Under the pieces are notes generated by a model, which saw nothing but the letters and a program-made list of their open reading frames with translations, did not search any database and had not been told where the DNA came from. A DNA stretch of 64,000 bases, from NCBI GenBank assembly GCA_016202695.1, contig JACQOE010000013.1:707-64706 (forward strand), in the 5' to 3' direction. Numbering within the stretch: position 1 is the stretch's first letter; each line of letters opens with the position of its first letter. The position numbers and the translations under genes are program-made. The DNA comes from Pseudomonadota bacterium. Its GTDB lineage: Bacteria; Pseudomonadota; Alphaproteobacteria; JACQOE01. This document shows positions 1 to 64,000 of this stretch, one piece after another.

Positions 1-214
1 GCGGCCCGTTGCCGAAGTAGCGCCCCAGGCGCAGCGCCGTGTCGGCGCTGATCGCGCGCCGGCCGTTGAGGATGTCGGTCACGCGCCCCGAGGGCACGCC
101 CAGGTCGAGCGCGAGCCGGTTGGCGCCGAGCCCCCGCGCCGCGAGCTCGCGCTTCAAGAGACGGCCGGGATGGGCCATCGGCCTGCCGCCGCCCCGGATG
201 CGCCGCACCGGCAT
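1..214 (-). CDS. higA: HigA-family antitoxin / XRE HTH protein (3' end runs off the window)
   Basis: Absent from the ORF track (no stop in window). My translation from ATG 214 (TGATG overlap with the amidase stop) or ATG 178: (MPVRRIRGGGRP)MAHPGRLLKRELAARGLGANRLALDLGVPSGRVTDILNGRRAISADTALRLGRYFGNGP. HPG + HTH + 'ISADTALRL' is the HigA pattern. Confidence 0.85.
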   Translation of the reverse strand, partial: MPVRRIRGGGRPMAHPGRLLKRELAARGLGANRLALDLGVPSGRVTDILNGRRAISADTALRLGRYFGNGP

Positions 215-1638
215 CACGATACCCCCGGCCATCTGTCCGTCCAGGGGCAGGCGGCCTCGAACTCGGCGGCGAGGCGGATAAGCAGGTTATCCTCGCCGAA
301 GCGGCCCATGAGCTGCACCCCCACCGGCATGCCGTCGGGCGCGGGCTCGCCCGGAACGCTGATCGCCGGGTGGCCGGCGGCGTTGGCGATGGTCGAGAAC
401 ACGGCCTGGGCCCGGGGCGGCGCCTCGCGCCCGCCGATCTCCTTGGGATACGGGCTGCCGATCGGCCAGGGCTGGGCGGCCGAGGCGGGCGAGATGATCG
501 CGTCCCACGGCGCCATCGCCTCCATGAACCGCCGGCGAAGGGCGGCGACGCGGTCGAGCGCGCTCAGGTACTCCGCCCCGCTCACCTTGGCCCCGGCCTC
601 GGCCATGGGCACGAAGGCCGGCCCCACCCTGGCCCGCCAGTCGGCGAAGGGGGCCACGATCCGCGCCACCGCCACCGTGGTGAGGGTGGCGAAGATCGCC
701 TCCAGCCCGGCCGTGTCCCAGGGCGGCGCCCCTTCCTCCACCTTGTGGCCCAAACCGGCGAGCGCCCTGGCCGCCTTCTCCACACTCGCGGCGATGGCGG
801 GCTCCACCGGCGAGTCCCCCACCCGCGGCACGTAGAGGAGGCGGAGCCGCGGCGGCGGCGTCAGCCCCTCGGGGCCGACCGCCGGCTCGGTCGCGTGGGC
901 GAGCGAGGCGCGGTCGCGGCCGTCGGGGCGCCCGATGGCGGCGAAGAGGAGCGCCGCGTCGGCCACCGTGCGGGCGATCGGGCCGATGGCCTGGAAGTCG
1001 GAGGCGGTGGGCGGGAAGCCGAAGGCGCGCGCCACGCGGCCCAGCGACGGCTTGAGCCCGACCACCCCGGCGTGGGCCGCGGGCCGGCGGATCGAGCCGC
1101 CGGCGTCGGTGCCGATGGCGAGGGGGGCGATGCCGGAGGAAACTTGCGCCACCGCGCCCCCCGACGAGCCGCCGGGGGTGAGCTCCACGTTCCACGGGTT
1201 GCGGGTGGGGCCGAAGAGAAGGTTGTCGGTGATCGACTGGAGCGCGAACTCGGGGGTGTTGGTCTTGCCCAGGATCACCGCCCCCTCGGCCCGCACCCGC
1301 GCCACCGCGAGGTCGTCCGCCTCGGGCACGAACGTCTCGTAGAGCCGGCTCCCCCAGGTCGCCCGCAAGCCCTTGACCCAGAGGTTGTCCTTGACGGTCA
1401 GCGGGATGCCGTCGAGCGCCCCCAGCCGCGCGCCCCTCGCCGCCCGGGCCTCGGCCGCCCGGGCCGCGGCCATGGCGCCGGGCTCGTCCAGCGTCACCAC
1501 CGCATTGAGGATGGGGTGGAGCGTGCGGGCGCGCTCGATCGCCACCCGCGCGAGCTCCACCGGCGATACCGTCTTCGCCGCGATCAGCCGCGAAAGCTCG
1601 GCCGCGCCCCGCTTCCAGAACTCGGCGGTCGCGATCAT
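214..1638 (-). CDS. Amidase signature family enzyme (GatA-like amidase)
   Basis: VKDN (catalytic Lys), GGSSGG and GTDAGGSIRRPA (Ser-cisSer-Lys triad). Start placed at ATG 1638 (MIATAEF); the ORF track extends further upstream. Confidence 0.93.
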   Translation of the reverse strand: MIATAEFWKRGAAELSRLIAAKTVSPVELARVAIERARTLHPILNAVVTLDEPGAMAAARAAEARAARGARLGALDGIPLTVKDNLWVKGLRATWGSRLYETFVPEADDLAVARVRAEGAVILGKTNTPEFALQSITDNLLFGPTRNPWNVELTPGGSSGGAVAQVSSGIAPLAIGTDAGGSIRRPAAHAGVVGLKPSLGRVARAFGFPPTASDFQAIGPIARTVADAALLFAAIGRPDGRDRASLAHATEPAVGPEGLTPPPRLRLLYVPRVGDSPVEPAIAASVEKAARALAGLGHKVEEGAPPWDTAGLEAIFATLTTVAVARIVAPFADWRARVGPAFVPMAEAGAKVSGAEYLSALDRVAALRRRFMEAMAPWDAIISPASAAQPWPIGSPYPKEIGGREAPPRAQAVFSTIANAAGHPAISVPGEPAPDGMPVGVQLMGRFGEDNLLIRLAAEFEAACPWTDRWPGVS

Positions 1639-1660
1639 CGGCAGCACCTTCCGCGCCCGC

Positions 1661-1963
1661 TCACGCCAGCACCTCGACGATCGACCAGGCGACGATCGCC
1701 ACCCGGGCGAGCGTAGCCCAGACCGGCCGCCCCGCATAGCGCCTGGCGCTCCGCCACACCGCGACCAGGGTGAGGACGATATAGGGAACCGGCAGCAGGA
1801 AGAGGGCGATCACCGCCGCGTCGGGCCCGGCCATCGCCGCCACCGCCAGCCCGGCGAGCGTGGCGGCGCCGTTGACCGCGAGGCCGAGGGCGACCGCGTA
1901 CCACCAGAACGCCTCGGCGAGCCCCCGCTCGCCCGCCCACAGCTCGCCGATCCGCCGCCACAT
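1661..1963 (-). CDS. Small hypothetical membrane protein (100 aa, about 3 TM)
   Basis: Hydrophobic, Trp-rich segments (AFWWYAV..., LVAVWRSA...) and co-oriented directly upstream of the amidase. Confidence 0.7.
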   Translation of the reverse strand: MWRRIGELWAGERGLAEAFWWYAVALGLAVNGAATLAGLAVAAMAGPDAAVIALFLLPVPYIVLTLVAVWRSARRYAGRPVWATLARVAIVAWSIVEVLA

Positions 1964-2053
1964 GCCCCGATCCTAGAGCGTGTTTCGCAAAGGTGGTATC
2001 ACCCCCCTCACCCCTTGCCGTGGGCGCCGCGCCCCTTTCGGGGCGCTGGGCGA

Positions 2054-2086
2054 CCGAGCCAGCGTCGGCTTCGCCGACGCGCTCGG
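2054..2086. repeat. REP-like palindrome
   Basis: ccgagc..gcgtcggc-ttc-gccgacgc-gctcgg interrupted inverted repeat in an intergenic region. Confidence 0.5.
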
Positions 2087-2174
2087 CACGGCAAGCGGCT
2101 ATGGCTCGGCCTCCCGCGTTCGCGGAGCCCGCTCCGGCGGGCGAAGGAAGGTCGGCCTCGCCAAGCCTACGCAA

Positions 2175-2204
2175 CCCTCTCCCCCCGCAAGCGGGGGGAG
2201 AGGG
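2175..2204. repeat. REP-like palindrome (14-bp perfect stem)
   Basis: ccctctccccccgc-aa-gcggggggagaggg; resembles the 'ccctctcccc..ggggagaggg' intergenic repeats common in alphaproteobacteria. Confidence 0.7.
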
Positions 2205-2346
2205 AAGGGTGAGGGGGGCGGCCGCGTCGTCGATCCTGTTCGCCTCAGCGCTCGGCGCCGGCCCCGGCTTTTGCGGTTGCGAAAGCCGGGCCGCCGGTGG
2301 ATGATTCCTCCTTCCCGGCACCGCGTCCACCCCGGCGAGCCCGCCC

Positions 2347-3513
2347 ATGAAGCCCCTCCGCATCCGCGCGATCGAGCCCTGGATCGTCAACGTCTCCGAC
2401 AAGACCAACTGGGCCTTCGTCAAGGCGCTCGCCGAGGACGGCCGGGCCGGGCTGGGCGAGGCCACCCTCTCGGGCTATGAGCCGCTGATCGAGGCCTGCG
2501 TGCGGCGCCTGTCGGGCGAGGTCAAGGGCAAGGGCATCGCCGAGGCGCTGGCGATGTGCGTCCCGCATTCCCACGCCCGCGGCGGGCCGGTCGAGCAGGC
2601 GGTGAAAAGCGCCCTCGACCAGGCGCTCTGGGACCTGCGCGGCCAGGAGGTCGGCCTGCCGGTGCACGAGCTCCTGGGCGCCCGACACCGCGATTCGGTC
2701 CGGGTCTACGCCAACCTCAACCGCGGGCTCAGCGACCGCTCGCCCGCGGGCTACGCCGGGCGGGCCAGGGAGGCGGTGGCCGCGGGGTTCGGGGCGGTCA
2801 AGATCACGCCCTTCGATTCGGTCTTCTGGCAGGACATCTCCGAGCCCGCGACGCGCAAGGCCCTGGCGCTCGGCGTCGAGCGCATCCGCGCCAGCCGCGA
2901 GGCCGTCGGCGCCGGCATCGACCTCATGGTCGACTGTCACTGGCGCTTCACCGAGGCGATGGCGGTCGGCCTCCTCGAGGAGACCGCCGAGATCCGCCTC
3001 TTCTGGCTCGAATGTCCGATCTCGGAGTCGCCCGAGAACCACGCCGCGCTCGCCCGGGTACGCGCCGTCGCCAACGAACTGGGCGTGCGCCTGGCCGGCG
3101 AGGAGTGGCAGAGCGGGCTCTGGTCCTACGCTCCGATCATCCACGCCAAGGCCTACGACGTGGTCATGCCCGACATCCGCTATATCGGCGGCTACCGCGA
3201 GTTCCAGGCGGTGGCGCGCTACGCGGCGCTCTACGGGGTCGAGGTCGCGCCCCACAACCCCGGCGGCCCGGTGATGGCGCTCGCCAGCGCGCACGCCGCC
3301 GCCTCGATCCCCAACTTCCTCGTCCTCGAGCACATGTACGCCGAGAGCCCGCTCTTCCACGAGGTGCTGAAGGGCGAGGCGTTCCGCCCCGCGGGCGGGA
3401 TCGCGCGCCTGACCTCGGCACCCGGCCTCGGAGTGGCGCTCAACGAGGAGCTGATCCGCGAGCGTCCCTACCTGCCGGTCCCGGTGCCGGTGGGCGATCC
3501 CCGCCTCGGCTGA
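2347..3513 (+). CDS. Mandelate racemase/muconate lactonizing (enolase superfamily) enzyme, DgoD-like acid-sugar dehydratase
   Basis: GLGEA N-domain; metal ligands in VDCH, WLECP and AGEE; C-terminal APHNPGGP, LEH and PGLGV. Confidence 0.9.
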   Translation: MKPLRIRAIEPWIVNVSDKTNWAFVKALAEDGRAGLGEATLSGYEPLIEACVRRLSGEVKGKGIAEALAMCVPHSHARGGPVEQAVKSALDQALWDLRGQEVGLPVHELLGARHRDSVRVYANLNRGLSDRSPAGYAGRAREAVAAGFGAVKITPFDSVFWQDISEPATRKALALGVERIRASREAVGAGIDLMVDCHWRFTEAMAVGLLEETAEIRLFWLECPISESPENHAALARVRAVANELGVRLAGEEWQSGLWSYAPIIHAKAYDVVMPDIRYIGGYREFQAVARYAALYGVEVAPHNPGGPVMALASAHAAASIPNFLVLEHMYAESPLFHEVLKGEAFRPAGGIARLTSAPGLGVALNEELIRERPYLPVPVPVGDPRLG

Positions 3514-3548
3514 GAGGATGGGAATGAATCGCCCTGAGCCGCTCAACT

Positions 3549-3620
3549 CGTCACCCCCGCGTAAGCGGGGGTCCATGAGCACGTTCAAAAGAGTGGGTTC
3601 CCGCTTTCGCGGGAACGACG
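3549..3620. repeat. Bipartite REP-like element
   Basis: cgtcacccccgcgtaagcgggggtcca ... tgggttcccgctttcgcgggaacgacg: two hairpins with cgtc/gacg inverted ends, intergenic. Confidence 0.75.
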
Positions 3621-3713
3621 AGAAAAACGCTTCCGTCGACGATATCTCTTGTTGCTATTGAGGGGCGCGAAGCAAGGGCCCGTTCAAACCCCCAGGACTG
3701 GAGAAACCCCCGC

Positions 3714-4406
3714 ATGAAGCTCATCGACCTCAGCCGCGAGCTCTATCACCGCACGCCCACCCACCCCAACCACCCGCCGGTGATCATGACCGTCTGGAAC
3801 GACCACTCCGAGATCAAGCAGGCGGGGGCGACCAGGTTCAGCTCCAAGGCGTTCGCGCTCTCGATGTCGGACCACTCGGGCACCCACGTCGATGCCCCGG
3901 TGCATTTCGACTCGCGCCCCGGGGCCAGGAGCATCGACCAGGTGCCACTCGAGAACTTCTACACCGAGGCGATCTGCCTCGACCTCTCGCACGTGCCCTT
4001 GAAGCACAGCGTCACGGTCGCCGAGATGGAGGCGGCGCTGAAGAAATCCGGCCAGGAGATCAGGAAGGGCGACACGGTGCTGATCTACATGGCCGTGCAC
4101 GACCGCCTGTTCGGCAAGCCCGGGTACGTGACCGACTTCCCCGGCCTCTCGGTCGAGGCGGTGCACTGGCTGGCCGACAGGGGGATCGTCAGCTTCGGGG
4201 TCGAGGCGGTGAGCCCGGCGACCCAGGGCGAGAACAACTACAAGGCGCACCTCGCCTGTGGCGAGCGCGGCATCACCCACATGGAGTGCCTCTGCAACCT
4301 GGACAAGGTGGTGGGCAAGGGCCGCTTCCGATTCATCGGCTTCCCGCTCAGGTTCCGGGGCGGTTCGGCCAGCCCCATCCGCGCGGTAGCGGTACTGGAC
4401 GAGTAG
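3714..4406 (+). CDS. Cyclase family metal-dependent hydrolase (kynurenine formamidase-like)
   Basis: MKLIDLS start, HSGTHVDAPVHF metal motif, ECLCNL and GSASPIRAVA. Confidence 0.92.
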   Translation: MKLIDLSRELYHRTPTHPNHPPVIMTVWNDHSEIKQAGATRFSSKAFALSMSDHSGTHVDAPVHFDSRPGARSIDQVPLENFYTEAICLDLSHVPLKHSVTVAEMEAALKKSGQEIRKGDTVLIYMAVHDRLFGKPGYVTDFPGLSVEAVHWLADRGIVSFGVEAVSPATQGENNYKAHLACGERGITHMECLCNLDKVVGKGRFRFIGFPLRFRGGSASPIRAVAVLDE

Positions 4407-4538
4407 GGATGTCAGCAGGTTAAGAGAAAACTCTCATGTGACACGGAAGCTTCCGGGGCGGCGGGCGGCCGGGCTCTCCGGCCCGGACCTGGGCGTCCGT
4501 TCCGGCCGGCGACGGCCCCCCGCGGGGCCCCCCTCGGC

Positions 4539-5702
4539 TCACCCCCGCTGGTTGAACCTCCGGCCGACCAGGGCCGAGGCGATGTTGACCTTCTGGATGT
4601 CGATGGTGCCCCCGCCGATGCCCCAGCCCCAGGCGTCGCGGAGCCGCTGCTCCATGCCGAAGTCCTTGTGATAGCCGTAGCCGCCCATGAGCTGGAGCGC
4701 GGCGCCGCACACCTCGCGCACCATCTCGTTGGCGAAGCACTTGGCGAGCGAGGAGTCCCGGATCGAGGGGAAGCCCCGATCCGCGTTCGCCGCCGCCCGC
4801 CAGACCAGGAGCCTTGCCGCCTCCACCCGCATCGCCATCTCGGCGAGCTTGAGCTGCACCGCCTGGAAGTCGCAGATCGGCCTGCCGAACTGGCGCCGCT
4901 CCTGGACGTAGGTAAGCACCCGATCGAGCGCGCCTTGGGCGAGGCCCACGCACATGGTGGCGTTGCCGCAGCGCTCCCAGTCGAAGGCGGCCATCAGCTT
5001 CGGAAACGTGCCCGCCGGCCCGATCAGGTTCTCCATCGGCACCGCGACCTCGTCGAAGTGGATGTCGCAGGTGCCGATGCCGCGCCAGCCCATCAGCGGC
5101 TCCTCGGGCCCGAAGGAGACGCCGGGGCGGTCCTTCTCGACGTAGACCGCGCCGATCGCCTTGGCCCCGGGCGCGTCGCCGAAGCGGCAATAGGTGACGT
5201 AGCCCTCGGCGTGGCCGCCGCCCGAGCACCAGCGCTTCTGGCCCGAGACCACGATCCGGTCGCCCTCGATCCGGGCCCGGGTCTTGAGGTCGGTGAGCGC
5301 GGTCCCGGCGTCGGGCTCCGACATCGCCACCGCCACCTGCAGCTCGCCCGCGCACACCCTCGGGATCACTTGGCGCTTCAGCGGCTCGCTCCCGAACACC
5401 TCGATTGCCTTGATCGGCCCGACCGAGCTCTCGAACACCGGGAAGGCGACCGCCGAGGAGACCTTGGCGAACTCCTCCAGCACGATCAGCGCCTCGAGGT
5501 TGCCGAGCCCGAGCCCGCCCCACTCCTGGGCCAGGTTCACGCCCAGGAACCCGAGCTCGGCGTAGCGCCGGCGCAGGCCGGGCGATGGGGGCTCGCCCGT
5601 GCGCTCGATCGCTTGCGCCGCCTCGCGCAGCTCGGCCGAGGCCGCAAATTTCCGCGCCGCCTCCTGAAGCGTCGCCTGCTCGTCGCTCAAGCGGAAGTCC
5701 AT
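4539..5702 (-). CDS. Acyl-CoA dehydrogenase
   Basis: MDFRLSDEQ, AMSEPDAGT, GQKRWCSGG, RRQFGRPI.DFQAVQ, QLMGGYGY and IGGGT motifs. Confidence 0.95.
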   Translation of the reverse strand: MDFRLSDEQATLQEAARKFAASAELREAAQAIERTGEPPSPGLRRRYAELGFLGVNLAQEWGGLGLGNLEALIVLEEFAKVSSAVAFPVFESSVGPIKAIEVFGSEPLKRQVIPRVCAGELQVAVAMSEPDAGTALTDLKTRARIEGDRIVVSGQKRWCSGGGHAEGYVTYCRFGDAPGAKAIGAVYVEKDRPGVSFGPEEPLMGWRGIGTCDIHFDEVAVPMENLIGPAGTFPKLMAAFDWERCGNATMCVGLAQGALDRVLTYVQERRQFGRPICDFQAVQLKLAEMAMRVEAARLLVWRAAANADRGFPSIRDSSLAKCFANEMVREVCGAALQLMGGYGYHKDFGMEQRLRDAWGWGIGGGTIDIQKVNIASALVGRRFNQRG

Positions 5703-5755
5703 CTCCTCCCCCGCATTGCCGTGGATCGTCGGCGCGGACTATAAAGCCTTCCGCC

Positions 5756-6970
5756 ATGCCCCACCACGCCGCCGCCCTGCCGCCGCTCGCGGGCCTCCTC
5801 GTCCTCGACCTCACCCGGGTGCTCGCCGGCCCGTGGTGCACGATGACGCTGGCCGACCTCGGCGCCGAGGTGATCAAGATCGAGAACCCCAAGGGCGGCG
5901 ACGACACCCGCGCCTGGAGCCCGCCCGAGGCGGGGGGCGAGTCCGCCTACTACCTCTGCGCCAACCGCAACAAGAAGAGCGTCGCCGTCGACCTCGGCCA
6001 CGCCGAGGGCCGGCGCCTGGTGCGGGCGCTGGCCGCGAAGGCCGATGTCCTGGTCGAGAACTTCCGCGCCGGAGCCCTCGCCCGATTCGGCCTCGACTAT
6101 CCGGCGCTGGCCGCGGAGAATCCCGGGCTCGTCTACTGCTCGATCTCGGGCTACGGGCGCGAGAGCCCCAAGGCGGAGCTGGGCGGCTACGACTTCGTCG
6201 TCCAGGCCGAGGGCGGGCTGATGGCGATCACCGGCGAGGCCGACGGCGCGCCGATGAAGCTGGGGGTGGCGATCGCCGACCTCATCGCCGGGATGAACGC
6301 GACCGGCGCCATCCTCGCCGCGCTCACCGCCCGCGCGCGCGACGGAAAGGGACAGTTCATCGACATCGCGCTCCTCGACGGGGTGGTGGCGGCGCTCGCC
6401 AACGTCGCCAGCAACCATCTCGTCTCGGGCCGCCCGGCCCGGCGCTACGGCAACGCCCACGCCAACGTGGTGCCCTACCAGCTGTTCGAGGCGAGCGACG
6501 GTGCCCTCGTGCTTGCCTGCGGCAACGACCGCCAGTTCGCCGTCCTCTGCGGCGAGGTGCTGGGCCGCGCCGAGCTCGCCGCCGATCCCCGCTTCGCGAC
6601 CAACCGGGCGCGGGCGGAGAACCGCGAGGCGCTGGTGCCCGTCCTCGCGGCGCTTTTCGCCGCGCGCCCGCGGGCGCACTGGCTGGCGGCGCTCCGGGCG
6701 GCGGGCGTGCCGGCGGGCGCGATCCGCGAGGTGGCCGAGGTGCTGGCCGCGCCCGAGGTGCTGGCCCGCGGCATGGTGCAGGAGGTTCCGCACCCGACCG
6801 CGGGGGCGGTGCGGCTGGTCGCCTCGCCGCTCAAGCTGGCGCGCACTCCGGTGCGCGAGATCGCCCCGCCGCCGCTCTTGGGCGAGCACACCGACGAGGT
6901 GCTTGGGCGCCGCCTCGGCCTCTCCGCGGCCGAGATCGCCCGGCTCCGCGAGGCGCGCGCGATCGCCTGA
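5756..6970 (+). CDS. CaiB/BaiF family III CoA-transferase
   Basis: VLDLTRVLAGP, LADLGAEVIKIE, GDDTR, NRNKKS, ENFR and PPLLGEHT. Start ATG 5756. Confidence 0.95.
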   Translation: MPHHAAALPPLAGLLVLDLTRVLAGPWCTMTLADLGAEVIKIENPKGGDDTRAWSPPEAGGESAYYLCANRNKKSVAVDLGHAEGRRLVRALAAKADVLVENFRAGALARFGLDYPALAAENPGLVYCSISGYGRESPKAELGGYDFVVQAEGGLMAITGEADGAPMKLGVAIADLIAGMNATGAILAALTARARDGKGQFIDIALLDGVVAALANVASNHLVSGRPARRYGNAHANVVPYQLFEASDGALVLACGNDRQFAVLCGEVLGRAELAADPRFATNRARAENREALVPVLAALFAARPRAHWLAALRAAGVPAGAIREVAEVLAAPEVLARGMVQEVPHPTAGAVRLVASPLKLARTPVREIAPPPLLGEHTDEVLGRRLGLSAAEIARLREARAIA

Positions 6971-6980
6971 GGCCCGGCTC

Positions 6981-7628
6981 CTACTCGCCGGCCTTGCGCC
7001 GACCATGGCGCTCCAGCCACTGGGCGTAGGTGATGCGGGGGTACTGCACGAGGTCGGTGGTTCGGGCGTACCAGCCGGTGCCGTGCATGCGCCCGATCAC
7101 CCCCAGCCGCTCGGTCGCCACGTAGAGCTTCTCGGCGTCGAGGAACTCGTCCTTGACGTGCATTGCCACCACCCGGCCGATGACGATGTTCTGGTCGTTG
7201 CCGAGCGCCACCACCGTCTGCAGCACGCACTCCATGTTGACCGGGCTCGCCGCCACCCGCGGCGGCTTGACCTTGACCGAGGGCAGGCTCTCGAGCCCCG
7301 CCGCCTCGAGCTCGTTTTCGCCGGGCGGAAAGTCGGCCGCGCACACCACCATCTCCTCGGCGAACGCCTCGCACACCATGTTGACCACGAACTCGCCCGT
7401 GGCGCGGACGTTGTGGATGGTGTCCTTGGAGCGGGTCTCGTCGGCGTTGACCCCGATCACCACCACCGGCGGATGGGCCGACATGGCGTTGAAGAAGCTG
7501 AAGGGCGCGGCGTTGATGCGGCCCTTCTCGTCGAGGCTGGTGACGAAGGCGATCGGGCGGGGCAGCACGGTGCTGACCAGGAGCTTGTAGCGATCCTTGC
7601 GGGCGAGGGTCTCGAAGTCGAAGTACAT
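6981..7628 (-). CDS. Flavin reductase-like (FMN-binding split barrel) protein
   Basis: RYKLL.STVLPRPIAFVTS, NAAPFSFFN, KDT..NV..TGEFVVN and IGRMHG. Start ATG 7628. Confidence 0.9.
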   Translation of the reverse strand: MYFDFETLARKDRYKLLVSTVLPRPIAFVTSLDEKGRINAAPFSFFNAMSAHPPVVVIGVNADETRSKDTIHNVRATGEFVVNMVCEAFAEEMVVCAADFPPGENELEAAGLESLPSVKVKPPRVAASPVNMECVLQTVVALGNDQNIVIGRVVAMHVKDEFLDAEKLYVATERLGVIGRMHGTGWYARTTDLVQYPRITYAQWLERHGRRKAGE

Positions 7629-7825
7629 GGCGGCTGGTCTCCCCGGGGCCTGGCCGGGGCACCCTAGCCGATGGTCGCGGGGGAGGGAAGGCCGGCGCTC
7701 CCGAACGGGCCGCGGCCCGGCGCGCCCGGGTTTGCGTCGCTTGCCCGGCGTCGCTACAAATAGGGGCGCGCCCGGCGCGGGCGCGCCTCGGGGCCGTGCC
7801 GGCCCGCAGCCCAAGGAGGATCGCC

Positions 7826-8614
7826 ATGCCGGAGCCGGTCGTGCTCACCGAGGTCGACGCCCGGGGCGTGGCCACCCTCGCCCTCAACCGGCCCGAGGTC
7901 TTCAACGCCTACAACGGCGAGATGATCGACGCCCTGATCGAGGCCGGGAGCCGCCTCGCCGCCGATCCCAAGGTGCGGGTGGTGGTGATCAAGGGCCGCG
8001 GCAAGCACTTCCAGGCCGGGGCCGACGTGAACTGGCTGAAGGAGGCCGCCTCCTATCCGCCGGAACGGAATCTCGACGCCTCGATCCGCACCACCACCGC
8101 CATGCGCGGGCTCCACGACCTGCCCAAGCCGACGGTCGCGCTCGTCCACGGCGCCTGCTTCGGCGGCGGCACCGGGCTCGTCGCCTGCTGCGACGTGGCG
8201 ATCGCCGCCGACGACGCTAGGTTCGGCATCACCGAGGTCAGGATCGGCGTCGTCCCGGCGCCGATCGCGCTCTACATGATCGGGGCGCTGGGGCTGCGCG
8301 AGGCGCGCCGCTACGTGCTCACCGGCGAGCGCTTCGGCCCCGAGGTCGCCCGCCACATCGGCCTCGTCCACGAGGTGGTGCCGCGCGAGCGGCTGGAGGC
8401 GCGGGGCGAGGAGGTGGTGAACGAGCTTCTCCTCGGCGGGCCGACCGCGATCGCCAGGTCCAAGGCGTCGCTGATCGCGCTCGCCGGCATGAAGATGGAC
8501 GACGCCGCGCTCCGCCGCTTCGCCGAGGAGGCCGCCGCCCAGCGCGCCTCGGCTGAGGCCGGCGAAGGGCTGAGCGCGTTCCTCGAGAAGCGCAGGCCCG
8601 CCTGGGCACCCTGA
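7826..8614 (+). CDS. Enoyl-CoA hydratase/isomerase (crotonase), methylglutaconyl-CoA hydratase-like
   Basis: LNRPEVFNA, FQAGAD, VHGACFGGGTGL, FGITEVRIG and EG.SAFLEKR. RBS aggagg before ATG 7826. Confidence 0.92.
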   Translation: MPEPVVLTEVDARGVATLALNRPEVFNAYNGEMIDALIEAGSRLAADPKVRVVVIKGRGKHFQAGADVNWLKEAASYPPERNLDASIRTTTAMRGLHDLPKPTVALVHGACFGGGTGLVACCDVAIAADDARFGITEVRIGVVPAPIALYMIGALGLREARRYVLTGERFGPEVARHIGLVHEVVPRERLEARGEEVVNELLLGGPTAIARSKASLIALAGMKMDDAALRRFAEEAAAQRASAEAGEGLSAFLEKRRPAWAP

Positions 8615-8686
8615 GCGCCGGGCGCCGGGGGGAGCCATCGTCCGGGCGCGGGAGCGGCCCGCGACATCGAGCCAGGGAGCCTAACC

Positions 8687-11038
8687 GTGAACGATGAGAG
8701 CACCACCTCCCGTGCGGCAGGGCACGTGCGCCTAGGCCAGCCCGTCCGGCGGCTGGAGGACGAGCGGCTGCTCAGGGGGCGGGGCGGCTTCATCGACGAC
8801 CTCGACCTCGGTGGCCAGGCACACGCCCACTTCGTCCGCTCGGTGCACGCGCACGCCCGCATCGCAGGAATCGACACCGCGGCCGCGCGCCAATCCCCCG
8901 GGGTGCTCGCCGTCTACACCGGCGCCGACCTCGATTCGGAAGGCGTGGGCCGCATCCACTTCCCCTCGGCGGTGAAAAGCCGCGACGGCACGCCGATGCG
9001 CAACCCCGTGCGGCCGTGCCTGGTTTCCGACAAGGCCCGGCACGTCGGCGACACGGTCGCCATGGTGGTGGCCGGGAGCCGCGGCGAGGCGCGCGACGCG
9101 GCCGACCTGGTCGCGGTCGAGTACGAGGAGCTACCCGCCGTCACCGGCGCCGCCGAGGCGCTGCAACCGGGCGCGCCGCTGGTCTGGGACGAGGTTCCCG
9201 GCAACCTCGCCTTCGACTGGGAGGGTGGCGACCGGGCCGCGGCGGAGAAGGCGTTCGCCGCCGCCCGCCACGTCGCCCGTGCCGAACTGGTGGTGAGCCG
9301 GGTGGTGGTGGCGGCGATGGAGCCGCGCGGCGCGCTCGGATCGTACGATCCGCACAGCGGCCGCTACACCCTGATCACGCCCACCCAGGGCACCACGCCC
9401 GTGCAGCAGACCATCGCCAGGTACGGCCTCAAGGTGCCCTCGACCGACCTGCGAGTGGAAAGCCCCGACGTGGGCGGCGGCTTCGGGATGAAGAACTACG
9501 CCTATCCCGAGCAGGTGCTGGTGCTGTGGGCGTCGCGCAAGCTGGGCCGGCCGGTGAAGTGGTACCCGGAGCGGAGCGACGGCTTCATGACCGACGCCCA
9601 GGGCCGCGACCACCGGATGCAGGTGGAGCTCGCGCTCGACGCGGAGGGCCGCTTCCTTGCCATCCGCTGCCGGACCCTCTCCAACCTCGGCGCCTACGCC
9701 ACCCAGTCGGCGCCGTTCATTCCCACCCTCGGCGGCACCCGGGTGCTGACCGGGGTCTACACCATTCCCTGCTTCCACGCCGAATCCAGGGGCGTCTTCA
9801 CCAACACCGTGCCGATCGACGCCTATCGCGGCGCCGGCAAGCCCGAGTTCATGTACGCGCTGGAGCGGGTGGTGGACGTGGCCGCGCGCGAGCTGAAGGT
9901 GGACCCGGCCGAGCTCCGCCGGCGCAACATCGTGCTGCCCTCGGCCATGCCCTACCGCACGCCCACGGGGCTGGTGTTCGACTCGGGCGAGTTCGCCAGG
10001 AACATGGACGATGCCCTGGTACTCGCCGACCGCCCGGGCTTCGCCACCCGGCGCGAGGAGGCGAGGAAGCGGGGCAAGCTCCGCGGCCTCGGCTTCTCGG
10101 TCTACCAGGAGCCGGACGGATTCCGCGACAACCGCGCCGAGCTCGTCTTCGACCCCAGCGGGCGGCTCACGCTCACCGTCTCGCCGGTCTCCAACGGCCA
10201 GGGCTACGTCACCACCTTCGCCCAGGTGGTGTCGGACCAACTGGGGCTGCCCTTGGAGACGATCCGGGTCGTGCAGGCGGACTCCGATCATACCGGCGGG
10301 GCCAGCGGTGCCGGGGGCTCGCGCACCGCCACCGTCACCGGCACCGCCATCGCCCGCGCCGCGGCCGAGATCGTGGAGAAGGGCCGGCGCATCGCCGCCC
10401 ACCTGATGGAGGCGAGCGCCGAGGACGTGGAGTTCGCCGACGGCGCCTTCCGCATCGCCGGCACCGACCGCTCGGTGGGCCTGGTCGAGGTGGCGCAGGC
10501 CGCCTTCCTCGTCGCTAGGCTGCCGCCGGACATGGAGTTTGGGCTGGGCGCGACCTCGCACTACAACGCGCGGGCCTACAGCTACCCCTCGGGCTGCCAC
10601 GTGGCCGAGGTGGAGATCGACCCCGAGACCGGCCAGGTGACGCTGATCGCCTACAGCGTGGTCAACGACTTCGGCCGGGTCATCAACCCACTCCTCCTGG
10701 AGGGGCAGATCCAGGGCGGGGTGGTGCAGGGGATCGGCCAGGCGCTGATCGAGAACTGCGTCTACGACCCGGGCTCGGGCCAGCTCCTCACCGGCGCCTT
10801 CACCGACTACGGCATCCCCCGCGCCGACGACGTGCCCTTCATCGCCTGGACGCGGAACGAGGTGCCATGCAAGACCAACCCGCTCGGCATCAAGGGCTGC
10901 GGCGAATCGGGCTGCACCGCCTCGATTGCGGCGGTGATGAACGCGGTGGTGGACGCGCTCGCGGAAGTCGGCGTCACCCAGGTCGACATGCCGACCACGC
11001 CGGAGAAGATCTGGCGGCTGTGCCGGACGGGGAAGTGA
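8687..11038 (+). CDS. Xanthine dehydrogenase-family molybdopterin-binding large subunit (CoxL/CutL-like, not form I CODH)
   Basis: RLEDERLL.G.G.F.DD, MEPRG, VGGGFG.K, active-site loop AYRGAGK, GQG..T, GSR and KGCGESG. Confidence 0.93.
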   Translation: MNDESTTSRAAGHVRLGQPVRRLEDERLLRGRGGFIDDLDLGGQAHAHFVRSVHAHARIAGIDTAAARQSPGVLAVYTGADLDSEGVGRIHFPSAVKSRDGTPMRNPVRPCLVSDKARHVGDTVAMVVAGSRGEARDAADLVAVEYEELPAVTGAAEALQPGAPLVWDEVPGNLAFDWEGGDRAAAEKAFAAARHVARAELVVSRVVVAAMEPRGALGSYDPHSGRYTLITPTQGTTPVQQTIARYGLKVPSTDLRVESPDVGGGFGMKNYAYPEQVLVLWASRKLGRPVKWYPERSDGFMTDAQGRDHRMQVELALDAEGRFLAIRCRTLSNLGAYATQSAPFIPTLGGTRVLTGVYTIPCFHAESRGVFTNTVPIDAYRGAGKPEFMYALERVVDVAARELKVDPAELRRRNIVLPSAMPYRTPTGLVFDSGEFARNMDDALVLADRPGFATRREEARKRGKLRGLGFSVYQEPDGFRDNRAELVFDPSGRLTLTVSPVSNGQGYVTTFAQVVSDQLGLPLETIRVVQADSDHTGGASGAGGSRTATVTGTAIARAAAEIVEKGRRIAAHLMEASAEDVEFADGAFRIAGTDRSVGLVEVAQAAFLVARLPPDMEFGLGATSHYNARAYSYPSGCHVAEVEIDPETGQVTLIAYSVVNDFGRVINPLLLEGQIQGGVVQGIGQALIENCVYDPGSGQLLTGAFTDYGIPRADDVPFIAWTRNEVPCKTNPLGIKGCGESGCTASIAAVMNAVVDALAEVGVTQVDMPTTPEKIWRLCRTGK

Positions 11039-11041
11039 GGG
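10976..11041 (+). repeat. 66-bp direct repeat, copy 1 (last codons and stop of the Mo-enzyme gene)
   Basis: acccaggtcgacatgccgaccacgccggagaagatctggcggctgtgccggacggggaagtgaggg is identical to 11364-11429. Confidence 0.95.
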
Positions 11042-11073
11042 AAAGGGCGGGCGGATCGTAAGGAGACCGGACG

Positions 11074-11364
11074 ATGCCGATGAAGAACCCGCCGCACCCG
11101 GGGCTGTCCGTCCGTTACGACTGCTTGGAGCCCCTGGGGCTCAGCGTGACCGAGGCGGCGAGGAAGCTCGGCGTCAGCCGCAAGCAGCTCTCCGACATCG
11201 TCAACGGCCGTTCGGGCATCTCGCCGGAGATGGCGATCCGGCTCGACAAGGCGTTCGGCGGCGGTGCCGAGACGTGGTTCCGGCTCCAGGCGGCCTACGA
11301 CCTCGCCCGGGCGATGAAGCGCGCCGACCGAATCAAGGTGGGGCGGCTCAAGCCGGCGGCGTGA
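11074..11364 (+). CDS. higA: HigA-family antitoxin (orphan; no higB upstream)
   Basis: [10 protein letters not shown]...[51 protein letters not shown]; RBS aaggag upstream. Confidence 0.93.
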
Positions 11365-11429
11365 CCCAGGTCGACATGCCGACCACGCCGGAGAAGATCT
11401 GGCGGCTGTGCCGGACGGGGAAGTGAGGG
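11364..11429 (+). repeat. 66-bp direct repeat, copy 2
   Basis: Perfect copy of 10976-11041 at offset 388 bp; it begins on the last base of the higA stop codon. Confidence 0.95.
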
Positions 11430-11558
11430 GGAAGGGCACGCCTGGAACGCTTGGCGTGGGCACTCGCTAGGAAGTTCCCGCGGGCCGACTCCGGGGTTTA
11501 ACCCGGGGGCTTGGCCCGCGGACAGCCCCAGCGGACGGATTTCGGAGCCCCCTTTCGT

Positions 11559-11679
11559 CGTCATGGCCGGGCCGCGCCGAGGGCGCGAGTCCCGGCCATC
11601 CACGCCTTCTTTTCCGGTGCCGGTCGAGGTCCAGGCGTGGATACCCGGGACTCGGCCTGCGGCCGGCCCGGGTATGACG
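11559..11679. repeat. Bipartite REP-like element
   Basis: cgtcatggccggg...cccggccatccacg ... cgtggatacccggg...cccgggtatgacg: nested inverted repeats with cgtca/tgacg ends. Confidence 0.75.
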
Positions 11680-11862
11680 GGGAAGGAACGGCGCCTCCCT
11701 TGTCGCCAAGGTCCGGTCCAACGAGCAGGGCCGCACCACGCCAGGCCACAGGGTGCGTCCCTCAACCCTGTACTGGGCAGGTTTGGTCTCGATGCGGCTT
11801 CCCCGCCGCGCCTCTTCGGTTAAGATGGCCGGCGAACGTCCCATCGGGGAATGGAGGGAGCG

Positions 11863-12474
11863 ATGGCCGATCCGATCGTCTTTGCCGGCACCGTGGAATG
11901 GTCGGGCGAGAACCCCGGCATCTCGCTGAAAGAAAGGCCGGACGGCCCCTTCGTCACGATGGCCAGTTTCTTTCGCGTCGTGCTCTCGCCGCACGGGCGG
12001 GGCCATGCCCTGGTGCTGCTCCAGTCGCCGCAGGACGCCAACCCGCCGGCGGAGCGGGCGAACCTCTGCCTCCACGACAACGAGAGGCTGGCGCGCTTCC
12101 TGGTCGCCGATTTCGTCTCCCACTTCGGCGCCTTCAAGGGCCTGCCGGGCCTTCGCGGCCTGGTCTACCGGCGCCTCGACGGCGTGGAACCCTCGGGCGA
12201 TCCCGCCGGCACCTACAGCGAGACGGTGAAATCCGGCGACCTCACCGTGCGGCTCACCTGGAGCGGGCTCGGCAAGCCGTTCTGCTTCGCGCTCCCGCCC
12301 GACAAGTCGGCCACCGGCCGGCACCACATGCCGAGCCTGTTCGTCGGCTGCAAGGAGGCCTCGGTGACGGTGAACGGCCGCGCCCTTCCGGGCAAGCCGG
12401 CGCCGCGCGAGATCGCCGGGCACAGCATCACCACCGCCATGCTCGCCTTCTCGGAGACCTGGATCCGCGCCTAG
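11863..12474 (+). CDS. Hypothetical protein (203 aa, no recognised domain)
   Basis: RBS ggagggag before ATG 11863, normal codon usage, protein-like composition. Confidence 0.8.
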   Translation: MADPIVFAGTVEWSGENPGISLKERPDGPFVTMASFFRVVLSPHGRGHALVLLQSPQDANPPAERANLCLHDNERLARFLVADFVSHFGAFKGLPGLRGLVYRRLDGVEPSGDPAGTYSETVKSGDLTVRLTWSGLGKPFCFALPPDKSATGRHHMPSLFVGCKEASVTVNGRALPGKPAPREIAGHSITTAMLAFSETWIRA

Positions 12475-12506
12475 CGGGCGGCGCAAAACGATCGCGGCGC
12501 CGGCCC

Positions 12507-13763
12507 CTACCGCGCGCCGCGGAAGAGGAGCGGCGCGACGACGAACCAGGCGAAGGCCGCGCCCTGGAGCGCGAGCACGAGCGCGAAGGCGGCCCCATAC
12601 GCCTCGGGCGGATAGCCGCCGGAGGCCGCCCTGGGCCACAGGTTCACCACCGCCCCGATCCCCCACTGGGCGGCCGAGGAGGCGACGAAAACCAGCAGGT
12701 TGAGCCCGGTGTTGAGCCGCCCGGCGAGTGCCGCCGGGAAGCGCTGCGAGAGCGCGGCGTAGGTGATCACCCCGCTCGTGCCGAAGAAGCCGTAGCCGAT
12801 CCACAGCACGGCGACGAGCGGGCCCCGGGCGAGGCCGGCGACGATCGCCGCTTGCGCCGCCACGAAGGCGAGCATGCCGGCGACGGCGACGCCGAGCGGG
12901 CGCAGCCCCAGCCGCTCGGCCCGCTCGGCCACCCGGCCGAGGATCAGGAACCCCGCCACCATGGCCGCGGCGATGGCGAGCAGGTGGTTCGCCACCCCCG
13001 CCCGCGCGAGCCCGGCCACGTCGGCTAGCCACGGCCCGGCCCACAGCCCCTGCACGGCGAGGAAGGTCGCCTGCGAGGCGAGCGTGAACGGGGCCACGCG
13101 CCAGAAGAGCGCGCTCCCGAACACCTCGCCCACGCCCCTCGCCTGCTCGGCCAAGCCCGGGCCGGCCTCGCCCCGATCCCGGCGCTCGGGCACCGCCACG
13201 AAGATCGCGAGGCTCGCGGCGAGCGTCATCAGCCCGATGATCAGGAACAGCCCCCGCCAGTCGGTGAAGGCGAGCGCGGCCTCGACCGGGGCGGTGGCGC
13301 TGAGCGCGCCGAGTCCGCCCGCGGCGAGCACGCAGCCGTTGGCGAGCGGCAGCCTCTCGCGCGGGAACCAGATCACGAACGCCTTGAACGAGGCCATCAG
13401 GCAGGCGGAGACCCCGAGCCCGATCAGCCCGCGCGCGAGCATCAGCGCGCCCAGGCTCTGGGCGGCGGCGAAGAAGCCCGCCCCGGCGACGGCGAACAGC
13501 AGCAGCGCCGCCTCCACCCGCCGCGGCCCGAAGCGATCCAGGAGGATGCCGAGCGGAAGCTGGAAGGCGGCGAAGGTGACGAAGTAGACGCTGGTCAAGA
13601 GCCCGAGGTCGGCCGCGTCCAGCCCGAGCGAAAGCGTGAGGTCGGGCGCGATCACCGCGTTCACCACCCGGAAGAGATAGGAGAGGAAATAGCCGGCGGC
13701 GAAGGGCAGGAAGACCCGGGCGACGAGGACGGGGGAGAGCCGGTCGGGCTGGGGATCGCTCAT
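12507..13763 (-). CDS. MFS transporter
   Basis: About 12 hydrophobic segments; GILLDRFGPRR motif A. Confidence 0.92.
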   Translation of the reverse strand: MSDPQPDRLSPVLVARVFLPFAAGYFLSYLFRVVNAVIAPDLTLSLGLDAADLGLLTSVYFVTFAAFQLPLGILLDRFGPRRVEAALLLFAVAGAGFFAAAQSLGALMLARGLIGLGVSACLMASFKAFVIWFPRERLPLANGCVLAAGGLGALSATAPVEAALAFTDWRGLFLIIGLMTLAASLAIFVAVPERRDRGEAGPGLAEQARGVGEVFGSALFWRVAPFTLASQATFLAVQGLWAGPWLADVAGLARAGVANHLLAIAAAMVAGFLILGRVAERAERLGLRPLGVAVAGMLAFVAAQAAIVAGLARGPLVAVLWIGYGFFGTSGVITYAALSQRFPAALAGRLNTGLNLLVFVASSAAQWGIGAVVNLWPRAASGGYPPEAYGAAFALVLALQGAAFAWFVVAPLLFRGAR

Positions 13764-13916
13764 GCCGGGCCTGCGCTTGGGCGGGGCCTTCCCTTACCAC
13801 GATCCGGGTCGGCGCCCAACCGGGTTCCCGCCCTCGCCCCTTGACCCGCGCCCGACCAGGCGCCGATGTTAGGGCGCCACGCCTCTCGCCCATCGCTCCA
13901 AGGGGATGCCCGCACC

Positions 13917-14807
13917 ATGCTGCCGACGCACGGACGCTACGACTACACCGCCATCACCAAGCGGCCCGACTACTCCTGGCCGGGGGGCAGGCGCCTTGCC
14001 GTCTACGTCGCCCTCAACGTCGAGCAGTTCGCCTTCGGCGCCGGCAAGGGCTCGCTGATCGCGCCCCCCGAGCAGTCGACCAGCCACAGCGTCTACGCCT
14101 GGCGCGACTACGGCAACCGGGTCGGATTCTGGCGCCTGATGGAGCTGTTCGACGAGCTCGACCTCCCCATCCAGGCGCAGCTCAACGCCGCCGTCTACGA
14201 GCACTGCCCCGACATCCCGGCGCGGCTGCGCGAGCGGGGCGACGAGATCCTCGGCCACGGCATCACCAACTCCGAGGAGCAGGGGCACCTGGGCGAGGCC
14301 CTGGAGCGCGACCTCATCGCCCGCGCCACCGCCACCATCGAGCGCCACGACGGCAGGAAGCCGGCCGGCTGGATGAGCCCCTGGCTGTCGCAGAGCCCGC
14401 TCACCCCCGACCTCCTCAAGGAGGCCGGCTACCGCTACATGATGGACTGGGCCTGCGACGACCAGCCGATCTGGATGCGCACCCGCGCCGGGCCGATCCT
14501 GGCCATGCCCTATCCGATCGAGCTCAACGACAACCGGGCGCTGGTCTATCACCGCTACACCCCGGGCCAGTTCGCCGACATGATCATCGCCGCCTTCGAC
14601 GAGATGCTCGAGCAGTCGGCCCGCCAGCCGCTGGTGTTCGCGGTCTCGCTCCACACCTTCGTGGTCGGCCAGCCGTTCCGGCTCCGCGAGCTCCGCCGCG
14701 CGCTCAAGCACGTCGTCGCCAGGCGCGAGCGCATCTGGCTCACCCGCCCGGGCGAGATCTGCGCCCACGTCGAGAGCCTGCCCCCTGGCGTGGTGCCGGG
14801 ACGCTGA
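13917..14807 (+). CDS. Polysaccharide deacetylase family, PuuE/allantoinase-like amidohydrolase
   Basis: WPGGRRLAVYV.LNVE, DYGNRVG.WR, ILGHG, GWMSPW and SLHTFVVGQPFR. Start ATG 13917. Confidence 0.88.
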   Translation: MLPTHGRYDYTAITKRPDYSWPGGRRLAVYVALNVEQFAFGAGKGSLIAPPEQSTSHSVYAWRDYGNRVGFWRLMELFDELDLPIQAQLNAAVYEHCPDIPARLRERGDEILGHGITNSEEQGHLGEALERDLIARATATIERHDGRKPAGWMSPWLSQSPLTPDLLKEAGYRYMMDWACDDQPIWMRTRAGPILAMPYPIELNDNRALVYHRYTPGQFADMIIAAFDEMLEQSARQPLVFAVSLHTFVVGQPFRLRELRRALKHVVARRERIWLTRPGEICAHVESLPPGVVPGR

Positions 14808-14861
14808 CGGCCCCGGCCGCTGCCCACGCAGGCGAAACCATCCACCCGCGAGGTTCCCGCG

Positions 14862-15869
14862 ATGCTGCTCTCCCGCTTCCCCCGGCTCCGCTTCGCCCAT
14901 CTCCCCACCCCCCTCGAGCCGATGCCGAATCTCTCCCGCCTCCTCGGCGGTCCCGCCCTCTACATCAAGCGCGACGACTGCACCGGGCTCGCCACCGGCG
15001 GCAACAAGACGCGGAAGCTCGAGTTCCTGATGGCCGACGCGCTGGCCAAGGGCGCCGACACCATCCTCACCCAGGGCGCGCTCCAGTCGAACCACGCCCG
15101 CCAGACGGTGGCCGCCGCCACCCGGCTCGGGCTCGCCTGCGAGCTCTTGTTCGAGAAGCGGGTCAAGGGCCCGGACGACGACTACCTCCGCTCGGGCAAC
15201 GTCTTCCTCGACCGGCTCTATGGCGCGCGGACGCGCGAGTACCCGGCGGACACGGACATGAACAAGGCGCTGGAGGAGGTCGCCGAGGAGGTGCGGAAGA
15301 AGGGCGGCAAGCCCTACGTCGTTCCCGGCGGCGGCTCCAACCCGGTGGGCGCGCTCGGCTACGTCAACTGCGCGATCGAGCTGGTGACCCAGGCCAACGA
15401 CATGGGCCTCCGGATCGACCGCGTGGTCCACGCCACCGGCAGCGCCGGCACCCAGGCCGGGCTGGTCACCGGCCTCGAGGCCATCAGGAGCGGCATCCCG
15501 GTGCTGGGGATCGGGGTCCGCGCGCCGAGGGCGAAGCAGGAGGAGAACGTCTACCGGCTCTGCCAGGCGACGGCCGAGTTCCTCGGCGTCAAGGGCGCGG
15601 TCGCGCGCGAGACGGTGGTCGCCAACAGCGACTACGTCGGCGGCGGCTACGGGGTGCCGACCGAGGGCATGATCGAGGCGGTGAAGCTGACCGCCCGGCA
15701 CGAGGCGATCCTCCTCGACCCGGTCTATTCGGGGAAGGCGATGGCGGGGCTGATCGACCTCGTGCGCAAGGGCGAGTTCAAGGGGTCCGAGACCGTGGTC
15801 TTCCTCCACACCGGGGGCTCGGTGGGGCTGTTCGCCTACCTCAGGGCCTTCGAGCGGGCGCTCAACTGA
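14862..15869 (+). CDS. dcyD: D-cysteine desulfhydrase (PLP-dependent)
   Basis: IKRDD.TG...[29 protein letters not shown] and FLHTGG. Ser/Thr at the diagnostic positions indicate DcyD rather than ACC deaminase. Confidence 0.85.
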
Positions 15870-16010
15870 GGCGCGTGCGCGGCGCCGGCGCGCTACCGGC
15901 GCGCGCTGGGTTCTGATATCATCCGGCGATGGTCGGGCCGTCGGCCGGCGCGAGCCGCCGCGGCGGCCGAGGCGTGCCGCCGGCGCGCACGCACAGCAGG
16001 GCCTCGCAGC

Positions 16011-18827
<2,817 letters not shown>

Positions 18828-18891
18828 GCCGGTATTCTTAGACGTTACGTTAAGCGTTGGGGAAAACGTCCGCGAAGCGGCGAGGAAACGG

Positions 18892-20061
18892 ATGGCGGGC
18901 AAGCGCATGCTGGTCATCGACGACGAGGTCGAGATCGGCAACTTCATCAAGGTGGTCGGCGAGCGGAGCGGCTACGACGTCTCCGTGGTCACCGACTTCG
19001 CCGCCTTCCGCGAGGCGCTGGCCGCGGGCGAGCCGGCGCTCATCGTCTCCGACCTGATGATGCCGCAGACCGACGGCATCGAGCTGCTCAAGTTCCTGGC
19101 CAAGAGCGAGTGCCGCGCCCCGATCCTGATCGTGAGCGGGGTGGACACGCGGCTGCGCAACACCGCGCTGCGCTTTGGCAAGGCCAACGGCCTGCGCATG
19201 CTGGGCACGCTCGAGAAGCCGCTCCGGGTCAACGACATCCTCGCCGTCCTCGCCGCCCTCGAGGCCGAGGGTCCGTCCCTGGACGAGAACGGACTCCGCG
19301 CCGCGATCGACAACCACAACCTGGTGCTGCACTACCAGCCCAAGATCGAGCTCGCCAGCGGCCGCGTGGTCGGAGCCGAGGCGCTGGTGCGCTGGCCGAT
19401 CCCGAGCGGCGGGCTGTTCGCGCCGATGGAGTTCATCCCCCTGGCCGAGAAGACCAAGCTGATCCGCCCGCTGACCGATTCGGTGCTGCGCCAGGCAATC
19501 CGCGCCTGCGCCGAGTGGAGCCGGGCCGGCCATCAGCTCTCGGCGGCGATCAACCTCTCGCCGGCGATTCTCGACGATCCCGATCTGCCCGACGAGATCG
19601 CCCGCCTCGCCGCCGCCGAGGGCCTGCCCTCGGGGCGGCTCCTGCTCGAGGTCACCGAGAGCGGGGCGATGGCCGACCCGGTGCGGGTGATGGAGATCCT
19701 CGCCCGGCTCCGGCTCAAGGGGTTCGATCTCGCCATCGACGACTTCGGCACCGGCTTCTCCTCGCTGGTGGCGCTCGCCCGCATGCCCTTCAGCGAGATC
19801 AAGATCGACAAGTCCTTCGTCCTCGAGATGCGGGAGAGCAAGGAGGCCGAGGTGATCGTCCGCAGCGTGGTCGACTTGGGGCGCAACCTCGGCATGAAGG
19901 CGGTGGCCGAGGGGGTGGAGGACGCGGCCGTGCTCGCCCGCCTCGCCGAGCTCGGCTGCGACTACGCCCAGGGCTATCTCATCGGCAGGCCGATGCCGCG
20001 CGAGCAGTTCCTCGACTGGCTCGGTTCCTACCGTCCCGAGTCGCTGGCTTCGTCCGCATAG
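18892..20061 (+). CDS. REC-EAL response regulator / c-di-GMP phosphodiesterase
   Basis: VIDDE...SDLMMP REC domain, then YQPK, EALVRW, INLS, EVTES, IDDFGTGFSSL, KIDKSF, AEGVE and QGY. Start chosen at ATG 18892 (RBS agga); the ORF track starts at 18805. Confidence 0.93.
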   Translation: MAGKRMLVIDDEVEIGNFIKVVGERSGYDVSVVTDFAAFREALAAGEPALIVSDLMMPQTDGIELLKFLAKSECRAPILIVSGVDTRLRNTALRFGKANGLRMLGTLEKPLRVNDILAVLAALEAEGPSLDENGLRAAIDNHNLVLHYQPKIELASGRVVGAEALVRWPIPSGGLFAPMEFIPLAEKTKLIRPLTDSVLRQAIRACAEWSRAGHQLSAAINLSPAILDDPDLPDEIARLAAAEGLPSGRLLLEVTESGAMADPVRVMEILARLRLKGFDLAIDDFGTGFSSLVALARMPFSEIKIDKSFVLEMRESKEAEVIVRSVVDLGRNLGMKAVAEGVEDAAVLARLAELGCDYAQGYLIGRPMPREQFLDWLGSYRPESLASSA

Positions 20062-20849
20062 CCGAGTTCGGCGAGCAGCGGACCGGCGATCCCGATCACC
20101 GTCTCGGCCTGCTGGGGCGAAAGGTCGGACCGCCAGCGTCCGACGGCGCTGGCGTAGAGGGGGCGGCTGACCTGGGCCGCGCTCGACTCGCTGGCAAGGT
20201 CGCGCGCCTGGCGGTAATAGTCCAGCACCGGCGCCTCCCAAGGCTCGCCGAGGGCGGCGAAGAGCGCCTTGAGAGTCGACTCCGGCTCGGCCACCAGCCG
20301 CTCGTAAGCCACCTCGACATAGCGCGCGCCCACCGCCGGCACCGATGCCGCCTGTCGTCCCGCGCGCACCGCCTTCACCCAATATCTTGCCGCCTCGGCC
20401 GCGTCGCGGGTATAGGCGAGGGGAGCGCCGGTCGCGGCGTCGATCCAGTTCATGGTCAGGAGCGAGGCCACCACGTCGCGCCCATCACGGACGACGTGGA
20501 CGAGCGGGCTTTCGGGAAAAAGAGTGTTGAGGGCAGGAAAGAAGAAGACGTTGTTCGGCGACTTCTCGGCGATCCGCGCCTTGCCGCTCGCCCGCCGGTA
20601 AGGGTCGAGAAGCCCGAGGAGGAGGTCGCGGTAGAGGCGGTCGACATCGGCGGGGGCGATCCGCCAGGCGTCGAGCGCGGCGGCCTGCACCGAGCGGAGC
20701 GTCTGCCACTGCCGCAGAATCATCGGCGTCACCTTCAGCTCGGGGCCGCAGGCGATGCGCGAATGGGAGTCGAGGATCACGCGCAGGAGCGTGGTCCCCG
20801 AGCGGCCGGCGCCGCCGACGAAGATCGGGGGGGCGATCGGCTCAGCCAT
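20028..20849 (-). CDS. PAPS-dependent sulfotransferase (Sulfotransfer_3 / TPST-like)
   Basis: 5'-PSB loop GAGRSGTTLL, 3'-PB VRDGRDVVASL, EKSP, YE.LV..PE and SVGRW-like AVGRW. Start ATG 20849 overlaps the stop of the upstream gene. Confidence 0.92.
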   Translation of the reverse strand: MAEPIAPPIFVGGAGRSGTTLLRVILDSHSRIACGPELKVTPMILRQWQTLRSVQAAALDAWRIAPADVDRLYRDLLLGLLDPYRRASGKARIAEKSPNNVFFFPALNTLFPESPLVHVVRDGRDVVASLLTMNWIDAATGAPLAYTRDAAEAARYWVKAVRAGRQAASVPAVGARYVEVAYERLVAEPESTLKALFAALGEPWEAPVLDYYRQARDLASESSAAQVSRPLYASAVGRWRSDLSPQQAETVIGIAGPLLAELGYADEASDSGR

Positions 20850-23061
20850 GCGCCGCGCCCGCTTCGATGGTGATCGCACGCGGGCGCTCGCCCGCCTCGT
20901 GCAGCCGTCGCATCTCACGGTAGGCCGCCTCGAGGCCGCGGACGAACCGGCGGGGATCGAAGAGCGGCCCCTTGGCGCGGCCCTCGGCCAACCGGCGGCG
21001 GAGTTCGGCCCGGCGCTCGCGGTCGCCGGCGAGGGCGACCGCCAGCTCCTCATAAGACTCGAGGTCGGGGACCGCGAGCTCGGAGAGGCCCACCGCTGCG
21101 AGCAGGCTCGCCGCCACCCGCGAGGCGAAGGTCTCGCCCGGAGAGGTGAGGACCGGCACGCCGGCGCGAAGGGAATCGCGCGCCGTGGTGTGCGCCCCCA
21201 CCGGGCGGGTGTCGAGGAAGAGGTCGGCCAGACCCAGCCGGGCGAGGTGGGCGCGGTTGCCGGCGCGCGGGGCTAAGACCAGCCGCCCGGCGTCGATGCC
21301 GGCGGCGCCGGCCGCCCCGGCCAGGTTCGCGGCCACCTCGGGGCGCGGGGCGAGGAGCCAGAGCGCCGAGCCCGGCACGCGGCGGAGGATCGCCATCCAG
21401 CGGGCGAAGACTTCGGGCGTGATCTTGTAGCTGTTGTTGAACGAGCAGAAGACCACGCCCTTCTCGGGCAGGCCGCAGTCGGCGCGAGTCGGGGCCGGCG
21501 AGTCGTCGGGCGCGAGTGCCGGGTTCATCTGGTAGCAGTGCGGCAGCCGCACGATCGCCTCGGCGAAGTGGGGCGCGAGCGCGGGCGGGGTGACCACCGC
21601 GTCGGCGATCGCGTAGTCGATGAACCCGGCGCCGAGCGTGCCGGGATAGCCGAGCCAGGAGACCTGCAGGGCCGCCGGCCGGAGGGCGAGGATGCGGGCG
21701 CGGTTGCCCCGGGTGTAGCCCTTGAGGTCGACGAGGAGGTCGAGCCGGTCGGCGGCGATGCGCGCCGCCGCCTCGGGGTCGCCGGTGCCGCGAAGCTCGA
21801 CGAAGCGGTCGCTTTCGCGCTCGACCCGCCGGCGCTCGGCGCCGCCGTCGTCGGGGCCGAGGGAGTAGGCGAAGACCTCGACGGCGCCGCGGTCGTGGAG
21901 CGCGAACAGGTCGCCCATCAGGGTCATGGTGGCGTGGGCGTGGAAGTCGGCCGAGAGGTAGCCGACGCGGAGCCGCCCGCCGGCCGCCCGCGGCGCCGGC
22001 CGCGGTCCGCCCTCGGCGGGCGGGCCGAGCCGGGTGAGGGCGTAGTTGCGGGCGATGGCGAGCTGCTCGGCGGGGGTGGTGGGCAGCGCCAGCGAGCGGA
22101 AGGGGGCGAGCCCGCACCAGGCGCCCTCCTGCGCCAACTTTTGACGGACGAGGTCGAGCAGCCGCCCGGAGAGTCCCTCCAGCCCCTCCCACCGGCAGTC
22201 GTTCTGCAACGCCCAGACGAGCCCGGAGAGCGCCTCGCCGTGGCCGGGCGCGCGGGCGAGCGCGGCCCGGAAGTGGGGAACCGCCTCGCCCCCCCGGTCC
22301 TGCTCGAGGAGGGCGGTGGCGAGGTTGGCCTCGATGTCGGCGCTCTCCGGCTTGAGCGCCAGCGCCCGCCGATAGCAGCCCTCGGCCTCGGCCGCGCGGC
22401 CCAGGTCGAGGAGGGCGATGCCGCGGTTGTTCCACGCCTCGGCGTGGCCCGCATCCTTGCCGAGCGCGGTTTCGAACAGGGCCGCCGCGTCGGCCGGCCG
22501 GCCCTCGGCAAGGAGGAGGGTGCCGAGGCTGGCGAGCGTGGCCGCGACCGGCATCAGCGCCACCGCGCGATCGAGGTGCCGGCGCGCCTCGGCGAAGCGG
22601 CCGCGGGAGCGGAGCAGGTTGCCGAGGTTGTTGTGGGTCTCGACGTGGCCGGGATCGAGGGCGAGCGCGGCGCGGTAGGCGGCCTCGGCCTCGGCGATCC
22701 GTCCGCTCTCGGCCAGCGCCAGGCCCAGGTTGCTGTGGGTCCCGGCGGCGCGCCGGTCGTGGTGGAGGGCCCGGCGGAAGCTGGCGATCGCCGCCTCGTG
22801 CTTGCCTTGCCCGTGCAGCACCAGGCCGAGGTTGGCGTGGGCGGCGGCGTAGGCCGGGCTCACCCGGAGCGCGTGGCGGATCGACTCCTCGGCCTCGGCG
22901 AGGCGCCCGGCCTGGAGGGCGGCGACGCCGAGGAAGTGGAGCGCATCGGCGTTTGCCGGCTCGGCCGCCAGCACCTGGCGATAGAGCGCCTCGGCCTCGG
23001 CGAGCGCGCCCGCCTTGTGGCGCTCGAGCGCCCGCTGCAGGAGCGCGCGGGGGAGCGGCAC
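20842..23061 (-). CDS. TPR-repeat O-GlcNAc transferase-like glycosyltransferase (GT41/SPINDLY family)
   Basis: About 8-9 TPRs (AEALYRQVL, AH.NLG..L), then RLRVGYLSADFHAH, DLKGYT, QVSWLGYPGTLG, FCSFNNSYKI, ADLFLDT and GAHTT. Start GTG 23061 inferred. Confidence 0.92.
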   Translation of the reverse strand: MPLPRALLQRALERHKAGALAEAEALYRQVLAAEPANADALHFLGVAALQAGRLAEAEESIRHALRVSPAYAAAHANLGLVLHGQGKHEAAIASFRRALHHDRRAAGTHSNLGLALAESGRIAEAEAAYRAALALDPGHVETHNNLGNLLRSRGRFAEARRHLDRAVALMPVAATLASLGTLLLAEGRPADAAALFETALGKDAGHAEAWNNRGIALLDLGRAAEAEGCYRRALALKPESADIEANLATALLEQDRGGEAVPHFRAALARAPGHGEALSGLVWALQNDCRWEGLEGLSGRLLDLVRQKLAQEGAWCGLAPFRSLALPTTPAEQLAIARNYALTRLGPPAEGGPRPAPRAAGGRLRVGYLSADFHAHATMTLMGDLFALHDRGAVEVFAYSLGPDDGGAERRRVERESDRFVELRGTGDPEAAARIAADRLDLLVDLKGYTRGNRARILALRPAALQVSWLGYPGTLGAGFIDYAIADAVVTPPALAPHFAEAIVRLPHCYQMNPALAPDDSPAPTRADCGLPEKGVVFCSFNNSYKITPEVFARWMAILRRVPGSALWLLAPRPEVAANLAGAAGAAGIDAGRLVLAPRAGNRAHLARLGLADLFLDTRPVGAHTTARDSLRAGVPVLTSPGETFASRVAASLLAAVGLSELAVPDLESYEELAVALAGDRERRAELRRRLAEGRAKGPLFDPRRFVRGLEAAYREMRRLHEAGERPRAITIEAGAAHG

Positions 23062-23084
23062 CGGCCCCGGCCCCCGCCCGGCCC

Positions 23085-24695
23085 TCAGCGCGCCTTGGGC
23101 GGCGCGCCGAAGCCGCCGCCGCCGGGGGTCTGCATGCGGATCACGTCGCCCTTGCGCACCACCCAGGGCTCGGTCGGGTCGATGGTGCGGCCGTTGAGCC
23201 GCAGCCGGCCATGGGCGCCCGGCCCGCCGCCCAACAGCCCCTCGGGGGCGAAGGCGCGGCGGTTGAGGAGGAAGGTGGTGACGGCCGGCGACTCGGCCTC
23301 GATCCGCACCTCGAAGGTCTGGCCGTCGCCGCCCCGGCGCCGGCCCCGCCCGCCGGTCCGCTTGCGGACCTCGCGGCGGAGCACCCGCACCGGCGCCTCG
23401 CTCTCCATCACCTCGATCGGGGTGTTGCAGAGGTTGCTCGGGAAGCAGACCACGGCATACCCGTCGGCGTGCATCGAGGCGCCCTGGCCGCCGGCGAGGA
23501 AATTGATGGTCACGTAGCGCCGCCCCTGGTGCTCGCCGGTCATGTTGAAGGCGCAGCCCGGCGAGCCGGGCGCGGCCTGCACCCGCTCGGGCACCGCCTG
23601 CGCGAGCGCCCCCAGCACCACCGGCGGCAACAGGTGCCCGACCACGTGGCGCGCGCTCACCGCCGCCGGGAAGCGGGGGTTGAGGATCGAGCCCGGCGGG
23701 GCCGAGGCGGTGATCGGGCGGAACGAGCCGTCGTTGTTGGGGGTGTCGGGGGCGAGCGCGCACTTCACCCCGTAGGCCGAGTAGGCATAGGTGTAGGCGG
23801 GGACCACGTTGACCGCCCGCGGGAGCTGCGGCGAGGAGCCGGCGAAGTCCATGTGCAGGCGGTCGCCGGCGACGGTGATCGCGCAGCGGATGGTGATCGG
23901 CGCGCTGTCCTCGAACCCGTCGTTGCGCACCTCGTACACATAGCGGCCGTCGGGAACCGCGGCGATGGCGGCGCGGGTGATTCCCTCCGCCCGGCCCTGG
24001 ATCTCGGCGCCGAGCGCGGCGAGGTCGACCTCGGCCTCGTCGAGCATCTCGCCGAGGCGGGACTGCATCATCCGGCAGGCCGAGACCTGGCCCCAGACGT
24101 CGCCCATGGTCTGGGCGGGGACGCGGACGTTGCTCTCGATCATGCGCACGATCACCTCGTTCGGGCGGCCCGTCTCGAGGAGCCTGGCGCGCGGGATGTG
24201 CAGCCCCTCCTCGAACAGCTCGCGGGTGCCGGTGCATCGGAGCCGCCCGCCGATGTCGGGGACGTGGCTGACCGCCGCCGCCATCGCCACCGCCCGGCCG
24301 CGGTGGAAGATCGGCATGGCGACGTTGATGTCGGGAAGGTGCCCGGTGCCCATCCAGGGATCGTTGGTGATCAGCGCATCGCCGGGGCGCAAGGTCTCGA
24401 CCGGGAAGCGCTCGAGGAACCGGCGCACCGTGTTCGGCAGGGTGCAGATGAAGGAGGGGATCGAGCGCGTGTTCTGGGCGAGCGAGCGCCCTCGGGTGTC
24501 GGTGAGCACGACCGCGTAGTCGTTGGACTCGCGCACCAGGGTCGAGAAGGAGGTGCGCTCGAAGGTCACCGCCGCCTCGTCGACGATGCTGATCAGGCGG
24601 GTCCACAGGATCTCGAGGCTGACCGGGTCGAGGTTGCGTCGCCTCCGCGAGGTCGTCCTCGCCGGCGGGACGGCGGGGCGGCCGGCGTCGGTCAT
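23085..24695 (-). CDS. Hydantoinase B/oxoprolinase-B family protein (paralog 1)
   Basis: LDPVSLEILW.RL.SIVDE, SFS.LVRE.ND, TNDPW.GTGHLPD, HVPDIGG, EEGL, N.P.E..E and TPGGGGFG. Start ATG 24695. Confidence 0.93.
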   Translation of the reverse strand: MTDAGRPAVPPARTTSRRRRNLDPVSLEILWTRLISIVDEAAVTFERTSFSTLVRESNDYAVVLTDTRGRSLAQNTRSIPSFICTLPNTVRRFLERFPVETLRPGDALITNDPWMGTGHLPDINVAMPIFHRGRAVAMAAAVSHVPDIGGRLRCTGTRELFEEGLHIPRARLLETGRPNEVIVRMIESNVRVPAQTMGDVWGQVSACRMMQSRLGEMLDEAEVDLAALGAEIQGRAEGITRAAIAAVPDGRYVYEVRNDGFEDSAPITIRCAITVAGDRLHMDFAGSSPQLPRAVNVVPAYTYAYSAYGVKCALAPDTPNNDGSFRPITASAPPGSILNPRFPAAVSARHVVGHLLPPVVLGALAQAVPERVQAAPGSPGCAFNMTGEHQGRRYVTINFLAGGQGASMHADGYAVVCFPSNLCNTPIEVMESEAPVRVLRREVRKRTGGRGRRRGGDGQTFEVRIEAESPAVTTFLLNRRAFAPEGLLGGGPGAHGRLRLNGRTIDPTEPWVVRKGDVIRMQTPGGGGFGAPPKAR

Positions 24696-26242
24696 CGTCG
24701 GCGCGCCCCGTAGCCGCCGCCGCCCGCGGTCTCGATCAGCACCCGGTCGCCGGCGGAGAGGACCCAGTGGCGGGCGGGGTCGATGGGCCGGCCGTTCAGG
24801 AGCAGCCGGCTGGGCGCGCCGGCGGCGCCGCCGTGCGCGCCGGGCGCCCGCTTCAGCCGGCGGGTGACGCTGAACGAGACCACGCCCGGGGCCTCGCCGG
24901 CGAACTCGAAGGCCAGCGACTGCCCGTCGCCGCCCCGGCGCAGGCCCCGCCCGCCGGTCCGCTTGCGGATGCCGCGGCGCAGGATGCGCACCGGCAGGAG
25001 CGACTCGATCACCTCGATGGGGACGTTGCTGACGTTGCTCGGGAAGCTGGTGACGGCGAGGCCGTCGCGCGCGGCGCTGGCGCCGAAGCCGCCGTTGAGG
25101 AAATTGATCATGGCGTAGCGCCGGCCGCGGTGCGCGCCCGAGATGGTGAAGTTGGCGGGCGGCGCGCCCGAGGGCGCCACCACCCGCTCGGGCAGCGCTT
25201 CGGCGAATGCCAGCATCACCGCCGGCGGCAGGAGCTGGCCGGTGGTGTTGCGCGCGCCCACGGGGGCGGGGTAGCGCGGGTTGACGACGCTCCCGAGCGG
25301 CGCCTCGACCCGCACCGGCGCGTAGCTGCCCTCGTTGTTGGGGACCCCGGGCGCGAGCAGGCATTTGAGGGCGTAGGCGGTGTAGGAGCGGGTGTAGCTG
25401 ATGGTCGAGTTCACCGCCCGCGCGAGCTGGGGCGAGGAGCCGGCGTAGTCGACCAGGATGCGGTCGCCCCGCACCGCCAGGCGGCAGGCGATCACCACCG
25501 GCTCCTCGAAGCCGTCGTTCTCGATCCGCGAGCGGTAGTCGCCGTCGGGGAGGGCACGGATGGCGGCGCGCATCGCCGCCTCGGCCCGGCGCCTGAGCTC
25601 GGTCCCGAGCGCGCCCACCTCGACCCCGGTCTCGTCGATCAGCGCGACGAGCCCGCGCTCGAGCATCCGGCAGGCCGAGACCTGCGCCCAGATGTCGCCC
25701 AGCGTCTGCTCGGGGACGCGCACGTTCTCGCCGATGAGCTCGATCAGCGTCCGGTTCGGCCGCCCCGCCGCGACCAGCTTGAAGGGCGGGATCTGCAGCC
25801 CCTCCTCGTAGAGCTCGCGGATGCCGAGGTTCCACAGCCGCCCGCCGATGTCGGGGACGTGGGTGACCGAGCCGGCGAAGGCGACGAGCCGCCCCTGGCG
25901 GAAGATCGGCACCGCCATGTTGATGTCGGGGAGATGCCCGGTGCCGATCCACGGGTCGTTGGTGACGATCACGTCGCCGGGGCGAAGGCTCGCGGCCGGG
26001 AAGCGCTTGAGGAAGAGGCGGATTGTGCGCGGCAGCGTGCCGATGAAGGAGGGAATCGAGCGCGTGTTCTGCGCCAGGAGCCGCCCGGCGGCGTCGGTGA
26101 GCACGACCGCGTAGTCGTTGGCCTCGCGCACCATGGTCGAGAACGAGGTGCGCTCCTGGGTGGCCGCGGACTCGTCGACGAGGCCGATGAGCCGGGTCCA
26201 GAGCACCTCGAGTCCGGCGGGGTCGAGGCCGTTTCGTGCCAT
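24692..26242 (-). CDS. Hydantoinase B/oxoprolinase-B family protein (paralog 2)
   Basis: Same motifs (TNDPWIGTGHLPD, HVPDIGG, EEGL, TAGGGGYG). Start ATG 26242; ATGA overlap with paralog 1. Confidence 0.93.
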   Translation of the reverse strand: MARNGLDPAGLEVLWTRLIGLVDESAATQERTSFSTMVREANDYAVVLTDAAGRLLAQNTRSIPSFIGTLPRTIRLFLKRFPAASLRPGDVIVTNDPWIGTGHLPDINMAVPIFRQGRLVAFAGSVTHVPDIGGRLWNLGIRELYEEGLQIPPFKLVAAGRPNRTLIELIGENVRVPEQTLGDIWAQVSACRMLERGLVALIDETGVEVGALGTELRRRAEAAMRAAIRALPDGDYRSRIENDGFEEPVVIACRLAVRGDRILVDYAGSSPQLARAVNSTISYTRSYTAYALKCLLAPGVPNNEGSYAPVRVEAPLGSVVNPRYPAPVGARNTTGQLLPPAVMLAFAEALPERVVAPSGAPPANFTISGAHRGRRYAMINFLNGGFGASAARDGLAVTSFPSNVSNVPIEVIESLLPVRILRRGIRKRTGGRGLRRGGDGQSLAFEFAGEAPGVVSFSVTRRLKRAPGAHGGAAGAPSRLLLNGRPIDPARHWVLSAGDRVLIETAGGGGYGARRR

Positions 26243-26486
26243 CGCGCGCCCTCTCGCGGCCGGGGATCGGCCGGGGTCCGCCGCCCATTTACCCCGGGCC
26301 CGCGGCCTTCGCAAGCCGGGGCTGCCCGGGCCGGGGGGCCGAGCGGCATTGATTCCGCGGCGCGCTTGCCGGAAGATGGCGATCGAGCGCCCGCGGGAAC
26401 GGATGAGTCGAGGGGGGCGCGGGCAACGGGGGCGTGTCCTCGGGGCCTCGGCCCTCTCGCGCGGGCAGGTCAACCGGGAGGACATC

Positions 26487-27446
26487 ATGAGGACCATGAG
26501 CGTTGGTTTGCGCTGCCTGCTGGGCGCGGCGGCGGTGATGCTGGTGCTGCCGGCGCCGGCCGGGGCGATGGAGGCGAAGAAGCCGGCGCGGGTGTCGATC
26601 AGCGTCGGCCCGCCGGGCACGCCCTGGAGCATCGCCGGTGCCGGCATGCTGCAGATCTTCAAGAAGAACGGGGTCGACGGCACCACCGAGCTCGGCGGCG
26701 GGGTGGCCAACCCGATCACGGTAAGCCACGGCCGCACCTACATGGGCTTCACCATGGCCGCCAACATGCCGCTCGCGATCCGCGGCGAGGATCCCTACAA
26801 GGAGAAGATCACCAACATCCGCGGCGTGCACCTGGCGGCGGTCAACGCCGTGCACGTGCTGGCGCGCAAGGAAACGGGGGTCAAGCAGATCGCCGACCTC
26901 GCCGGCCAGAAGTTCGTCACCCAGCCGGTCGGCAACACCACCACCCTCTCCTTCGAGCTTTTGATGAAGGCGACGGGGATCGACGGCAAGGTGGAGCTCT
27001 CGCGCGGTAGCCAGGACTTCGGCTCCAACCAGACCAAGGACCGCAAGGTGGCCGGCTTCACCGCCACCACCGACTACCCGGCGGCGGCCTTCGCCGAGAC
27101 CTTCCAGACCCTCGATGTGTTGCTGCTTCCGGTGCCGGACGACGTGCTCAACAAGGTGCTGGCAATGAACAATGGCTACTTCCGGCACGTGATCCCGGCC
27201 AACACCTATCCGCACCAGCCGACGGCAGTGCCGACCATGGCCACGGCGGCGTTCATGATCACCCGCGCCGAGAACCCGGCCGAGGAGGTCTACTGGATCG
27301 TAAAAACCCTGATCGAGAACCTCGACGACGTGCGTGCGCTGCACGCGTCGTTCAAGAACATCACGCCGAAGGAGATGGCGACGGTTCCCGCCGTGCCGCT
27401 GCACCCGGGCGCCGAGGCGTACTACAAGGAGAAGGGTCTCCTTTAG
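26487..27446 (+). CDS. TAXI-family TRAP transporter solute-binding subunit (paralog 1)
   Basis: Signal peptide, GG.V.N, IPANTY, EEVY.IVK...ENL and VPLHPGA..YYKE.GL; RBS gggagg before ATG 26487. Confidence 0.92.
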   Translation: MRTMSVGLRCLLGAAAVMLVLPAPAGAMEAKKPARVSISVGPPGTPWSIAGAGMLQIFKKNGVDGTTELGGGVANPITVSHGRTYMGFTMAANMPLAIRGEDPYKEKITNIRGVHLAAVNAVHVLARKETGVKQIADLAGQKFVTQPVGNTTTLSFELLMKATGIDGKVELSRGSQDFGSNQTKDRKVAGFTATTDYPAAAFAETFQTLDVLLLPVPDDVLNKVLAMNNGYFRHVIPANTYPHQPTAVPTMATAAFMITRAENPAEEVYWIVKTLIENLDDVRALHASFKNITPKEMATVPAVPLHPGAEAYYKEKGLL

Positions 27447-27695
27447 CGTGTCCGACCGCAGTTCGAGCGGGCCGGTTCCGCAGGGGCCGGCCCGCCGGGC
27501 GCGTTGGGGGATAATTCCAGCACTGCGGGACGGCGGTTGATTCTCGGCCGCGGATTGGGGATGATGAGGCTCCTGGTTCTTGCCGAGCCTCCGGCACGGT
27601 GCCGAGGCGCCATGCCGGCCTTCCTTAATCGTAATGGAACCCGGCGTTCGGGAAGGACATTTCGGCACATCCATCGACTGTCATCAGGGAGGTAG

Positions 27696-28670
27696 ATGAT
27701 GACGATCACACAACTTGCGCTTCGGTCTACGCTCGCGGTCGCGGTCGCGCTCGCCATGGCGCTGCCCGGGGCCGCTGGGGCGGTGGAGGCCAAGAAACCC
27801 GCCGCGGTCTCGATCAGCGTTGGCCCGCCGGGCACCCCGTGGAGCATCAACGGCGCGGGCCTCTGCCAGCTCTTTACCGAGCAGGGCGTGCGCTGCACCA
27901 CCGAGCTCGGCGGCGGGGTGGCCAACCCGGTCACGGTGAGCAAGGGCCGCACCTACATGGGCTTCACCATGGCCGCCAACATGCCGCTCGCGGTCGCCGG
28001 CGAGGATCCCTACAAGGAGAAGATCACCAACATCCGCGGCATCCACTTCCTCACCCACCAGGCGGTCCACGTGCTGGTGCGCAACGAGTGCAACATCAAC
28101 AAGATGACGGACTTCAAGGGCAAGCCGTTCGCCACCCAGCCGGTGGGGAACACGACGACGCTCTCCTTCCAGCTCATGCTCGCCGCGGCCGGGCTCAAGG
28201 AGGACGACCTCAAGATCTCGCGCGGCGGCCAGGACTTCGGCGCCAACCAGGTCAAGGACCGCAACACCTGCGGCTTCACCGCCACCACCGGCTACCCGGC
28301 CCCGGCCTTCTCCGAGGTCATGCAGTCGATGGGCAAGGAGGTGAAGCTCCTCAATCTCTCCGACGAGGAGGTGAAGGGCGTCCAAAAGCTGAATCCGGCC
28401 TATGTCGGCTACGAGCTGCCGGCCAACGTCTATGCCAACCAGCCCAATCCGGTGCGGACCATCGGCACGACGTCGTTCCTGATGACGCGGGCCGAGCAGC
28501 CGGCGGCGGAGGTCTACTGGATCACCAAGCTCATCTTCGAGAACCTCGATCGGGTGCGCGCCATCCACAGCGGCAACAACTTCCTGACCAAGGAGACCGT
28601 GGCCAAGGTGCCAGGCGTACCGCTCCATCCCGGGGCCGAGGCGTACTTCAAGGAGAAGGGGCTGCTGTAA
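27696..28670 (+). CDS. TAXI-family TRAP transporter solute-binding subunit (paralog 2)
   Basis: Same TAXI motifs (LPANVY, VPLHPGAEAYFKEKGLL), signal peptide, RBS ggagg. Confidence 0.92.
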   Translation: MMTITQLALRSTLAVAVALAMALPGAAGAVEAKKPAAVSISVGPPGTPWSINGAGLCQLFTEQGVRCTTELGGGVANPVTVSKGRTYMGFTMAANMPLAVAGEDPYKEKITNIRGIHFLTHQAVHVLVRNECNINKMTDFKGKPFATQPVGNTTTLSFQLMLAAAGLKEDDLKISRGGQDFGANQVKDRNTCGFTATTGYPAPAFSEVMQSMGKEVKLLNLSDEEVKGVQKLNPAYVGYELPANVYANQPNPVRTIGTTSFLMTRAEQPAAEVYWITKLIFENLDRVRAIHSGNNFLTKETVAKVPGVPLHPGAEAYFKEKGLL

Positions 28671-28749
28671 GGGCGGCCGTCCTTCGCGCTTCGTAGCGGA
28701 GGAGGGGCCGGCCGGGCGCGCGGCCGGCCCCGCTTTCCTTGGCGGGGCG

Positions 28750-28778
28750 TTGACAACGCCCTTGCGCGTGGGCTATTC
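28750..28778 (+). promoter_or_regulatory. Candidate sigma70 promoter
   Basis: TTGACA-N17-CTATTC about 60 bp upstream of the permease; matches the alphaproteobacterial CTTGAC-N17-CTATAT type. Confidence 0.55.
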
Positions 28779-28839
28779 CCGCGCCGGCGAGGGTGGTTTC
28801 GCTCAAGCAACAATCGCTCGAAACAGAGGGATGGAGGAC

Positions 28840-30825
28840 ATGGACGCAGTCAAGGCGCGTCTGAGGAATTTCGGGTTCAACGAGTTCGTCCTGCTGGTGG
28901 CGTTCACCATGTCCTCGTACCACGTGGTGATCGGCTACGTCGGCGAGCCGGTGGCCGAGGTCCACCGCCCGATCCATACCCTGTTCGCCATCCTCATCCT
29001 CTACTGGAGCTGGCCGCGGACCGGCACCGAGGCCGAGAAGCGGCTCAAGTTCCTGCGCGACCTCGCCATCTCCGGGGTGATGGTCGCCGCCGCCGCCTAC
29101 CTGTTCCTGAACGCGGAGTACATCGGCGAGCGGATGCAGGTGGTGGACCCGGTCTTCTGGTACGAGCAGGCGCTGGGGGTGGGGCTGATCCTGCTGATCT
29201 TCGAGGCGGCGCGCCGCTCGATCGGCTGGACGATCATCATCGTCGGGCTGGTCTTCCTCGCGTTCGCCCGCTTCGGCTTCCTGCTCCCCGACCCCTTCTA
29301 CCACAACGGCTACGGGCTCGACCGCATCATCGAGCACATGTACCTCACCACCTACGGCATCTGGGGCACTCCGGTGGGGGTGACGGCAAGCTTCGTGTTC
29401 CTGTTCGTGCTTTACGGTTCGCTGCTCCTGTCCTCGGGCGCCGGCGACTTCTTCACCGACCTTGCCCAGGCGTTCACGGGGCGCACGGTCGGCGGCCCGG
29501 CCAAGACCGCGGTGGTCTCCTCGGCGCTGATGGGAACGATCTCGGGAAGCTCGGCCGCCAACGTGGTGACCACGGGCGCGTTCACGATTCCGGCGATGAA
29601 GCAGGCGGGTTACAGCGCCGACTTCGCGGGCGGGGTGGAGGCGGCGGCCTCCTGCGGCGGGCAGCTCATGCCGCCGGTGATGGGCTCGGCCGCGTTCGTG
29701 ATGATGGAGTTCCTGGGCGTCGGCATCTTCGATGTGATGAAGTGGTCGATTCTTCCGGCGCTCCTCTACTTCATTTCCTGCTACTTCATGGTCGACCTCG
29801 AGGCGCGCCGCCGCGGGCTCAAGCCGAAGCCCGACGAACGGCTCCCCAAGGTCTGGCGCGTGCTCATGCGGCGCGGCTACCTCCTGGTCTCGATCTTCGC
29901 GCTCCTCTACTATCTCTACCTGGGCTACACGCCGGCGATGGCCGCCTTCTGGGCGATCGTCTCGCTGGTTGCGCTCGTCTTCATCTTCGATCCCGTCCAG
30001 CGCCTGCGCATCCACTGGGTGATCTGGGAGGCTTTCACCGAGGCTCCCAAGCTGATCGCGCCGATCACGGTCGCCTGCGCGATCGGCGGCATGATCGTCG
30101 GCGTGATGACGCTGACCGCGCTCGGAGACCGCATGAGCGCGCTGATCATCTTCCTCTCGGGCGGCAACGTGCTGGTGACGCTGCTCCTGTCCACCGTCTT
30201 CGGCGTGGTCCTGGGGATGGGGATGCCGACGACCGGCGCCTACATCGTGCTCGCTACCCTGCTCGCGCCGGCGATGGCCAAGATGGGCGTGATGCTGGTC
30301 GCCGCGCACATGTTCCTGATGTGGGTGGCCTCGAAGTCGTCGATCACGCCGCCGGTGGCGATCGCCTCCTACGCCGCGGCGGCGGTGGCGAACAGCGACC
30401 CCTGGAAGACGAGCATGACCGCGTTCCGCATCGCCTTCCCGGTCTTCATCATCCCTTACATGTTTGTCTACGGCCCCTCGCTCCTCCTCATCGGCGAGCC
30501 GTTCGAAATTGCCTGGTCGTTCCTCAGCGCCACCGTCGGCGTCTACGTCCTGTCGGTGGCGATGATCGGCTGGCTGTTCGTGAACCTGAGCTGGTACGAG
30601 CGCGGCTTCGCCGTGATCGCCGCCGTCTCCCTGATGTTCGCCGGCGCGCTCACCGATGCCATCGGCCTCGCCATGACCGTGGTGCTCGTCGCCGTCGCCT
30701 ACTTGCGCGCGAAGCGGCTCGGGCGCGAGGGAGTGGCGGTCTCCTACCGGATGACGCCGGCGGCGCCGGCGGCGGCGACCGAGGCGGTCGAAGCCCCGGC
30801 GGTCGAGCGCCGCCCGGGCGAGTAG
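28840..30825 (+). CDS. TRAP transporter fused 4TM/12TM permease (TAXI-associated), paralog 1
   Basis: GGPAKTAVVSS, GSSAANV.TTG.FTIP.MK, EAAAS.GGQLMPPVMG, LGMGMPTT and ITPPVA. Start ATG 28840 (RBS ggagga). Confidence 0.94.
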   Translation: MDAVKARLRNFGFNEFVLLVAFTMSSYHVVIGYVGEPVAEVHRPIHTLFAILILYWSWPRTGTEAEKRLKFLRDLAISGVMVAAAAYLFLNAEYIGERMQVVDPVFWYEQALGVGLILLIFEAARRSIGWTIIIVGLVFLAFARFGFLLPDPFYHNGYGLDRIIEHMYLTTYGIWGTPVGVTASFVFLFVLYGSLLLSSGAGDFFTDLAQAFTGRTVGGPAKTAVVSSALMGTISGSSAANVVTTGAFTIPAMKQAGYSADFAGGVEAAASCGGQLMPPVMGSAAFVMMEFLGVGIFDVMKWSILPALLYFISCYFMVDLEARRRGLKPKPDERLPKVWRVLMRRGYLLVSIFALLYYLYLGYTPAMAAFWAIVSLVALVFIFDPVQRLRIHWVIWEAFTEAPKLIAPITVACAIGGMIVGVMTLTALGDRMSALIIFLSGGNVLVTLLLSTVFGVVLGMGMPTTGAYIVLATLLAPAMAKMGVMLVAAHMFLMWVASKSSITPPVAIASYAAAAVANSDPWKTSMTAFRIAFPVFIIPYMFVYGPSLLLIGEPFEIAWSFLSATVGVYVLSVAMIGWLFVNLSWYERGFAVIAAVSLMFAGALTDAIGLAMTVVLVAVAYLRAKRLGREGVAVSYRMTPAAPAAATEAVEAPAVERRPGE

Positions 30826-31381
30826 GGCCGCGTCGCCCGCCGGTCCCGGGGGCGCCGGCAGGCGGGAAAGGGGGCACGCCCCCCTTCCCATCGGGCCTCG
30901 AGTCGGGGCATGATCGCGCGCCTTCGTTGCGGGTGCGGTCGGCGCATCCCGAGGCGCCGGGTTCGGGCACCAGGATTCCCATGAGCGTTTCGGTCGGCGT
31001 CGTCGGCCTGCTCACCGCAAGCTGCGGTTCGCTGGTGATGGCGCGCGCAAGCGCGGCCGAGGCGGTTCCCCCGGTCGTGGCCGCGCTGATGATTCTGGTC
31101 GAATGGACGAGCGGGCTTGCCGGCCTCGCCGCCGGTGTGGCGCTCGGCCTCGGTCCCTGCCGAGGCCGGCGGCGCTGGGCGATCGAGAGGCGGAGCCTGA
31201 TCGTCGCCCGCCAGCGCGACTCCTCGATCGCCGAGCCCCCCCGGCACTGAACGCGGGTCGGCCCGGAGTCACGGGCCGGGCCGGATCGTTCCCCTCCGGA
31301 CGAGTTTCGGGAGCAGTTCCCTACGCCTGGTCGCAGGCGAACAGTGTCGATCCAGCAACGAAAATTCAAGGATCCTGCCCG

Positions 31382-33364
31382 ATGAACGCCGTTCGAAACC
31401 GGCTTGCCGGCTTCGGCTTTCGCCAGTTCGTGATGCTCACCGCCTTCGCGATGTCGACCTACCACGTGACCGTCGGCTATCTCGGCGAGCCGGTGGCCGA
31501 GGTCCACCGCCCGATCCACGTCACCTTCGCCATGCTGATCCTGTACTGGAGCTGGGAGCGGACCGGGACCGCGGCCAAGCGGCGACTCAAGTTCGCGCGC
31601 GATTTCCTGATCTCGCTGGTCATGATCGTCGCCACCGCCTACCTCTTCCTCAACTCGACCTACGTCGCCGAGCGCATGCAGACGGTTGACCCGGTCGCCT
31701 GGTACGAGCAGGCGCTCGGCGTGGCCCTGATCCTGCTGCTGCTCGAGGCGGGTCGGCGCTCGATCGGCTGGACGATCGTGATCGTGGTGCTGATCTTCCT
31801 CGCGTTCGCTCGCTTCGGCTTCCTGCTGCCGGCGCCGTTCTACCACAACGGCTACACCCTCGAGCGCATCATCGAGCACATGTACCTGACCAACTACGGC
31901 ATCTGGAGCGAACCGATCGCGGTCAACGCGAGCTTCGTGTTCCTGTTCGTGCTCTTCGGCTCGATCCTGCTCTCCTCCGGCGCGGGGGAGTTCTTTAACG
32001 ACCTCGCCGAGGCGGTCACGCGCCGCGCCGTCGGCGGGCCGGCCAAGACCGCGGTGGTCTCGTCGGCGCTGATGGGGATGCTGTCGGGAAGCTCGGCGGC
32101 GAACGTGGTGACCACCGGCTCCTTCACCATCCCGGCGATGAAGAAGGCGGGCTTCAGCCCCGAGTTCGCCGGCGGCGTCGAGGCGTCGGCCTCGTCGGGC
32201 GGGCAGTTGATGCCGCCGGTGATGGGCTCGGCCGCGTTCATCATGTCGGAGTTCCTCGGGATCAGCTACTTCGACATCATGCGCTACGCGATCCTGCCGG
32301 CCATCCTTTACTTCATCGCCTGCTATTTCGCGGTCGACCTCGAGGCGCGCCGCATGGGCCTCAAGGCGAGCGGGGACGTGGCGTCGAAGTCGATCCTGAG
32401 GGTCCTCATCCGGCGGTGCTACCTGCTGCTCTCGGTGGTGGCGCTCATCTACTACCTCTACAAGGGCTACACCCCGGCGATGTCGGCCTTCTGGGCGATC
32501 GTCAGCCTGCTGGCAATGGTCGTCCTGTTCGACGGCAAGCAGCGCCGGCGCATCCACCGGGTGATCTGGGAGGCGTTCACCGACGCGCCCAAGCTGATCG
32601 CGCCGGTGGCGGCGGCCTGCGCGCTGGGCGGCATCATCGTCGGGGTGATGACGCTGACCGCGCTCGGCGACCGCATGAGCGCCGTGATCATTTCGATCTC
32701 GGGCGGCAGCGTGCTCGCCACCCTGCTCCTCTCCACCTTCTTCGGCGTGATCCTGGGCATGGGCATGCCGACCTCGGGCGCCTACATCATCCTCGCCACG
32801 CTGCTCGCCCCTGCGCTCAACAAGATGGGGGTGGCGCTCATCGCCGCCCACATGTTCCTGATGTGGGTGGCGGCGAAGTCGTCGATCACGCCGCCGGTGG
32901 CGATCGCCTCCTACGCCGCCGCGGCGGTGGCCGGATCCGATCCGTGGAAGACGAGCATCGCCGCCTTCCGCATCGGCTTCCCGGTGTTCATCATCCCCTA
33001 CATGTTCGTCTACGGCACGGCGCTCCTGACCATCGGCGAGCCGTGGGACATCGCCTGGTCCTTCGTCACCGCGACGATCGGCTGCTACTTCCTGTCGGTG
33101 GCGACGATCGGCTGGTTCCTGACGAAGCTCTCCTGGATCGAGCGGCTGTTCGCGGCCGTGGCGGCGGTGATGCTGATGTTCTCCGGAATTCTTACCGACG
33201 TGATCGGCATCGTCATGGGGGCCCTGCTCGGAACCTTCCTCTATTATCGCTTCCGTCGCCAGAAGGAGAGGGGGCTCGCGTCCGGGGCGGCCACGGTCGC
33301 CGCTGCTGCGCCCGAGGGGGCGGCGATGGCGTCGAAGGGATCGGGCCGGCTCGACGCCGCCTGA
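31382..33364 (+). CDS. TRAP transporter fused 4TM/12TM permease, paralog 2
   Basis: Same motif set, collinear with paralog 1. Start ATG 31382. Confidence 0.94.
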   Translation: MNAVRNRLAGFGFRQFVMLTAFAMSTYHVTVGYLGEPVAEVHRPIHVTFAMLILYWSWERTGTAAKRRLKFARDFLISLVMIVATAYLFLNSTYVAERMQTVDPVAWYEQALGVALILLLLEAGRRSIGWTIVIVVLIFLAFARFGFLLPAPFYHNGYTLERIIEHMYLTNYGIWSEPIAVNASFVFLFVLFGSILLSSGAGEFFNDLAEAVTRRAVGGPAKTAVVSSALMGMLSGSSAANVVTTGSFTIPAMKKAGFSPEFAGGVEASASSGGQLMPPVMGSAAFIMSEFLGISYFDIMRYAILPAILYFIACYFAVDLEARRMGLKASGDVASKSILRVLIRRCYLLLSVVALIYYLYKGYTPAMSAFWAIVSLLAMVVLFDGKQRRRIHRVIWEAFTDAPKLIAPVAAACALGGIIVGVMTLTALGDRMSAVIISISGGSVLATLLLSTFFGVILGMGMPTSGAYIILATLLAPALNKMGVALIAAHMFLMWVAAKSSITPPVAIASYAAAAVAGSDPWKTSIAAFRIGFPVFIIPYMFVYGTALLTIGEPWDIAWSFVTATIGCYFLSVATIGWFLTKLSWIERLFAAVAAVMLMFSGILTDVIGIVMGALLGTFLYYRFRRQKERGLASGAATVAAAAPEGAAMASKGSGRLDAA

Positions 33365-33473
33365 GCCCGGGCGGGGCAGGGACCGATCCCGGCGCCCCTT
33401 GTCGCTCGCGGCCGACTGGGGCAAGGTTGGGCGGGTCGCGCATCGACCCCGGCCCCTCACGCCCAGGACAGCC

Positions 33474-35159
33474 ATGCCCGCTTCCCTGACCACCCGCTCC
33501 GGCGGCCGGCTCATCGCCGAGGCGTTGCGCCTGCACGGCGCCGATCACGTCTTCTTCGTGCCCGGCGAGAGCTACCTCGACCTCCTGAACGGCCTCTTCG
33601 ACGTGCAGAACGAGGTCAAGGCGGTGACCTGCCGCTTCGAGGTCGGCGCAGTGGTGATGGCCGAGGCTTACGGCAAGCTCACCGGCCGGCCGGGGGTGGC
33701 GATCGTCACCCGCGGCCCCGGGGCCAGCCACGGCATGGTCGGCATCCACACCGCCTTCCAGGACTCGACCCCGCTCGTGCTCCTCGTCGGCCAGGTGCCG
33801 CGCGACGAGATCGACCGCGAGTCGTTCCAGGAGATGGACTACCGCCGGCTGTTCGCCGCGACCGCCAAGTGGGTGACCCAGATCGACGACGCCCGGCGCA
33901 TCCCCGAGATCATGGCCCACGCCTTCCACCTCGCCGCCTCGGGCCGGCCGGGGCCGGTGGTGGTGGCGATCCCCGAGGACATGCAGCTCGACCGGGTCGA
34001 GGCCGCCGACTGCCGGCCCTACGCCACCGTGCGCGCGCACCCGGGCGCGGCCCAGATCGCGCGGATGCGCGAGCTTCTGGCGCGGGCGCGCCGGCCGATC
34101 CTGCTCCTCGGCGGCTCCGGCTGGAGCGAGGAGGCGCGGCAGCGCATCCGCACCTTCGCCGAGGCGAACCGGCTTCCGACCTGCGTCTCCTTCCGCCGCC
34201 AGGACATCTTCGACGGCACGCTTTCGACCTACATCGGCGACCTCTCGCCCGGCACCGACCCGGCCCTGGTCAAGCGGGTGAAGGAGGCCGACCTCCTGCT
34301 CGCGGTCGGCGCCCGGCTCGGCCAGATGACCACCCAGGGCTACAGCGTCATGGGCATCCCCGACCCCGGCAAGGTGCTCATCCACGTGCACGCGGACGCG
34401 GGCGAGATTGGCCGTGTCTTCCAGCCGACGCTGGGCATCCAGTCGGGCATGCCCGAGTTCGCCGAGGCGGTGGCCGAACTGCCGCCCCTCGACGGCGCCG
34501 CCTGGGCGGAGTGGACGCGCGCCGCGCGCGCCGACCGGGTGCGGAACGCCACGCCACCGGGCTACGACGATCCGCTCGACCTCGGCCAGTGCATGGCGGC
34601 GCTCCAGGCGGCGGCCCCGGCGGACGCGATCTTCGCCTCGGACGCCGGCAACTTCAGCGGCTGGATCTCGCGCTTCCTTACCCTCTCCGGGCGCCAGCGC
34701 CTCCTGGGCCCGACCAACGGCGCCATGGGCTACGGCGTTCCCGCCGCGGTGGGGGCGGCGATCCTGCATCCCGACCGGCAGGTCTTCTCGCTGGTCGGCG
34801 ACGGCGGCATCATGATGACCGGCCTCGAGCTGGCGACCGCGGCCCACTACCGGGTGAAGCCGGTGGTGCTGGTCTTCAACAACGGCATGTACGGCACCAT
34901 CCGCATGCACCAGGAGCGCGAGTACCCGGGGCGGATCATCGGCACCGAGTTCACCAACCCCGATTTTGTCAGGCTGATCGAGGCCTTCGGCGGCCACGGC
35001 GAGGTGGTGCGCGAAACCAAGGAGTTCGCCCCGGCGCTGAGGCGGGCAATGGCCTGCGGCCGGCCGGCGCTCCTCGATCTGCGCATGAACCCCGACCGCA
35101 TCACCACCCGCTCGACCCTCTCCGGAATCCGCGAGAAGGCACTCGCCGGCGGGCGGTAG
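33474..35159 (+). CDS. ThDP-dependent enzyme (acetolactate synthase large-subunit-like)
   Basis: VPGESYL, RFE (cofactor-activating Glu), TRGPG, GAMGYG and GDGG...FNN.MYGTI. Start ATG 33474. Confidence 0.92.
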   Translation: MPASLTTRSGGRLIAEALRLHGADHVFFVPGESYLDLLNGLFDVQNEVKAVTCRFEVGAVVMAEAYGKLTGRPGVAIVTRGPGASHGMVGIHTAFQDSTPLVLLVGQVPRDEIDRESFQEMDYRRLFAATAKWVTQIDDARRIPEIMAHAFHLAASGRPGPVVVAIPEDMQLDRVEAADCRPYATVRAHPGAAQIARMRELLARARRPILLLGGSGWSEEARQRIRTFAEANRLPTCVSFRRQDIFDGTLSTYIGDLSPGTDPALVKRVKEADLLLAVGARLGQMTTQGYSVMGIPDPGKVLIHVHADAGEIGRVFQPTLGIQSGMPEFAEAVAELPPLDGAAWAEWTRAARADRVRNATPPGYDDPLDLGQCMAALQAAAPADAIFASDAGNFSGWISRFLTLSGRQRLLGPTNGAMGYGVPAAVGAAILHPDRQVFSLVGDGGIMMTGLELATAAHYRVKPVVLVFNNGMYGTIRMHQEREYPGRIIGTEFTNPDFVRLIEAFGGHGEVVRETKEFAPALRRAMACGRPALLDLRMNPDRITTRSTLSGIREKALAGGR

Positions 35160-35392
35160 CGCGGGCGGAAGCGGACAGCGCGCCGCCGCCGAGGGCGGTC
35201 GGTGGTGGAAGCCGGGAGCGCCCCGGTCGCGCCTTCAAATCGGCGCCGGCACTTCCTCTTGCTCGCCTCCGGGGGGCTCTCGAAGTCCCGGCGCGCGGTC
35301 CGCTCGCGAACGTCCCGGCCGCGCGCTTTGGGCTTGGGGATGCGCCGGCACCGGGTTAAACCTTCGCCCGGGGGGCGAGGAAACGGGACACC

Positions 35393-36316
35393 ATGAAGGG
35401 GGGCGCCGAGGGCGACAGGGGCGCGGGCGGGGTGCTTGCGGGCAACGTCGGCGGCGCGCTCTGGATGCTGGCGGCGGTCGGCGTCTTCACCTTGATGCAG
35501 CTCTTCATCAAGGACCTGACCCACCAGATGCCGCTCTCGGTGTTGGTGTGCCTGCGCATGGCCTTCGGCGTGCTGGCGCTGGCCCCGCTCGCGGCGCGGC
35601 GCGGGCTGGACGGGATGCGGACGCGCCATCCCTGGCTCCAGTTCTGGCGCGGCACGTTCGGGGTTACGTCGATGTTCTGCTTCGCCTTCGCGCTGTCGCG
35701 GCTCCTTTTCGCCGACGCGATCGCGTTGACGTTCTCCACCCCGCTGTGGTCGATGGTGCTCTCGATCGTGCTTCTCGGCGAGCGGCCGGGGCCTCGCCGG
35801 TGGTGCGCGGCGGGCGTCGGCTTCCTCGGCGTGATGCTGATCGTCCGGCCCCAGGCCGTGCCCGACCCGGCGATGCTGGTCGCGCTCCTCGGCGCGGCGC
35901 TGGGGGCGGGGGTGGTGATCGTGCTGCGGCGCCTGGCCCCGCTCGAGTCGGGGTTCACGATCACCTTCTACTCCCACCTCGTCGGCGCCCTCCTCGCCCT
36001 GCCGAGCGCGGTCCTCTTCTGGGAGGCACCCAGCCTCCGCCAAATCGCCGTCCTGGCGGTGATCGGCGCGCTCTCCACCCTCGGCCAGTACCTGTTCGCG
36101 CGCGCGCTCGCCGTCGGCGAGGTGACGGTGGTCGCGCCGATGGAGTTCGCCCGCCTGCCGGTGGCCGCCGTCCTCGGCTTCGTGATCTTCGCCGAGCTCT
36201 CCGACCGTCAGGCGCTCCTTGGCATGGCGCTGATCATGGCATCTTGCGTCTACATCGTCCGCCGCGAGGCGATGTTGCGCCGGCGTGCCCGGGCCAGGGC
36301 GGCCCGTGCGCCGTGA
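35393..36316 (+). CDS. DMT/EamA family transporter
   Basis: About 10 TM; ADAIAL.FSTP, LLGER.G.RRW, VGF.GV..IVRP and VAP.EF. Confidence 0.9.
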   Translation: MKGGAEGDRGAGGVLAGNVGGALWMLAAVGVFTLMQLFIKDLTHQMPLSVLVCLRMAFGVLALAPLAARRGLDGMRTRHPWLQFWRGTFGVTSMFCFAFALSRLLFADAIALTFSTPLWSMVLSIVLLGERPGPRRWCAAGVGFLGVMLIVRPQAVPDPAMLVALLGAALGAGVVIVLRRLAPLESGFTITFYSHLVGALLALPSAVLFWEAPSLRQIAVLAVIGALSTLGQYLFARALAVGEVTVVAPMEFARLPVAAVLGFVIFAELSDRQALLGMALIMASCVYIVRREAMLRRRARARAARAP

Positions 36317-36454
36317 GCGGGACGCCGGGGGCCGGCGGCTCCGCCCGGGCGGCACGAAACTTGCTCTCCCGGGGGGGCGGTCGTACGGGGAAAGAAACGA
36401 TTCGACGGTCGAGCGCGCGGGCAAGGTGAGCCCGCGCCGCGAAGGGCGATGACC

Positions 36455-36545
36455 GTGACTATTAGTGTCGCAATTTGGAGTTGCGATTTGGGTTACCACA
36501 TTATTTAGTATATTTGTTCTATTATTTCTGCCATATATATTCGCG
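36455..36545. promoter_or_regulatory. AT-rich promoter/regulatory island with palindrome TCGCAA-N7-TTGCGA (36468-36486)
   Basis: Abrupt AT-rich stretch in a GC-rich background, about 100 bp upstream of the T1SS operon; the inverted repeat is seen directly. Confidence 0.6.
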
Positions 36546-36639
36546 CGTCCGCCTGGCTTGGCCGCGCGGCGGGCGTTGCGGCGACCCGCGTGTGTGTTGG
36601 GGGGCGGGTGGCGGCGCAGGTGGACGAAGGGGCGGGAGG

Positions 36640-38403
36640 GTGCCGACGACCGACAGACGCGACCAAGCGGACCTGGGTTTAGCCGCCGGCGAGCTCGGGG
36701 CTCTTTCGCTGCTGCGGCTCGGGGGCCTCGACCTCGTCCTGGTTTCGGCCACGATCAACCTGCTCGCGCTCGCGCTTCCGCTCACCCTCCTTCAGGTCTA
36801 CGACCGCATCCTGCCCAACGCCGCGACCGATTCCCTGGTGGTGCTGGTGGTGGCGGTCGCGGGGGCGCTTCTGTTCGAGGTGTTCCTGCGCTTCGGCCGC
36901 GCCTATCTCATGGCCTGGGCGGGGGCGCGCCACGAGCACCTCTCGGGCTGCGCCGCGATCGGCCGGCTGCTCGAGTCCAATCTCGCCGACTTCGAGAAGG
37001 ATCCCCCGGGCGTGCATCTCGACCGGCTCCGTGCCTTCGCGCATCTGCGCGACTTCTCGGGCGGGCAGCCGATGGTGCTGATGATCGACCTGCCGTTCGC
37101 ACTCCTGTTCATCGCCATCATCGCCTACCTCGGCCGCGAGCTCGTGCTCGTCCCGGTGGCGCTGCTGGCCCTCTTCGGCGTCGCCGCCGCCTGGATGGGC
37201 GCCCGCTTGAAGGCCGCGCTCGCCCGGCGCACCGAGGCCGACGACCGGCGTTTCAACTTCATCATCGAGGTCCTGGGCGGGGTGCACACGGTGAAGGCGA
37301 TGGCGATGGAGCCGTTCATGGTCCGCCGCTACGAGCGGCTCCAGCACGCCTGCGCCCGCGCCACTTACGATGTGGTCCGCGCCAGCAATGACGCCATGTC
37401 CTTGGGCAGCGCCTTCGCCCAGCTCACCACCGTGCTGGTGGTGGCGGCGGGAAGCCTCAAGGTGATCGACGGCACGCTCACCGTCGGTGGGCTTTCCGCC
37501 TGCATGCTGCTGTCGTCGCGGGCGATGCAGCCCCTGCAGCGCGCGCTGGGCCTGTGGACGCGCTTCCAGAGCATCCGTATCGCCTGTCGGCGCGTGCGCG
37601 AGCTGTTCGCCATCCCGGCCGAGGGCGGCGAGGGCGGAGAGGCGCTGGAGATCCAGGGCCGGATCGAGTTCAAGGGCGTCGGCTTCACCTATCCGGGCGA
37701 CGCCGAGCCGACGATCGTCGACGCCAACCTCGAGATCGCGCCCGGCGAGACGGTGGCGATCACCGGCAAGGACGGCGCCGGCAAGACCACGCTTATCTAT
37801 CTGATGATGGGGGCGCTCCGGCCCTCCTCGGGCGAGGTTCTGATCGACGGGCGGCCGGTCTCCGCCTACGAGCCCCGGGCGCTGCGCGCGCAGGTGGCGT
37901 TCCTTCCCCAGCGCGGGGTGCTGTTCCAGGGGACGATCCTCGACAACCTGACCAACTTCCGCTCCGGCGACTACGCCGAGGTCGCGCTCGAGTTGGCCTC
38001 GCGCTCCGGCCTCGACCGGGTGGTGGCGCGCCTTCCCAAGGGTTACGACACGCGCGTCGGCGAGGCCGCCTTCAGTTCCCTCCCCTTCGGCATTTCCCAG
38101 CGCATCGCCATCGTGCGCGCGCTGGTCGACCGCCCGCGCATCGTCCTGTTCGACGCCGCCAACGAGGGGCTCGACGCGGCCGGCGAGACGGTGCTCAAGG
38201 ACCTCCTGGTGATGCTCAAGAACGATCCCGCGGTCACCCTGGTGATCGTCAGCCACCGGCCCTCGCTCCTCGAGCTCGCCGATCGCGTGTTCACCTGCCG
38301 GGCGGGACGGATCGCGGCCTCGGAGATCACCCTTGCCCGTGCCCCCGGCCCGGCGGGCGAGTCGAACCCGCACCGCGGGCCCGACGCGGAGGGCGCGCGG
38401 TGA
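36640..38403 (+). CDS. Type I secretion ABC transporter subunit 1 (TMD+NBD, no C39-like domain, degenerate Walker B)
   Basis: INLLALALPL.LLQVYDRILP, Walker A GKDGAGKT, Walker B IVLFDAA (Ala in place of Glu), signature LPFGI, VSHR. Start GTG 36640 inferred. Confidence 0.9.
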   Translation: MPTTDRRDQADLGLAAGELGALSLLRLGGLDLVLVSATINLLALALPLTLLQVYDRILPNAATDSLVVLVVAVAGALLFEVFLRFGRAYLMAWAGARHEHLSGCAAIGRLLESNLADFEKDPPGVHLDRLRAFAHLRDFSGGQPMVLMIDLPFALLFIAIIAYLGRELVLVPVALLALFGVAAAWMGARLKAALARRTEADDRRFNFIIEVLGGVHTVKAMAMEPFMVRRYERLQHACARATYDVVRASNDAMSLGSAFAQLTTVLVVAAGSLKVIDGTLTVGGLSACMLLSSRAMQPLQRALGLWTRFQSIRIACRRVRELFAIPAEGGEGGEALEIQGRIEFKGVGFTYPGDAEPTIVDANLEIAPGETVAITGKDGAGKTTLIYLMMGALRPSSGEVLIDGRPVSAYEPRALRAQVAFLPQRGVLFQGTILDNLTNFRSGDYAEVALELASRSGLDRVVARLPKGYDTRVGEAAFSSLPFGISQRIAIVRALVDRPRIVLFDAANEGLDAAGETVLKDLLVMLKNDPAVTLVIVSHRPSLLELADRVFTCRAGRIAASEITLARAPGPAGESNPHRGPDAEGAR

Positions 38404-40613
38404 ATACCGCCCCCGACATGCTCCGCGGCACCGTTCCGCCGGTTCGGCGCGAGCGGCGCCGGCGCCGACGGCCGAGCCCCGAGCTGCTGCATCTCCTCGC
38501 CTCCTCGTTCCGCACCGGCGCGCTCGGCGGGTTCAAGGCGATCTCCGACGTCGCCGCCTGCCTGGTGCCGCTCCTCTCGGCGCTCGGCTGGCGGGGCGAT
38601 CCGCGGCAGGTGGCGGAGGCGCTGCCCCATTTCGCCGACGACCTCGACGTCGCCGGGCTGCGCAACGTCATGGCCAACCTCGGCTATGCCAGCCGGCCGG
38701 TCTCCCTGCCGCTGGCCGACATGGACCCGCGGCTCGCGCCCTCCTTGTTCGTCCCCAACCGGGGCCCGGCGATGGTGGTGCTGGCGGTCAACCCAGATGT
38801 GTTCCGGGTCTTCGACGGTGGCGGGCGCGAGTTCCGCATGCTGCGCCCGGGCCGGAGCAAGGGCACGGTCTACGTCTTCAGCCGCATGGAGGAGGAGACC
38901 CAGGCGCGCCCGCGCCAGCCCGAGCACTGGTTCCGCGGCATGGCCAGGCGCTTCCACGGCCTCGGCCTGCAGACTTTCGCCATGACCCTGATGATGAACC
39001 TGATCGCGCTGGCGACCCCGTTCTTCGTCATGGCGATCTTCGACCGGGTGATCGGCGCGCGCTCGATTCCCACCCTCGAGATGCTCGGGATCGGGATCGG
39101 GCTGGCGCTCGCCGGCGACCTCGTGCTCAGACTCATCCGTTCGCGCATCCTTGCCCATGTCGGGGCGCGGCTCGACATGATCCTCGGCAGTGCGGTCTTC
39201 CAGCACATCCTTTTCCTGGCCCCCCAGTTCACGGAGCGGGCCTCGGTGGGCGGGCAGATCGCCAAGATCCGCGAGTTCGAGGGAATCCGCGAGTTCTTCA
39301 CCGGCCAGCTCGCGCTGGCATTCCTCGAGCTTCCCTTCGTCGTGATCTTCCTTGCCGCGATCGTGCTCGTCGCCGGGCCGCTGGTCTCCATCCCGCTGGT
39401 CATGGCCGGGCTGTTCGGGCTGCTCGGCACCGTCGTGCTGCCGGCGCTCAGGGCGCAGATCGCCGCCGCCGCTGCCGCCGGCACGCGGCGCGAGGAGTTC
39501 TTCCTCGAGACGGTCTCGAAGATGCGGGCGCTGAAGTACACCGGGGCGGCGGAGCGATGGCTCGAGGTCTTCCGCGACGCCTCGGCGCGCAACGCCATGG
39601 CCCACTTCCGCACCGCCGCCCTCAGCGGCGTGGTCAGCGCCTGCGCCCAGGGGTTGATGATCGGCGCCGGGGCGGCGACCGCCGCCTTCGGCGTGCTCCG
39701 TGTCATCGACAAGGAAATGACCGTGGGTGGGCTCGTCGCCACCATGATCCTGATCTGGCGGGTGCTCTCGCCCATCCAGGCGGGGTTCCTCTCGCTCAAC
39801 CGGCTCGAGCAGGTGCTCGCCAGCATCCGCAAGGTGAACGCGCTGATGGGCCTGCAGCTCGAGCGCGAGCCCCGGCGGCACCGTGGCCTCACCCGCCCGA
39901 TCGTCGGCCGCGTGACGCTGTCGCGGGTGAGCCTTCGCTACCATCCCGACGCCGACCCGGCGGTGCTCGGGGTGTCGTTCGAGGCCGCCCCCGGCGAGGT
40001 GGTGGCGCTGGCCGGGCCGAACGGCGCCGGCAAGTCGACGATCCTCAAACTGATCGCCGGGCTCTATCAGCCCCAGGGCGGGCACGTCATGATCGACGGG
40101 ATCGACATCCGGCAGTTCGACCCGGCGGCGCTGCGCCAGGCCATCGGCTATGTCCCCGAGGTGACCGACCTCTTCCACGGCAGCATCGCCGAGAACCTGC
40201 GCCTCGCCCATCCCACCGCCACCCACGAGGACCTCTACTGGGCGGCGAGCGAGGCCGGGGTGCTGGAGGATGTTCTGGCGCTTCCCGAGGGCTTCGAGAC
40301 CTGGATCGGCGATCAGCGCTCCGCCCGGATGACGGCGGGGATGCGCCAGCGCCTCTCCCTCGCCCGCGCCTATCTGAAGCGGGCGCCCATCCTGCTCTTC
40401 GACGAGCCGGGCAACGGGCTCGACGAGGCCGCCGACCGGGCCTTCATCGAGTTCCTCGCCAAGCGGCGGGGCCGTTCGACGATCATTGTCGCCACCCACC
40501 GGCCGAGCCATATGCGTAGTGCGGACCGGGTGCTCGTGCTCGACGCCGGAAGCATGCGCTTCGCCGGCACGGCCGAGGAGACCTTCAGGCAGATTCCGAG
40601 GGAGTTCCTATGA
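38400..40613 (+). CDS. Type I secretion ABC transporter subunit 2 (C39-like domain+TMD+NBD)
   Basis: N-terminal CLD (DVAACL), MAIFDRVI, GPNGAGKST, LLFDEPG and ATHR. GTGA overlap with subunit 1. Confidence 0.92.
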   Translation: MNTAPDMLRGTVPPVRRERRRRRRPSPELLHLLASSFRTGALGGFKAISDVAACLVPLLSALGWRGDPRQVAEALPHFADDLDVAGLRNVMANLGYASRPVSLPLADMDPRLAPSLFVPNRGPAMVVLAVNPDVFRVFDGGGREFRMLRPGRSKGTVYVFSRMEEETQARPRQPEHWFRGMARRFHGLGLQTFAMTLMMNLIALATPFFVMAIFDRVIGARSIPTLEMLGIGIGLALAGDLVLRLIRSRILAHVGARLDMILGSAVFQHILFLAPQFTERASVGGQIAKIREFEGIREFFTGQLALAFLELPFVVIFLAAIVLVAGPLVSIPLVMAGLFGLLGTVVLPALRAQIAAAAAAGTRREEFFLETVSKMRALKYTGAAERWLEVFRDASARNAMAHFRTAALSGVVSACAQGLMIGAGAATAAFGVLRVIDKEMTVGGLVATMILIWRVLSPIQAGFLSLNRLEQVLASIRKVNALMGLQLEREPRRHRGLTRPIVGRVTLSRVSLRYHPDADPAVLGVSFEAAPGEVVALAGPNGAGKSTILKLIAGLYQPQGGHVMIDGIDIRQFDPAALRQAIGYVPEVTDLFHGSIAENLRLAHPTATHEDLYWAASEAGVLEDVLALPEGFETWIGDQRSARMTAGMRQRLSLARAYLKRAPILLFDEPGNGLDEAADRAFIEFLAKRRGRSTIIVATHRPSHMRSADRVLVLDAGSMRFAGTAEETFRQIPREFL

Positions 40614-41977
40614 GCGGAAGGGCGGTCAGCGTCTTGCGTCCCGGGGGCGGGTTGATGCGCGAGATCCGCCGGCCGGGTCAGCTTCGCCACCTCTCGGACT
40701 CGGTGCTGCTGGAGGAGGCGGGAAGCCCTCGCCTGATCCGGGCGGCGATGCTGGTGGTCTTCCTGCTGGTCGCGGCCGTGGTCGGCTGGTCGGCGGTCAG
40801 TGAGGTGGACGAGGTGGCGGTCAGCTACGGCCAGGTGGTCCCCTCGGGCTCGATCCGCGCGGTGCAGCACCTCGAGGGCGGCATCGTCGCCGCCATACTG
40901 GTCCGCGATGGCGATTTCGTCGAGGAGGGGCAGGTGCTGGTGCGGCTCGACCCCTCGTCGGCGCAGGCCGAGCTGGAGCAGACGCGGGCGCGCTGGGCCT
41001 CGCTCGCGCTCAAGGCCGAGCGGCTGCGCGCCTTCGCCACCGACACCGAGTCCGATTTCTCCTTCGTCGACGAGCGCTATCGGGGGCTGGTCGAGGACCA
41101 GAAGGCGATTCTCGCAGCCAGCCGCAGCGCCCGCGCCTCCAAGATCTCGGTGCTGGAGAAGCAGATCCAGCAGCGCCGGGCGGAGCTGGCGATCCTCGAG
41201 CGCCAGCGCGGCACCGTCGAGCGCCAGATCAAGCTCTTCGACGAGGAGATGGAGATGCGCAAGACCCTGGTCGACAAGGGTCTCAACTCGCGCATCGTCT
41301 ACCTCAACATCCAGCGCGAGGTGAACAAGGCCCAGGGCGACCTGGCCCGCGTGCTCGGCCAGGTCCTTCAGGTGCGTGAGGCCGCCGGAGAGGTCGAGAA
41401 GCGCCTCGCCGACGTGACCGTGCAGATGAAGGAGGAGGCCCTCTCCGAACTCGGCACCACCCGGGCCGAGCTCGCCCAGGTGCGCGAGGCCCTGGCCAAG
41501 GTCGAAGACCGGGCGCGGCGCCTCGAGGTGCGAAGCCCGGTGCGGGGCGTGGTCAAGGGCCTCGCCGTCACCAGCGCGGGCGGGGTGATCGCGCCCGGCC
41601 AGCAGTTCCTCGAGGTGGTGCCGGTGGAGGACGAGCTGATCGTCGAAAGCCGGGTCACCCCGCGCGACGTCGGCCACGTGTCGGTGGGCCAGCCGGTGAC
41701 GGTGAAGATCGCGGCCTACGACTTCGCCCGCTACGGGGCCATTCCCGGCACCGTGCGCGGCATCTCGGCCTCGACCTTCGCCGAGGCCGACGGACAGCCC
41801 TACTACAAGGCCCGGATCGCGCTCGCCCGGAACTACGTGGGTGACAACCCGCGACGGAACCTGATCCTTCCCGGAATGACCGCCCAGGCCGACATCGATA
41901 CGGGCCAGAAGACCATCCTGCAATACCTGCTCAAGCCCATCTACGTCTCCGTGGAGCAGGCGTTCCGCGAGCGCTGA
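40610..41977 (+). CDS. HlyD-family T1SS membrane fusion protein
   Basis: GQVVPSG..RAVQHLEGGIV, long coiled coil, VRSPV.G.V, GM.A.ADI.TG.KT.LQYLLKP. ATGA overlap. Confidence 0.95.
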   Translation: MSGRAVSVLRPGGGLMREIRRPGQLRHLSDSVLLEEAGSPRLIRAAMLVVFLLVAAVVGWSAVSEVDEVAVSYGQVVPSGSIRAVQHLEGGIVAAILVRDGDFVEEGQVLVRLDPSSAQAELEQTRARWASLALKAERLRAFATDTESDFSFVDERYRGLVEDQKAILAASRSARASKISVLEKQIQQRRAELAILERQRGTVERQIKLFDEEMEMRKTLVDKGLNSRIVYLNIQREVNKAQGDLARVLGQVLQVREAAGEVEKRLADVTVQMKEEALSELGTTRAELAQVREALAKVEDRARRLEVRSPVRGVVKGLAVTSAGGVIAPGQQFLEVVPVEDELIVESRVTPRDVGHVSVGQPVTVKIAAYDFARYGAIPGTVRGISASTFAEADGQPYYKARIALARNYVGDNPRRNLILPGMTAQADIDTGQKTILQYLLKPIYVSVEQAFRER

Positions 41978-42228
41978 TGCCGGCGGGCCGGAGACGAGGG
42001 TCGGCAGTTCTTGCCGGGTGGGGCGAGCCCCTGGTCGCGGGCGGGGGTGTTCGCGAGCGCGGAAATGTTGTAAATTTCTGATAAGAGATTATTTAAGAAG
42101 GGACGTTAACCTATTGTTTACAAATGTGCAGGACCGTGAAACTGGGGTGATAGGCCCCGAGCCGCGCGACGATGGAGTCGGGCTGGGTAGCGTGCTGCCC
42201 CCGGCGCGATTCTTGCTTGTAGGTCAAG

Positions 42229-45200
42229 GTGGTGGCTGAGCAACAGGAACCTACGACCGAGACGGCCGATGAAGGCACGCTGCTCGACGAGCTCACGGTC
42301 CTGCAGCCGGAGCCCGCGTCGTCGCAGTCGCAGGGCCGCGACCAGCCGGCGGTGGAGGAGACGGCCGCGCCGCGCCCACCCGAGGGCGGCGATCAGAGCG
42401 GCAATTCCGCGATCCAAGTCGGCTCCAACATCGTCCAGGACGCCGTCATCCGCGAGCAGCTCGGCGGCGGCGGGCCGGTCGTTGCCGACGAGGAGGTCCA
42501 CGGCGAGGAGCGCGCCGCCGAGGTCGACGTCGCCCAGCTCGACCGGCTGGTTTCCCTCGACCTCGGCCTGACCTCGGGGCGGACCGGGACCGCCGAGCAG
42601 CAGGCCGCAGCCGGGGTCGAGCGGATCGGCGGCGGCGAGGGCAGATCGGCCGAGGGCGGGCCGCGGGGCACCGAGGCGCCGGCGCTGGTCCAGGTCGGCG
42701 CCGCGGCCGGCCCAGGCGCCGTCTCCGGCGCGACGCCGGTGGTGGCGAGCACGGTCGGCGAGCCTGCACGATCGGGCGAGGGCGCGACCACCTCTACCGC
42801 CCGAACCGACGAGGCCCCGCGCGGGGCCCGGGTGGCCGAGGAGGCCCGAGAGCGCCCGGCACCGAGGCCGGCGGAGCCGCAGGCCGAGACCCGCTCGGCG
42901 CCGGCGGCGGAGCGCGAGGCGCCGACCGTCAGGCCGGTCGAGCCCGAGACGCGGCCCCAGGCCGCCGAAATCCACAGGCCGGCGGCGAGCGAGCCGATCA
43001 GCGTGCAGATTGATGCCACGGCCGAAGGGGCGAACCTTCGTGCCGGCAGCGTTCGCGGCGCCGAGGACACGGCGATCCCGCTCGACCTCTCGGCCGCGCT
43101 GATCGATTCCGATGGCTCCGAGACCATCACCTCGGTGCGGATTGCGGGTGTCCCCGACGGGGCGAAGCTCTCGGCCGGCAGCGACCTCGGCAACGGGGTG
43201 TGGGCGGTTTCGGCGGGCGACCTGTCGCGCCTCGCGCTGACCCCGCCGCCGAACGCCTCGGGCACCTTCACGCTGCGCTTGTCCACCGAGACGACCGAGG
43301 CCATCGGCGGCGCCAAGACCGTCAATACCGCGCAGTTCCAGGTTTCCGTCGGCGGGGTCGCGGACGCGCCTGTGGTGACGGTTGCGGCGGCGTCGGGGGG
43401 TGAGGACACGGCGATCCCGCTCTCGATCGGGGTGGCGCTGGCGGATGCGGACGGGTCGGAGGGGCTGGGCGCGATCACGATCTCGGGCGTTCCCGCCGGC
43501 GCGGTGTTGTCGGCGGGCGAGGACCAGGGTAATGGCGTGTGGGTGCTGACGCCGGCCCAGCTTGCCGGCTTGACGATCACGCCGGCTGCGGACAGCGACG
43601 CGGACTTCACGCTGACGGTTCGGGCGGAGACCGCGGAGGGTTCGACGACGGCGGCGGTGGAGCGGACGCTGGCGGTGACGGTCAGCGGGGTCGCGGACGC
43701 GCCTGTGGTGACGGTGTCGGACGCTGCGGGTGCCGCCGGCACCGCGATCCCGCTCTCGATCGGGGTCGGGCTTTCGGATACCGATGGCTCGGAGAGCCTG
43801 GGCGCGATCACCATCTCGGGTGTTCCCTCGGGGGCGGTGTTGTCGGCTGGGGAGGACCAGGGTAATGGCGTGTGGGTGCTGACGCCGGCCCAGCTCGCCG
43901 GACTCACGATCACCCCACCCCCGGGCAGTGCGCAGGAAGTCACGCTCACCGTCCAGGCCCGCTCGGTCGAGGGCGAGAACGGAGACGAGGCGCTCACCCA
44001 GAAAACCCTGCACGTCTCGCTCGCCGATGTTGCCGATCCGCCTAGCCTCACGGTGCACGACGCCCGCGGCGCGAGTGGCGCCGTCATCCCGCTGTTCATC
44101 CGCGCCGCCCTCAACGACACGGACGGGTCGGAGAGCCTGTCGGTCACCGTCTCCGGCCTGCCCGCGCAGGCGAGCCTCTCGGCCGGCGCCAATCTCGGCG
44201 GCGGAACCTGGTCGCTCGCCCCCGCTGATCTCAAGGGCCTGAAGCTGGACTTGCCGAGCGGATGGAGCAGCAATCTCGCGCTCCAGGTCGCGGCCACGGC
44301 CACCGAGCAGGCGAGCGGCGATACCGCCACCGTCGCCGGCACCATCAACGTGTGGGTCGCCTCGACCGCTCCAGGCGTCACCGTGTTCGCGGGCACGCTT
44401 GGCGACAACACCATCACTGGCACCGCCGGGGCCGACGACATCGACGCCAAGGCGGGCGACGACGTCGTCCTCGCCGGCGGCGGCGACGACGTGGTCTACG
44501 GCGGCACCGGCAAGGACACGATCTACGGCGCCGACGGCAACGACGTGGTCTACGGCGAGGGCGGCAAGGACACGATCTACGGCGACGCCGGCGAGGACGT
44601 TCTCTTCGGCGGGACCGACAAGGACACGCTCTACGGCGGCGCGGGCGACGACACCCTCTTCGGCGAGGACGGGGTGGATACCCTTTACGGCGAGGCGGGG
44701 AACGACGTTCTCGACGGCGGCGACGGCGCCGACACCCTGTTCGGCGGCACCGGCGACGACCTGCTCTTCGGCGGCAACGGGAACGACACGCTCTACGGCG
44801 AGGACGGCGACGACACGCTTTTCGGCGGCGACGACGCCGACGAACTGATGGGCGGCGCCGGCGACGATACGCTCTACGGCGAGGACGGGAAGGACACGCT
44901 CGACGGCGAGGACGGCAGCGACGTCCTCTACGGCGGCGGCGGCAAGGACACCCTCCACGGCGGCGACGGCGACGACAGCCTGTTCGGCGGCGACGGCGAC
45001 GACGTCCTTTACGGCGATGCGGAGGCCGGCTCGGACGGCGGCGGCGCTGGCGCCGGGTTCAACGACTATCTCGACGGCGGCGCCGGCGACGATACTCTTT
45101 ACGGCGGCGGTGGCAATGACACGGCCGTCGGCGGCGACGGGAGCGACCTCTTCATCATGCGCCCTGGAGGCGGCAACGACGTCTTCTACGGTGGCGACGG

Positions 45201-45447
45201 CGCGCAGTGGACGGACGTGGTCGAACTCCAGGCCGCGGACGGCTCGCAACTCGGCGGCGCGTGGGGGATGGAAGGCTCGGCGCCCGCGGGGGCCTGGACT
45301 CTCGCCCTCGATACGGGCGCGGTCACCGACAGCGGAACCCACCACGGGGTCAACTACGTCGACCTCACCCTCGATGCCTCGGGCGTGATCAGGCTGCCCG
45401 ACGGCAGCGAGGTCACCTTCGAGGGTGTCGAGCGGATCGAGTGGTAG
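42229..45447 (+). CDS. RTX (hemolysin-type Ca-binding) secreted protein / probable adhesin with four Ig-like domains
   Basis: Low-complexity N-terminus of about 260 aa, four repeats of about 111-113 aa, about 27 GGxGxDxLx nonapeptides, C-terminal ...[11 protein letters not shown]; lies directly after the T1SS genes. Confidence 0.92.
43021..44361 (+). repeat. Four tandem Ig/cadherin-like domain repeats in the RTX protein
   Basis: Units start near 43021, 43354, 43687 and 44026 (G/D-VAD-A/P-P...EDTAIPL...DGSE...GNGVW). Units 2 and 3 share long identical DNA stretches at 333-bp offset. Confidence 0.9.
44392..45155 (+). repeat. RTX nonapeptide (27-bp) repeat array
   Basis: 23 contiguous GxxGxDxLx units by my count, a short break, then 3-4 more. 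Confidence 0.92.
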
Positions 45448-45516
45448 CCGCCGGCGCGCGCTCGCGCGCGCCTCTCGGGTCAAGGCGGGCGGCGTTCGCA
45501 GCCCCGGCGGTGTGGA

Positions 45517-46722
45517 TCATTCCGCCGCCCGGCCTCGAGCCACCCCCAGCGTCTTCCCATCCCAGCGTCTGACGAGCGCGCAGGCGCCGATCGTCCCGGC
45601 CAGCGCCAGGGCTGCCATGGCATGGAAGGCGCCGGCACCAACGGCGGCATAGAGCGCCCCGGCGAGCATCAGGGCGAGCGCGCCGGCCCCGCCCGCGGCG
45701 AGCGCCCCGTAGACCCCTTGCGCGGTGGCGGCGAGGCGCGGCGGCACCGCCCGGGCCAGGAAATGCATCGCCCCCAGATGCGTCGCCCCGAAGCTGAGCG
45801 CGTGCAGCGCCTGCACCACCGCGAGCAGGGGAAGCCCGGTGCCGGTGGCGGCGAGGGTCCAGCGCAGGGTCGCACCGGCGCCCCCGACGACGATGAGCCC
45901 GACCGGCCCGAGGGCCGCGAGCAGGCGGGGGCCGGCGGCGAAGAGGAGAATCTCGGCCACCACCCCCTCCGCCCACAGGAGCCCGATCACGCCGGCACCG
46001 TGGCCGGCTCCCTGCCAGTGGAGCGTCCCGAAGCCGTAGAGCACGGCATGGCTCGCCTGGACGAGGGCGCCGCTGACGACGAACAGGGCGAAGACCGGAT
46101 GGCGGATCAGCTCGCGCGCCCTCAGGCCCCCGCGCGGGCCGCGCTCGTCCCCGCCGTCGGGGACGAACGCCGCCGCCGCCGCGGTCGCCGCCAGCGCGCC
46201 CAGCGCCATCCACAGCACCGTCTCCTCGGTGCGGCCGGCGAGCACCCGCCCGCCGATCGCCGAGGCGGCGATGAAGCTCAGCGATCCCCACAGCCGCACC
46301 CGGCCGTAGTCGAGCCGCCCGGCGGTGGCGTGGGCAAGGGTGAGCGCGTCGCCGAGCGGGATGAGGCCCGAGAACGCCACCCCCGACAGCAGGCTCACCG
46401 CCAGGATCGCGCCGAATCCCTCGGCCGGCAGGAACAGGGCGTAGGCCCCGAGGCTGGCGAGCGCCAGCCCGACCAGCATCCGCCGCGGCGCCCCCCAGTG
46501 ATCGGCCAGCCGGCCGACCAGCGCGCCGCAGCCGACCCGCATCCACTGCGCGGCCGACAGCGCGATGCCGATCTCGGCCGGACCAAGGCCGCGCGCGGCC
46601 AGCCACACGGGCCAGAACGGGAGGAGGATGCCGATCACGGTGAAGAGCGCCCCGTAGAAGGCCGAGAGGCGCGTCGCGACGAGGACGGGCGAGGCTCCGA
46701 CCGGGGCGAGGGGGCCGCTCAT
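45517..46722 (-). CDS. MFS transporter, HcaT/3-phenylpropionate-permease-like
   Basis: GILLPFWPVWL, YGRVRLWGS..F, SHAVLYGF, EGV.AEI and LHALSFG. Start ATG 46722. Confidence 0.88.
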   Translation of the reverse strand: MSGPLAPVGASPVLVATRLSAFYGALFTVIGILLPFWPVWLAARGLGPAEIGIALSAAQWMRVGCGALVGRLADHWGAPRRMLVGLALASLGAYALFLPAEGFGAILAVSLLSGVAFSGLIPLGDALTLAHATAGRLDYGRVRLWGSLSFIAASAIGGRVLAGRTEETVLWMALGALAATAAAAAFVPDGGDERGPRGGLRARELIRHPVFALFVVSGALVQASHAVLYGFGTLHWQGAGHGAGVIGLLWAEGVVAEILLFAAGPRLLAALGPVGLIVVGGAGATLRWTLAATGTGLPLLAVVQALHALSFGATHLGAMHFLARAVPPRLAATAQGVYGALAAGGAGALALMLAGALYAAVGAGAFHAMAALALAGTIGACALVRRWDGKTLGVARGRAAE

Positions 46723-46856
46723 GGCGCCCTTTTGGCGGAGCCGGCCGGCGCCGGTCAAGGCGCCTTGGGCGGCGGGCCCCCGCGCCCGTTGCCGGGCCCG
46801 GCCCCCGGGGGTAGCCTACGGGCCCGCGCGGACGGCATGGAACGGAGGGGGAATCG

Positions 46857-49106
46857 GTGCCTCACCTCGACTACCTGCCGGGGGAGATGGGCCGGGCCGA
46901 GATCGAGCCCAAGGGCGCCTTCGAGGCCGGCTCCTACCAGTCCTTCACCCTGACCTACACGGCCGGCAAGTTCGGCATCGACGACACCGGCAGCATCAAG
47001 ATCGGCTTCCGCCAGCAGAGCGACACCGCGCCCCTGCAGCTCGCCGACCCGGCGGCACCCAACTACGTGTCGGTCGAGGCCTCGAACAACGCCGTCCTCA
47101 AGGTCGCCTTCGATCCCAAGCTCAACATCCGGCCCTGGGGCCGGGTGCTGCACATCCGCGTCCAGCGCGGATACTTGCGCGCTGGCGACAGGATCGTGGT
47201 GCGCTACGGCGACCGGCGCTTCGGCTCGCCCGGGCTCAGGCTGCAGACTTTCTGCGAGCGGCGCTTCACCTTCAAGGTGTTCGTCGACGCCTTCGCGACC
47301 TACGAGTTCACCGAGCTTCCGCAATCGCCCGAGATCGCGATCGTGCCCGGCCCGCCCGTCACCTGGCGGGCGGTGCTCCCTACCCTCAGGCGGGCGGGGG
47401 AGGGCTTCCGGCTGGCGATCAAGGCCGAGGACCTGTGGGGCAACCCCTCCGACCGCGTCGACACGACGGTGCGGATTCGGGCCAACCGCAAGGTGGACGG
47501 CCTGCCCGCGAGCGCGACTCTCCGCCCGGGCGAGTTCGCCCGCGTAATCGACGGGTTGGCCGTGCGCGAGCCGGGCGAGGTGCAAATCGAGCTCGTCTCG
47601 GCCTCGGGCGAGCGCCTGGCGCGGGCGAATCCGCTCCGCGTCGTCGCCGCCGCCGAGCTCCGTCCCTACTGGGCCGACATGCACGGCCAGAGCGGAGAGA
47701 CGGTCGGCACCAACCCGGCCCGCGACTATTTCGCCTTCGGCCGCGACCGCGCCTTCCTCGACGTGATCGGCCATCAGGGCAACGACTTCCAGATCACGCC
47801 CGAGGTGTGGGCCGAGCTCGAGCGCCTGAGCGCCGAGTTCGACGCCCCCGGCCGGTTCGTCACCCTTCCCGGCTACGAGTGGTCGGGCAACACCGGCATG
47901 GGCGGCGACCGCAACGTCTACTTCGCCTGCGAGGGGAGGGCGATCCGGCGCTCGTCGCACGCGCTCGTCGCCGACCGCGCCGACGCCGCCGCCGACTGCC
48001 ACACCGCCCGCGAGCTGCACGCCGCGCTTGTCAGGCACGATCCGGACGCGATCGTGGTGCCGCACGTCGGCGGCCGCTACGCCGACATCGCGGTCGCGCA
48101 CGAGCCCAGGCTCGAGCACTCGGTCGAGGTGCACTCGGCCTGGGGCACGTTCGAGTGGATGCTCACCGACGCGCTCGCGCTCGGCTACCGGGTCGGCGTG
48201 GTCTGCAACAGCGACGGCCACAAGGGCCGGCCGGGGGCGAGCTACGCCGGGGCGGGCGAGTTCGGGGCCATCGGCGGGCTCACCTGCCTGCTGATGCCCG
48301 AGCTGTCTCGCGCGGCGGTGTTCGAGTGCCTGCGCCGCCGGCATCACTACGGCACCACCGGGGCGCGGCTGATCCTCGACGTCCGCGCCCGTTTCGACCG
48401 GCCGGCGGCGCTGTTCGACCGCAATCCCGCTCTGCCGGGGGCGTGCTCGCGGCCGGTCGGCGAGGCGATGATGGGCGACATCCTCAGGACCGAGGACGGC
48501 GAGGCGGCGCTGGCCGTCGACCTCGTCGGCTCGGCCCCGATCGAGCGGGTGGAGCTGCGCAACGGCGGCGAGACGCTGGAGGTGGTGCGCCCCTTCGGCG
48601 AGGCCCAGCTCGGCCGGCGCGTTCGCGTCATCTGGGAGGGGGCGGAGTACCGCGGCCGCGGCCGCCAGACCACCTGGGACGGGCGCGCCAGCCTGATCGG
48701 CAACCGCATCCTCCGCGCCTCGCCGGTGAACTTCCTCAACGCCGAGAAACGCCTGGCGGTGGAGGGGCCGACGGCGCTCTCCTGGCGCTCGGTCACCACC
48801 GGCAACCTCGCCGGCTTCGACCTCTGGCTCGAGGAGCCGCGGGCGGGCGAGCTGGTGATCGCCACCCCGCACGCGAGCGTGCGCCTCGCGGTCGAGGAGA
48901 TCGGGATCGAGGACCGGGTGTTCGAGGCGGGCGGGCTCGGCCGGCGGCTCCGCGTCTTCCGGCTGCCCGAGGAGAACGCGGCCCACGCGCTGCGGATCGA
49001 GCGCCGCCTGCGGCTCAGGGCCGGGGCGGACAACGCGCTCTACGTGGCGCTGACGCAGGAGGACGGGCACCGGGCCTGGTCGAGCCCGATCTATCTCGTG
49101 CCCTGA
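46857..49106 (+). CDS. DUF3604-like protein (PHP-type metallohydrolase barrel plus beta-sandwich domains)
   Basis: WADMHGQSGET, HQGND, GYEWSGN..GGDRNV, PHVGG, EVHS.WG.FEW, NSDGH.GRPG, RR.YGTTG and AWSSPIY. Confidence 0.8.
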   Translation: MPHLDYLPGEMGRAEIEPKGAFEAGSYQSFTLTYTAGKFGIDDTGSIKIGFRQQSDTAPLQLADPAAPNYVSVEASNNAVLKVAFDPKLNIRPWGRVLHIRVQRGYLRAGDRIVVRYGDRRFGSPGLRLQTFCERRFTFKVFVDAFATYEFTELPQSPEIAIVPGPPVTWRAVLPTLRRAGEGFRLAIKAEDLWGNPSDRVDTTVRIRANRKVDGLPASATLRPGEFARVIDGLAVREPGEVQIELVSASGERLARANPLRVVAAAELRPYWADMHGQSGETVGTNPARDYFAFGRDRAFLDVIGHQGNDFQITPEVWAELERLSAEFDAPGRFVTLPGYEWSGNTGMGGDRNVYFACEGRAIRRSSHALVADRADAAADCHTARELHAALVRHDPDAIVVPHVGGRYADIAVAHEPRLEHSVEVHSAWGTFEWMLTDALALGYRVGVVCNSDGHKGRPGASYAGAGEFGAIGGLTCLLMPELSRAAVFECLRRRHHYGTTGARLILDVRARFDRPAALFDRNPALPGACSRPVGEAMMGDILRTEDGEAALAVDLVGSAPIERVELRNGGETLEVVRPFGEAQLGRRVRVIWEGAEYRGRGRQTTWDGRASLIGNRILRASPVNFLNAEKRLAVEGPTALSWRSVTTGNLAGFDLWLEEPRAGELVIATPHASVRLAVEEIGIEDRVFEAGGLGRRLRVFRLPEENAAHALRIERRLRLRAGADNALYVALTQEDGHRAWSSPIYLVP

Positions 49107-49186
49107 CCGCTGGGGGGCGGCGCTCCCCGGCTCGGTCGGCGCGTCACGCGCCGCCGGCCCCCGGGAGTGCGGCTGGGAGACGATCG

Positions 49187-50122
49187 ATGCTTCGCCTACG
49201 ACCGCACGCAACGCTCCGTCGCTGGCTGCTTGCCGGTTTGGCCTGGGCGGCGCTGTCGCCTGCCGTTCCGGCGGCGCAGATTCCGGTCATCGACGCCCAC
49301 AGCCAGCTCGCCGACGAGGTGGCGCCGGAGCAGGTGATCCGGCTCATGAACCAGGCGGGCGTCGCCCACACGATCCTCGCCGCGCGCGGCAGGACGACGC
49401 CCGAGGCGCTGATCGCATTCGCCCGCCGCCATCCGGCGCGGATCACCCCGGCGGTCCGCACCGAGGGGCGGGCCTACGCCGGCGACGCGCCCGAGTACTA
49501 CCGGGAGCTGGAGAGGCAGTTGAAGATGCCGGAGTTCGGCGCCATCGCCGAGGTCCTGATGTGGCAGGCGGCGAAGGGCAGGCTCGCGCCGCAGATCGTG
49601 GTTGCGCCCGATGACCGGCGGGTGCAGGTCGCGCTGGGGGCGACGATTGAGCGGGGCTGGCCGTTCATCGCCCACATCGAGTTCGCGGCCGCGGGCGCCG
49701 ACCGCGAGCCCTTCATGGCGAAGTTCCGCGCCATGCTCGCCGCCAACCCGTCGATCCCGTTCCTGCTCATCCACATGGGGCAGATCGGGCCGGCGGAGGT
49801 GAGAACGCTGATCGAGGCGCATTCGAACCTCCTGTTCCTCACCTCGAGCGCCAACCCGGTCGCGGCGGCGCGGTCGGGCCAGCCCTGGACGAACATGTTC
49901 GCGGGCGAGCACCTGGCGGCCGAGTGGAAGGAGCTGATGATCGACTTCCCGGAGAACTTCGTCCTCGCCTTCGACAACACCGCCCCGGAGCATTGGGGCG
50001 AGCCCTACCTCCGCCAGACGGCGCTGTGGCGGAAGGCGCTGGCGGAACTTCCGACCGAGGTCGCCCACGCCGTCGCCCACGGCAACGCCGAGCTCCTCTG
50101 GGGCCTGCCCCCGGCCCGGTAG
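49187..50122 (+). CDS. Secreted amidohydrolase-family (Amidohydro_2-like) TIM-barrel protein
   Basis: Signal peptide with RRWLL, then IDAHSQ, IAHIE, LIHMG, LAFD and A.GNA..L. Start ATG 49187. Confidence 0.8.
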   Translation: MLRLRPHATLRRWLLAGLAWAALSPAVPAAQIPVIDAHSQLADEVAPEQVIRLMNQAGVAHTILAARGRTTPEALIAFARRHPARITPAVRTEGRAYAGDAPEYYRELERQLKMPEFGAIAEVLMWQAAKGRLAPQIVVAPDDRRVQVALGATIERGWPFIAHIEFAAAGADREPFMAKFRAMLAANPSIPFLLIHMGQIGPAEVRTLIEAHSNLLFLTSSANPVAAARSGQPWTNMFAGEHLAAEWKELMIDFPENFVLAFDNTAPEHWGEPYLRQTALWRKALAELPTEVAHAVAHGNAELLWGLPPAR

Positions 50123-50147
50123 CCGGTCTGCGGCCCCGCAGGCGCGG

Positions 50148-51437
50148 TCAGCTCGCCTTGCCGAACAGGAGGTTGGGCAGGAAGGTCGAGATCACCGGCA
50201 CGTAGGTGGCGATCACCAGGAAGACGAGCAGCACCATCAACCAGGGCATCGCCGAGCGCACCACATGCACCAGGCTCATGCCCGTGATCCCCGAGGTGAC
50301 GAACAGGTTCAGCCCGACCGGCGGCGTCACCATCCCGATCTCCATGTTCACGACCATGATGATGCCAAGGTGAACCGGGTCGACGCCGAGCTGGAGCGCG
50401 ATCGGGAACAGGATCGGCGCCAGGATGAGGATGATCCCCGTCGGCTCCATGAAGTTGCCGGCGACCAGCAGGATGAGGTTGACGACCAGCAGGAACATCC
50501 ACGGCGCCATGCCCCACGAGGTGATGGTCTCGGCGATCTGCTGGGGAATGCGCTCGGTGGTGAGCACGTGGGCGAAGAGGAGGGCGTTGGCGACGATGAA
50601 CATCAGCATCACCGTCATCTTGGCGGATTCCACAAGCACCCCCGGAACGTCGCCGAGCCCGATGTCGCGGTAGACGAAGACGGCGATGAAGAAGGCGTAG
50701 ACGGCCGCCACCCCGGCCGCCTCGGTGGGCGTAAACACGCCGCCGTAGATGCCGCCGAGGATGATCAGCAGCAGGATCAGGCCCCACAGCGCATCGCGCC
50801 CGGCGACCAGGATCTCGCGCCACGAGGCCCGTGGCTGACGGGGCAGGTCGAGGATGTGGGCGCGGACGTAGATGGCGAGCATCAGCATCAGGCCGAGCAG
50901 GATGCCGGGGATCACGCCGGCCATGAACAGCCGCCCGACCGAGGTCTCGGTCGCGGCGCCGTAGACCACCATCACGATCGAGGGTGGGATCAGGATGCCC
51001 AGCGTGCCGGCGTTGCAGATCACGCCGGCGGCGAACTCCTTGCTGTAGCCGGCCTTGATCATCGCCCCGATCACGATCGAGCCGATGGCGACCACGGTCG
51101 CCGGCGACGAGCCCGAGACGGCGGCGAACAGCATGCAGGCGAGCACCGAGGCCATGGCGAGGCCACCGCGCAAGTGGCCGACGCAGTCGATCGCGAAGCG
51201 GATGATCCGCCGCGCCACCCCGCCCGTGGTCATGAAGGTTCCGGAGAGGATGAAGAAGGGGATGGCGAGCAGGGTGTAGTGCTCGGAGGTCTCGAACAGC
51301 TTGAGCGCCAGCGAGGCCAGCGAGTCCTTGGCGAAGAACATGATGCTGAGCACGCTGGAGAGGCCGAGGGCGATCGCGATCGGCATCCCCAGCAGCATGA
51401 AGGCGAAGAGGAGGACGAGAAGCGTGGCGGCGGTCAT
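50148..51437 (-). CDS. dctM: TRAP transporter large permease
   Basis: LLAIPFFILSG, SGSSPAT, LGILIPPSI and G..TPPVG.NLFV. Start ATG 51437. Confidence 0.93.
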   Translation of the reverse strand: MTAATLLVLLFAFMLLGMPIAIALGLSSVLSIMFFAKDSLASLALKLFETSEHYTLLAIPFFILSGTFMTTGGVARRIIRFAIDCVGHLRGGLAMASVLACMLFAAVSGSSPATVVAIGSIVIGAMIKAGYSKEFAAGVICNAGTLGILIPPSIVMVVYGAATETSVGRLFMAGVIPGILLGLMLMLAIYVRAHILDLPRQPRASWREILVAGRDALWGLILLLIILGGIYGGVFTPTEAAGVAAVYAFFIAVFVYRDIGLGDVPGVLVESAKMTVMLMFIVANALLFAHVLTTERIPQQIAETITSWGMAPWMFLLVVNLILLVAGNFMEPTGIILILAPILFPIALQLGVDPVHLGIIMVVNMEIGMVTPPVGLNLFVTSGITGMSLVHVVRSAMPWLMVLLVFLVIATYVPVISTFLPNLLFGKAS

Positions 51438-51997
51438 GGCCCGCGCCCCTCCTTGCCCTCGGCCGGGGCGTCCTCGATGTGGAGGCGGTGAGTCAGCGCC
51501 TCCGCCGCCTCGTCGGCGAGATGCAGGCCGCTCTCGCGGCCGGCCAGGATGCCGGCCAGGATGGTCCCGAAGCGGAAGAAGAGCAGCCCGAAGCCCAGCG
51601 GCAGCACGATCCGCGGCACCCACTGCGGGATGGGCAGGTCCTGGGCGAGGATGCCGATCGCGTACATCTTGTCGACGTACTGCCAGCTGCCGACGAACAG
51701 GATGGTGGCGTAGACCATGCACAGGATTGCGGCCAGCGAGGCCACCAGCTTGCGCGGCCCCGGCGCCAGCACCTTCACCAGCGCGTCGACGCCGATGTGG
51801 GCGCCGACGCGCACGCCGTAGGAGGCACCGAGGAAGATCAGCCAGGCGAACAGGAAGGTGACCAGTTCGAGCGCCCAGACGAAGCTCCAGTTGAAGACGT
51901 AGCGGGCGACGACCTGGACGAAGGTGATAACGGTCATGACGGCGAGGAGGAGGGCGATCAAGCCCTCCTCCAGCCGGTTGACGATGCGGCTGAGCAT
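51434..51997 (-). CDS. dctQ: TRAP transporter small permease
   Basis: 4 TM; QVV.RYVF, W..E...F...W.IFLGA and HI.VD. Confidence 0.92.
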   Translation of the reverse strand: MLSRIVNRLEEGLIALLLAVMTVITFVQVVARYVFNWSFVWALELVTFLFAWLIFLGASYGVRVGAHIGVDALVKVLAPGPRKLVASLAAILCMVYATILFVGSWQYVDKMYAIGILAQDLPIPQWVPRIVLPLGFGLLFFRFGTILAGILAGRESGLHLADEAAEALTHRLHIEDAPAEGKEGRGP

Positions 51998-52012
51998 CGC
52001 GCGGCGCGCGCG

Positions 52013-53185
<1,173 letters not shown>

Positions 53186-54502
53186 TCACAGGAGCCCGGG
53201 AAGGGCGAGCGCGAGCCCGGGGACGAGCAGCAGGAGGATGATTCTCAGCACCTCGCTGGCGACGAAGGGCAGCACCCCCTTGAAGGTCTCGGCCATGGGC
53301 ACGTCGCGGGCCATCGCATGGATGACGAAGATGTTGAGGCCGAAGGGCGGCGTGATCATCCCCACCTCGACCGAGACCAGCGCCAGGATGCCGAACCAGA
53401 CCGCCACCTGATGCTGCGACAGACCCAGGTCCATGGCCAGCACCATCGGATAGAAGACCGGGATGGTGAGAAGGATCATCGCCAGCGACTCCATCACGCA
53501 GCCGAGCAGCAGGTAGAAGGCCAGCATCAGGCCGAGGAGCAGCATCGGCGGCGCCTCCAGCCGCTCGACCGCGGCGGCGAGGGTGGCCGGCATCTGGGTG
53601 AGGGCGAGGAAGGCGTTGAAGAGCTCGGCCGCGAGCAGGATGAGGAAGATCATCGCCGTGGTCTCGGCGGTGCCGAGGAGGCTGGCGCGAAGCCCGGCCC
53701 AGCGCATCCCGCCGCGGACGACGGCGAGCAGGCCGACCGCGCTGGCGCCGATCGCCGCCCCCTCGGTGGGCGAGAACCAGCCGAGGTAGATGCCGCCGAC
53801 GACGAGCAGGAAGACGAGCGCCACCGGCCAGATCTCCCGCAGGCTCGCCAGGCGCTCGCCCCGGCCGGCCCGCTCGCCCGCCGGCCCGGCCGCGGGCGCG
53901 ACGCGGACATAGACCGCGACCACCAGCATGTAGCCCAGCGTCGCGATCAGGCCGGGGACCACCGCCGCCAGGAACAGGTGGCCGAGCGACTGCTCGGTGT
54001 AGACCGCGTAGATCACCAGGATGACCGAGGGCGGGATCAGGATGCCGAGCGTGCCGCCGGCGGCGAGCGTGCCGGTGGCGAGCGCGCGCGAGTAGCCGTA
54101 GCGGCGCATCTCGGGCAGCGCCACCTGCGACATCGTCGCCGCGGTGGCGAGCGAGGAGCCGCAGATCGCCCCGAACATCGCGCAGCCGCCGACCGTGGCG
54201 ATGGCGAGGCCGCCCCGCAGATGCCCGAACCAGGCCCGGGCGGCGCGGAAGAGTGCCCGGTTGAGCCCCGCCTCGGTGGCGAGGTGGCCCATCAGGATGA
54301 AGAGCGGGATGACCGAAAGCGTGTAGCTCGAGAAGCGGGCATAGGTGAGCGTCTTGAGGGTGTTGACCAGCGGCTCCCAGCCGAGTGTGAGCGCGTAGCC
54401 GGCGCCGCCGGTGAGCAGCATCGCCAGCGCCACCGGCATCCTGAGGGCGATCAGGACGAGGGTGAGGGCAAAGAGGCCGAGACCGAGGGTCAACCCGCTC
54501 AT
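53186..54502 (-). CDS. TRAP transporter large permease (second DctM-type system)
   Basis: SVIPLFILMG, ICGSSLATAA, GTLGILIPPS and G.ITPP.G.N.FV. Start ATG 54502. Confidence 0.92.
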   Translation of the reverse strand: MSGLTLGLGLFALTLVLIALRMPVALAMLLTGGAGYALTLGWEPLVNTLKTLTYARFSSYTLSVIPLFILMGHLATEAGLNRALFRAARAWFGHLRGGLAIATVGGCAMFGAICGSSLATAATMSQVALPEMRRYGYSRALATGTLAAGGTLGILIPPSVILVIYAVYTEQSLGHLFLAAVVPGLIATLGYMLVVAVYVRVAPAAGPAGERAGRGERLASLREIWPVALVFLLVVGGIYLGWFSPTEGAAIGASAVGLLAVVRGGMRWAGLRASLLGTAETTAMIFLILLAAELFNAFLALTQMPATLAAAVERLEAPPMLLLGLMLAFYLLLGCVMESLAMILLTIPVFYPMVLAMDLGLSQHQVAVWFGILALVSVEVGMITPPFGLNIFVIHAMARDVPMAETFKGVLPFVASEVLRIILLLLVPGLALALPGLL

Positions 54503-55062
54503 CGGCCGGTGCCGCGGCCGATGCGCCCGGCGCCGGCCGCCCGGAGCCGCCCGATCGCCGCCCACAGGCAGACGAGCGTCCACAGCGCGCTCGACACGAC
54601 CGCCGCGAGGTAGCCCCACCAGGCCGGGATGCGGAGGAACATCGAGAAGTCGCCGCGCGCGTAGGACTCCCAGCCGCCCGCGGCCAGGCGCCAGGAGAGG
54701 AGGGCGACGACCGCGGCGAAGGCCAGGCTGGCGGCGGCGTCGAGCGCGGCCTTGAGGCGGGCCGGGGCGCGGGCGGTGAAGACGTCCACCACCACCTGAG
54801 CGCCCCGCATCTGGCAATAGGGCATGAAGGCGAAGACCGCGACCGCGCCGCCGACCTCGACCACCTCCTTGTCGCCGAGGATGGGGGCGTCGAAGACCGC
54901 GCCGCCGATCACGCTCGCGGCGGTGACGAGGGTGACGAGCAGGAGCGCCGCCCCGCCGGCCAGCGCGAACCCCTCGACGAGTCGCCGGAGCGCCGCCTCG
55001 AAGCCCGCGCGCACGGGCCCGGCCGGGGACTCCGCCCCTGGACGCGCGCCGTGGCCGGCCAT
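54499..55062 (-). CDS. TRAP transporter small permease (DctQ-like)
   Basis: 4 TM; E.VE...A.AVF.FMPYCQ and VDVFT; lies between the binding-protein and DctM genes. Confidence 0.88.
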   Translation of the reverse strand: MAGHGARPGAESPAGPVRAGFEAALRRLVEGFALAGGAALLLVTLVTAASVIGGAVFDAPILGDKEVVEVGGAVAVFAFMPYCQMRGAQVVVDVFTARAPARLKAALDAAASLAFAAVVALLSWRLAAGGWESYARGDFSMFLRIPAWWGYLAAVVSSALWTLVCLWAAIGRLRAAGAGRIGRGTGR

Positions 55063-55072
55063 GGGTCGCCGC

Positions 55073-56104
55073 CTATCCGCCGTAGCGCTTCACAAGGGCG
55101 AGGAGGTCGTCGAGCATCCGCCGGCCGTCCTTGCCCTTGTCGTTCATCTCCTTGACCCAGAGGTCATAGACCCCGGAGGCGGCGGCGCGCCAGCGCGCCA
55201 CCTCGGCCTCGCCGACAGCGACGATGTCGTTGCCGGACTCGGCGATGATCTTCCGCGCCTTGGCCGCCTCCACGTCCCACTTGGCGCCGACCGCCTTGGC
55301 GTAAGCGAACCCCGAGTTGTCGTCGATCGCCCGGCGGAGTTCGGGGGCGAGCCGCTCGTAGCTCCTCTGGTTCATGAGGGTCACCAGCATCGCCTGGTAG
55401 ACGGGCACGTCGGTGTGGTGCTTCGCCACCTCGTGCAGGCGCACCGGCGGGATGATCGCCCAGTTGATGGTCATGCCGTCCACCTGGCCGCGGGCCAGGG
55501 CCTCGTAGATCTCGGGCAGCGGCATCCCCACCGGCACCGCGCCGAGGGCCTGGATGGCGAGGCCGACATAGCGCGAGGGAACCCGGATCTTGAGTCCCCT
55601 GAAGTCCTCCAGCGTGCGGATGGGCCTGCGCGCGGTATGCACCCGGGCCGGCTCGGTGGCGTGGATCGAGACCAGGTGCAGGCCGGCGTACTCGTCGCGA
55701 AGGTGGCGGTCGTAGAAGGCCATCGCCACCTGGCTCATCACCGCCGAGCTTCCGGCCAGGAAGGGAAGCTCTAGGCCGACGGTGCCGGGGAAGCGGCCGG
55801 GGGTGTAGCCGGCGAGCGTATAGACGATGTCGACCACTCCGTCCTCGACCTGGCGCACCAGGTCGGATGGCTTGCCGCCGAGCTGCATGGCGGGGAAGAT
55901 CTGGATTGCGATCCGGCCGCCCGCGGCCGCCTCCACGCTCCGCGCCCAGGGCGCGAGGTGGACGGTCTGGTCGAGCGAGCTGGGCGAGCTGAAGTGATGG
56001 ACGCGGAGCGTGGTCGTCTGCCCGTCGGCCGCGCCGCTCCAGCCGGAGAGCGCGGCCGCGAGGCCAAGGCCGGCGCCCGCCACCGCGCCCCGCAAACGGG
56101 TCAT
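55073..56104 (-). CDS. TRAP DctP-family solute-binding protein
   Basis: Signal peptide, QIFPAMQLGG, PGRFP...LELPF, GLKIR and PEIYEAL.RG.VDG. Confidence 0.92.
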   Translation of the reverse strand: MTRLRGAVAGAGLGLAAALSGWSGAADGQTTTLRVHHFSSPSSLDQTVHLAPWARSVEAAAGGRIAIQIFPAMQLGGKPSDLVRQVEDGVVDIVYTLAGYTPGRFPGTVGLELPFLAGSSAVMSQVAMAFYDRHLRDEYAGLHLVSIHATEPARVHTARRPIRTLEDFRGLKIRVPSRYVGLAIQALGAVPVGMPLPEIYEALARGQVDGMTINWAIIPPVRLHEVAKHHTDVPVYQAMLVTLMNQRSYERLAPELRRAIDDNSGFAYAKAVGAKWDVEAAKARKIIAESGNDIVAVGEAEVARWRAAASGVYDLWVKEMNDKGKDGRRMLDDLLALVKRYGG

Positions 56105-56220
56105 CGCGTTCCTCCCTCCCGGCGATTTCGGCGCGGGCCCGACCGGCCCCGGCGCCGCGGCCGGGGAGTCTCGGTCCCGCGCCGGACGGAGTCAATCGCG
56201 CGGGCGTCTGACGTTGGCGG

Positions 56221-56916
56221 CTAGCGGCGCTGGTACTGGGTCTTGCCGAACATCACCTCGCGCTCGGCGTCGGTGATCGGGCCCTTGCGGGTGTGCTCAG
56301 CCAGCACCTGGCAGCCGCGCTGCACCGCCGGGCGGGCGTCGATCTCGGTGCGCCAGCGCTTGACGTTGGGGTACTCGTCCTCGTTGACGCCGCGACGCTC
56401 GGGGGCGCGCATCCAGGGATAGATGGCGATGTCGGCGATGGTGTAGGCCGGGCCGGCGACGTAGGCGCTCTCCTTCAGGCGCCGGTCAAGGACGTTGTAG
56501 AGCCGGTTCGCCTCGTTGGTGTAGCGCGAGATCGCGTAGGCGATCCGCTCCTTGGCGTAGCCGCGGAAGTGGTTGGCCTGGCCGAACATCGGACCGACGT
56601 TGCCCATCTGGAACATCAGCCACTGGATGGCGTCGAAGCGCCCGCGCGCATCCAGAGGCAGCAGCTTCCCGGTCTTCTCGGCGAGGTAGATCAGGATCGC
56701 CCCCGACTCGAACAGCGAGTAGGGCCCACCGCCCGGGCCCTCGTGATCGACGATCGCGGGGATGCGGTTGTTGGGGCTGATCGCCAGGAACTCGGGCCTG
56801 AACTGCTCGCCGGCACCGATGTTGACCGGGATCGCCCGGTAGGGAAGGCCCACCTCCTCGAGCATGATGTGGATCTTGTGCCCATTGGGGGTGGGCCAGC
56901 TGTAGACGTCGATCAT
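56221..56916 (-). CDS. yfcG: Glutathione S-transferase, YfcG-like (Nu class) disulfide oxidoreductase
   Basis: MIDVYSWPTPNGHKI, QFRPEFL.ISPNNRIPAIVD and LFESGAILIYLAEKTG closely match E. coli YfcG as I recall it. Confidence 0.85.
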   Translation of the reverse strand: MIDVYSWPTPNGHKIHIMLEEVGLPYRAIPVNIGAGEQFRPEFLAISPNNRIPAIVDHEGPGGGPYSLFESGAILIYLAEKTGKLLPLDARGRFDAIQWLMFQMGNVGPMFGQANHFRGYAKERIAYAISRYTNEANRLYNVLDRRLKESAYVAGPAYTIADIAIYPWMRAPERRGVNEDEYPNVKRWRTEIDARPAVQRGCQVLAEHTRKGPITDAEREVMFGKTQYQRR

Positions 56917-56968
56917 GTCAGGCTCCACGGGTGCGTGTTGTGGGGTCGGTCGCGGGTGGCGGCCCCGC

Positions 56969-58174
56969 TCAGGCGGCGCCGGCGACGCTGGCGCCGGCCA
57001 CCGCCGGGCGGAGCACCAGGCAGAGGGGCACGGTGAACAGGATCACCGTGCCGATCACCGCCATGGTCGCGGGGATGCCGATGACGTCGCCGAGGAGGCC
57101 GTAGCCGAGCGGAGCCACGATACCGCAGGTCGAGCCGAGCGTATAGAAGAGGCCGAAGGCCCGCGAGCGCCGCTCGCGCTCGACCAGCTCCGAGATCGTG
57201 CCGTAGAGCACCGAGGAGGTGCCGTTGAGCGCCACCCCGAGCGCCGGCAGCAGGGCGTAGGCCGGCGCCATCGGCAGCACGATCACGGCGAGGATGCCGG
57301 CGCCGGTCGCGACCTCGGTCAGGACCACGGTGCGGATGATGCCGATCCGGTCGGCGAGCATGCCGCAGGCGAGCTTGCCCATCATCCCGCCGACGAAGAC
57401 GAGCGGGATGGCGGCCGCCGCCGCGCCCTCGTCGGCCCCCTTGGCGATGAGAAGGAAGGCGACGAAGGTGAGGAAGCCGTTGCGGGTGGAGTTGTCGAGC
57501 ACGGTGATCGCCGAGAGCGCGACGAACCCGCTCGGGCTGCGGATCCCCCAGCCGAGCTGGTGGGCCTCGCGGGCGAGGGCGGCGGGCGCGGCCGGGCGCT
57601 CGCCCGCGCCCAGCCAACGGAGCGCGACGAACAGCCCGACGCCGACGCCGATCCCGGCCACGCCGAAGGCCAGCGGCGGCCCCTGCCAGGCTATCCCGGC
57701 GAGGAGCGCCAGGCTCGTCAGGCCGGCGAAGGCGAGCTTGCCCACGTCGCCGGCGAAGTTGTAGGTGCCGAGCGCGGTTCGCTGGTAGCCCCCCTCGTAG
57801 GCCCTGGCGACGAGGGCGGAGCAGAGCGGGTGCTGCACCGCCCCGCCTACCCCGGCGAGGAACAGGAGCGCGAGCAGCGCCAGGAAGCCGGAGGAGAGCC
57901 CGAGGAACAGGAAGGCGAGCCCGGAGAGCACCGTGCCGGCGGCCAGGAGGCTGCGCTCGCCGACCCGTTCGGCCAGCATCCCGGCCGGGATCTGCAAGGC
58001 CGCCATCGCCGCCTTGTTGGCCGAACGGATGAGCCCGACCTGGGAGAAGGAGAGGCCGAACGCCTGCGCCAGCAGCGGCAGCAGCACATAAAGGGTATCG
58101 GCCAGCCCGTCGTGGAGGACATGGGTGGTCGAACAGACGGTGAGCGTCGCGCGCGACCGCGTCTTCTCGTTCAT
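56969..58174 (-). CDS. MFS transporter (Fsr-like)
   Basis: HVLHD, about 12 TM, G.LAERVGER, QHP and G.LADRIG. Start ATG 58174. Confidence 0.9.
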   Translation of the reverse strand: MNEKTRSRATLTVCSTTHVLHDGLADTLYVLLPLLAQAFGLSFSQVGLIRSANKAAMAALQIPAGMLAERVGERSLLAAGTVLSGLAFLFLGLSSGFLALLALLFLAGVGGAVQHPLCSALVARAYEGGYQRTALGTYNFAGDVGKLAFAGLTSLALLAGIAWQGPPLAFGVAGIGVGVGLFVALRWLGAGERPAAPAALAREAHQLGWGIRSPSGFVALSAITVLDNSTRNGFLTFVAFLLIAKGADEGAAAAAIPLVFVGGMMGKLACGMLADRIGIIRTVVLTEVATGAGILAVIVLPMAPAYALLPALGVALNGTSSVLYGTISELVERERRSRAFGLFYTLGSTCGIVAPLGYGLLGDVIGIPATMAVIGTVILFTVPLCLVLRPAVAGASVAGAA

Positions 58175-58253
58175 CCGGCCCTCGGCCGCGCCCCCGGCGC
58201 GTCCGACGATTAGGGCCGAAGAGACCTCACGGCGCAAGAGGCTCGAACGCGAA

Positions 58254-58283
58254 CGGCGGCGGCGCCGGCAGGCGCCGCCGCCG
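58254..58283 (-). terminator. Terminator-like hairpin after the NPCAAK peptide gene
   Basis: Perfect 13-bp stem cggcggcggcgcc-ggca-ggcgccgccgccg, 50 bp after the stop; the U-tract is weak. Confidence 0.55.
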
Positions 58284-58332
58284 TCTCACGCTGGCCGCAC
58301 GGGCGGCGGCCGCGGGCCGCGCGCTTCTCGGG

Positions 58333-58617
58333 TTACTTCTTCGCCTTCGCCGCGCAGGGGTTCTTGGCGGCGCAGGGATTCGTCGCCGCAGCCGGGGCCT
58401 TGGCCGCGCAGGGGTTCTTGGCGGCGCAGGGATTCGCCGCCGCAGCCGGGGCCTTGGCCGCGCAAGGGTTCTTGGCGGCGCAGGGGTTCTTGGCCTGGGC
58501 CACCTTGATCGGGGTGTCGGAGCCGGCGGCGACCGCCTGCGGCAGCACCGCGCCGGCGGCGATCGCGGCGATCCCGACCGCGACGGCGGCGGTTCGCAAC
58601 GTGGACGTCTTCGACAT
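58333..58617 (-). CDS. Secreted 94-aa Cys/Ala/Lys-rich peptide with six NPCAAK repeats
   Basis: RBS GAGGGA 7 nt before ATG 58617; Sec-type signal (MSKTSTLR-hydrophobic-AVA|A); 54-bp (18-aa) tandem DNA repeat with synonymous variation. Confidence 0.85.
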   Translation of the reverse strand: MSKTSTLRTAAVAVGIAAIAAGAVLPQAVAAGSDTPIKVAQAKNPCAAKNPCAAKAPAAAANPCAAKNPCAAKAPAAATNPCAAKNPCAAKAKK

Positions 58618-58750
58618 GTCAGCATCCCTCATCTGGTCGGACCGCTGCGGGCGACGCGGTCCGCCTCGCGGTTTCGCGTACCGGGCGTTTGCCTTGCGCA
58701 CGCGCCCGGGCCCTATGCCCCATCTTCGACGAGGCTGGCCGCGAGCGCGA

Positions 58751-58787
58751 GTCACAGTGGCGTGAGAGCGGGTCACGAGGGCGTGAG
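58751..58787. promoter_or_regulatory. Tandem palindromic operator candidate GTCACnnnGGCGTGAG x2, 21-bp period
   Basis: gtcacagtggcgtgag (58751-66) and gtcacgagggcgtgag (58772-87), each TCAC-N6-GTGA, in a divergent intergenic region. Confidence 0.55.
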
Positions 58788-58886
58788 TCGGCCGTGGGCG
58801 GGATCGTGGCAGTGGCACAGGGGCGGTCCGCCTGCTATAGGGAGAGCCTGTCTCGCCGGACACATCCGCCAAGCAAGGGGGGAAAC

Positions 58887-59879
58887 ATGATCAAAGCGGC
58901 CATCGTCGGACTCGGCGGCTGGGGGCAGGTCCTGGTGCGGTCGGTGCAGAACAAGAGCCCTCGCATCCGCTTCACCGCCGGGGTGACGCGCACGCCGGCC
59001 AAGGCCGAGGCCTTTGCCCGCGAGAACGGCTTCCCGGTGCATGCCGAGCTCGACGCCGTGCTCAAGGACCCGGCAATCGATGCGGTGGTGCTCGCCACCC
59101 CGCACAGCCAGCACTCCGAGCAGGTGGTCCGCGCCGCCAAGGCCGGCAAGCACGTGATGGTGGAAAAGCCCTTCACCCTCACCAAGGCGAGCGCGGAGGC
59201 CGCGGTCGGGGCCTGCCGCAACGCCGGGGTGGTGTTCGCCCTCGCCCACAACCGCCGCTTCCTGCCCGCCACCCGCGAACTGAAGGCGCGCATCCAGTCG
59301 GGCTCGCTCGGCACCGTGCTGCATGCCGAGGGCCACATGTCCGGCCCCTCCGGCCACTTCTACGAGCCCGGACTCTGGCGGGTGGGCGACGACGAGAGCC
59401 CGGTCGGCAACATGGCGGCCATGGGCATCCACATGCTCGACCACATGATCAACCTCCTGGGACCGATCGACGACGTCTACGTCCGCTCCTACCGGCGGGT
59501 GATCAAGGTGCCGATGGACGACACCACCGCCGCGCTCTTCACCTTCAGGAACGGCTACTCGGGCTACCTCGCCACCATCGCCACCACCGCCCGGGTCTGG
59601 CGCATGTTCGTCTGGGGCTCGAAGGCGATGGCCGAGATGCGCGGGCAGAACGAGCTCTACATCCACCCCGTCGGGCCCAAGCCCCGCGATGTGCCCGAGC
59701 CGGAGCGGATCGCCTTTCCGCCGCCCGACATCGAGCGGGCCGAGCTCGAGGCCCTGGCCGACGCGATCGAGGGCAAGGCGCCGTACCCGCTGCCGCCCGA
59801 GGAGGCGGTCCACGGGGCGGCGGTGTTCGAGGCGATGTACAAGGCGACCAAGAGCGGCCGAACGGTCAAGGTGGCTTGA
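58887..59879 (+). CDS. Gfo/Idh/MocA family NAD(P)-dependent oxidoreductase
   Basis: AIVGLGGWG, ATPHSQH, KHV.VEKP, HNRRF and MGIHMLD. Start ATG 58887. Confidence 0.93.
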   Translation: MIKAAIVGLGGWGQVLVRSVQNKSPRIRFTAGVTRTPAKAEAFARENGFPVHAELDAVLKDPAIDAVVLATPHSQHSEQVVRAAKAGKHVMVEKPFTLTKASAEAAVGACRNAGVVFALAHNRRFLPATRELKARIQSGSLGTVLHAEGHMSGPSGHFYEPGLWRVGDDESPVGNMAAMGIHMLDHMINLLGPIDDVYVRSYRRVIKVPMDDTTAALFTFRNGYSGYLATIATTARVWRMFVWGSKAMAEMRGQNELYIHPVGPKPRDVPEPERIAFPPPDIERAELEALADAIEGKAPYPLPPEEAVHGAAVFEAMYKATKSGRTVKVA

Positions 59880-59957
59880 GCCCGGCCCCGGCGCCGCCAT
59901 GACCGGGGGGCGTGGGCGGCGGGGCCGGGGCAAGGGCGCCCCGGCCTGCGCGCGGCC

Positions 59958-60830
59958 ATGAGTGGGGCGCCCAATCGGCCGGCGCTCGCGGTCCTCCTCG
60001 TGCTGATAGCGTTCGGGGTTTTTTCGCTCGTCAACCTGTTCGTCAAGTGGCTGGGGCAGGGCTACCCGGTCATCGAGATCCTGTTCTTCCGCAACCTGTT
60101 CGCGCTGATCCCGAGCGGGGCGATCGCGCTCTCGACCCCGGGCTTCGCCGCCTTCCGCACCAAGCGGCTCGGCGGCCACCTGTGGCGGATGGTGTTCGGC
60201 CAGGGCTCGCTCTTCTGCATGTTCATGTCGTTCCAGTTCATGCCGCTGGCCGACGCGGTGGCGATCTCGTTCGCCACCCCCTTGTTCGTGACCGTGCTGT
60301 CGGTGCCGCTCCTGGGCGAGCGGGTGGGCGTGCACCGCTTGGGCGCGGTCGTGGCGGGTTTCGTCGGCGTGCTCGTGATCGTGCAGCCGACGGGCATGGT
60401 GGCCAACGTCGGAACCCTGTTCGCGCTCGCGAACGCGGCGATCTACGCGTGCGCGGTCATCACCATGCGCCAGCTTGGGCGGACCGAGGCGGGCGCCACG
60501 ATGGCCTTCTACTACGCCCTCTTCTCGACTCCGGCGGCCGGCCTGTTCGTGCCCTTCGTCTGGGTGACCCCGGCGCCGGCCGACCTCGCCCTGATGCTCG
60601 CCTGCGGGCTCATCGCCGGGGTGGGGCAGTACCTTACCTCCCAGGCCTACCGCTTCGGCGAGGCGGGCCTGGTTTCCCCCTTCCTCTACTCGTCGATCCT
60701 GTGGTCGGCGCTCCTGGACGCGGTGTTCTTCGACGTGGTGCCGACCGCGGCGCTGATCGTCGGCACGGCGATCCTGGTCGCGAGCGGCCTCTACATCCTC
60801 CAGCGCGAGCGGAAGGCCAAGCCGGCGTGA
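59958..60830 (+). CDS. DMT/EamA family transporter
   Basis: About 10 TM; PLADAVAISF.TPLF, LGERVG.HR, GF.GVL.IVQP and VSPF.Y. Confidence 0.9.
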   Translation: MSGAPNRPALAVLLVLIAFGVFSLVNLFVKWLGQGYPVIEILFFRNLFALIPSGAIALSTPGFAAFRTKRLGGHLWRMVFGQGSLFCMFMSFQFMPLADAVAISFATPLFVTVLSVPLLGERVGVHRLGAVVAGFVGVLVIVQPTGMVANVGTLFALANAAIYACAVITMRQLGRTEAGATMAFYYALFSTPAAGLFVPFVWVTPAPADLALMLACGLIAGVGQYLTSQAYRFGEAGLVSPFLYSSILWSALLDAVFFDVVPTAALIVGTAILVASGLYILQRERKAKPA

Positions 60831-61099
60831 GCGGGGGCGCCGCCGAGGCGCCGGTCCCGCCCACTCGCGGGTGGACCGCACCCCGCGGGGCGGGCTAGAG
60901 TGGGCGCCCGCGAGGGAGGCCGCCGTGTAGGTCGGGCCCCAGCGCCTCGTGTATTGCCCAATTGCGCCCCTTGAGGGCGGCGCAAACAATCGACGCGAAC
61001 TGAGAGGGGAGGGTTCGCCGGGCGGCGGCCATGGTGCCGGCGGGGCACCCGCACCCGTCCGGCCCGGCGGTCGCAGAAACCTGAGGAAAGGAGTCGCAC

Positions 61100-62728
61100 T
61101 TGTCCGAGAACGCTGTCTCCACCGCGCAAGTCATGGCCCGCTATCTCAAGGCGGCCGGCGTCACCCACATCTTCGGCTATCCCGGCGACCCCAATATCGA
61201 CTTCATCGAGGCGGCGCGGATCGAGGGCATGAAGCTGATCCTCGGCCGGCGCGAGGGGACCTGCGGCTTCATGGCCGAGGCCTGCGGCATGCTCGGCGAC
61301 GCCCCGGGGGTGTGCCTCTCCACCCTCGGGCCGGGCTCGACCGCGCTCGTCAACCCGGTCGCCAACGCCTTCCTCGACCGGGTGCCGATGGTCGCGCTCT
61401 CGGGCCAGGTCGCCAGCAGGATGGAGCCCTTCTTCACCCACCAGGTGGCCGATCACAACCGCCTCTTCTCGCCGATCACTAAGTGGGCGGTGCGGATGGT
61501 GCCGGCCGCGGTCGCCGAGATCATGCGCAAGGCGCTCAGGATCGCGCTTGCCGATCGGCCCGGGCCGGTGCACATCACCACCGCCTCGGACGCGGTCAAG
61601 GCCCCGGCCGGCTCGACCGAGGTGAGGCTGCCCCCGGCCGCGCCGGCGCCGCAGATGGCCCAGGTGTTCGCCAACCGCGGCGGGCTCAAGGACCCGGTCA
61701 AGGAGATCGCGGCGGCCAGGCGCCCGGTGCTGCTGACCGGCATCTCGGCCCTGCGGTCCAAGGCGACCGAGGCGCTGAAATCCTTCGCCGAGAAGGCCGG
61801 CATCCCGGTGGTGGTCTCGCCGATGTCCAAGGGCGTGTTCCCCGAGGACCATCCGCTCTACGCGGGCACGGTCGACATGGCCTGCAACAAGGTGGTGTGG
61901 GAGTTCCTGAAGGGGGCCGACCTCGTCCTCTGCGTCGGCTTCGATCCGGTCGAGCTGATCAAGCCCTGGCAGGTCTCGGCCCCGGCGATCCACATCGACT
62001 CGACCCCCAACACCGACCAGATCTACGCCGCCGACCTCGAGATCGTCGGCCACGTCCCCTCGATCCTGGCGGCGCTCGCCGACGCCTACAAGGGCGAGCC
62101 CAAGTGGCGCGAGGCCGACCTCAAGGCGCACCGCAAGGCGCTGACGGAGGTGTTCTACTCGGGCCGTGTCGCCGGCGTGCTCAACCCCAGCGACGTGATC
62201 GACGCCATCAACGGCGCCTACGCGGGCTCGGACGCGATCGTCACCACCGACGTCGGCTCGCACAAGCTGCTGGTCGGCCAGGGCTGGAAGGCGACCCGAC
62301 CCCGCCACTTCCTGATGACCAACGGGCTCTCGGCGATGGGCTTCTCGCTCCCCGCCGCGATCGCCGCCAAGCTCGTGCGCCGCGACCAGCCGGTGGTCTG
62401 CACGGTGGGCGACGGCGGTTTCGCCATGGTCATGGGCGAGCTCCGGCTGGCGGCGGCGCAGAAGCTCGGCATCGTCGTCGTCGTGTTCGAGGACGGGAGC
62501 CTGAACCGCATCGAGATCAAGCAGCTCCTTCGCCAGATCCCGAGCGAACTGACCCGGATCGAGTCGACCGACTGCCTCAAGCTCGCCGAGTCGATGGACT
62601 GCGAGGGCGCCTACGCCGACAACGCCAGGGACCTGGAGACGGCGCTGGCGCGGGGCCGGAACGGCCTCGACCGCCCGTTGGTGATCCAGGCCAAGATCAG
62701 TCCCGACCAGTACCTCGCCCAGTTCTAG
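61100..62728 (+). CDS. ThDP-dependent enzyme (acetolactate synthase-like family), second, divergent member
   Basis: IFGYPG, RRE, STLGPG, MSKGVFPEDHP, NGLSAMGFSLP and GDGGF.M..GEL. TTG start with RBS aggag. Confidence 0.9.
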   Translation: MSENAVSTAQVMARYLKAAGVTHIFGYPGDPNIDFIEAARIEGMKLILGRREGTCGFMAEACGMLGDAPGVCLSTLGPGSTALVNPVANAFLDRVPMVALSGQVASRMEPFFTHQVADHNRLFSPITKWAVRMVPAAVAEIMRKALRIALADRPGPVHITTASDAVKAPAGSTEVRLPPAAPAPQMAQVFANRGGLKDPVKEIAAARRPVLLTGISALRSKATEALKSFAEKAGIPVVVSPMSKGVFPEDHPLYAGTVDMACNKVVWEFLKGADLVLCVGFDPVELIKPWQVSAPAIHIDSTPNTDQIYAADLEIVGHVPSILAALADAYKGEPKWREADLKAHRKALTEVFYSGRVAGVLNPSDVIDAINGAYAGSDAIVTTDVGSHKLLVGQGWKATRPRHFLMTNGLSAMGFSLPAAIAAKLVRRDQPVVCTVGDGGFAMVMGELRLAAAQKLGIVVVVFEDGSLNRIEIKQLLRQIPSELTRIESTDCLKLAESMDCEGAYADNARDLETALARGRNGLDRPLVIQAKISPDQYLAQF

Positions 62729-62758
62729 GGGCGCGGCCGGGAACGGAGGGGGAAAGCC

Positions 62759-64000
62759 ATGCTGACCGACGACATCGCCGGCTACGCGGTGGCCGAGCGG
62801 ACGCGCGCGCTCGGGCCCGAGGTCGTTCACGCCGCCAAGCGCTGCGTCATCGACTGGCTGGCGGCGACCGCGCCGGGGGCCGTGATCCCGCCGGCGAGCG
62901 CCCTGACCGAGGCCCTCGCCGAGGACCTGGACCGCGGCCGGGCGCGGCTCTTCCCCTCGGGCCGGGCGGCGACGCTGCGCACCGCGGCGCTGATCAACGC
63001 CGCTGCCTCGCACACGGTCGAGTTCGACGACATCTTCCGCGACGCCATCTACCACCCCGGCACGCCCACGGTCGCCGCCGCCCTCGCCGCCGCCGAGAGC
63101 CACGGCGCCTCGGGCGAGACTCTCTTACGGGCGGTGATCGTCGGCTACGAGATCTCGACCCGCATCGGCGCCACCATGGGCCGGGCCCACTACAAGTACT
63201 GGCACAACACCGCCACCGTCGGCACCTTCGGCGCCGCCGCCGCCGTGGCGACCGTGCTCGGGCTCGACGAGGCCCGCTTCGGCCACGCGCTCACCACCGC
63301 GGCGACCTTCGCCGCCGGCCTCCAGCAGGCGTTCCGCTCCGATTCCATGAGCAAGCCGATGCACGGCGGCCACGCCGCCGACGCCGGCGCGCTCGCCGCC
63401 ATGATCGCTGGCAAGGGCGTGACCGGCGCCCGCGACATCCTCGAGGGCGAGGTCGGCTTCGGCAGGGCCATGGGCGACGGCCCCGACTGGCGCCAGGCGA
63501 CCGAGGGGCTGGGCGAGCGTTACAACGTCACCCGCATGACGGTGAAGAACCACGGCTGCTGCGGCCACACCTTCGCCGCCATCGACGGGGCTCTGGCACT
63601 CAAGGAGAAGTACGGGCTCAGGCCCATGGACATCAGGAAGATCCGGGTCGGCGGCTACTCGGCCACGATCAACGTCTGCGGCTCGAAGAAGCACTCCACC
63701 CCCTTCGAGGGCAAGTTCAGCCTCGCCTACGTGATCGCCCAGGCGCTCAACCACGGCTCGGTGCGCCTCGACGCGTTCTCGCCCGAGCGGCTCAACGATC
63801 CCGTCACCCACGCCCTCGTCGAGAAGGTGGAGCTCTATCTCGATCCCGAGGTCGACAAGACCTTCCCCCGGCAGCGCGCCGCCAACGTCGAGATCGAGAC
63901 CGCGGACGGGCGGGTGCTGAGGCATCACCAGCCGACCCGCAAGGGCGATCCCGACGCGCCCCTCTCGGATGCCGACCTGGACGGCAAGTTCCTCGAGCTC
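62759..64000 (+). CDS. MmgE/PrpD family protein (3' end beyond the window)
   Basis: Not in the + ORF track (no stop). My translation: MLTDDIAGYAVAE...AKRCVIDW...ALINAAASHTVEFDD...HPG...GYE...WHNT.TVGTFG...KPMHGG...K.HGCCGH...KFS..Y...RKGDP. Confidence 0.92.
   Translation, partial: MLTDDIAGYAVAERTRALGPEVVHAAKRCVIDWLAATAPGAVIPPASALTEALAEDLDRGRARLFPSGRAATLRTAALINAAASHTVEFDDIFRDAIYHPGTPTVAAALAAAESHGASGETLLRAVIVGYEISTRIGATMGRAHYKYWHNTATVGTFGAAAAVATVLGLDEARFGHALTTAATFAAGLQQAFRSDSMSKPMHGGHAADAGALAAMIAGKGVTGARDILEGEVGFGRAMGDGPDWRQATEGLGERYNVTRMTVKNHGCCGHTFAAIDGALALKEKYGLRPMDIRKIRVGGYSATINVCGSKKHSTPFEGKFSLAYVIAQALNHGSVRLDAFSPERLNDPVTHALVEKVELYLDPEVDKTFPRQRAANVEIETADGRVLRHHQPTRKGDPDAPLSDADLDGKFLEL

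Follow-up and report, generated by a model that had tools for sequence, protein, structure and literature searches.

An intact antitoxin gene, higA, was found without a toxin partner between two near-identical copies of the 3' end of a molybdoenzyme gene (Mo gene) in the window, i.e. the whole 64,000-nt stretch of DNA that was analysed. We consider it probable that this arrangement stems from a recent, recombinase-independent insertion of a higBA-derived segment, 3 nt past the stop codon of the Mo gene and accompanied by a long target duplication. This reading draws on the repeat itself, the anatomy of the junctions, the native stop codon of higA, its membership of a cassette family, the absence of a recombinase from the contig and of a toxin from the locus, and the recurrence of bracketing repeats around related cassettes; we infer from these the mechanism, the order of events, and the expression and function of the gene. 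The movement of toxin-antitoxin (TA) modules between chromosomes without mobility genes is an open question and, to our knowledge, a recombinase-free scar that carries a long duplication of the target has so far been described for restriction-modification (RM) genes only.

Results

Anatomy of the duplicated gene end

The product of the target gene is the molybdopterin-binding large subunit of a CoxL/xanthine-dehydrogenase-family oxidoreductase (Pfam MoCoBD_1/2, Ald_Xan_dh_C; Table 1), with a nearest homolog 70% identical and top NCBIfam matches that fall under their equivalog cut-offs. The gene stays intact despite the insertion, and the C-terminus of the enzyme resembles that of the syntenic ortholog in a comparison locus, L027. 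Copy 1 of the repeat consists of the final 20 codons of the Mo gene, its TGA stop (11036-11038) and 3 nt more. A repeat search and a separate check both recovered the perfect 66-bp duplication of the target gene's 3' end reported in the initial annotation (10976-11041 = 11364-11429), which extends to 73 nt with a single mismatch (C10975 vs G11363) and has a start-to-start spacing of 388 nt; the annotation's view that such perfect identity points to a recent event is shared here. The edges of the repeat are sharp, identity outside it falling to 27-33%. Its 66-nt sequence is present in two copies only in the 3.36-Mb assembly, in which the repeat around higA is also the sole sharp-edged, isolated local duplication of at least 30 nt. 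A second duplication candidate in the assembly (C67, 131 nt) was rejected as a contig-end overlap, and a simple tandem duplication was rejected for the locus itself, as the periodic region measures 461 nt instead of 2 x 388 nt.

Table 1 Features of the higA locus (positions in the window).
Feature	Position	Strand	Description
Mo-enzyme gene (target)	8687-11038	+	783 aa; Pfam PF01315, PF02738, PF20256
Repeat copy 1	10969-11041	+	73 nt; exact part 10976-11041
Insert leader	11042-11073	+	32 nt; from alignment to canonical higB-higA loci
Relic higB stop (TAA)	11059-11061	+	From alignment to canonical loci
RBS (AAGGAG)	11060-11065	+	Overlaps relic higB stop; 8 nt ahead of higA ATG
Orphan higA	11074-11364	+	96 aa; HTH_3 / TIGR02607; intact, full native length
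Right junction	11357-11364	+	CGGCGTGA (higA native 3' end including stop) vs CGGCGTCA (Mo gene)
Repeat copy 2	11357-11429	+	Displaced, non-coding second copy of the 3' end of the Mo gene

The insert spans about 315 nt and holds higA as its sole gene; as first described, only some 32 bp with an RBS separate copy 1 from the intact antitoxin gene. The first 13 nt of this leader (11042-11054, AAAGGGCGGGCGG) lie outside its homology to higB-higA spacers, which sets in at about 11055 (the lowest blastn query start). Host coding sequence follows directly after the higA stop. The right junction is a microhomology with matches at 7 of 8 positions, its host side lying at 10969-10976 (CGGCGTCA). The initial annotation held that the higA TGA is formed by the one mismatch at the repeat edge, a point that we revise: the TGA is native to higA and shared by its nearest relatives, which likewise end GGCGTGA (...GCCGGCGGCGTGA in L109 and ...CCAGCGGCGTGA in L034). 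Since the mismatched G is part of this native stop, the right junction qualifies as a microhomology.

The absence of an integrase, a transposase and a toxin, also noted from the start, was borne out: the whole 65-kb contig gave no match to PF00589, no transposase or toxin was found at the locus, and no PF05015 (HigB) match was obtained there, including the 32-nt gap. Between 11 kb upstream and 4.5 kb downstream, all genes are metabolic apart from one 207-aa ORF without a family match. They are syntenic with L027, which has no higA, in agreement with higA being an insertion relative to conserved gene order; L027 is distant from the host, whose nearest relatives in the genome set used for comparison share its class only.

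An intact antitoxin without its toxin

HigA is a DNA-binding repressor, and toxins of the HigB family are ribosome-dependent mRNA interferases. The orphan protein scored 103.4 bits against TIGR02607 (curated equivalog cut-off 47.7 bits) and 46.8 bits against HTH_3 (PF01381; cut-off 23). Among its 120 top homologs, 110 are 96 aa long and 86-94% identical to it; it departs from the family majority at just 5 positions, and no decay was seen (dN/dS 0.05-0.17). The dS to its nearest known relatives is 0.43-0.48, and no exact-protein match was found for either HigA or the Mo enzyme. The GC3 of higA is 94.8%, like that of host genes, so that a recent arrival would need a donor of similar GC; such donors exist yet are rare in the higB-higA family (5 of 164). 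No donor copy was found in the 87%-complete host genome, in which the unit is single-copy.

A promoter and terminator scan found neither a σ70-like promoter nor a terminator between the Mo gene and higA. Given its good RBS, the gene is therefore probably transcribed by readthrough from the Mo gene. Neither a cognate HigB nor the family promoter/operator (of the TTGTAAAC...GGTTACA type) was detected anywhere in the host genome, and the locus thus has neither the adjacent toxin nor the autoregulated operator of a functional HigBA type II system. These two absences suggest, from sequence, that the likeliest role of higA may be that of a free antitoxin neutralising incoming copies of the cassette ('anti-addiction'); it would otherwise be a neutral relic.

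Bracketing repeats recur in the higB-higA cassette family

The orphan belongs to a highly conserved higB-higA cassette that is present across many phyla. Its closest homologs are all arranged as HigB (92 aa), a 14-nt spacer and HigA (96 aa). The conserved cassette has a -10 box 6-10 nt ahead of the higB start. Like these canonical pairs (PF05015 upstream of TIGR02607 / HTH_3), the locus encodes a 96-aa HigA, up to 94% identical to paired HigAs, and keeps the same RBS and spacer region. It differs from them in having no toxin gene and no operator and in the spacing of higA from the gene upstream, which is only 32 nt. The match of the insert to canonical loci is confined to the stretch that begins with the relic higB stop/RBS and ends with the higA stop.

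Gapped alignment identified bracketing direct repeats of 24-236 nt in 11 of 143 related loci. Exact bracketing repeats of at least 18 nt occurred in 7 of 126 loci compared to none of 1248 mismatched-flank controls, and strong ones (score 34-74) in 8 of 114 loci compared to none of 333 control comparisons (inverted orientation, upstream-only pairs and downstream-only pairs). The repeats of the 11 loci are all different in sequence and specific to their locus. The cassettes have ragged ends, with 30-90 non-conserved nt ahead of the promoter, and the right repeat begins 0-90 nt past the stop codon. The bracketed loci enclose about 0.7-1.1 kb without a recombinase. A related locus, L168, has the same topology as the higA locus, its repeat comprising the last 18 codons of the neighbouring gene plus the stop and ending 1 nt beyond. 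Toxin decay was seen within 4 of the 11 bracketed cassettes, and 164 loci of the family included about 30 orphans and about 12 with a higB stub.

Several of the family repeats have diverged to 75-90% identity, which shows that these duplications are real and old and not products of an assembler; the clean, near-perfect cases all come from short-read metagenome assemblies. No empty site was found for L079 (G041), where the alignment to relatives starts only at the left edge of copy 2 and the left flank is not syntenic, or for L037 (G042), whose relatives are merely 66-74% identical.

Proposed origin of the insertion and alternative explanations

In the account that we favour, a segment from the widespread higB-higA cassette would have been joined into the chromosome by illegitimate, microhomology-guided recombination, with a template switch at a fork of replication or repair as the most plausible mechanism. 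In the process, some 66-73 nt of target sequence would have been copied twice, so that the host gene would remain intact and the insert would be followed by a second, displaced copy of the gene's 3' end. The cargo is best read as a TA cassette reduced to its antitoxin, either because the whole cassette inserted and later lost its promoter and higB by internal deletion, which would make the 13 nt at 11042-11054 a remnant of the cassette's non-conserved left edge, or because a fragment with higA alone inserted. Two other routes of entry were discarded: capture at a staggered break by NHEJ is without support, as no Ku was found in the host genome and this candidate joining pathway drops out, and retro-insertion of an mRNA was rejected because the conserved cassette includes the promoter/operator.

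One of the two readings in the initial annotation took the repeats for attL/attR and the locus for the collapsed remnant of an integrative element that kept only the antitoxin. Retention of the antitoxin alone is plausible, because related bracketed cassettes lose higB; the integrative element itself is very unlikely. Such elements do typically leave direct repeats that restore the 3' end of a gene, and TA modules are common island cargo, so that an integrase island at the end of the Mo gene could in principle have been internally deleted down to higA. However, the 65-kb contig has no tyrosine recombinase, and the right edge of the repeat falls on the native stop of higA within an imperfect microhomology of 8 nt, which would make higA end on the very last base of the element. 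The family, too, shows the opposite of a site-specific system, with repeats that differ at each of the 11 loci, ragged ends and about 0.7-1.1 kb enclosed; neither a recombinase inside nor a common att core across its members was found. An artefact of assembly or of a mixed population, in which variants such as an empty-site strain and another molecule were merged or the copy number of the 388-bp unit was altered, is very unlikely. The host assembly, probably a MAG, is admittedly a 100-contig draft of 3.36 Mb (87% complete, 4.7% contamination), and at k of 66 or less an integrated unit and an empty site accompanied by a circle are indistinguishable in a de Bruijn graph. Both new junctions, however, share no more than 8 nt with any other sequence, far below an assembler's k-mer, so their k-mers should derive from reads, and the 131-nt exact contig-end overlap hints that the largest k was above 66. 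The junction also makes biological sense, with its native stop, its microhomology and a retained RBS, and diverged repeats at family loci are beyond what assemblers create.

It is likewise improbable that the 388-bp unit (higA plus one repeat) is an active minimal cassette that leaves as a circle and returns through homologous recombination, the 'pop-out/pop-in' life cycle that the Kobayashi group has hypothesised for RM units. Perfect repeats of 66 nt are longer than RecA recombination usually requires, the arrangement is a circular permutation of A+B, and amplification and release from such repeats have been hypothesised (Furuta et al., PMC2853133). Yet the genome has just one copy of the unit, a circle would lack an origin and would require the same 66-nt target to re-integrate, the repeats of the family are locus-specific, and both the first insertion and the spread to other sites would be left unexplained. 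An alternative explanation that we find similarly hard to credit is that higA is an old resident behind the Mo gene, and that about 62-66 nt from the end of the Mo gene were recently copied to the position past the higA stop by a backward template switch. Its host-like GC3 and its dS, which leaves no recent donor known, would fit, as would the GTGA at both ends of the copied segment and the weak similarity of the bases after the two copies (GAGGG-AAAGGGC vs GAGGGGGAAGGGC). This would nonetheless require two precise switches on top of an earlier higA-only insertion, and the recurrence of bracketing duplications around the cassette at unrelated loci would go unexplained.

The unit is without mobility machinery of its own, and RecA-type pop-out between the perfect repeats is plausible; as higA is non-addictive and lies between them, its loss by this route is to be expected. 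Homologous pop-out should then restore the exact empty site, which would read Mo gene-A-GGAAGGGCACGCC.

Relation to known insertions and possible roles

Insertion with long target duplication is known for RM units (Nobusato et al. 2000, Gene 259:99; Furuta, Abe & Kobayashi 2010, NAR, PMC2853133), for which pairwise genome comparison revealed locus-unique repeats of more than 30 bp, sometimes overlapping gene 3' ends, and no mobility genes (PMC2853133). The higA locus resembles these cases as a small addiction-type unit without transposase or integrase between repeats of variable length (here 66-73 nt, in the family 24-236 nt). Judged by the features used by Furuta et al., its direct repeat exceeds 30 bp (66 nt when exact, 73 nt when one mismatch is allowed) and is unique to the locus, and the insert is shorter than 20 kb with no mobility gene in or adjoining it; the cargo, by contrast, is not an R and M gene pair but the HigA antitoxin of a type II TA cassette, which extends the class. 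Whereas DNA breakage by the restriction enzyme was suggested as the driver for RM units (PMC2853133), the cargo at the higA locus encodes no DNA cleavage. That such a scar surrounds members of the HigBA family, and in the present case a lone antitoxin, speaks for a mechanism that the host provides and that is independent of the cargo, and the loci of the family yield a test set of junctions with microhomologies, ragged ends and sites just after stop codons.

A broader reading of our data, tentative and on balance doubtful, is that the HigBA family represents a selfish cassette without a recombinase, whose spread relies on host-mediated insertion with long target duplication, often just past stop codons, and that the higA locus is its toxin-less next stage. 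If so, inserts between fresh direct repeats would soon pop out unless their loss kills the cell, and the over-representation of RM and TA genes among such insertions would be a survivorship effect. The higA unit would then be a toxin-less, perfectly bracketed anti-addiction 'vaccine' that can pop out, and perhaps back in, as 388 bp.

Orphan antitoxins and anti-addiction modules have been described before (Saavedra De Bast et al. 2008; reviewed by Van Melderen & Saavedra De Bast 2009, PMC2654758). As a toxin-less chromosomal antitoxin highly similar to a spreading TA family, higA could in theory neutralise incoming copies, and would be a natural candidate anti-addiction antitoxin directed at a TA cassette that ranks among the most widely shared; the published examples differ in being complete chromosomal TA systems or decayed loci, without fresh target duplications.

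Cassettes of the higBA type occur in chromosomal integrons. Elements bounded by attL/attR and integron cassettes share with the higA locus direct repeats by which the target gene keeps its 3' end, but the locus has no integrase and its repeats are host coding sequence, different at each locus of the family. An integron gene cassette was rejected, given the host coding sequence after the higA stop and a contig without an integrase. An Rfam scan returned noise matches only, on a palindrome, and the inverted repeats downstream of higA, assessed without a dedicated attC model, consist of a unique palindromic hairpin and a dispersed REP-like element more than 110 nt away.

A duplicated gene end brackets an orphan higA

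The duplication around higA described in the initial annotation was confirmed by a repeat search of the window, which returned a 73-nt direct repeat with one mismatch (C10975 versus G11363) and an exact core of 66 nt (10976-11041 and 11364-11429) on either side of an intact gene. The repeat edges are sharp, with only 27-33% identity in the 60 nt beyond either edge. A search of the whole assembly (G000) found no further copies of the repeat or of this higA, and no second isolated, sharp-edged local duplication of at least 30 nt turned up when the genome was scanned. The one candidate, an exact 131-nt repeat on contig C67 (8197-8327 and 10999-11129), is an assembly-edge overlap rather than a biological duplication because its second copy lies at the very contig end. 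G000 is a draft of 100 contigs with 87% completeness and therefore probably a MAG. The new junctions cannot be graph mis-joins because each shares at most 8 nt with any other sequence. A different copy number, or a mixture of circle and empty site, would be an alternative if the assembler's k did not exceed 66, but the C67 overlap hints that its largest k was above 66.

Features of the higA locus in window coordinates
Feature	Position	Description
Mo gene	8687-11038	783-aa molybdopterin-binding subunit, CoxL/xanthine-dehydrogenase family
Repeat copy 1	10969-11041	Last 20 codons of the Mo gene, TGA (11036-11038) and 3 nt beyond
Leader		32 nt between copy 1 and higA; RBS AAGGAG 8 nt ahead of ATG
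higA	11074-11364	HigA, 96 aa, intact; TIGR02607 at 103 bits (cut-off 47.7)
Repeat copy 2	11357-11429	
Inverted repeat	11478-11521	44 nt, hairpin-forming (CCGCGGGCCGACTCCGGGGTTT / AAACCCGGGGGCTTGGCCCGCGG type)
REP-like element	11550-11690	Palindromic; arms 11586-11607 and 11633-11654, 91% complementary
ORF	11851-12474 (+)	207 aa

Among the 120 best matches of 8000 returned by a HigA search, 110 were exactly 96 aa long and 86-94% identical to the window's HigA. Its closest homologs are all encoded in a canonical module, in which a 92-aa HigB toxin (PF05015) comes first and the 96-aa HigA follows after a 14-nt spacer. We fetched 160 family loci from genomes and metagenomes (L028-L187), at 66-91% amino-acid identity; their hosts include Alpha- and Gammaproteobacteria, Chloroflexota, Gemmatimonadota, Acidobacteriota, Binatia, Latescibacterota and others. 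At 78-91% amino-acid identity, the higBA module spans at least eight phyla, and many copies come from sponge-associated and marine MAGs. Homology between the window and these loci is confined to the stretch from about 11055-11061 through the higA stop. It begins at a relic higB stop (TAA, 11059-11061) that overlaps the RBS, as in the relatives, while no match was found for 11042-11054 (13 nt of the leader). The orphan HigA is free of decay: it differs from the family majority at five positions, every one also present in other members, and its dN/dS against the nearest relatives is 0.05-0.17.

The absence of an integrase and a toxin, also noted initially, held up: there is no tyrosine recombinase on the 65-kb contig and no toxin gene at the locus. 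G000 encodes six HigA-family genes and only two HigB genes, each paired with its own HigA, and both HigBs share just 28-32% identity with the canonical HigB known from relatives of the window's gene. Between the window's HigA and the five other HigA-family proteins, identity is 36-47%. One of them (C88:618-878 on the window's contig; window 1-172, minus strand, running past the left edge; TIGR02607 at 78 bits, 37.5% identical) sits 11 kb upstream of the studied higA. The family promoter/operator (TTGTAAAC...GGTTACA, with a -10 box 6-10 nt ahead of the higB start) was absent from the entire G000 in a genome-wide search. A promoter/terminator scan detected neither a σ70-like promoter nor a terminator between the Mo gene and higA, so that higA would most likely be expressed by read-through. 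In seven comparison loci (L109, L014, L017, L112, L041, L110, L029), the canonical promoter half-sites TTGTAA(A/C)C and GGTTACA form an inverted repeat in the 70 nt before higB; just 6-10 nt separate the -10-like TTACA(A/G)T from the start codon of higB downstream, which implies that the toxin mRNA has no leader or almost none.

Bracketing repeats recur across the HigBA family

Exact direct repeats of at least 18 nt around the module were found at 7 of the 126 loci whose flanks were long enough, versus 0 of 1248 mismatched-flank controls, and gapped alignment gave significant bracketing repeats of 24-236 nt at 11 of 143 other loci. With within-locus controls, 8 of 114 loci had strong bracketing direct repeats (score 34-74). 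The controls gave one inverted pair (score 21), four upstream-only pairs (19-26) and no downstream-only pair; as their scores topped out at 26, none of the 333 control comparisons contained a strong repeat. The repeat sequence differs at each family locus. The conserved module begins at the promoter, 30-90 nt of unrelated sequence separate the promoter from the left repeat, and the right repeat begins 0-90 nt past the higA stop; because the cassette ends are ragged, there is no recognisable element-encoded end. L168 shares the window's topology: there, the last 18 codons of a convergent neighbouring gene are repeated together with the stop and 1 nt beyond it, against 3 nt beyond it in the window. 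Several family repeats are diverged (75-90% identity), two of them in chromosome-level assemblies, and are therefore old and real rather than assembler products. Class-level relatives of the window's genome showed no empty site, and none was found for two family cases.

Toxin loss within bracketed cassettes is common: HigB is intact in 7 of 11 and broken, truncated or missing in the other 4. Of the 164 loci in total, about 30 lack a recognisable HigB, and in about 12 only its last 20-45 codons remain. In these roughly 12 loci (L030, L043, L118, L060, L087, L040, L147 and others) an intact higA follows a 5'-truncated higB stub, which suggests a recurrent way to disarm the toxin yet keep the antitoxin and RBS. 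At L079, from an Azospirillum-type MAG, two ORFs (813-1712 and 2303-2848) read a 53-nt duplication in the same frame; the cassette and duplication appear to lie inside one reading frame, and here the cassette may have interrupted a gene rather than landed behind a stop codon.

Junction anatomy and possible origin

The two closest nucleotide-level relatives of higA (~88% identity) terminate in ...GCCGGCGGCGTGA and ...CCAGCGGCGTGA, and the copy in comparison genome G037 in ...GTGGCGTGA. Because these ends read likewise, the mismatched G is part of the native higA stop codon rather than, as had been proposed, creating the TGA. The left junction lies 3 nt past the Mo-gene stop. At the right junction, CGGCGTGA (higA) and CGGCGTCA (Mo gene) share a 7-of-8 microhomology followed by host sequence, a hallmark of illegitimate joining guided by microhomology, unlike the core site of a recombinase. 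The initial reading of the repeats as attL/attR of an integrative element is thus not supported, given this junction, the lack of a recombinase on the contig and the locus-specific family repeats with ragged ends. From the junction anatomy and the ragged, variable family ends we favour a model in which DNA at a replication or repair intermediate was joined by template switching or by another microhomology-guided process. A strand that had copied higA to its stop would re-anneal to the host template 66 nt upstream of its point of departure, and the host segment would be copied twice. The higA-only state may have arisen in two ways: a whole cassette was inserted and then lost its promoter and higB through an internal deletion, or only a fragment with higA was inserted.

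The GC3 of higA (94.8%) is at the level of host genes; together with the perfect repeats, this requires either that the donor resembled the host in GC, or that higA has long been resident and a local rearrangement occurred recently. The host-like GC3 speaks for a resident gene, but family members with a GC3 of at least 0.90 exist (5 of 164) and are possible GC-matched donors. Since higA GC3 tracks the GC of host or host flanks across the family (r = 0.72), most copies look ameliorated rather than freshly transferred. Capture by NHEJ is without support because no Ku was found in G000, and mRNA-derived insertion is excluded for full family cassettes because they carry their own promoter.

A paper by the Kobayashi group (PMC2853133), which cites Nobusato 2000, describes restriction-modification (RM) units that arrived by "insertion with long target duplication": they carry no mobility genes and lie between direct repeats that are unique to the locus and variable in length (>30 bp), some overlapping the 3' end of a neighbouring gene. 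Its authors suggested DNA breakage by the restriction enzyme as the mechanism and hypothesised that such units are inserted, amplified and released in a cycle. The higA locus resembles these cases in repeat length, locus-uniqueness and lack of mobility genes, but its cargo is not an RM pair, and the published cases, unlike it, rest on comparison with an empty-site genome. We consider it moderately likely that the locus is such an insertion with a new cargo, a toxin-antitoxin (TA) module reduced to its antitoxin. Among the papers searched, none ties TA modules to long target duplication; a TA review (PMC2654758) cites Nobusato only where RM is likened to TA (addiction, apparent mobility, decay).

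Surrounding genes and downstream elements

From 11 kb upstream, the flanking genes encode, in order, an amidase, an MR/MLE enolase, a cyclase, an acyl-CoA dehydrogenase, a CoA-transferase, a flavin reductase, an enoyl-CoA hydratase, the Mo enzyme and the 207-aa ORF without family, followed to 4.5 kb downstream by an MFS transporter, a deacetylase-like protein and a PLP enzyme. This order is common to L027, where the closest Mo-enzyme homolog (70% identity) is encoded. L027 has two paralogous large-subunit genes (5001-7367 and 8852-11206), 1.5 kb apart, where the window has one, and higA is absent behind both. Further G000 paralogs lie on C87, C3 and C92 (68-69% nucleotide identity). The 207-aa ORF has no Pfam or NCBIfam match at E up to 0.1 and a host-like GC3 (92.8%); it is missing from L027 and kept at 78% nucleotide identity in G003, a genome of the same class. 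The 44-nt hairpin, 50 nt past repeat copy 2, is unique in G000. The REP-like element, which gives noise matches to Rfam miRNA models, has about seven more copies on other contigs at 74-92% identity (C81, C100, C84, C9, C38, C83 and C15).

Follow-up and report, generated by a model that had tools for sequence, protein, structure and literature searches.

An exported six-cysteine NPCAAK peptide as the free-standing form of an undescribed, widespread putative poly-thiol arm

The window, that is, the whole stretch of 64,000 nucleotides that was analysed, belongs to a 3.36-Mb alphaproteobacterial MAG (87% complete) and carries on its minus strand, at 58333..58617 including the stop codon, the coding sequence of a 94-residue free NPC-array peptide, here called P0001, which was assigned on the basis of its open reading frame, its GC3 and homologues of the same architecture. 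Residues 1–30 (58528..58617, minus strand) were read from the sequence as a Sec-type signal peptide, with the n-region MSKTSTLR, a hydrophobic core and a cleavage site between AVA and AG, and are followed by a pre-array box, AGSDTPIKVAQAK (58489..58527, minus strand), which contains the subfamily motif D-T-x-[IV]-[QK]-[ILV]-A ahead of the first NPC. The NPC array (58345..58488, minus strand) is built of three 18-residue units with two NPCAAK each, and its cysteines are residues 46, 52, 64, 70, 82 and 88. The translation thus reads MSKTSTLRTAAVAVGIAAIAAGAVLPQAVA up to the cleavage site and AGSDTPIKVAQAK after it, continued by (NPCAAK NPCAAK APAAAA), (NPCAAK NPCAAK APAAAT), (NPCAAK NPCAAK) and a terminal AKK. 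The putative mature peptide has 64 residues, with six cysteines, ten lysines, one aspartate and zero aromatics, exactly the composition given by the original prediction (about 64 residues, six Cys, no aromatics, one acidic residue), which had proposed a secreted Cys-repeat peptide at this position; the open reading frame, the translation and the six exact NPCAAK repeats were also confirmed, and the peptide belongs to a conserved family with homologues across phyla.

A ribosome-binding site, GAGGGA (58625..58630, minus strand), lies 7 nt upstream of the ATG, in agreement with the good site predicted there. About 50 nt past the stop codon we identified the predicted hairpin (~58253..58284, minus strand; z = -3.1), with a perfect G+C stem of 14 bp, rather than 13 bp, and a 4-nt loop; it has no T-run or U-tract and was not called by a consensus intrinsic-terminator scan, and it is probably a transcript end or a stabiliser. 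On the other side of the gene, a candidate operator lies in the divergent promoter region (58740..58781, no strand assigned); it consists of two imperfect 21-nt repeats in tandem, both containing GTCAC-N5-GCGTGA. The EcfG-type promoter motif (GGAAC-N15-18-CGTT) has a single match in the window, at 34716-34741, far from the P0001 gene and at chance level.

The back-translated NPCAAK pattern has six matches in the 64-kb window, all of them within the 58333..58617 open reading frame, and its expectation is zero, the pattern being absent from 100 dinucleotide-preserving shuffles. The GC3 of the P0001 frame is 0.93, compared with 0.94-0.95 in the adjoining genes, but that of the antisense frame is identical, so it is the homologues, and not composition, that settle the frame. 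We conclude that 58333..58617 on the minus strand is a real gene for an exported, floppy, Lys-rich six-Cys peptide. The six NPCAAK units differ solely at third positions (AAC/AAT, CCC/CCT and GCC/GCG), as noted in the original prediction, where this variation was taken to imply selection at the protein level; however, the differences mostly track a 54-nt higher-order duplication, which leaves only about five independent events and makes them weak evidence of selection when taken alone. The strong evidence for selection is the conservation of N-P-C across phyla.

P0001 had no match in Pfam or NCBIfam at E ≤ 0.1, and full-text literature searches gave nothing relevant on NPCAAK and its variants, so that no existing family covers it; its exact sequence is found in no other contig. 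Nothing relevant was retrieved from the full-text literature on DUF6969/PF22308 or on cytochrome P460 with cysteine-rich repeats either. A word-indexed protein search with P0001 gave 218 matches, an exhaustive HMMER profile search gave 559 cluster representatives at E ≤ 1e-3 (115 at E ≤ 1e-10), and a scan with one genome per species detected DNA encoding NPCAAKNPC in at least 120 genomic stretches. Among the matches listed, carriers are present in Alphaproteobacteria (Thalassospira, Sneathiella, Terasakiella, Pelagibius, Hyphomicrobium and Aurantimonas), Betaproteobacteria (Sideroxydans, Gallionella, Azoarcus, Aromatoleum, Accumulibacter and Rhodoferax), Gammaproteobacteria (Marinobacter, Stutzerimonas, Psychromonas, Hahella, Zobellella, Thioploca and Leucothrix), Rokubacteria, Methylomirabilia, Nitrospinota, Myxococcota, Tectomicrobia, Gemmatimonadota and Thermoanaerobaculia. 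The second NPC match in genome G014 and loci L005, L023, L054, L091 and L099 have no real arrays and were regarded as chance pattern matches. As a working definition, we consider an NPC poly-thiol arm to consist of at least three N-P-C units with spacings of 3, 5 or 6, located behind a signal peptide in an Ala/Lys-rich segment without aromatics, in a genome that contains DUF6969. P0001 has six such units, with a spacing of 6 within each pair, and its genome encodes DUF6969. Judged by its sequence, P0001 is the free-standing form of an undescribed, portable and widespread NPC poly-thiol arm.

The grammar of the repeats was drawn from 303 arrays, in which proline at position -1 relative to the cysteine was a search criterion. 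Asparagine occupies position -2 in 93% of cases, and Cys-Cys spacings are mainly 3 (NPCNPC), 5 (NPCAANPC) and 6 (NPCAAKNPC). Alanine, proline, cysteine, asparagine and lysine together account for 87% of array residues (Cys 18%, Lys 10%), while aromatics amount to about 0.1% and acidics to about 0.8%. AlphaFold2, run on an 18-sequence alignment, assigned zero secondary structure to P0001 with a pLDDT of 48.6, and the peptide is thus predicted to be disordered. Variable Cys-Cys spacing around an invariant N-P-C, together with the low pLDDT, suits an arm that is flexible better than a site of fixed geometry, and the working unit seems to be N-P-C borne by a flexible, cationic chain instead of a folded site. 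Just before the array, a core [IVLM]-[QKE]-[LIVM]-A is present in 50 of the 169 free NPC peptides, P0001 among them; in many of these box-bearing members, again including P0001, it extends to D-T-x-[IV]-[QK]-[ILV]-A directly after the LPxAVA ending of the signal peptide, an ending that recurs in P0001 homologues.

Arrays of this kind could also be passive low-complexity spacers or cross-linking tethers without specific chemistry, or even, at the P0001 locus, a spurious open reading frame in GC-rich DNA. The low-complexity composition and the equal GC3 of the antisense frame are compatible with this explanation, as is the position of arrays where a linker would be expected, either joining the signal peptide to a domain or forming the C-terminus. 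Nevertheless, N-P-C is kept across phyla and base compositions, with the high frequency of Asn at -2 mentioned above, whereas spacers vary; free-standing NPC genes with their own signal peptide, ribosome-binding site and stop codon are common (167 of the 243 proteins examined); and the specific co-occurrence with DUF6969 described below is unexpected of a mere spacer. We consider a spacer or a spurious frame highly improbable.

Architectures were obtained from scans of the open reading frames of about 132 NPC loci among the matches listed, and were checked with Pfam. Free NPC peptides occur at 81 of these loci, the arrangement signal peptide, NPC, SoxA/TsdA-type cytochrome c domain (PF21342), NPC at 33, and the arrangement signal peptide, NPC, cytochrome P460 domain (PF16694) at 18. 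A free NPC gene often adjoins a fused one (loci L013, L018, L007, L108, L112, L114, L121, L130 and L135). Rarer fusion partners are DUF2282 (85.5 bits), DM13 (90 bits), YHS (30.7 bits; cut-off 30.3), LysM, OmpA and a small beta domain with arrays on both sides. The statement, in the original prediction, that similar NPC repeats are appended to other periplasmic proteins proved to be accurate, as arrays were found on SoxA/TsdA-like, P460-like, DUF2282, YHS, DM13, LysM and OmpA proteins. A profile built on the cytochrome c core that lies between the NPC arrays matches Rhodovulum SoxA (1H31_A, E=2.7e-8) and TsdA (E=0.002-0.003). Its CxxCH aligns with SoxA C76-H80, and its sole other invariant cysteine, in the motif QFCM, aligns with SoxA Cys114, which we take to be the axial cysteine ligand of SoxA haem 1. 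The haem head is not obligatory, since some carriers, such as Thalassospira and Aromatoleum, have free NPC peptides and DUF6969 and lack the NPC-haem fusion.

To describe the neighbourhood of NPC loci, we clustered all open reading frames within 5 kb of NPC genes and annotated the cluster representatives, though not every cluster, with Pfam; most blocks were uncentred 8-kb stretches with crude calling of open reading frames, and all counts given here are lower bounds. DUF6969 (PF22308) is present at no fewer than 40 loci, at a median distance of 114 bp from the NPC gene. A protein that joins a DedA/VTT domain with a class-I pyridine-nucleotide disulfide reductase was observed at at least 19 loci, a YeeE-like Sulf_transp permease and a secreted DUF302 protein with a signal peptide at at least 18 each, a multihaem cytochrome at at least 16, and a 182-aa secreted protein without family (unk182) and a histidine kinase at at least 13 each. 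These are followed by DUF3179 and cytochrome c2 (at least 9 loci each), a secreted FGE-family protein, an ECF sigma factor and DsbD_TM/CcdA (at least 8 each), a thioredoxin/TlpA-like protein (at least 6) and NrsF (at least 5). Free NPC genes recur in two contexts, one in the order DUF302, YeeE-like permease, 182-aa protein, in some cases an FGE protein, NPC-haem fusion, free NPC and DUF6969, and the other in the order VTT-disulfide reductase, free NPC, in some cases the 182-aa protein, and histidine kinase. DUF302 and YeeE/YedE genes have been located within sox clusters (PMC5037610, PMC11034169). Sequence searches returned no PDB relatives of the 182-aa secreted protein, and NCBIfam gave sub-threshold matches only for the LysR, multihaem, YeeE-like, radical SAM and kinase neighbours. 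Some of these sub-threshold matches are to selenium-associated models, far under their cut-offs, and they carry no weight here.

DUF6969 is encoded in 27 of the 30 NPC-carrying genomes and in none of 14 control genomes; among 61 same-class relatives it is present in 11, which include six of the seven NPC-positive ones (Fisher p=5e-5). The protein has no signal peptide and is cytoplasmic. Six histidines (H51, H69, H71, H78, H80 and H112) are invariant, together with D56, D59 and E203. AlphaFold models DUF6969 with confidence (pLDDT 94.2), and neither sequence nor fold searches gave a PDB match, so that the constant partner of the NPC arm has a confident model and no known fold. Such a partner could introduce a modification at the N-P-C cysteines ahead of Sec export, in the manner of MNIO enzymes on bufferins, in which case the mature peptide would not be a simple thiol array. 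The constancy of DUF6969, which exceeds that of every other NPC partner and holds even in the carriers without a haem fusion, speaks for this explanation, as do the model without a PDB fold match, the invariant His/Asp/Glu residues, which resemble a metal centre, and the conserved box between signal peptide and array, which could be a recognition element. However, an enzymatic activity of DUF6969 and its contact with the peptide are putative, the gene is unlinked to NPC genes in genomes G039 and G056 and to the P0001 gene itself, no conserved transporter, protease or leader-type logic was observed, and arrays fused to large folded domains would be unusual RiPP substrates. We regard modification by DUF6969 as unlikely, albeit worth retaining.

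The original prediction had also offered the possibility that P0001 is a precursor on which an MNIO (DUF692) enzyme acts in trans. Bufferins and HvfA-oxazolins (BufA1 DUF2282, Buf_6/12Cys and Buf_EGKCG) are RiPP metallophores modified by MNIO (PMC12452194, PMC11626156), and P0001 resembles them in its Sec signal peptide followed by a Cys-bearing repetitive core, as in Buf_EGKCG precursors (PMC12452194), and in its periplasmic destination. One homologue is a natural DUF2282-NPC fusion, ECF sigma and NrsF occur at some NPC loci, and an MNIO gene lies up to 8 kb from DUF6969 in three betaproteobacterial genomes. Yet P0001 has no DUF2282, Buf_6/12Cys or EGKCG signature and is predicted to be disordered, whereas EGKCG repeats were modelled as a beta-helix (PMC12452194), and NPC peptides lack the MNIO, DUF2063 and DoxX partners of bufferins: the neighbourhood analysis that had been recommended did recover ECF sigma factors, but MNIO, DUF2063 and DoxX are not among the annotated recurrent clusters. 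PF05114 (MNIO) is absent from the source genome, at its 87% completeness, and from 20 of the 30 NPC genomes, the other 10 having one. The bufferin-type reading fails its defining test, the presence of an MNIO gene in the source genome, and is therefore largely refuted; we give it hardly any credence. The 2025 MNIO landscape paper makes no mention of NPC, P460 or DUF6969 (PMC12452194). The CxxxxC family described in that paper was considered as well; it is linked to MNIO and nothing ties it to NPC arrays (PMC12452194).

Around the P0001 gene itself, the neighbours are a generic MFS protein, a GST, a Gfo/Idh/MocA oxidoreductase and an EamA protein, and none of the conserved NPC partners is present near it within the window. 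The suggested functional connection with the MFS and GST genes further downstream was not borne out, as their homologues were found at none (MFS) and one (GST) of about 125 NPC loci; the MFS link is unsupported also because the strong hairpin separates the two genes. The names "Fsr-like" and "YfcG-type" used for these neighbours are loose labels: the MFS protein has generic matches only, and the GST reaches 242 bits with the YfcG-type model, whose cut-off is 332. Other parts of the system are found elsewhere in the source genome. A second NPC protein, of 292 aa, is encoded on contig C37; its signal peptide is followed by an NPC array and by a P460 domain with a C-terminal CxxCH, this domain passing the PF16694 cut-off of 27 with 37.5 bits, and divergent from its gene stands DUF6969 (G000:C37 9180-9926, 291.6 bits). 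For the cytochrome P460/c'-beta family (PF16694), the nearest solved relative is 7EAD/8BRK. P0001, by contrast, has no haem domain, and we know of no described P460 protein with an NPC arm. Homologues of the VTT-disulfide reductase and of the histidine kinase are adjacent on contig C59, without an NPC gene between them, and homologues of the YeeE-like permease, DUF302, the 182-aa protein and DUF3179 are on other contigs. A SoxA-like NPC head was not found in the source genome, where the head is P460-like only. Because the other parts are present on other contigs, we interpret the P0001 gene as an unlinked free member of a dispersed system.

At somewhat less than even chances, we tentatively favour a role comparable with that of SoxY: P0001, in reduced form in the periplasm, would serve haem heads as a carrier or acceptor with many thiols, and its chemistry would probably be that of covalent sulfur adducts. 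This interpretation is based on the homology of the commonest head to SoxA/TsdA, on the YeeE-like/DUF302, CcdA/TlpA and cytochrome c2 neighbours, and on the cationic flexible arm. Reduced P0001 would act as a mobile acceptor or carrier for the haem heads, in the way that the cysteine arm of SoxY serves SoxAX. A small anionic sulfur species (thiosulfate, sulfide or polysulfide), drawn in by the lysines of the arm, would be joined oxidatively to NPC cysteines by the haem domain. Reductants of the CcdA/TlpA type might reset the NPC thiols, YeeE-like and DUF302 proteins might handle the sulfur anion, and cytochrome c2 would be a plausible electron acceptor.

SoxY carries its cysteine on a C-terminal GGCGG arm and has SoxZ as partner. 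The NPC system is similar to SoxY/SoxAX in the putative pairing of a flexible cysteine arm, located in the periplasm, with a c-type haem enzyme that has His/Cys ligation, in the homology of the NPC-flanked haem core to SoxA/TsdA, and in the CcdA/thioredoxin-type reductants and YeeE-like (SoxT-like) permease near NPC loci. In contrast to SoxY, the NPC arm has no Ig-like fold and no GGCGG, P0001 ending in AKK and being predicted disordered, and its cysteines are many instead of one, while the enzyme frequently carries it at both ends. It also differs from SoxAX in that the source genome has a P460-like head, the SoxA/TsdA-like heads being fused or adjacent in the 33 NPC loci elsewhere among the matches listed. 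The chemistry for which P460-family haems are known is that of N-oxides and not of sulfur. Observations that run against the carrier are this P460-like head without a SoxA-like one, the lack of a conserved partner near P0001, and the haem fusion not being universal.

Several other observations count against the carrier, as they suggest a connection with metal or envelope stress instead: the fusions with YHS and with DUF2282, the ECF sigma and NrsF neighbours, and the MNIO genes located 3.6-8 kb from DUF6969 in three genomes (G078, G083 and G086). These suit an alternative in which P0001 would be a periplasmic metallothionein-like metal buffer, whose reduced, Lys-neutralised thiolates chelate Cu(I), Cd, Hg or Zn. 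Each C-x5-C pair could give one digonal site, or several pairs a cluster, and arms on haem or other domains would protect or load them. The Cys and Lys content and near absence of aromatics in the arrays are metallothionein-like, NPC tails occur on bufferin-type DUF2282 and on YHS domains, one neighbour is CzcCBA, and a TlpA-like reductase lies upstream of a free NPC gene. ECF sigma and NrsF regulators are typical of bufferin gene clusters (PMC12452194). However, CopA, multicopper oxidase, CusCBA, CopC/D and Sco/PCuAC are all absent from the annotated recurrent neighbour clusters, the commonest partners are sulfur-type haem enzymes and YeeE-like/DUF302 proteins, and the varying Cys spacing together with predicted disorder leaves no preformed site. 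Metallothioneins and Csp proteins feature Cys-x-Cys or CxxC clusters in a metal-dependent fold, a zinc-finger fold or a Cys-lined four-helix bundle, and they bind several metal ions with high affinity. P0001 is, like SmtA/BmtA, MymT and Csp1, small, Cys- and Lys-rich and free of aromatics, but it is exported by Sec, has a lower Cys density (9% of the mature peptide), contains only C-x5-C and C-x11-C and no Cys-x-Cys or CxxC clusters, and shows neither a zinc-finger fold nor a four-helix bundle in the AlphaFold model; no metal-homeostasis families were seen among the annotated recurrent NPC neighbours. A metal buffer seems to us rather improbable, though still to be weighed seriously; the metal or redox buffering put forward in the original prediction may yet apply.

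The carrier, metal-buffer and DUF6969-modification readings are not mutually exclusive. Taking the arrays and DUF6969 together, it is conceivable, if somewhat doubtful, that they form an unrecognised poly-thiol system, either a SoxYZ-independent, haem-loaded carrier or one that depends on DUF6969 for cysteine modification; in the first case haem heads would load sulfur or other small species onto the numerous cysteines of a disordered carrier, and in the second the secreted peptides formed would be of a new class.

Secreted Cys-rich peptides such as bufferins, Csp and SoxY are emerging as key to the handling of metals and sulfur in the envelope, and the NPC module is as widespread as these, with hundreds of sequence clusters in at least seven phyla. 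It has no family model, and no paper on it was retrieved by the literature search. Cultured carriers include Marinobacter, Thalassospira, Stutzerimonas, Azoarcus/Aromatoleum and Psychromonas, and P0001, as a free peptide of 64 residues, is the simplest object for working out the chemistry of the NPC arm. In public records the members are named "hypothetical protein" or are shortened, as in one NPC fusion named "cytochrome-c peroxidase", whose annotated start cuts off the N-terminal array.

In the genome that carries the window's free peptide (G000), an NPC-array/cytochrome P460 fusion of 292 aa (C37 10104-10982, + strand) and a DUF6969 gene (C37 9180-9926, - strand) form a divergent pair (locus L153), which lies outside the window and is the probable partner locus for the free peptide. 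The same genome holds a second cytochrome P460-family gene (C8 14162-14569), which scores 85.5 bits on the Pfam model, above the NPC-fused P460 gene.

The DUF6969 family was described by an alignment (A2; example member L079:1356-2060) and an AlphaFold model (m034fae0d5af0) of very high confidence (pLDDT 94.2, pTM 0.92). Six histidine residues, plus aspartate and glutamate, are invariant in the alignment, and neither a Foldseek search of the model against the PDB (E<=0.001) nor sequence comparison returned a match. DUF6969 may be a new fold holding a metal centre. In three genomes, all betaproteobacterial (Accumulibacter, Gallionella and Comamonadaceae; G078:C150, G083:C16 and G086:C78), a MNIO gene (PF05114) is located 3.6-8.5 kb away from the DUF6969 and NPC-cytochrome genes, an arrangement that may represent an envelope-stress island held in common with bufferin clusters.

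We also identified in G000, outside the window, a VTT(DedA)-disulfide reductase fusion and a histidine kinase (C59 13632-17195), whose genes are direct neighbours separated by a gap of ~150 bp. Homologues of both are present at five other loci (L003, L008, L067, L111 and L125) with a free NPC gene in between, and it seems that in G000 the NPC gene was lost from, or relocated out of, this slot. At a further locus, on a Marinobacter metagenome contig (L154 12392-15539), the VTT-disulfide reductase gene runs at its end into an overlapping radical SAM gene (323 aa; top match the Rv1681 family, sub-threshold), and beside them are DUF6969 and an ECF sigma/zf-HC2 anti-sigma pair.

A secreted protein of ~180 aa, with the motifs KPGxYxFxVxN and YSCPLNPT, is encoded next to NPC genes in both recurring contexts, that of DUF6969 and that of the reductase and kinase (L135:4194-4742 and 12 further loci). 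Relatives of this protein were sought in Pfam, NCBIfam and the PDB, and none was found; a homologue is encoded in G000 (C86 2686-3144).

Upstream of the window's peptide gene, the intergenic region shared with the divergent Gfo/Idh/MocA gene contains two tandem 21-nt imperfect repeats (58740-58781), each with GTCAC-N5-GCGTGA, which are a possible site for regulator binding.

NPC arrays are routinely cut off by public gene models. In the RefSeq model P0089 (WP_227716659.1), an internal methionine was taken as the start, giving 149 aa labelled 'cytochrome-c peroxidase'; the full open frame at L043 (Marinobacter sp. EhC06) spans 283 aa, with a signal peptide and an N-terminal NPC array.
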